From Chromera velia (lineage: Eukaryota): DNA of 50,798 bases. The DNA is taken from assembly GCA_018398765.1 (NCBI GenBank), contig JAHBMJ010000303.1:1-50798 (forward strand), given 5' to 3'. Of this stretch, positions 1 through 50,798 are shown piece after piece; position 1 is the stretch's first letter; the number at the start of each line of letters is the position of its first letter. The notes under the pieces are model-generated. The model saw only the letters and a program-made list of their open reading frames with translations, was not told the origin of the DNA and made no database searches. A program made the position numbers and the translations under genes.

Positions 1-1045
1 GGGGGGGGGGAGCGAGAGAGAAGGAAAGAGAGCATCGAAATATCCGCACCCCTTGATTTGACACACCTGCACCCCCTCCGGACAGTCCTCCTGCAAGTGG
101 CGGCGAACTGGCGCTCGACGGGCAGCGACGCCGTCGCGTGGCGCAGGCCGACGACCCACGCGTGCACCAGCAGCGGCTGCTGGTTGTGACGGAGGCGCGG
201 TAATTCTGAGGGCAGTTCGGTGCATGGCAGGGAAGGTGGGTCGAGCGTGGGTGTGCCCCATTGATCAAGCAGTGCACTGCGGGCACGGAGGTGGTGGCCC
301 AAGATTGACGCAGGGTCTGCATCAAGACACGCACCGCACCTGTCGCAATGGGGACGGGTCTGTGTGACACACACCCGCGTGTGACTGTCTCTCGTTCGGA
401 GAAACAGAGGGGCAGCGCAGAGCTCACAAGGGAAGGTCGAATCACAGGTGGCCTGATGTGCTTCCAGTTCTCTGCGTTCCACTTCTCTGTGACAGGCACT
501 ACAGGAGAAGACGGCAAACGGGCAGTCCTGCTCTTGATGCCGTATCATCTCGTCTACGGATCCCACAAACTTACAGTCCCTCTCATTGTGTACACAGACC
601 CATCGGAAGCTCTCTCGAATGCCCTGGGAAACGGAAGTTGCGAGTTTGTCACATGAGTCGCTTCTCCCTTGCAGATAGGACACTTGAGGGGAGAGGGAAG
701 AGGGATTTTCTCACAGGAAGACTCCTCCTCCTTCGACTGGTTGTGCAATTGGAATGCATAGCAACGATCGACACACTTCTGGCAAAACATGTGACCGTCC
801 TCGCCCCCCTGGCAGTTCAGGACGTTCGGATTCTCGACAAGGGACAGACATAGGATGCAGATGAAACGTTGCACTTTGTCAACATCCTCTGCGTAAGCCG
901 CACAAAACATGTCCCGATACTCCACGTGCCGGGGCTTAAAGAGAGGCCCAGCGTTTGGAGGAGATGACAGTGCGAATGAAGAAGTCGACTCTGTTTGGGT
1001 GATTGTGCTTCGAGTCGAAAAGACCTTTTGCAGGAAATGAAACAT
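1..1045 (-). pseudogene. RING (C3HC4) + TRAF-type zinc-finger protein, intronless, frameshifted (pseudogene or assembly indels); runs off window start
   Basis: ORF 1045-554 has RING ligands CILC..C(QGGEDG)H..CQKC..CPIC. A second frame, open from ~710 to the window edge, reads WVCVHNERDCKFVGSVDEMIRHQEQDCPFAVFSCSACHREVERRELEAHQATC (TRAF zinc finger). Another frame switch near 100-30 gives HLQEDCPEGVQVCQIKGCG. Confidence 0.75.
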
Positions 1046-1249
1046 TGCGAGATATTACGAGGTCGGATTGAAAGGACAGTTCAACTGTATAAGGCTTGTC
1101 CAGGAAGTTGAACGAAGGTTCAGACGTAACGAAGCAGAGCAGGTGGCAGGAGCCGTCTCCGTTCACGCGCGTGCCTGTTTTTTTTTCCTATCGAAAAACC
1201 GGAATTTTGGAGGGCTAGAAAAACGAGTACATGGGTCGGGCAGTCAAGC

Positions 1250-3650
1250 GTAGTTAGTCCTCCCGGAGGGCTGCCCAATTTTTTTAGCAATTAGTATTCA
1301 TAGTTGTCCCAAAAGGCCGTTTATCGCTCGTTCAAAGGGTAGTTGACCTGCATTACCATGAAGGGCTGCCCAAATTTTGAGTGTATGAGCAGTAAGCAGC
1401 GGCTGGAGCCAGTTCCCCTGCGTAGATAGCTGCAACCCAGTGTCGAGAAGGACGCTGGCGAGGGTTAAGAGAGGTTGTAGGCATTGAGGAAAAAATGGGG
1501 AAAACAGAGAAAACAGTTAGCAAAAACTGTATTCGAGGGTGAAGGTGAGATTCAGGTTGTGCAAGGTCAAATTTCAAGTTTTTTACTCGCTCGAAGGAAG
1601 CCGATGTCGGTCGAACAGGGACCGGCAGATGGTGAGACGCAGCAGAGGGACACTGAGGGTCAGAGCCTAGGGGGTGACTCAGCAGGTAGCCAGTAGGTTG
1701 GCCCGGTGGCTCAGCCAGATGGTGCGCCAACCGGGAGTGCTGGACATTCGGCTTCAGATACTCATACGGAGGAGGAAGAAGGTGACAAGGATATGGACCC
1801 TATATCTTGTGTACTCAAGGCTATTAAGGGACTGGATCCTACTCAACTGGACTAGTTCAGAAAGGAGCGCCAGAAGGAGGCTTCTGCTAAGTCTAAGCAG
1901 AAGGCTTCCAAGACAGCTCAACGAAGTGCTGCAGCGGCGTTGCAGGCCGCACGCGGAGGGGGATTAGCTTCTAGCAGCAGCGGAAGTCTAGGCAGAAGTA
2001 GAGAGGCTGGAGGTGCCCCTCGCGTGTTGGATACTACCATCGTCAACGCTGTGAGACCGCAGCTCCAGAACCAACGGAAGGGTTCGAAGGCACGTCTGGT
2101 TGACCACATCCCTGAGAAGGAGAGGGGGAAGAAGCGTCCCCTCGCCGAACCTACCCAGCGAGAGGATATCTCAGAGGATGAAGACGAAGATAAAGCATCT
2201 CGGCAGTCTAGCCGATTCTAAGCTAAGTGAGATCCCTGTCGGCTAGGGCAGTAGCAGTGGGAGGACGCAACCTGTCACATTCAGGCGAGCTAGAGGACAC
2301 AGACCCAGTCGAGCTAAAAAGACATTGGTCACGAGCAGGGCTAGCGGCCACGGCCGACAGTATTGAAGACCAGGCACTGGAACTATCCACAAAAATCTGA
2401 TACTAAGCCATACTACAAAAACTGGAGCAGAGATGCCCGGGCATGCTCCCACTATCCTCCCCATTGGCGGTTAAGAATCAGAACTTAAGATAGCGTTCGC
2501 AACACTAGCTGGTACAAAAAGATATAAAATCGGCCTTCTTAGGGGGCAGTATCCTGGTGGCACCATGAGAAAGCACTAGATTCCCCACCATTCGGGGCGT
2601 ACGAATTATGCTACTTCTGACGAGGGCTAGAAAAAACAGTTAACAACTAGGTAAAAGTCAAAGAGACACTCAAGGCCACACAGTTTAGCAAAATGCTAGT
2701 GCACTGGCAGGCAGTGGGAACACGAGAGGCATTATGCAACAAGGTGATAACCATTTTAATATTATTCCCCACGAAATGGATAGGCGAAGTGTTACAGTTG
2801 AAAAAAGGGAACCTCGTATTCTAAACCAAGAAAGGAGTCGAACTCCTGCTATGCCATGTCCATCGTAGAAAAAACAATACCAAAGGGTGGGCCAGACATG
2901 CCCGCTCCCACTAGTATCAAACTTGGGGACACTCGTCAGAGAAGCAGTCCGCGAATTCCTAGCCGTAGCACCGCAGGAAGGACCTTTATTTCAGACAATG
3001 ACAGCCTTTGGAAATAAATGGTTGGGTAAGCCCCTAGGCCGCAACGTATTCCAGCGAGCCCTACAGAAAGCGATCACAGTAGCTGCAGTTCCAGAAGTTA
3101 CGCCGAGCGACCATACGATGTACTCATTAAGGTGTAGCAGGTTTACAGCTGCTGCAGCAAAGTAAGCACAGATCCCCCACGAAGTTGCAATCGATGTGAT
3201 TAGGCACAGTAGCACAAATACGTGGCTGGCATACCTTCTGCCTAACCTCCTGGACATCGCCGCATACATCCAAACCATCGCGTAATAGGGGCGTGGCGGT
3301 TGACAATGTGGGAGGTTGCAAGCGAACCGGAAACGCCAGCGCCCGCCCCACAGCACTAAGCAACCGACACGGGATGAAGCTAATCAAACAACGGCGTGAG
3401 TATGGTTTAAAAGGCCATGACTTAACTAACTGAGTTGTGGACTTGATAAGCAGTTTAACTAGGCAAGGCGCAGCTCATGCAGAGCTGTGGAGTCTGAAGA
3501 AACATAAATGCCGAGAAAGACTGGGGCGGATTCGAGCGGTCAGCCCGAAAGTCGGGCACCCGCCTCAGTTATTATGTTTGATCTCCTCCTTAAAGATCCT
3601 ACATTGTCAAATAGTTGTCCTTGACATACTGAGCAATCACCTAGGCGATT
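1250..3650 (+). mobile_element. Degenerate tyrosine-recombinase (YR) element without RT (Crypton-like or internally deleted DIRS/Ngaro); boundaries approximate
   Basis: Contains the YR pseudogene below. Sequence is rich in TAG/CTA. The 10-mer ATAGTTGTCC occurs at both 1300-1309 and 3611-3620. Confidence 0.6.
1604..3285 (+). pseudogene. Tyrosine recombinase with long low-complexity N-terminus (~555 aa when repaired)
   Basis: Removing a 5-nt duplication (CTAAG, 2218-2227), a 14-nt insertion (~2477-2490) and two G-run indels gives one ORF. Motifs: ALELSTKI[R]Y..GAVSWWHHEKALDSP (core-binding domain); box I TK[W<R]IGEVLQLK (2771-2803); RRKNNTKG.G; box II HTM[Y]SLR[C][S][R]FTAAA (3121-3141, consensus HSLRRGG); I[R]HSSTNTWLAY with the nucleophile Tyr at 3232-3234. 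Confidence 0.85.
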
Positions 3651-4309
3651 ACTGAACACGCAGATGTAACAACATTTATGTGCATGCAGGCATGATTGGC
3701 TTCGAATCAGTCTTCGATGATACTTTTAACGATCAATGTTGGTTTTTCGATTTATTGTGGATCAACAAACTTATCGGCAAGTACGGTTTACCCCCCGGGC
3801 GCTAGTCAGATTTTGTAGGCTCTTTTATACCACCCACTGACCTTTTCCCATAAAAAAAACAAACCACCGGCAGCTTCCCACTCAAAAACCGCTTCATACC
3901 AGATTTTCCCCGAAAAATAGTATTTATATTATTATACATATATGTAGTGAAAAAGAAGTTTGTGAAAATAATGACATGGTTCTAGTAGAGTAGTAGTGAC
4001 TAAATATTGTACTATAAAATGATATGTTAAAATCATTTTAAAGTATTTTTTCTTTAAATTTTTCCTAAAAAAGAAATTTGAAGTCATTTATCCTCCATTG
4101 AAACATCTTGCTGCATCTGGCCGCATTTCCCTTACGCTAGCTGCTGGCACAGTGGCACATCAGAGTTAGAATCGTCCTGACCTGACCCAAACCGGTCACA
4201 GAGCGCCTTTTTCTTCCGAGTACACCGTTTAAGCTGTACACTTCACTTTTTGCACCCGTCTTCAAAGCTAGCTGCGACTCTACGTCCTCTTCTTCAGGAA
4301 GGCCCTTAC

Positions 4310-5720
4310 GGCTGACCGCCTCACTGATTGGCTGACTGGCTGACTGACTGGCTGACTTGTGGAATGACTGGCGCTGACTTACTGGTTGACTGGCAGGCTG
4401 ACTGACTGGCTGACTTACTGACACTGTCAGACTGACTGACTGACTCACTGTTTGGCTCACTGACTCACTGACTGAGTGACTCATAACTCATGACTTACTA
4501 ACTGACTGACTTACATCTGACTCACTGACTGGCTGACTGACTGACTGACTGACTGACTGACTGATTGACTGACTGACTGACTGACACGACTCATGACTCA
4601 CTGACTGACTCACTAACTGACCGGCTGAGACTGCCTGACTTGCGGAATGACTCGCGCGGGCTGACTGGCAGGCTGACTTGCGCTGACTTACTGGTTGACT
4701 GGCAGGCTGACTGACTGGCTAACTTTAAGTTACTGACAGACTGACTAACTGACTCACTGTCTGGCTCACTGACTCACTGACTGAGGGACTCATAACCCAT
4801 GACTCATTGACTGACTGACTGACTGACTGACTGTCAGTGACTGACTAACTGAATGACTGACTGACTTACTAATTCACTGACTAACTGACTCTTTGACTCA
4901 TTGACTGACTAACTCACTGACTGACTAACTCACTAACTGACTCATGATTGACTGACTGACTGACTGACTGACTAACTGACTGACTGACTGACTGACTGAC
5001 TGACTAACTGAGTCAGACTGACTGACTGACTGACTGACTGACTGACTGACTGACTGACTGACTGACTGACTCACTGACTGACTCACTGACTCACTGACTG
5101 ACCGCGGCTGACTAACTGCCCGACTTGCAGAATGACTCGCACGGGCTGAGTGGCTGGCTGACTTGCGCTGACTTACTGGTTGACTGGCAGGCTGACTAAC
5201 AGGCTGACTTACTGACAGACTGACTGAGTGACTGACTCACTATCTGGCTGACTGACTCGCTGACTGACTGACTTATGACTCACTGACTGACTGACTGACT
5301 CACCGACTAACTGGCTGAATCTGGCTGACTCACTGGCTTACTGACTGACTCACTGACTGACTGACTGACTCATGACTGACTGACTGACTGACTGACTGAC
5401 TCTCCGACTGACTGGCTGACTGACTGGCTCACTGACTGACTCACTGACTGACTGACTGACTCACTGACTCACTGACTCACTGACTCACTGGCTGTCAGTG
5501 ACTGACTGGCTGACTGACTGGCTGACTGACTGGCTGACTTGCGCTGACTTGCTGGTTGACTGCCAGTGGCTGGCTGACTGGTAGACTGACTGACCGGCTT
5601 GCTGGCTGACAAGCTGACTGACTGACTGATTGACTGGCTCAGCCTGGCTGTCAGTGAGTGATTGACAGCTAGGATTGACGGAGGGGCTTACTGGATCTGA
5701 CTGGCTGTATAACTGCCTCC
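4310..5720. repeat. (GACT)n satellite with embedded higher-order units
   Basis: Degenerate GACT/GGCT/CACT/AACT tetramers. The block GACTTG(C/T)(G/A)GAATGACT..GCTGACTTACTGGTTGACTGGCAGGCTGA recurs at ~4354, ~4637 and ~5122, and partially at ~5536. Confidence 0.95.
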
Positions 5721-6065
5721 GCTTTGCGTAGACGGCAGGACATGACAGGAGACCGTAGGAGACGGACGGAGACGGATTCTGACGGAAGGAGACGGTTTAG
5801 TCCCTCCCTCTACAAGTTGCAAAGAAAGGCTGGGCAGAACACTATCTTCATTTTGGATCTAGTCTCGGCTCCGGAGCCTTCGGTACAGACTGCCAAGTTG
5901 ATGGAAAAAACATGAGAAGACATTGAAAGACATGAGAGACCAGACTCATCAGGACTCATGCACAAACACCGATGATCAACGAACGATGCATGTACATACA
6001 CGCATGGGTCCATACACATGCATACATACACATATCACGTCATGCCTCCGACAAGGTCCATGCAA

Positions 6066-6208
6066 GCGGCGCCGGCCTTCGGCGCCCACCGGCAAGGTCT
6101 AGGCAGCGCTTCGGCGTCTATCGGCAGTGTCCGGGCGGCGCCTTCGGCGCGTACCAGCAGTTTCCCGGCGGCGCCTACGGCGCCTACCGGAAACTTCTCC
6201 GAAGGCCC
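6066..6208. repeat. ~32-bp tandem array of GCGCC-TNC-GGCGC mini-hairpins (MITE/DNA-transposon subterminal-like)
   Basis: Four units: gccttcggcgc, gcgcttcggcgt, gcgccttcggcgc, gcgcctacggcgc. AT-rich sequence follows from 6290. Confidence 0.7.
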
Positions 6209-6786
6209 ACCGACATCTTCCCATTTCAAAAACAGCTTTCTGACCACCACCCTGAGGTTACCGTAGCACGGTTTGACCTGTTTCTTTTTTAAGGGGCCCA
6301 GTCCATATTATTTTTTTAAGGGAAAATTTGACCCTACAGGACCATATATTATATATACATACAAGATGGTCCCGTAAATCTATTGGAAAGTCTAGTGGAA
6401 AGTATTCTTCTTCGAACGGCTCCACTTCTAATTGTCCCCCAACGCAAACGGCAGCTCAGTGAGTTAAGCTGTTTGATCAATGAAATTCAAGTCCCACAAA
6501 ATCCCACAAAACTCCAATTTCCGTGAAATTTATGCTTTTCGGGGCGGCGGAACCACAAACACTGACTGCCGGAGTGGCGGTCACCGCCCACTCATCATTG
6601 CTGGGATATGCTCAGTATTATGCTGGGTGACTGAGACTCATCATTATATTAATAGTGATATTAATAGAGTCTCATATGGAATGTGACAGTCAGTAATGCT
6701 TGTATGTTTCTTTCCCATGTGCTTGCCTTTTGAGCAGCACGTTTTCGCACACCAACCCTCGTAACTAGCTAGACGAAAGTGGGCCA

Positions 6787-8500
6787 TGATGGATGCGGGG
6801 ATATGGGAGCCGATTGAAGGGCAGAGGAGACGGAGAGGGAGGGGGTCGTAAACCTTGAGTTGAGGTCCTGGAGTAGGGATAAGAAGGAAGACAAAGCCGA
6901 AGAGAAGAAAACGGAGGCTTTTATCAAAATTCCAGAGAGTCTCAGACTGCTTGAAGGGCTAAGAATGGCTATTTTCAGAGGGCTTGTAGAGGGGATTCTT
7001 ATCCTTCAAGTGATTTTCCTGAATATTTTGGGAGGGTTGACAGACTGACTACACACGTTCCCTGAATTTTCAAAGACGTGCCGGCAGGTTTGGGAGGAGA
7101 TCAATAAGTTTACAGGAGCTTTGCAGGTAGCAGGTGTCTCTTCCAACAAAGTGTTCTTTGATCTACTACAGATTGAGCACTTTTTCGTTTTCTTTCTTGA
7201 GCTCTTTTGCTTCTAGTCCGTCAGGACCCTTTTTCTTTTATTGAAGTACTAGAATTTTTTTCAGATCCTCTCGTCTGCTGGTGCTAATCTGCTTTTCCTT
7301 TTAATTGATGGAGAAAAGAGGTTTAGGTCTGTGATCTGGCGAAGCCTTCTGTTCATTCGAGTGTTGAGAAACATGCAGTGCCACGATTCGAAAACGGAAG
7401 GTGATACGAGAAAAACCTGGAGGTATCATGCCTCTCAACAATTTGCTGCGGGCGTTGTGTGTGGATGGCTCACCACCAGAAGAGGCTATCTGCACCAGGT
7501 CCTTGAATCGCTTCAATTCGGAATCCTCCCGATCGAATCCCACCGTAGCTGCAGCAGACGAAGATGATGAAGGAAAGTTTCTTAACTTTTTTCATCTGGT
7601 GCGTGCCACTTTGTGGTATTGCGGGAAGCATGGCGCCCCCTGTTTGTATAATTGGCTGAGCATCTACCATCGATTTACTCTGCGCGACGAGTTCAAAGCG
7701 ACAGAGCAGAGGTTCTTTTTTGATCCTGAGGCAAACGAGGACGCCCTGTTTCTGTTCAAAACAGCAGTCACCGATATTCACGAGGATGGAAACCCTAATA
7801 TATTCCCCTTCTAATATAGAGAACTACTCAGGTAGTTCGTTCGAAGATCTCCGCTTTATCAATGCCACATATCGGGTAGATGCCATCATTTGGACAGTGC
7901 AGAACCCCGCTGTGATGGTTACCGAGTATGTCAGCAGAGAGAAAGTCCAGATTCTGTCTGATATGCACCGACTGAACGAAGCAATATCGGAGGATCGCGA
8001 CTACACCGCTTTGCGTATCTTTATTGCGTGGTTGCAAGCAGCAAGCAAACCCCCTAGAGCTAATGTACACAACTTTCCTTGCCTGTGGTAGGCAAAAAAA
8101 CTCGTCCCCAGGATTGATCTGGAAAGGCTTTCTATAGGAGAACTGTTTCAGGCTTTCCTACGCAATGGGAAATTGGTCTGCTAAACCTGATTCCTTCTGA
8201 CCGGGAAATCACCCTCCCGCAAGCCCCATACAGGTTGCTTAACAAAGAAAGAGTTCAGACAGTTAGCCCCTCCTCAGTGTGCCGTATACGGGGTGAACGC
8301 ACGGTCTTCTGAGTACTGCGGAGGGTGTAAGATAGTGTCTACTGCGGTGCTAACTGCCAGAGAGAGGACTAGAGGAAGAAGCCTTGGGGACACAAAAGGC
8401 AGTGCCCCCAACTGAGGGCTCATGTCTTTGACGTGATTGCCCTCGAGGAACCGGTATTTGCAACTCATCTGCAGATCGAGCCAATATTACAGAGTGAATT
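6787..8500 (+). pseudogene. Intronless MYND zinc-finger protein pseudogene (~550 aa)
   Basis: 8278-8405 reads CAV[Y<C]GVNARSSEYCGGCKIV/YCGANCQRED[*<W]RKKPWGHKRQC, a MYND finger with TGC->TAC, TGG->TAG (8370-8372) and a 1-nt frameshift. Upstream ORF pieces 6860-7048, 7401-7814 and 7720-8091 join after removing small insertions. Confidence 0.8.
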
Positions 8501-9659
8501 AAAAATTGAATCCCGAATTACCCATTAAAATAGAATCTTTTAATAGATGTCACAGCAGTAAAGTTAAGAAACATGTTAGAAATATGCATCAGAAATACGT
8601 TAAAAATTTTATAGAAATATTATAGAAATCTTATATTTAAGAAATCTGGACCACATTTCTAATTTTTTAAGAAGTTTAGGCTAATTAAATTCACGTAAAT
8701 TCATCTAAATCTAGATCCAAATTCACTTAAATTCATTTATGAATTCACTCATTTTTGCAGGGTAGATCAAAAAAATATATTTCTCATTTCTATGTTTTAA
8801 AGCAACAGTCCTACAACACAAAGTGTTTGATACGGTCACACGGAGGTAAACATAAGACATTGCTAAACACTTTTTTTTTAAAGCATTTTAACTAGCATAT
8901 TTTAAAGTCAAATTACAGTATTATATTATTAGATTTACAAATTTTTTTTCTACCATTTCCTTTATAATTTTCTTAGTAATCACGATTTTTAAAAGCACTA
9001 CCGTAACTGCTATTTTGATTACTATGCGCCTAGCTACGCACGGCGGCCGCCACAGTCTGGCGGCCAGACGTCTGGTAACCATCGTAACTTGTTTACTCCA
9101 ACCCGTATAGGCAGTGTAATCTAGAGTGTGATACGAAAAATCTATTTGAATCTAGTAGCACTGCGTATACTAAGCTGATTTCGTATGAAGTTCAACATAC
9201 ACGCCCAGACACACGCACAATACCGTATTACAGTGGGGCCTAGTTCGAGTTCGGGATTGAATCTATGCAGGAAATACTAGGTTGGCCTGAGCCTATATGG
9301 CTCACCGGCTTTAACCTCATACATCATCATCATCATCATCATTAATACGTTCCCCAGTACCTTCCATATACCATATTCCAAAGTTGTTACCTGGATCTTC
9401 TTTTATTCACTCTCTGTAATCGCTCATCCGTACCGCAATCCTTCTCCAACCGGGTCCTCAAGTCTTCCCCCCTTTCTCTCCACTGAGTCTTCAGGCAATC
9501 GCGCTGTGTCGAAACTGATGGAGAGGTGGATTACGGTCTGCCCCGGCCACTGTCAGTGAAGCAGCAGCGAGAACGACACGCATGCATGCAGACAAGGAGA
9601 GTCGGGCCAGGTCTGAGCGCAACCAGACCACCAGATAGCTGTCAGCTTCAAGCGAAATC

Positions 9660-11641
9660 CTACGAGGCTGCCCCCGACCCGGCAGCCTTTCTTGCCATTC
9701 TTCGAGCCTTCTTTGCCTGGAACGCCGCTTTTTTCCGCTCGATCTCTGCTGCAGAGAGGGTCGTGGGGTCCCTGCAAACATTATCAACGCATGCAAAACA
9801 AAGACACACTTATATGACATGTATTCTCACGCAAACGTGACAGAAAACACTGGCCCTTACAGAGAGGTTTGCAGGGCACACAGCCGGATCGATGGGGATA
9901 GATGGGACCACGCAGGCCAATCGCACGAAGTCAACCCTGCATGAAGAAGCACCGGCCTCCCGTGTGCCGAGAAGAGGGATTCAAATGAAAGCAGCACCAT
10001 GCATAAATCTACATAGAAACTTGTGCACACAGAAAGAAGATGGGGTTGCAGTGATAAAGCGAGACAGTGGGTCAGACACAAAAGTGAATGCAGAGAGTTT
10101 TTCCTCTGAAAACAAATCCTGACGCTGAAGTTTGAAGGAGCATCGCATCCAACCATGAACGGGGAAGAAAACAGGCTGGGGTCTGCAGCAGAATCAAGCA
10201 AGACCGACCGACCGACTGACTGACTTCTTTCGCTTGGGCTTCCCCTTCTTCACTTTCTTGCCTCCCGAGTCCTCTCCGCCCTTCCCCGATCGCTTGCTCC
10301 CGCTCCCTTTTGCCTTCTCCCCCCCCTTGTCCCCCTCATCTGAGCTCTCGTCCTCCTCCTGAGGGACGAGTGCTTTCTTCTTCTCTTTCTTCTTCGATCG
10401 CTCCGGCTTCGGTTCTGTTGCCTCCTCCTCGTCCTCTCCTTCGTCGTCCTTGTTTATCCCTTTCCTCTTCGTTCCTTTCTCCTTGACTGAATTCCCTTTG
10501 GTCTTTTTGGGAGATTGATCTTCATCTTCGTCGTCTGGTTCTGCCTCTGCCTCGCTTGGTCGTTTGGATCCCTTGACTTTCTTCTTCTTGTTGCTTTTCG
10601 GACTCTTGTCCTCCTTTTCTTCCTCTTCCTCCTCTTCCTCGTCTCGCTTGATCTTTTCAGATTTTGCTTTTCCTTTTGCCTTCTCCTCTTTCGGCTTCGC
10701 CTCCTTCTTTCCTTTTGAGACGCTTCCACCCTTTCCCTCTGCTTCTGTGCCTTTGCCGTTTGCCTCCATGGCCTGGAAGTAGGCCGCCTCCCTCTTCAAG
10801 TGCAGCTGTGGAGGACAAATGAGGATCGAGGGAAAGAAAGAGATGGGTTCTCAATGGAGAGTCACACGTTCAGCTGAAAGAAACTCGTTCTGAAGAAAGA
10901 GATCGGGACGACAAACACATGCTCTCACGCTCGAGTTTGCATTTTCTGTGGGAGATCGATCAAAGACGCACAGTTCCTTTCCTGCCTGTCCTGCTTGCCG
11001 CATTTGGAGACAAACTCACTCACGTGCTTACCTTTGTCTTGAGATGCTTCTCGACGTCTTGCTCGAAGATGAGAACCTTGTCCGGACAGAGACGGCAACG
11101 AAAATTTCCCCGGAAGTCAAAATCCTGCTCTGCTTCCAGAGCCTCCTGGAATTCGTCGTACAGGGGATCACCGTGTCCCTCGTCTCCTCCCTCATATTCT
11201 TCTTCGTCTTCCTCCTCGTCATCATCTTCCTCATCATCCTCCTCTCCATCCGTACCTTCCTCTGCTTTCACATTGTCACCGCTCCCCCCCGAGGCCCCCC
11301 TCTTCCTTTTCTGCTTTCCCTCCCCCCCTCCCCCCCCATCTTCCTCTTCTTCATCCTCCTCACTGCCATCTTCGTCATCGTCCCTGTGCGCAAACTGGGC
11401 CCGGGGCCCGTCGTCCATTTCATCCAGATCCTCCTGCATTCAGCCATGCATCCATCCATTCACCTATGCATCCGAATTTCGTAGCATCAATCGATCAAAT
11501 ACATGCGTACACACCCACATGCATGCGCACAACTGTACACATTCAATTCGATCAACCCTGATGTGCGTGTGAATGTGCGCAGCACAAACATAGTCACATA
11601 CATCTTTGACTGTCATTCGATAACTGTGATGTCGTGTTTCT

Positions 11642-11676
<35 letters not shown>

Positions 11677-23927: not shown

Positions 23928-26900
23928 GTGCAACTGGTTGAATTCGCACTCGCGCATCATGACGAGATCGTTTCTTGGTCTATCGCAGGACAAGGGTGGT
24001 CATGGCCAAGGTCGGTCCATCACTCCGTCTCCTTTTCTCACCATTGGAGGACTGTTTTGGGGGTGCTGTTGATTCCCCCGACAGGACCGATTTTCGATTC
24101 GTTACGCAACATGCACAACAGTCAAAAAAGATTATCTGCGTTGGTGACGTGAAGGCGTGCGCCTTGATGTCAGAGAGCTTCACATGGTTGCGACTGTCTG
24201 AATGCCTTGAGATACATCAAGCCACCATGCATATATTAATACCCTCGCACGCAGATTCCGTCCGGACTCCAATGGAAAGTTGTGGACTAAAGTTGAGGAG
24301 TCTGGCCCCCGATTTTATGTCAATGTATTTCTCCCCGTCTTGTGCTTTCTCTCACTCTGTGCCCACGCAGACCCCGGGCGTTCTCCGTCAGGTGCAGCCG
24401 CCGCTTCCTCGAGCAGCTACAGCAGCCGAACTCAGATCCAAGAGATGAGACTCGCAAAGGAACTTTCGGGGCTGGAGCCGATTCGGACGCTCTTCTCTGT
24501 GGAAGAAGTGGATGGACAGATCGGGACTGTGGTGGTTGGTCGGCTGACTCGTGAACGGTTGTCTTGTCAGAGAGAGACAGAGAAGGCCATGGGGGGGATG
24601 ATTAGATAGGAGAGAAGTTGAAGGGGAAGTGAGAGGAAAGCGGATTGACATCCGCTCCTGTATGGCTTTCTGATGTAGTCCGATTCCGTTTAAGGCCTTT
24701 TGGACTTTTTGTTGCTTTCTGTTTGCATTGATTCTGTCACACTCATTCTGCCCCCTTTCCTTTTTGTGTGTACGCACGAGAGCGCGAATGCAGGTGACAG
24801 TCCCGAATTCGTGCATTCTGTCTGCTCTGGGAGATTCTGCTTCGTCGCCCTCGTCCAAGGAAAGGGAGTATCTCGAGAGAAGTTTGGAGCCGGGGTGTAA
24901 CGGGGTGTCGTTCCAAATTTCTCCGTCTGCACAATTTCCCTTCTCGCCTCCCATCATACATTGTCTCACAAGGGTTCGTTTGCCTGCTCCCTCTCTCCCC
25001 TCCTTTCTCTTTCTGTATTCCCCTTTTCATGTCTTCCTTCGCTCTGACTTTCTGTCGGTATGTCAAGTCTTTCTTGGAATCCCAAACCTGATGGACCTGT
25101 GGATTCTTCAACTGAGAGACAGCCTTTTGGATTAAGGCAAAAACAGGGAAAGGCGGAAGCGTTGTGTCCCTTTCGCTCCTTACTTACGACTCTCCTGCTC
25201 TTCTGCGATCTTGATTTCCCTCCTTCAGTTCTGTCCGTGCTTCCCACTTTTTCTCTCTTTTCTGTCAAAGTTACTTTCAATTACTTCACTGCTTCCCTCT
25301 TTCATCTTCGTTCTTCTACCAATCTTCTCGCTCGTTCCTCTGCTCTTTTTCTTCGGACCTTCAACGTTCCATTCATTCATTCCTGCAGTTTTCCTTTCCC
25401 TCCCTGTGCGATGGGCGCAACCTCGCTCGCGACATTCTCAGAGGGGGGCCATGGAACCCTGCCATCACTTTCCATGCCATCGTGGAGAAGAGATTGCCTC
25501 GATTCGTCGGTCGGTCGGTCGGTCGGTCGATGACTGGGTTTTCTTCCCCCCCCCCACGCACACTTCCATGTGTACAGGAACTATTAAAAAAAGAAAGGAG
25601 AACCGGCAGAGATCTAGCAGAAGCTGTGCAATTGCACGAAGAGGGACAAAACAAAAGAGCGAAAGAGAAGAAAGAGAAATCTATCGAGCATCCACTAGCT
25701 GTGAACGAACAGCGATGAGGTGTGCGTGGATGGATGGATCTCTTTTTGCACATGTCAACATCTTTACACGCCTTCGGGCTCCGATCCTCTTTTGCAGCCC
25801 GTGTACTTCGCTTGATGGCCGATCGTGAGCATGGTGATCGTGAGAATGGAATTTCCCGATCCTCCAAAAGTGCCGCCCCCCTTCCGCTTCTCTTCGGGAC
25901 ATTCGAGGGTGTCCACTCGTTGATGAGGTTCTGGAGGGATGAGAACTGCGCGGTGTTTCCCTGTCTCAAGGCATGCATCGCCTCAGGTGGGGGTCCGTCG
26001 TGGACCGTTCTTTTCTCCTTCACTCTCTGCTTGAGTGGGTCAGGCATCTGCGCTTTCGTGTTGTTCTCGAAGAATCTCTTCCATTCGTCTAGCTGGTTTG
26101 TTCTCATTACGGTGCCCTGTCCGCCTTTTTGTCAGTCTGGGTGTGTCGGTCTTTATTTCTTTCTTTCTTTCTCCCCCCAACTGTGGGTGTCTGTTGGTGT
26201 CCGCTGAGAGTGAGTATGTGTATGTATATGTGTGTGCGTATCTGCCGGTGTGTATGAGCGGATTTACGTCTGGCTCATGGCCTATTTGCCCATGTGGGGG
26301 GCGAGTGAGGAGGAACCGTCTGATCTCTTCGCCTGTCTGTCGACTGTCTGTCTTTTTGTACAAAGAAAGATGAACGTAAGGAGGAAAAAAGAAAGGGACA
26401 AGACCTAGGAGAAGACCCATGCAGTCACTCTGCCTGCCTGTTTACTTGCCTGTCTGTCTGTTTGCAGGGGAGTGCGTTTACCGGGTTGCAGTGCTGACAG
26501 AATCCGCTCTAGTTCTGTTCTTTCCCACCGATTTCGAAAACACGTGAGTGAGTGAGTGAGTGGGTAAGGGAGTCGCTGTGTATTTCTTCTGCTGTGTCTG
26601 AATGTAGCTCGAGTGAGTGACTGTCCAATTCCTGTCTGCGTGCTTGTCTCTTTGTCCCTCTCTTTTTCGGGAAGGCAGTCGGTCTATCGGTCGGCCTGTC
26701 TGTCGTTCAGTGTTTCCTTGTCTCTACACACATCTGTCTCCCTGTCTCTTTTTCTTTCTGTCTTTGTGCTTTGTGTGTCTCCCTGTCTCTTGAAGAAAGG
26801 GAAAAAACACAGGAAAAAAGTCACAGACAAGAAACCATGAATCGCTCATAGCCTGTGTGTCGGTCCATCGGTTCGTCTGTCGGTCTGTCTGCCCATCTAT

Positions 26901-29303
26901 TTGTCTGTCTATCTGGTAATCGCGTCTGTCTGCAGCCACGGCACTGTGACGACTTTTTTCCATTTGAGCCTTCTGAGAGCGGTGGCCAAAAAGCCCTCGG
27001 AGGAGGCGTTGGCCCTCCGGATTGTGCCGCCGCGCCCCCCCGCAGGTGGAGGTCGGGAGCGTGTGATCACTCTGGTGTTTGGGAGGAAACCTCTGGTGTC
27101 TCCCTACGGACTGGAGGCACACGACGACGCCAAAAAGGGGGTGGCAACTCTGAGGTGAGGTGAGGTGAGGTGAGCTGTGGATGTGAGGGAGGCCTGGAGA
27201 AAAATCACCTGATTCGTGTCCATCTCTTCTCAGTTTTGGGGGGGGGATGATAATGATGAAGAAAAGAAGGCGCACCTTCTCTCTCCTGTTTGCGTCTGTC
27301 TCCCCGTGTTCACCTTTCTCTTTGCATCAATCTTTTCGTCAATTTTTCTGCCTATCCATTCATCGCTTTTGTTCTTCTTTTTCTACAGCTCCCCTGCCGC
27401 TCTTCCCAGAAACACAGAGAGATGGAGGAACGACAACGCAAAACATGCTCGAAGAAACTAATGCGAAAAACTAAATAAAGTGCACAAAGCATAGGTAGGA
27501 GACGTTTTCGCTGAAAAGTGAGCCCAGAAGGCAGAGAGACAGTCGGTTTGCTCAATTCCTTTCCTCTCCACTATATGTCTTCTGTCCCTCTGTCTGTCCG
27601 CCCAGCTCTCATCCACTACTCATGATCGAAAGCCTTCCCTCCCGGGCATTACGGAAGGAATGTCACATGCGTGCCCCCCTACATGCAGGTCGGTGGAGTT
27701 TCCGCCTCGCCGTGCTTTCGAGGAATCCCTTTTGAGAAGAATGAGGGCACTCGGCTTGGGCAGCGTCTCTCGAAGTCTTCAAGGCAGGTCGTGGTGTGGT
27801 GTGGTGTGGTGTGTGCGTTTTTTTTTGTTTGCCTGCCTGCCTGTCAGTGATTTCGTGCGTCTGTCTTTCTCTGTGTTCCCAGATGATAGGAGAGGATAGC
27901 AGAGGCTCTTGAAGGCAATCAGAGAAGCGTTCAGAGGCATAGCATAGAGTCATGGAGTCCTGTCAATTCGCAAGACCACAATCCCAGTTTTCTATCGGAG
28001 GGGAGATCTGTGTGGAATGGAAATGTTGTCACGTTGAAGAGTTTTTTTTGTTTTCAGCAAAGAAAAGTTTTTTGGAAGGCAGTGAGAGCAGAGTCAAAAA
28101 CATCAAAAACACAGCATTCTCATTCACCTTACTGCATCAGCCTCGGCAAGAGTGCAAACTTCCCTCAAACAAAATTGATCACGTGACATTCCGACGTTCC
28201 TGGATTCCTCCCTCCCTCCCTCCCTCCTCGATCCTCCTTCCTGCCTGACGGCTTGCTTCTCTGCCTACCCCCCTGTGTGCACGTCTGCATGAGTGAGTGT
28301 CTGCAGAAAACCTTGCGGCAGTGAGCAGAGAGATCGAACAGCTGAAGGGGGACCTCGCACTGCAGACAGGAGGGCCCACCCCGGCCCCCCCAACGGCCTC
28401 CCTGGCATCCTCTTCGGGAGACCCTGGCGCTGGGAGGGCTGCTGATGTGGTCAAGATGGACGGTCCGGCCGACTACTCCCAGGCTTCTCTCGATCTGTCG
28501 GCAGTTCAGAGACTCATGGCACTGTTTCAAAAGAAGGTCGGGGTATGCAACACGGACAAAAAAAGAAGAAATCATTGAAAGACATGCTTGGTCGTGAAGC
28601 GAGTCAAGTTCTCCAGATTTCTTGCGGGCAATATCGCTTCCAGGGGTGTTCTCTTCACAGTCACTTTCTTTGTATAGGTTTCACTTGGTTGCGTTTGGTG
28701 AGAGAGCCACTGCAGTGGCCCAGTCGGAGCGTCGGCCTGTCTGTGTTTGCTCCCTCGCATACAGAAATTCTGCATGCTGCGTGTTTGGTGTCTTCCGATT
28801 CTTGTTTTCTGTTACTTCGATCTCTCTTTTGGCTCTCTCTGGCTCTGCAGGTTGAGTTGGAGACAGAGACGGGCACGGAGGAGCAGAGGCAGCAGACGCT
28901 TGCAGAACTTCACTCTGTCCTGCAGCACCCCCGTGTGCAGAGAACCCTGGAGACCTCTGGGGGTGCACAGGCCGACAGGGACAGAGAGAGACGTCGCAGG
29001 GCATCCACGGGCACAGACAACACGCAAAGCACATATCCGGAAGGGGAAGACGCGCAGCTGCACAGAGGGGAGAGGGAGGCCGCAGTGCCAGAGGCGGATG
29101 AGGTATCTCAACTAGGCGACACTCACCCAACGCACTCGGCAGAGGCAGAGACCGAGAAATCTCTTGTCAGCCCACCCGCCCCGCCACCGCCGCCGTTTGG
29201 AGCTTCCGGCCACGATGACGTCACTGTGCCGTCCGCAGATGCGCAGCAAGACGCAGCGGCTGCTGCAACGGGGGAAGCAGATCTTCCAGATTTGTTGTCC
29301 TAG
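23928..29303 (+). CDS. Multi-exon hypothetical protein; 5' exons uncertain
   Basis: Clear final exons 28307-28536 (ENLAAVSREIEQLKGDLAL..QRLMALFQKK, coiled-coil-like) and 28851-29303 (ends TAG). Candidate upstream exons with splice signals at ~23928, ~24371-24534, ~25798-25986, ~26936-27154 and ~27606-27688. No recognised domain. Confidence 0.55.
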
Positions 29304-29617
29304 TGAGGAGGTGAGGGGAGACGCTTATAATGATTCCTATAGTGACTACTAGGGTGACTAATAGTAAATAATTCATATTGCGGAATTAATGCGGATGCAG
29401 CGGATTGCAGTTTTATCATTGATCACCTATTTTTTTTCACATACCCCGACAAAACATATGAGTAACTCTGGATTAAGTTATAATTTTGGACATTCAGTAC
29501 GAAAAGTGAGAATAATGTGAAATGTATGTCATATAATGACTCATATTGCAAAAATTGTACGTGGAAAATTGTAAAGGCGTAAGTAACTAGGTAAGTGATA
29601 GAAAAAATGGAACAGTA

Positions 29618-30386
29618 TGTGAAAGAAAACGATGGTCCCGTTCCTGGTCGGATTCGCGGAGGGTGAATTCCGATCCCGGCCTTTCCATTCGTCCCTTCGC
29701 CCCGAGCCAGAGAAAGGAGCGACGCACACGTGGCGGCCCATCCACACGGGGTGGCGGGGCGCCTGCGACAGAGGTGTGCATGTTGTGAGTTCCATGGTAT
29801 GGCCTGCATGCACTTTGGCGTTAGAAATATACCCGAGGCACTCACCGTGGTGGTGTATGCTCTAGGCCTTCATATGGGATTCAATTAGGCCGATGGTGCG
29901 GTTATGCCATCGGAGGCTTCAGAATTAATTCTGGTCCCGAATTAATTTCCATAAATTTCCAGACAGTCAGACAGACGTGCACGGCGGTTACCGTCCGTCT
30001 AAATGAGAGACGTGACCTAGGAATTAACAGAGCTTCATGTGTAGGATCTGTACTTTGCCTTATGTGTCTCTATGGTTCTCTTGTGCTCTGAGTAGCTCTG
30101 AGTAATGCACGAGGCCACCAGCAGGAGCGTACTGTAGACTGTAGGGGTTTATGGATTTTCTGTCTGGTGAAGAGACTGATCAGATATTTATTTCTGATTA
30201 TCTGTATCGGTCTAGACGAGTACGTTAGGATGACGTATTTGCTGTGGTCCTCTAATAGGAGAGGGCCAGGAATTTGGGAGTATAGCAGTTTGAGGAATCC
30301 TCTGGATAGGCTAAAGGATCGACACGGGAGGGCCCATAGGATCCCACTAGAGGAGTCTCAAGAGAGGTGAGACTTTACTTTTCACT
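29618..30386 (+). repeat. 5' LTR (769 bp; 767 bp if it ends at CA 30384)
   Basis: TGTGAAAGAAAAC...TACTTTTCA(CT). Direct repeat of 44588-45336 plus two extra 10-nt insertions. Confidence 0.95.
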
Positions 30387-30403
30387 GGCGCCGTCGCTGA
30401 GGG
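30386..30403 (+). promoter_or_regulatory. Primer-binding site (TGGCGCCGTCGCTGAGGG); not iMet-type, resembles tRNA-Asp-type
   Basis: TGG 1 nt after the LTR CA is complementary to tRNA CCA. Similar to the Athila-type TGGCGCCGTTGCCGGGG PBS apart from transitions. tRNA identity is inferred. Confidence 0.75.
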
Positions 30404-30473
30404 AGTCTCCCCTTGTTATTTCGACAACATTCCCCTTCTTGTATTCCTGATTCCCTACTGCAGGTGACTTACC

Positions 30474-41420
<10,947 letters not shown>

Positions 41421-44400
41421 ATCCGGCGGCGTGGAACTTCTGGAGGGGAAGGGTGCGGGGCCTTTTTCTTTCTCTCTTTTGTGTCCTGTTTCTGTCGTCT
41501 GCTCTTTCCTTTCTGTCGTCCCTTTGCAGGTAGGCGTGTACAGGTTTTTTGTTTTTCGCTCAAGGTGGGGACGACTGGGGTTTGGGTTTGGGCATAAAAG
41601 GAGCTAGATAGGCTAGAGGTACTGTTCGTCCCTTTTATCCATTTCTCTCTCTCGTTAATCTGTTCTCCCAGATAGGCGATTAGATGGGGAGGTGACAAGA
41701 AAGAGGGGCAGGAGACAAGGGGTCTCCTGCTGGGTGGGCGTGGGCTCACCCAGGCAGGAGAGCAAGAAGAGTTAGGCAGGAAAGCAAGAAAGCCAGAAGA
41801 GCAGGTCCTCTTCCGCTGCACCCTTCCGTACACCTCCACAGCCATACATGTTCGGTAGTTGTCCTGTTCTGTCTCGTCCTGTTTGTGTTCGTGTTTGTTT
41901 GCTTGTATTCACTGCTATGGCGTAGTTGGCGCATGTGCCTCTGCATCATGGGCAAAGCATCCAATGCTCGGGCAATGCATGAGGCCATGCAATAAGCGGG
42001 CCCAAATTCCATGTAAACCGAGTATCAATTTTTTGGGGCAGCTCGGGTGGAACAAACGAGCGTAGACTGTTTAAGGTCAATTACGTGGGATGTATGGGCG
42101 GGTGGATCCAACGTTCATGAGGAGGCATTACCCAGTCTGTTCGTATCCGTTGTCTTGCACTCTGTGTTTGGTGCCCGTCTGCATAAGAGATCCATGCGCA
42201 GGAAACAGACGGGCTCTAGGACGGGCTGTTTTCGCGGCGAAGGTGAGTGCCCGAAGCACTCAAACAGTCCGATCCCTGTGCGTTTTCCTTCCTCCGTTTT
42301 GAGCAGAATGGGCCTGGCCAGACTAGTTAGGCAGCCTGAGAGAACGCTATCAGCTGGTATGAGGAGGCTTGAAACTTTAGCGTGAATAATTTTTTTTTTT
42401 GCATCCATTTATGACCTGGCTGCCTGTCTGCGATCCGTTGTGGTGATAGAGTTGGCGTACTGCCTGACCGACGCTTTGATCTGTACTTTCGTCTCACTCC
42501 CTGCAGGGCTTTGCATCACCCCCGAGTGAAACCACGGGAGAATGTAGATAGAAAGGGGGGAGGGTGCTCATGGAGAGCATCACGTCTGGCAGGTGGCAGC
42601 CTAGGCAAGGGGAAAGACCACTGTGCGCATACTGAAACTTTTTGTCTCTTTGTCTCGTCTCTCTATACACAGCACTTTAGCAGAATCGCAAGGGCGCCCT
42701 GCGTTCATGAATGAACTGTTCCAGTCGGATGTGTAACTACCGTGCAAAAGAGACCTGATCCAAGTGCAGGGGGCATTTTGGGTGAGAATGAGAGCTCAGG
42801 TGTGTTATAGGTGCTTCTTTCCTCTGCCGGCAGCTTATCCTGCCTGAAGCCTGTCCTCCACTCTGGGAGGTTAGGTTAAGGATGAGTGTAAGTCCGGGTA
42901 TGTTCGGTTTTGTTGGTTTGTATTTATGAAATCCTTTCCCCAGAAGGTCAGGGGAGTGCATGGTGGCTCTCCTATAATTTTTAATTGTTTTCGCAAGGCA
43001 TGCATGAAGGGGTAGGGGGTGCCTCGGGGGCACCTTCCTTGAAGTGCAGTTCGTTTTTATATATTTGTTTTCTCTCCCTCTTTCTTCTTTGTTTGGATTT
43101 CCGTATGGCCCGGGGAAGCTTGTCACATCATAGGGGCGTGCATGGTCGGTGAACGCTAGCCGGGTGTGGGCATCTTCAGGTTTTCCGTTTTAAATTCTTC
43201 TTCACAGACGGAAAGGAGCTGGGAGGGAAAGGCCTTCCCGTCCTGTCTATGTAGGCAGAGACCTTTTGCAGTCATGTTTTCCTTGAGCTGCCGGTTTACG
43301 TTAGGGGGCCTAACCCATTGCCGACCTGAACTAGAGTAGGGTGGGCACAGCATGTAGAACATTTTCCCTTCCTTTTGTGGTGATCGCGGGGCTATCCACA
43401 CATACCATATGTACAAGTCCGTGAAAGAAGGAAAAGAAATACTGGGGGAGAAGGGGGTAAGGACTTTGCTTTTGCCAGGCCTGTTCTGGAAGAATAGGTC
43501 TCCTTGCCAGGGGGGCAAGGCATGCCGAGGCTGTCAAAGGCTCTTGGTTTCCAATGAACTGCATTTTGGTTTGCATGAGGAATGCTTGTGTTTAGTTTAC
43601 CTTTTTTTTCTTTTATTTCTTTCATACGTTCAGAGCAGGGTCCGTCCGGAGCAGGAAGCATGACAGGTAGCGCGGGCTCCTACATGCTAGATGTCTTCGG
43701 TTCTCTGCGTGTGGGGCGAGGCTCCATCTGGAGGCAGATGGGCTGTGTGTCCCATGCGTTCATTAGCATAAGTAGGCATGGGCTCGGGGCTTGTGTTTTT
43801 CTGCGCTGTTCCTTTCGCTTTTTTCGGTGTGGTTTCGTTTTGTTCTGTTCTTCCAGCCCGGTTGGCTGGTATCCCTTTCCATGTTTGCCCTGTACATGCG
43901 TGAGCCCGGTGTGCTCTCACTTATTAAAGGATAATAAATGACATCTGTAGAGGACGGCGCGTGAGAGCACAAAAAAAAAAATGAGGAGAGAAGAGGTAAA
44001 TGATACATGAGTAATTCTTTTATGATTGTGCGGTGTTGGTTGGAAGGAAAAGCAGTCTCCGTTTCGGGTGTGGGGAAAGGGGAGGACCTATGGCAATCCC
44101 TTCCATGCATATCTTTTCAACGTGTAGGCGTTTTGAGCTGGGTGTGTTAGGGGCACGTCCTGGCATGGCTGCGTCCAACCTATGAGCGCACATTCTGGGT
44201 TGCTGGCCGTAGTAGCGGGGCAGTGTTTGAGCAGTTCGGGGGATGCCGTATTTTTATGATTTGCTCGGATGGGAAGCGGTGCTTCTCGCTGTAGGGACTC
44301 GTCTGTGCTTGCACAGGAGCCTCCGGTAGCAATTGCCTGTTTGCATATGCGGATTACTCTGCCTGCATATAGAGGTCCTTTAGATAAAAGAAGGACGCTC

Positions 44401-44576
44401 CCATTAGGTCGCCAGTTGCGGTGGCTGGCAGGCAATGGTTGAGCATCAGAAAAAGAGGAAAAGGAAAATTGGGGAGCCGGGTGATTAAAGAAAGGTCTTT
44501 TCTTATGCTTCCCGATCCCCCTCGTCAGAGAGGGGTGTGTTATGCTGCGTGCTCCATAGTCTTTCCTCGAGGGCTT

Positions 44577-44585
44577 GGGAGGAGG
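44577..44585 (+). promoter_or_regulatory. Polypurine tract
   Basis: GGGAGGAGG, preceded by GAGGG, 2 nt upstream of the 3' LTR. Confidence 0.75.
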
Positions 44586-44587
44586 TG

Positions 44588-45336
44588 TGTAAAAGAAAAC
44601 GATGGTCCCATTCCTGGTCGGATTCGCGGAGGGTGAATTCCGGTCCCGGCCTTTCCATTCGTCCCTTCGCCCCAAGCCAGAGAAAGGAGTGACGCATGCG
44701 CGGTGGCCCGTCCACACGGGGTAGCGGGGCGCCTGCGACAGAGGTGTGCATGTTGTGAGTTCCATGGTATGGCCTGCATGCACTTTGGTGTTAGAAATAC
44801 ACCCGAGGCACTCACCGTGGTGGTGTATGCTCCGGGCTTTCATATGGGATTCAATTAGGCCGATGGTGCGGTTATGCCATCGGAGGCTTCAGAATTAATT
44901 CTGGTCCCAAATTAATTTCCAGACAGTCAGACAGACGTGCACGGCGGTTACCGTCCGTCTGAATGAGAGACGTGACTTAGGGATTGACAGAGCTTCATGT
45001 GTTGGATCTGTACTTTGCCCTATATGTCCCTGTGGTTCTCTTGTGCTCTGAGTAATGCACAAGGCCACCAGCAGGAGCGTACTGTAGATTGTGGGGGTTC
45101 ATAGATTTTCTGTCTGGTGAAGAGACTGATCATATATTTATTTCTGATTATCTGTATCGGTCTAGACGAGTACATTAGGGTGACGTATTTGCTGTGGTCC
45201 TCTAATAGGAGAGGGCCAGGAATTCGGGAGTATAGCAGTTTGAGGAGTTCTCTAGATAGGCTAGAGGATCGATACGGGAGGGCCTATAGAATTCTACTGG
45301 AGGAATCTCAAAAGAGGTGAGACTCTACTTTTCATT
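44588..45336 (+). repeat. 3' LTR (749 bp)
   Basis: TGTAAAAGAAAAC...TACTTTTCA(TT); aligns end to end with the 5' LTR. Confidence 0.95.
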
Positions 45337-45609
45337 CGGTATGCTGGCTAAACTTAGAGGGGGATATAGGGGTATGCCCTCCCCATGCTCTTCCCCACTG
45401 TCCTCCCCCTTTAGTTCAAAATTTGAATAAGAGGGGGGGGGCATAGCCTATAGTTCATAGTTACGCCCCCTCCCAAAGGAATGTTGGGGGGGGGCTATAC
45501 CTCTGAAATAAGTTTAGACAGCATGTGGAACGGCCTCGGTTCCGAATAGGAAACATCTAAACTTAAGAAAACAACCCCTGTAACACTTTAGTCTGTCTTG
45601 AAATAGATT

Positions 45610-45785
45610 TTTCAATGCTGGCCGCGCCTGCGGCACGGTTCTTTCAAGACTGTCTGCGTCTTCCACAAAAAAATTCAAGTATACTTTATTTTGGCCACGC
45701 CTTCGGCACGCTACTTTCAAGTTAAGCCGCGCCTGCGGTGCAGACGTTTCAAGTCTGGCTGCGCCTACGGCGTGGCGTTTCAAGT
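45610..45785. repeat. Array of ~32-bp units with GCC-TNC-GGC hairpins (MITE-like relic)
   Basis: TTTCAA(G)..GCCGCGCC-TGC-GGCAC, GCCACGCC-TTC-GGCAC, GCCGCGCC-TGC-GGTGC and GCTGCGCC-TAC-GGCGT, within AT-rich sequence. Confidence 0.65.
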
Positions 45786-46518
45786 TTACTGAAGTGTCAG
45801 GGGGGTTCATAAAATTTAATATCATTTCGTACTTTTGCATATTATGTCATAAATTCAGAAAAAGTGAAACTTAGACTGAATCCCACTATGAAAACAGGAT
45901 AAAACAGGTCACAAACCAGAGAGAAAAAGTTTTTAAATTAATGAAAATATTCTTTTTTTAAAAAAAGTATGCAAGGCGCTGCTTAGATGCTAGAAGGCGT
46001 CGCTGCATCGCGCTCGGCGGCGCCCAGATCTCCATGGTGTGTGGCGGAATTCGCGCGGCAAGGTGTTGGGCTCATGCACCCTCGAGTTTTCGTTTCGGTT
46101 TGGGCTACAGATACCGTGGCTCGAGGGACACGGCTTGTGTGTGTTGCACATGCAAGCACGTGTTGTTTCCGTCTTCCATCCATTCCATCGCCTAATCCAA
46201 CCTCACAAAGGATAACGGAGTAAGGCACAGCTGTCTCGAAAATTTTGACCTCCTTAGAGAGGTCTTGGCATGTCTTCACTAGGAAAAGTTTGCTGTCAGT
46301 TCGAGAATTAGAACGCAATGCTGCAGATCTTGTGATTTGTGTTGATCGCAGCGTCGTAACGGATCCTGAGTGACAGCCCAGGTGCAGACCTTTCTATCCA
46401 TAAAGTAGAGTGCACAACATACTTCCTGGGGCAGCGGCAGTGTAGAGATTTTATTGACGGAGAAGAGACTGAAGAGAATAAACGGGAAGAGAGAAAGTCA
46501 AGGGTGGAAAAAGGGACC

Positions 46519-48001
46519 ATGCTAGCTCATGTAAAGAGGTTCTACTTCGAGCACGTCGTCTCCTTCTTCGGAGGGTTCGGCGTGAAGTTAATTGCCCAAG
46601 TCTCTGACATCATATCTGACCTCATGGCCTACCTGCTTGTCATCCACACCCTCCCTGAAGTCGCCAGTCAGGTCTTCCACGGGATCAAAGTGGGCGACTG
46701 GGCATGGTACGTCTTCCTGTCCACGCTTGTCTCGTCCCTGCTCTCCATCGCGTGCGACCTATTCGAGTACGTGAAGGAGCGGAGGGCAAAACAGCACAGG
46801 GACAGGGCCCGGAACCGGACAGAGCTGGAACGACGGAGCCGAGAGGGGCAGATCGCGACGCACCGGACTCGGGTCGTCACAGCCTTCATTCACCTCCCCC
46901 TGCTGGTGACTGAGGACGGATTTTCGATGGCGTTCTCCCTCCTGATGATCCTGCAGTACGATCAGTCGTTCACCTCCTTCTTTTTCCTCAACCTGCTCAT
47001 GTCGGCCGTGATCTTCCTCGTCATGCTCGTCTGCCGAGCCGCCCTTTTTGCCGAGAGTGTCGCGCGCATTCAGCAGTTGCGTTCTGTCGACGCAGGGTGG
47101 GTTCGATGTCAAGAGGGAGGGGCACGGAATAGTCTGTGGGGTGGCACGTGGAGATTTGGTATGTGTATGTCGGACTCTTGGGGGGGTCAGAGAACAGTGG
47201 GTGACACTAGCTCGGAAGGCGGAGTGCTGCATTGCTGACTGCCGGACCACGCTGTCTGTGATGCTGCGCCCTCCCTCCGTCTTCTCTGCCCCCCCCTGTG
47301 CTTCCTTCACGCATTCGTGCATGTCCCCTCTACCACGAACATGGGTTGCCTTCGTCGCGTGAGTTGCGTACATCTGTGTGCATGTGTGCGCTCATATGCG
47401 TGTGTGTGTGTGTGTGTGTGTGGGACGCTGCAGTAGCGAAGGAGCCATGCAAACTGGAGGAGATGAGGAGCTTGCCCTCCTTCCGGTGGAAGGTGGAGAG
47501 CCAGGGGGGAAGGAGGATGAAGAGAACATGGAAAATCTGCCTGCGGGAGTGCGCGTGTTGAAGTCAAGTGCATGGTTTGGTGAGGCCGTTGTGAACGAGA
47601 CGGTGGATTGTCTTCAGGACGGGGTCTCATCGTGGCAGGTTGGTTGGTGGCGCTCAAATTCGATTTTTACAGCAGATGGGCCCGCACGATGAAAATAGAA
47701 TTTGCATATTTTTCTGAAAAAATGGAATTTTTGGGCTCTCGTCGTGGCAGGTGGGCAGCCTGTCGGCCTTCCCTGGTCCTGTTATTTCTTCGTTCGCCTC
47801 CGTTTTGTATTATACATGGTGTCTTGCAGGCAGTATCTACCTCTTTCTTCTGACTCCCCGCCTTGGGCTCCTCCTTACTTTCTACCGCGCTCCACGCGTA
47901 CACTTCCATAAATTTGTTATTGCGTGCTGCAGTGTGGGCAGGCTTTTTTAAAATCTCGGTTCATATCTACAGGTGTATACATACATACCTCCCCCCCCCC
48001 C

Positions 48002-48043
<42 letters not shown>

Positions 48044-48540
48044 CGTAAGTGTGCATGCATGTGTGTGTGTGCACATTCGTTCCACTGTGTATTTGCATTC
48101 AGATTCTGAAGGACCCGCGGCTTCGTTCCGAGGCACTGCTCTTTCTTCCTGCTGGCGCCTGGGCAGCCGGCACTTTCGGTGTCTGCCTGTACTCGTTTCT
48201 CGGTACAGTCGCGACTCAGGTACGAGACCGTATTTTGTCCTCCTTTCCTCGTCTTGTCCCAACGTCTGCCTGAGTGTGGAATTCTTTTAAGGCACGGGCG
48301 TCTGCTGGGGCCGCTCCCTGAGGATACCCCGGTGTCATGTGGCTCTGTCTGAGAGACTCAGGTCCCTTCATCTATGGGATATGTGACCCACCACATGTCT
48401 GCGTACTTGCACTTTGCCACCGTCCCTCGGCAATGGCCATTTCCTCTCTCTCTTTCTCTTACTCGTTCTCTTGCTCCCTCTCCCTCTTTCTCTCTGTCTC
48501 TCTGTCTCTCTCTCTCTCTCTGTATGTGTGTGTCTCTCTC

Positions 48541-48583
<43 letters not shown>

Positions 48584-49517
48584 TTGGCTCTGGATTTGTG
48601 AGTGCATGCAGATTGCAGTGCACCGGCGTCGTGAAATTCTAAAAATTCTAAGCGGCCCCCAGGGTTGGATGCTGAAGGCGTTCCTGTATCCCCTGATCTT
48701 CCCTGCCGCCGTGGTGGCGGGCGCCCTGGACCCCGAGAGAACTTGGCAACACTGGCGGTCCGGGGGGGCGCGGGTGGAGGCGGTTGATCAGTACGAAGAG
48801 GACGAGGAGGGGGGGGGTGGGCAGGCGGAAGGGGGCGAAGAGGAAGACTGGGCTTTGGAGGAGAAGGAAGCGTTCGTTGGCAACTGGGCGGAGGTTCTGT
48901 TCATAGTAGAGGATGTAACGTCGATGGGGTTCAACGCTGCGGTGGCGTTTTCCACGATCAAGGGGCTCTATTCTCTCCAGGTAGGTTTGTGGTCAAGCTC
49001 AGCTTCTCTCTCTGCAGCCCTCATAGAAGAGATCTTCTCCACTACCTAGCTCCACTACTCTCTCCATTGCCGTCATTCGATTGTCTCTCAGCTGTCTGTC
49101 TGTCGTCCTGCCTCCCCGAGAGGCTGTTTGTTTATCTGGTACTGCAGTAAGAGGAAGAAAGAGAACAGAAAAAGATCATCTTCTCTGTCTGCCTGTCTGT
49201 CAGAAGAAAGAAAATATGGACTGTCTGACGAAAAGAAGAAAAACATCTATCTGTCTTTCCGCAGGCTGCGAACTTCTTCTGCACCCTTTCCTCGTTTGTG
49301 GTGCGTCTGGTGATTGTTGAGTCGAAAAGGCGCAAGATGGCGCTCCAGGCGCTCATTAAGGCAAAGCGGGAGATCGTGGTCTCCGTTGAAAACAGAGCGT
49401 TCGTCGTCGAACAGGTCGGGATGGATGGATGGCACTTGGGTGACCTGACCGGTCGCTGTTTGTTGAGGAAGAGCGGAGAGGCTATGAAGAGCCGCAAGAC
49501 TAAAAGCTTCTCAGCCT

Positions 49518-49584
<67 letters not shown>

Positions 49585-49622
49585 GTGTGTGTGCGTGTGT
49601 GTATGTTTGTGTGTGTGCGTTT

Positions 49623-49712
<90 letters not shown>

Positions 49713-50798
49713 TGTGTGTGTGTGTGTTGTGTGTGTGTGTATGTATGTGTGTGTGTGTGTCTTGTTTTCTCCTCTCCTTTCGGCCATCGTCTTTCATTCA
49801 ATCTCTGTCCGATCCCCTCCTTCGTGACTGCAGCTGCAACGAGGAGACTTAGCAGAGCTGAAGAAGATGCAGGTGCGGCTGCAGATGGCTGAAGATGTTC
49901 AGGGATTCTCTCAGGAGTTTGTTGCGGGGAGAATGCCTGGTCTGACTGATCTTCAGGTGAGTGGGTGAATAGGTATGTGAGGGGGGGGAGATGCATCCCT
50001 CCATCCCTCTGAGCGCCTTTGTCTCGTGTTTTGTTTTTTATTTCAGAAGGTGGTCCTCAGCCGTTCCGTTTCATCAGTGTTCAATGTTCCATTTCTTTCC
50101 TTTTTCGCTCTCCTGTTTCTTTTTGGCGTTCTCCTTTCCTTTCTCTCTTCCTTTCACTCTCTCTCGCTCTCAGTTTCTCTATCTTCTTCGCGGCCTTTTA
50201 CCTGCCGGTCTTGCTGTGCCTGTGGGGGGAGGGGAGATACATCTTCTCCCCATGCACTCTTCTGACCCTTCCATCCCTCCTTTTCCCTCCCTTCCCTTCC
50301 CTTCCGGAAATGCCAGGTATCCCGTCCCGAGTTCGAGAGAGCCGTCGCGGGAGAGGAAAACAAAGAGCTTCATGGTGCGATCTGCCGCATGCTCGAGCAG
50401 GGCCAGATGTTGGCTCTCCAGTCCCTGAATGTTTCCGGATGTAGCTTTGGGGACGGTGGTGCGTCGGCGCTTCTCGAGATCATCAGAGGGGGCGCATTGC
50501 CGGAGCTTTCGTCCCTCAGGGCACAAAATTGCGATGTGGGGGCACGAGGGGCGGAGGCGTTTGGGTCTGCCTGCAGAGATGGTGTGCTGTCGGGTGTCCG
50601 CCTGTTGGATGTTCGGAAGAACGATTTTGGGGGGGAGTTGGGGAGGGACGAGGTGGGCGGAAGTTTTCTTCTTGGTCAGATGTCCGGCACGCTCGAGGCC
50701 GTAGTGCACCCGTCCAATCCTCAGTCGGCAGCTTTGAAGGGGCGAGTGGTGCTGGTGGACGGGTGGGGGAAGAATAAGCGCGATGAACTTTGGGAGCT
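46519..50798 (+). CDS. Multi-pass membrane protein with two 'ED'-containing TM modules and C-terminal RI-like leucine-rich repeats; 3'-truncated by the window
   Basis: In-phase GT-AG exons 46519-47096, 47434-47638, 48103-48219, 48663-48980, 49265-49414, 49834-49956 and 50317->50798. TM motifs LPLLVTEDGFSMAF and VLFIVEDVTSMGF. Last exon LQSLNVSGCSFGDGGASALLEIIRGGALPELSSLRAQNCDVGARGAEAF..VRLLDVRKNDFG has no stop before the edge. Confidence 0.82.
49522..49760. repeat. Intronic (CT)n(GT)n microsatellite, representative of many in the window
   Basis: Direct sequence. Similar tracts at ~11641, ~16493-16640, ~18700 and ~48490. Confidence 0.95.

What the first reader, a model, noticed from the sequence alone, without database searches (positions are those of the whole stretch)
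2771..3234. Tyrosine-recombinase catalytic motifs eroded by C->T/G->A changes
Seen versus known YR consensus: box I R->W (CGG->TGG), HSLRRGG->YSLRCSR (CAC->TAC, CGT->TGT, GGC->AGC, GGG->AGG), GHSS->RHSS, plus TAA/TAG/TGA stops. Four such changes fall within 21 nt. An unrelated element class shows the same mutator at apparently higher density than the copia element. Ancestral codons are inferred from the motif consensus.
Basis: partly seen in the sequence, partly recalled or inferred. Interest (0 to 1): 0.7.

Follow-up and report, generated by a model that had tools for sequence, protein, structure and literature searches.

The report
Cytosine-erasing transposon decay in Chromera
A dead recombinase gene and a nearby retrotransposon in the alga Chromera velia, a free-living relative of malaria parasites, have decayed mainly by C-to-T and G-to-A changes, which likely reflects a transposon-directed cytosine mutator (probably tied to DNA methylation) resembling fungal RIP in outcome.

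Summary
The window is Chromera velia DNA. Bases 2341-3285 are a dead tyrosine-recombinase gene (closest relatives Cvel_29281 and Cvel_9624) with 6 stops and 3 frameshifts. Four of five claimed motif changes hold (R>W, H>Y, R>C, G>R), plus GH>RH. The fifth, G>S, fails: both Chromera paralogues have Ser. So three changes, not four, lie within 21 nt, which is not a significant cluster. At 97 conserved codons, 16 differences are C>T/G>A-only, 2 reverse and 13 transversion-type. The mutator itself is solid in the copia element: against its family majority, 501 of 609 differences are C>T/G>A, on both strands, mostly outside CpG; its LTRs differ by 47 transitions of 49. The recombinase is harder hit (6 of 27 vs 17 of 206 stop-prone codons, p=0.034), most simply because it is older. 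Best reading: slow, transposon-directed loss of cytosines on duplex DNA, likely methyltransferase-linked; Chromera has 5 such genes, Vitrella 0. Targeting to transposons and the enzyme are inferred. My 10 paper searches found no report for chromerids; the scan found the same pattern before in fungi.

The parts
1604..2221 (+). Upstream low-complexity ORF1 of the recombinase element (about 205 codons, 2 internal TAG at 1694 and 1853); function not identified
   Evidence: Translation; no Pfam hit
2341..3285 (+). Pseudogenised tyrosine recombinase (N-terminal helical part plus catalytic domain) in four frame blocks; true start probably a little upstream
   Evidence: tblastn with Cvel_29281 (P0015), 44-49% identity per block, combined E 6e-61; family profile matches Cre structures and PF00589
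2398..2406 (+). Stops TGA (faces Arg) and TAA (faces Gln)
2470..2545 (+). Two frameshifts (near 2475 and 2543)
   Evidence: frame 1 to 3 to 2
2618..2650 (+). Stops TGA 2618 (faces conserved Trp) and TAG 2648 (variable position)
2777..2779 (+). Box I catalytic Arg changed to Trp (TGG)
   Evidence: R in 6 of 6 distant homologues and P0015
2822..2824 (+). Stop TAA at a variable position
2885..2898 (+). Third frameshift, between box I and box II
   Evidence: frame 2 to 1
3121..3141 (+). Box II motif read YSLRCSR; H>Y, R>C and G>R are lesions, Ser 3136 is the Chromera family state, catalytic Arg 3130 kept
3163..3165 (+). Stop TAA (faces Arg or Gln)
3202..3234 (+). G>R before the kept second His (3205); catalytic Tyr 3232 kept
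29615..30384 (+). Left LTR of the copia-order retrotransposon (comparison element)
   Evidence: 47 of 49 substitutions against the right LTR are transitions
31437..41420 (+). Copia gag-pol frame, 3327 codons, 17 stops, no frameshift
   Evidence: RVT_2 hit; 8 of 8 stops covered by paralogues face Gln or Trp
44585..45334 (+). Right LTR of the copia element

Best explanation
The recombinase gene is a dead transposon gene eroded, like the neighbouring copia element, by directional C-to-T and G-to-A changes on both strands, and these likely come from a transposon-directed cytosine methyltransferase whose marks (in CG and non-CG contexts) would be converted to thymine and accumulate with time after insertion. 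Shown: direction, both-strand symmetry, occurrence outside CpG, action after insertion (each LTR has its own changes), and the same signature in independent copies of both families. Inferred: that the process is confined to transposons, that a methyltransferase drives it, and that the recombinase copy carries about three times the copia's load because it is older.
For: Copia versus family majority (60% or more of depth): run X1 501 of 609 places have window A/T against family G/C, 45 reverse, 63 transversions; X2 500 of 601, 40, 61. About 7% of family C/G sites lost; G>A 7.3% and C>T 6.5% on the + strand, p=0.15. LTR pair: 47 of 49 substitutions are transitions, 22 in the left LTR and 25 in the right, strands interleaved with no runs; 32 of 47 outside CpG, rates CpA 16/98, CpG 15/88, CpT 9/96, CpC 7/117. 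Copia paralogue proteins: window-private changes 44 C>T/G>A, 4 reverse, 11 other; paralogue-private 48, 11, 7, over 626 codons. Recombinase: 16 C>T/G>A-only vs 2 reverse at 97 conserved codons, p=0.013 against a symmetric-transition expectation of 0.62. Two Chromera recombinase paralogues differ at 11 residues, 9 transition-type, 7 of them polarised by outgroups as C>T/G>A in Cvel_29281. The copia spectrum implies an equilibrium of about 15% GC, whereas repeat-masked host DNA of the window is 51.6% GC and a host intron 48.7%. TpA/ApT is 1.12 in the recombinase, 0.67 in the copia and 0.17-0.45 in three host coding stretches. Chromera has 5 DNA_methylase-domain genes and Vitrella 0 (PMC5890265 supplement row), with about 30 Mb vs 1.5 Mb of TEs (PMC4501334 passage).
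Against: No methylome or enzyme was examined; the 5 genes are only a domain count and could include Dnmt2 or element-borne copies. No neutral host-DNA polymorphism was available, so TE specificity rests on composition. In the recombinase 13 of 31 differences at conserved codons need a transversion, and 16 of 31 is not significant against a symmetric model with fourfold transition bias (p=0.11). No DNA relative at 80% or more was laid on its coding part in X1 or X2, so its spectrum is read through proteins about 46% identical. The context estimates disagree: the LTR pair leans to CpA/CpG (p=0.035), while the 34 displayed family-polarised sites are CpT 12, CpC 11, CpA 6, CpG 5; these are only the best-supported 40 of 800 rows and probably favour rarely mutated sites.
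Confidence: 0.6

Rival explanations
1. True RIP-like defence: a homology-sensing process mutates duplicated DNA in bursts, perhaps at a sexual stage, through a RID-like methyltransferase.
For: 96% transitions between LTRs and 82% directional changes are in the range usually read as RIP (general knowledge); mostly non-CpG; mild CpA lean in the LTRs.
Against: No dominant dinucleotide; no same-strand runs within either LTR (P=0.73 and 0.79, low power with 22 and 25 sites); the recombinase copy is the more mutated although no copy at 80% or more was laid on it; the GACT satellite units at 4312-5646 show many transversion-type differences, though their alignments are ambiguous.
Confidence: 0.17
2. 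Genome-wide AT-biased mutation: all unconstrained DNA decays this way, and host DNA stays near 50% GC through selection or biased gene conversion.
For: C>T is the commonest mutation in most eukaryotes (general knowledge); GC-rich elements (60% ancestral GC) drift towards AT; no direct host control was obtained.
Against: Host intron and masked host DNA are 49-52% GC with TpA at 0.38 of expectation, far from the 15% GC equilibrium of the TE spectrum; a transition share of 47 of 49 exceeds 80% (p=0.0015).
Confidence: 0.15
3. A cytidine deaminase (APOBEC-like) edits element DNA, either the cDNA before insertion or genomic DNA afterwards.
For: Context-relaxed C>T; the recombinase coding strand is A-rich and its lesions are about 10 G>A to 6 C>T.
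Against: cDNA editing would give one-strand G>A, but C>T and G>A rates are alike in the copia (p=0.15) and both LTRs diverged after insertion on both strands; no reverse transcriptase was found beside the recombinase; no deaminase was identified.
Confidence: 0.08

Closest known systems
Repeat-induced point mutation (RIP) of Neurospora and RIP-like TpCpG hypermutation in Pucciniomycotina (PMC3318451, passages seen)
   Same: C:G to T:A transitions concentrated in transposons, on both strands, killing reading frames by nonsense codons
   Different: Here no dominant target dinucleotide, no strand-coordinated runs detected, and the host is an alveolate alga; homology sensing and sexual-stage timing untested
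Dim2-dependent mitotic C>T mutation of TEs in Zymoseptoria tritici (PMC8016269, abstract and section 11 read)
   Same: Methyltransferase-linked, TE-confined, gradual C>T accumulation is the model that best fits these data
   Different: There more than 98% of C>T falls at CA; here CpA and CpG are about equal and CpT and CpC are also hit; the enzyme here is unidentified
Deamination of methylated cytosines in TEs marked in CG, CHG and CHH (plants, Klebsormidium; low CH methylation on Symbiodinium TEs; PMC5890265, passages seen)
   Same: All-context TE methylation would give this context-relaxed transition excess
   Different: No methylome was found for Chromera in my searches; Symbiodinium depletion is described for CG
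Chromera velia tyrosine-recombinase proteins Cvel_29281 and Cvel_9624; YR transposons (DIRS, Crypton)
   Same: Same recombinase family, 46-52% identical, same R-K-H-R-H-Y layout and Ser in box II
   Different: A separate subfamily copy, broken by stops and frameshifts; only one upstream ORF and no reverse transcriptase detected, so the superfamily is unresolved

Membership tests
Tyrosine recombinase | R-K-H-R-H/W-Y catalytic residues in order | tested here: met
   All six positions align with homologues; four kept, two changed in this copy
Tyrosine recombinase | Profile similarity to PF00589 or solved recombinases | tested here: met
   Window pieces alone give no hit; homologues P0014 and P0018 pass the PF00589 cut-off, P0015 is below it at E 2.6e-4; family profile matches Cre at E 4e-4
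DIRS/Ngaro retrotransposon | Reverse transcriptase/RNase H in the same element | tested here: not met
   No Pfam hit in 15 read-through frames covering 1130-4290 outside the recombinase frames and 5700-9400; a deleted or very decayed RT cannot be excluded
DIRS/Ngaro retrotransposon | Split direct or inverted terminal repeats | tested here: inconclusive
   Only a 17-nt direct repeat (1267/1362) and a 15-nt one were found in 1100-4300; decay could hide them
Crypton DNA transposon | Recombinase as the only catalytic gene, short terminal direct repeats, placement in the Crypton clade | tested here: inconclusive
   Gene content fits; ends undefined; no reference set was available for a tree
RIP | Directional C:G to T:A excess in repeats | tested here: met
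RIP | Strong dinucleotide preference (CpA in Neurospora, recalled; TpCpG in Pucciniomycotina) | tested here: not met
   CpA 16%, CpG 17%, CpT 9%, CpC 6%
RIP | Many same-strand changes per event | tested here: inconclusive
   No runs in 22 and 25 LTR sites; low power, and several rounds would erase the signal
RIP | Triggered by sequence duplication, sparing single-copy DNA | tested here: inconclusive
   Host composition suggests sparing; no direct polymorphism control
RIP | RID-type methyltransferase and premeiotic timing | not testable with these tools
   No whole genome held; only a count of 5 DNA_methylase genes in print

The most novel reading that the evidence does not exclude
Chromera velia runs an active, methyltransferase-driven genome defence that converts cytosines to thymines in every transposon class and every sequence context, a RIP analogue evolved independently in an alveolate and absent from its relative Vitrella.
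Probability: 0.3. Interest if true: 0.8.

Novelty: new variant of a known kind. Interest (0 to 1): 0.55.

Why it matters
The broken recombinase by itself is an ordinary dead transposon gene. What it records is less ordinary: a strong, context-relaxed cytosine-to-thymine erosion of transposons in a chromerid, the free-living kin of apicomplexan parasites. If a methyltransferase is responsible, Chromera offers a culturable non-fungal model for mutagenic transposon defence, with Vitrella (0 such genes in the published count) as a natural negative control. It also warns that many predicted Chromera TE proteins are mutated relics and that LTR-divergence dating there will overestimate ages.

Tried and rejected
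No whole genome was held, so paralogues came from protein collections and laid contigs. Pfam on the two recombinase read-throughs: nothing. Word-based search with the C-terminal piece among longer proteins: 0 of 289 candidates; with P0003: only itself of 57; with alignment A2: 5 of 7997 scored. Of 12 HMMER hits, P0005, P0007, P0011 and P0013 were repeat or Ig-like proteins and were dropped; the short P0006, P0008 and P0009 were left out of the conserved-site count. Metagenome loci L001-L004 match the recombinase only at 24-34% and gave no element architecture; only their ORFs and composition were inspected. Laying contigs on 2200-3400 found no paralogue at 80% or more over the catalytic part; a filter can drop contigs, so this is not proof of absence. 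No RNA holder was listed. The satellite at 4312-5646 was tried as a control but slippage makes its alignments unreliable. Rejected: targeted erosion of catalytic motifs, CpG-only decay, one-strand cDNA editing, G>S at 3136 as a lesion of this copy. No language-model look-alike search of the recombinase is included. Ten paper searches found no paper on cytosine methylation, RIP or C-to-T bias in Chromera; the library lacks most subscription papers, 11 of 23 supplements of PMC9998398 and 3 of 16 of PMC4501334 were not searched, and bioRxiv supplements are closed, so a prior mention may exist.

Full report
Source. The window is eukaryotic, about 50% GC, rich in microsatellites. An open frame of its LTR element (35490-36677) clusters at 90% identity with five Chromera velia CCMP2878 proteins, and the best relatives of the recombinase are Chromera proteins Cvel_9624 and Cvel_29281. 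No whole genome was held.

What the feature is. tblastn with the full-length Cvel_29281 (P0015, 326 aa) lays a tyrosine-recombinase gene on 2341-3279 in four frame blocks at 44-49% identity, combined E 6e-61. There are three frameshifts (near 2475, 2543 and 2888) and six in-frame stops (2398 TGA, 2404 TAA, 2618 TGA, 2648 TAG, 2822 TAA, 3163 TAA). Four stops face Arg, Gln, Trp and Arg/Gln, the residues one or two C>T/G>A steps from a stop; two sit at variable positions. The family profile matches Cre recombinase structures and two members pass the PF00589 cut-off. Upstream lies one low-complexity ORF (1604-2221, two internal TAG). No reverse transcriptase was detected in 15 read-through frames around it, so the element is either a Crypton-like DNA transposon or a deleted DIRS-like one; this is unresolved.

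Checking the observation. The codons are as stated. Homologues confirm R>W (2777), H>Y (3121), G>R (3139) and G>R (3202); Cvel_9624 supports R>C (3133). The G>S at 3136 is not a lesion of this copy: both Chromera paralogues carry Ser, while distant homologues have Gly. Three changes in 19 nt are expected by chance with probability 0.09-0.25 at the gene's background rate. Only two stops, both TAA, are in frame inside the given coordinates. Two of six catalytic residues are lost.

Spectrum in the recombinase. Of 298 mapped codons, 97 are conserved (a Chromera paralogue plus at least 3 of 6 distant homologues agree). Of these 66 are kept, 16 differ by C>T/G>A only, 2 by the reverse, and 13 need a transversion; many of the last are conservative and probably reflect subfamily divergence (inference). 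The direction is significant (16 vs 2, p=0.013 against the 0.62 expected from symmetric transitions), but the share 16 of 31 is not significant against a fourfold transition bias (p=0.11; p=0.007 against twofold). Independently, the two Chromera paralogues differ at 11 residues over their shared part; 9 are transition-type and 7 are polarised by outgroups as C>T/G>A in Cvel_29281, including a box II R>W. No DNA relative at 80% or more was laid on the catalytic part in runs X1 and X2; one contig of run X3 matches 2200-2448 with 5 other letters, the 4 listed all transitions.

The mutator, measured where copies abound. The copia-order element at 29615-45334 has LTRs differing at 49 of 750 sites, 47 of them transitions, split 22 and 25 between the LTRs with strands interleaved, so the changes arose after insertion on duplex DNA. 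Laying 7264 and 7956 contigs of runs X1 and X2 on 28000-41500 and keeping places where 60% or more of depth disagrees with the window gives 501 of 609 (X1) and 500 of 601 (X2) places with window A/T against family G/C, 45 and 40 reverse, 63 and 61 transversions. X1 may be the source of the window and the two runs may not be independent. That is about 7% of family C/G sites, alike on both strands (p=0.15). The 3327-codon frame has 17 stops and no frameshift; all 8 stops covered by paralogue proteins face Gln or Trp and the family reads G at 33635. Private changes in paralogue proteins show the same bias (48 C>T/G>A, 11 reverse, 7 other). Context is relaxed: in the LTR pair CpA 16/98, CpG 15/88, CpT 9/96, CpC 7/117; the 34 displayed polarised sites lean the other way but are a selected 40 of 800 rows.

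Load. Stop-prone codons turned to stops: recombinase 6 of 27, copia 17 of 206 (odds 3.2, p=0.034). The recombinase also has three frameshifts in 1 kb against none in 10 kb of copia frame, so greater age is the simplest cause (inference). Age and copy number could not be separated here.

Is it aimed at transposons? Not tested directly. The copia spectrum implies an equilibrium near 15% GC, while repeat-masked host DNA in the window is 51.6% GC with TpA at 0.38 of expectation and a host intron is 48.7% GC. TpA/ApT rises from 0.17-0.45 in host coding stretches to 0.67 in the copia and 1.12 in the recombinase. This points to targeting but does not exclude a genome-wide bias offset by selection or gene conversion.

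Mechanism. Best supported (0.6): a cytosine methyltransferase marks transposons in CG and non-CG contexts and the marked cytosines become thymines over time. A published table counts 5 DNA_methylase-domain genes in Chromera and 0 in Vitrella (PMC5890265, one supplement row); Chromera has about 30 Mb of TEs, Vitrella 1.5 Mb, and only 22.8 kb of Chromera DNA was annotated as DIRS (PMC4501334, passages and supplement 11). The closest experimental precedent is Dim2-dependent mitotic C>T mutation in Zymoseptoria (PMC8016269, abstract and section 11), which differs in its strict CA preference. True homology-triggered RIP (0.17), genome-wide bias (0.15) and a deaminase (0.08) remain open. It works like RIP in outcome but is not filed as RIP: the dinucleotide preference was tested and not met, and the enzyme and timing could not be tested.

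Novelty. Ten full-text searches and passages of PMC4501334, PMC5890265, PMC9998398 and PMC3318451 gave no report of methylation-linked or RIP-like mutation in chromerids; the library is incomplete and some supplements were not searched. The scan holds no notes on this genome and two similar findings in fungi. Verdict: the recombinase lesions are mostly real but individually ordinary; the underlying mutator is well shown and appears to be a new variant of a known kind in a new lineage. Interest 0.55.

Noticed in passing
window 29615-45334: A 15.7-kb copia-order LTR element with an unusually long single frame (3327 codons), a long unexplained region between integrase and reverse transcriptase (about 36700-39600), and about 3 kb of non-coding DNA before the right LTR; depth of laid contigs is tens of times the single-copy level.
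   Followed up: partly
window 2200-2448: A 699-nt contig of run X3 matches at 98% (4 listed differences, all transitions, two in each direction) and then continues with unrelated letters, while runs X1 and X2 show a single unbranched contig there; it may be an allele of another culture or a copy missing from those runs.
   Followed up: no
window 4312-5646: GACT-based satellite with higher-order units of roughly 300-470 nt, very low CpG (0.35 of expectation over 4501-6000).
   Followed up: partly
window 3790-4290 and 8500-9100: AT-rich patches (37-40% GC) that may be termini of non-autonomous DNA transposons or very old, cytosine-depleted repeats.
   Followed up: no
window 7365-8100: A frame with protein-like sequence interrupted by stops and no Pfam hit, flanked by AT-rich DNA; possibly another decayed element.
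   Followed up: no
window 28305-29278: A host gene whose two exons (28305-28534, 28849-29278) are joined in a contig of run X4 with no other letters.
   Followed up: partly
window 13720-13897: Exon that reads like a protein-kinase N-terminal lobe (label from recall, not tested).
   Followed up: no
window 45610-45766: Three diverged copies of a 52-nt GC-rich unit just outside the right LTR; similar short GC-rich repeats occur at 6060-6200.
   Followed up: no
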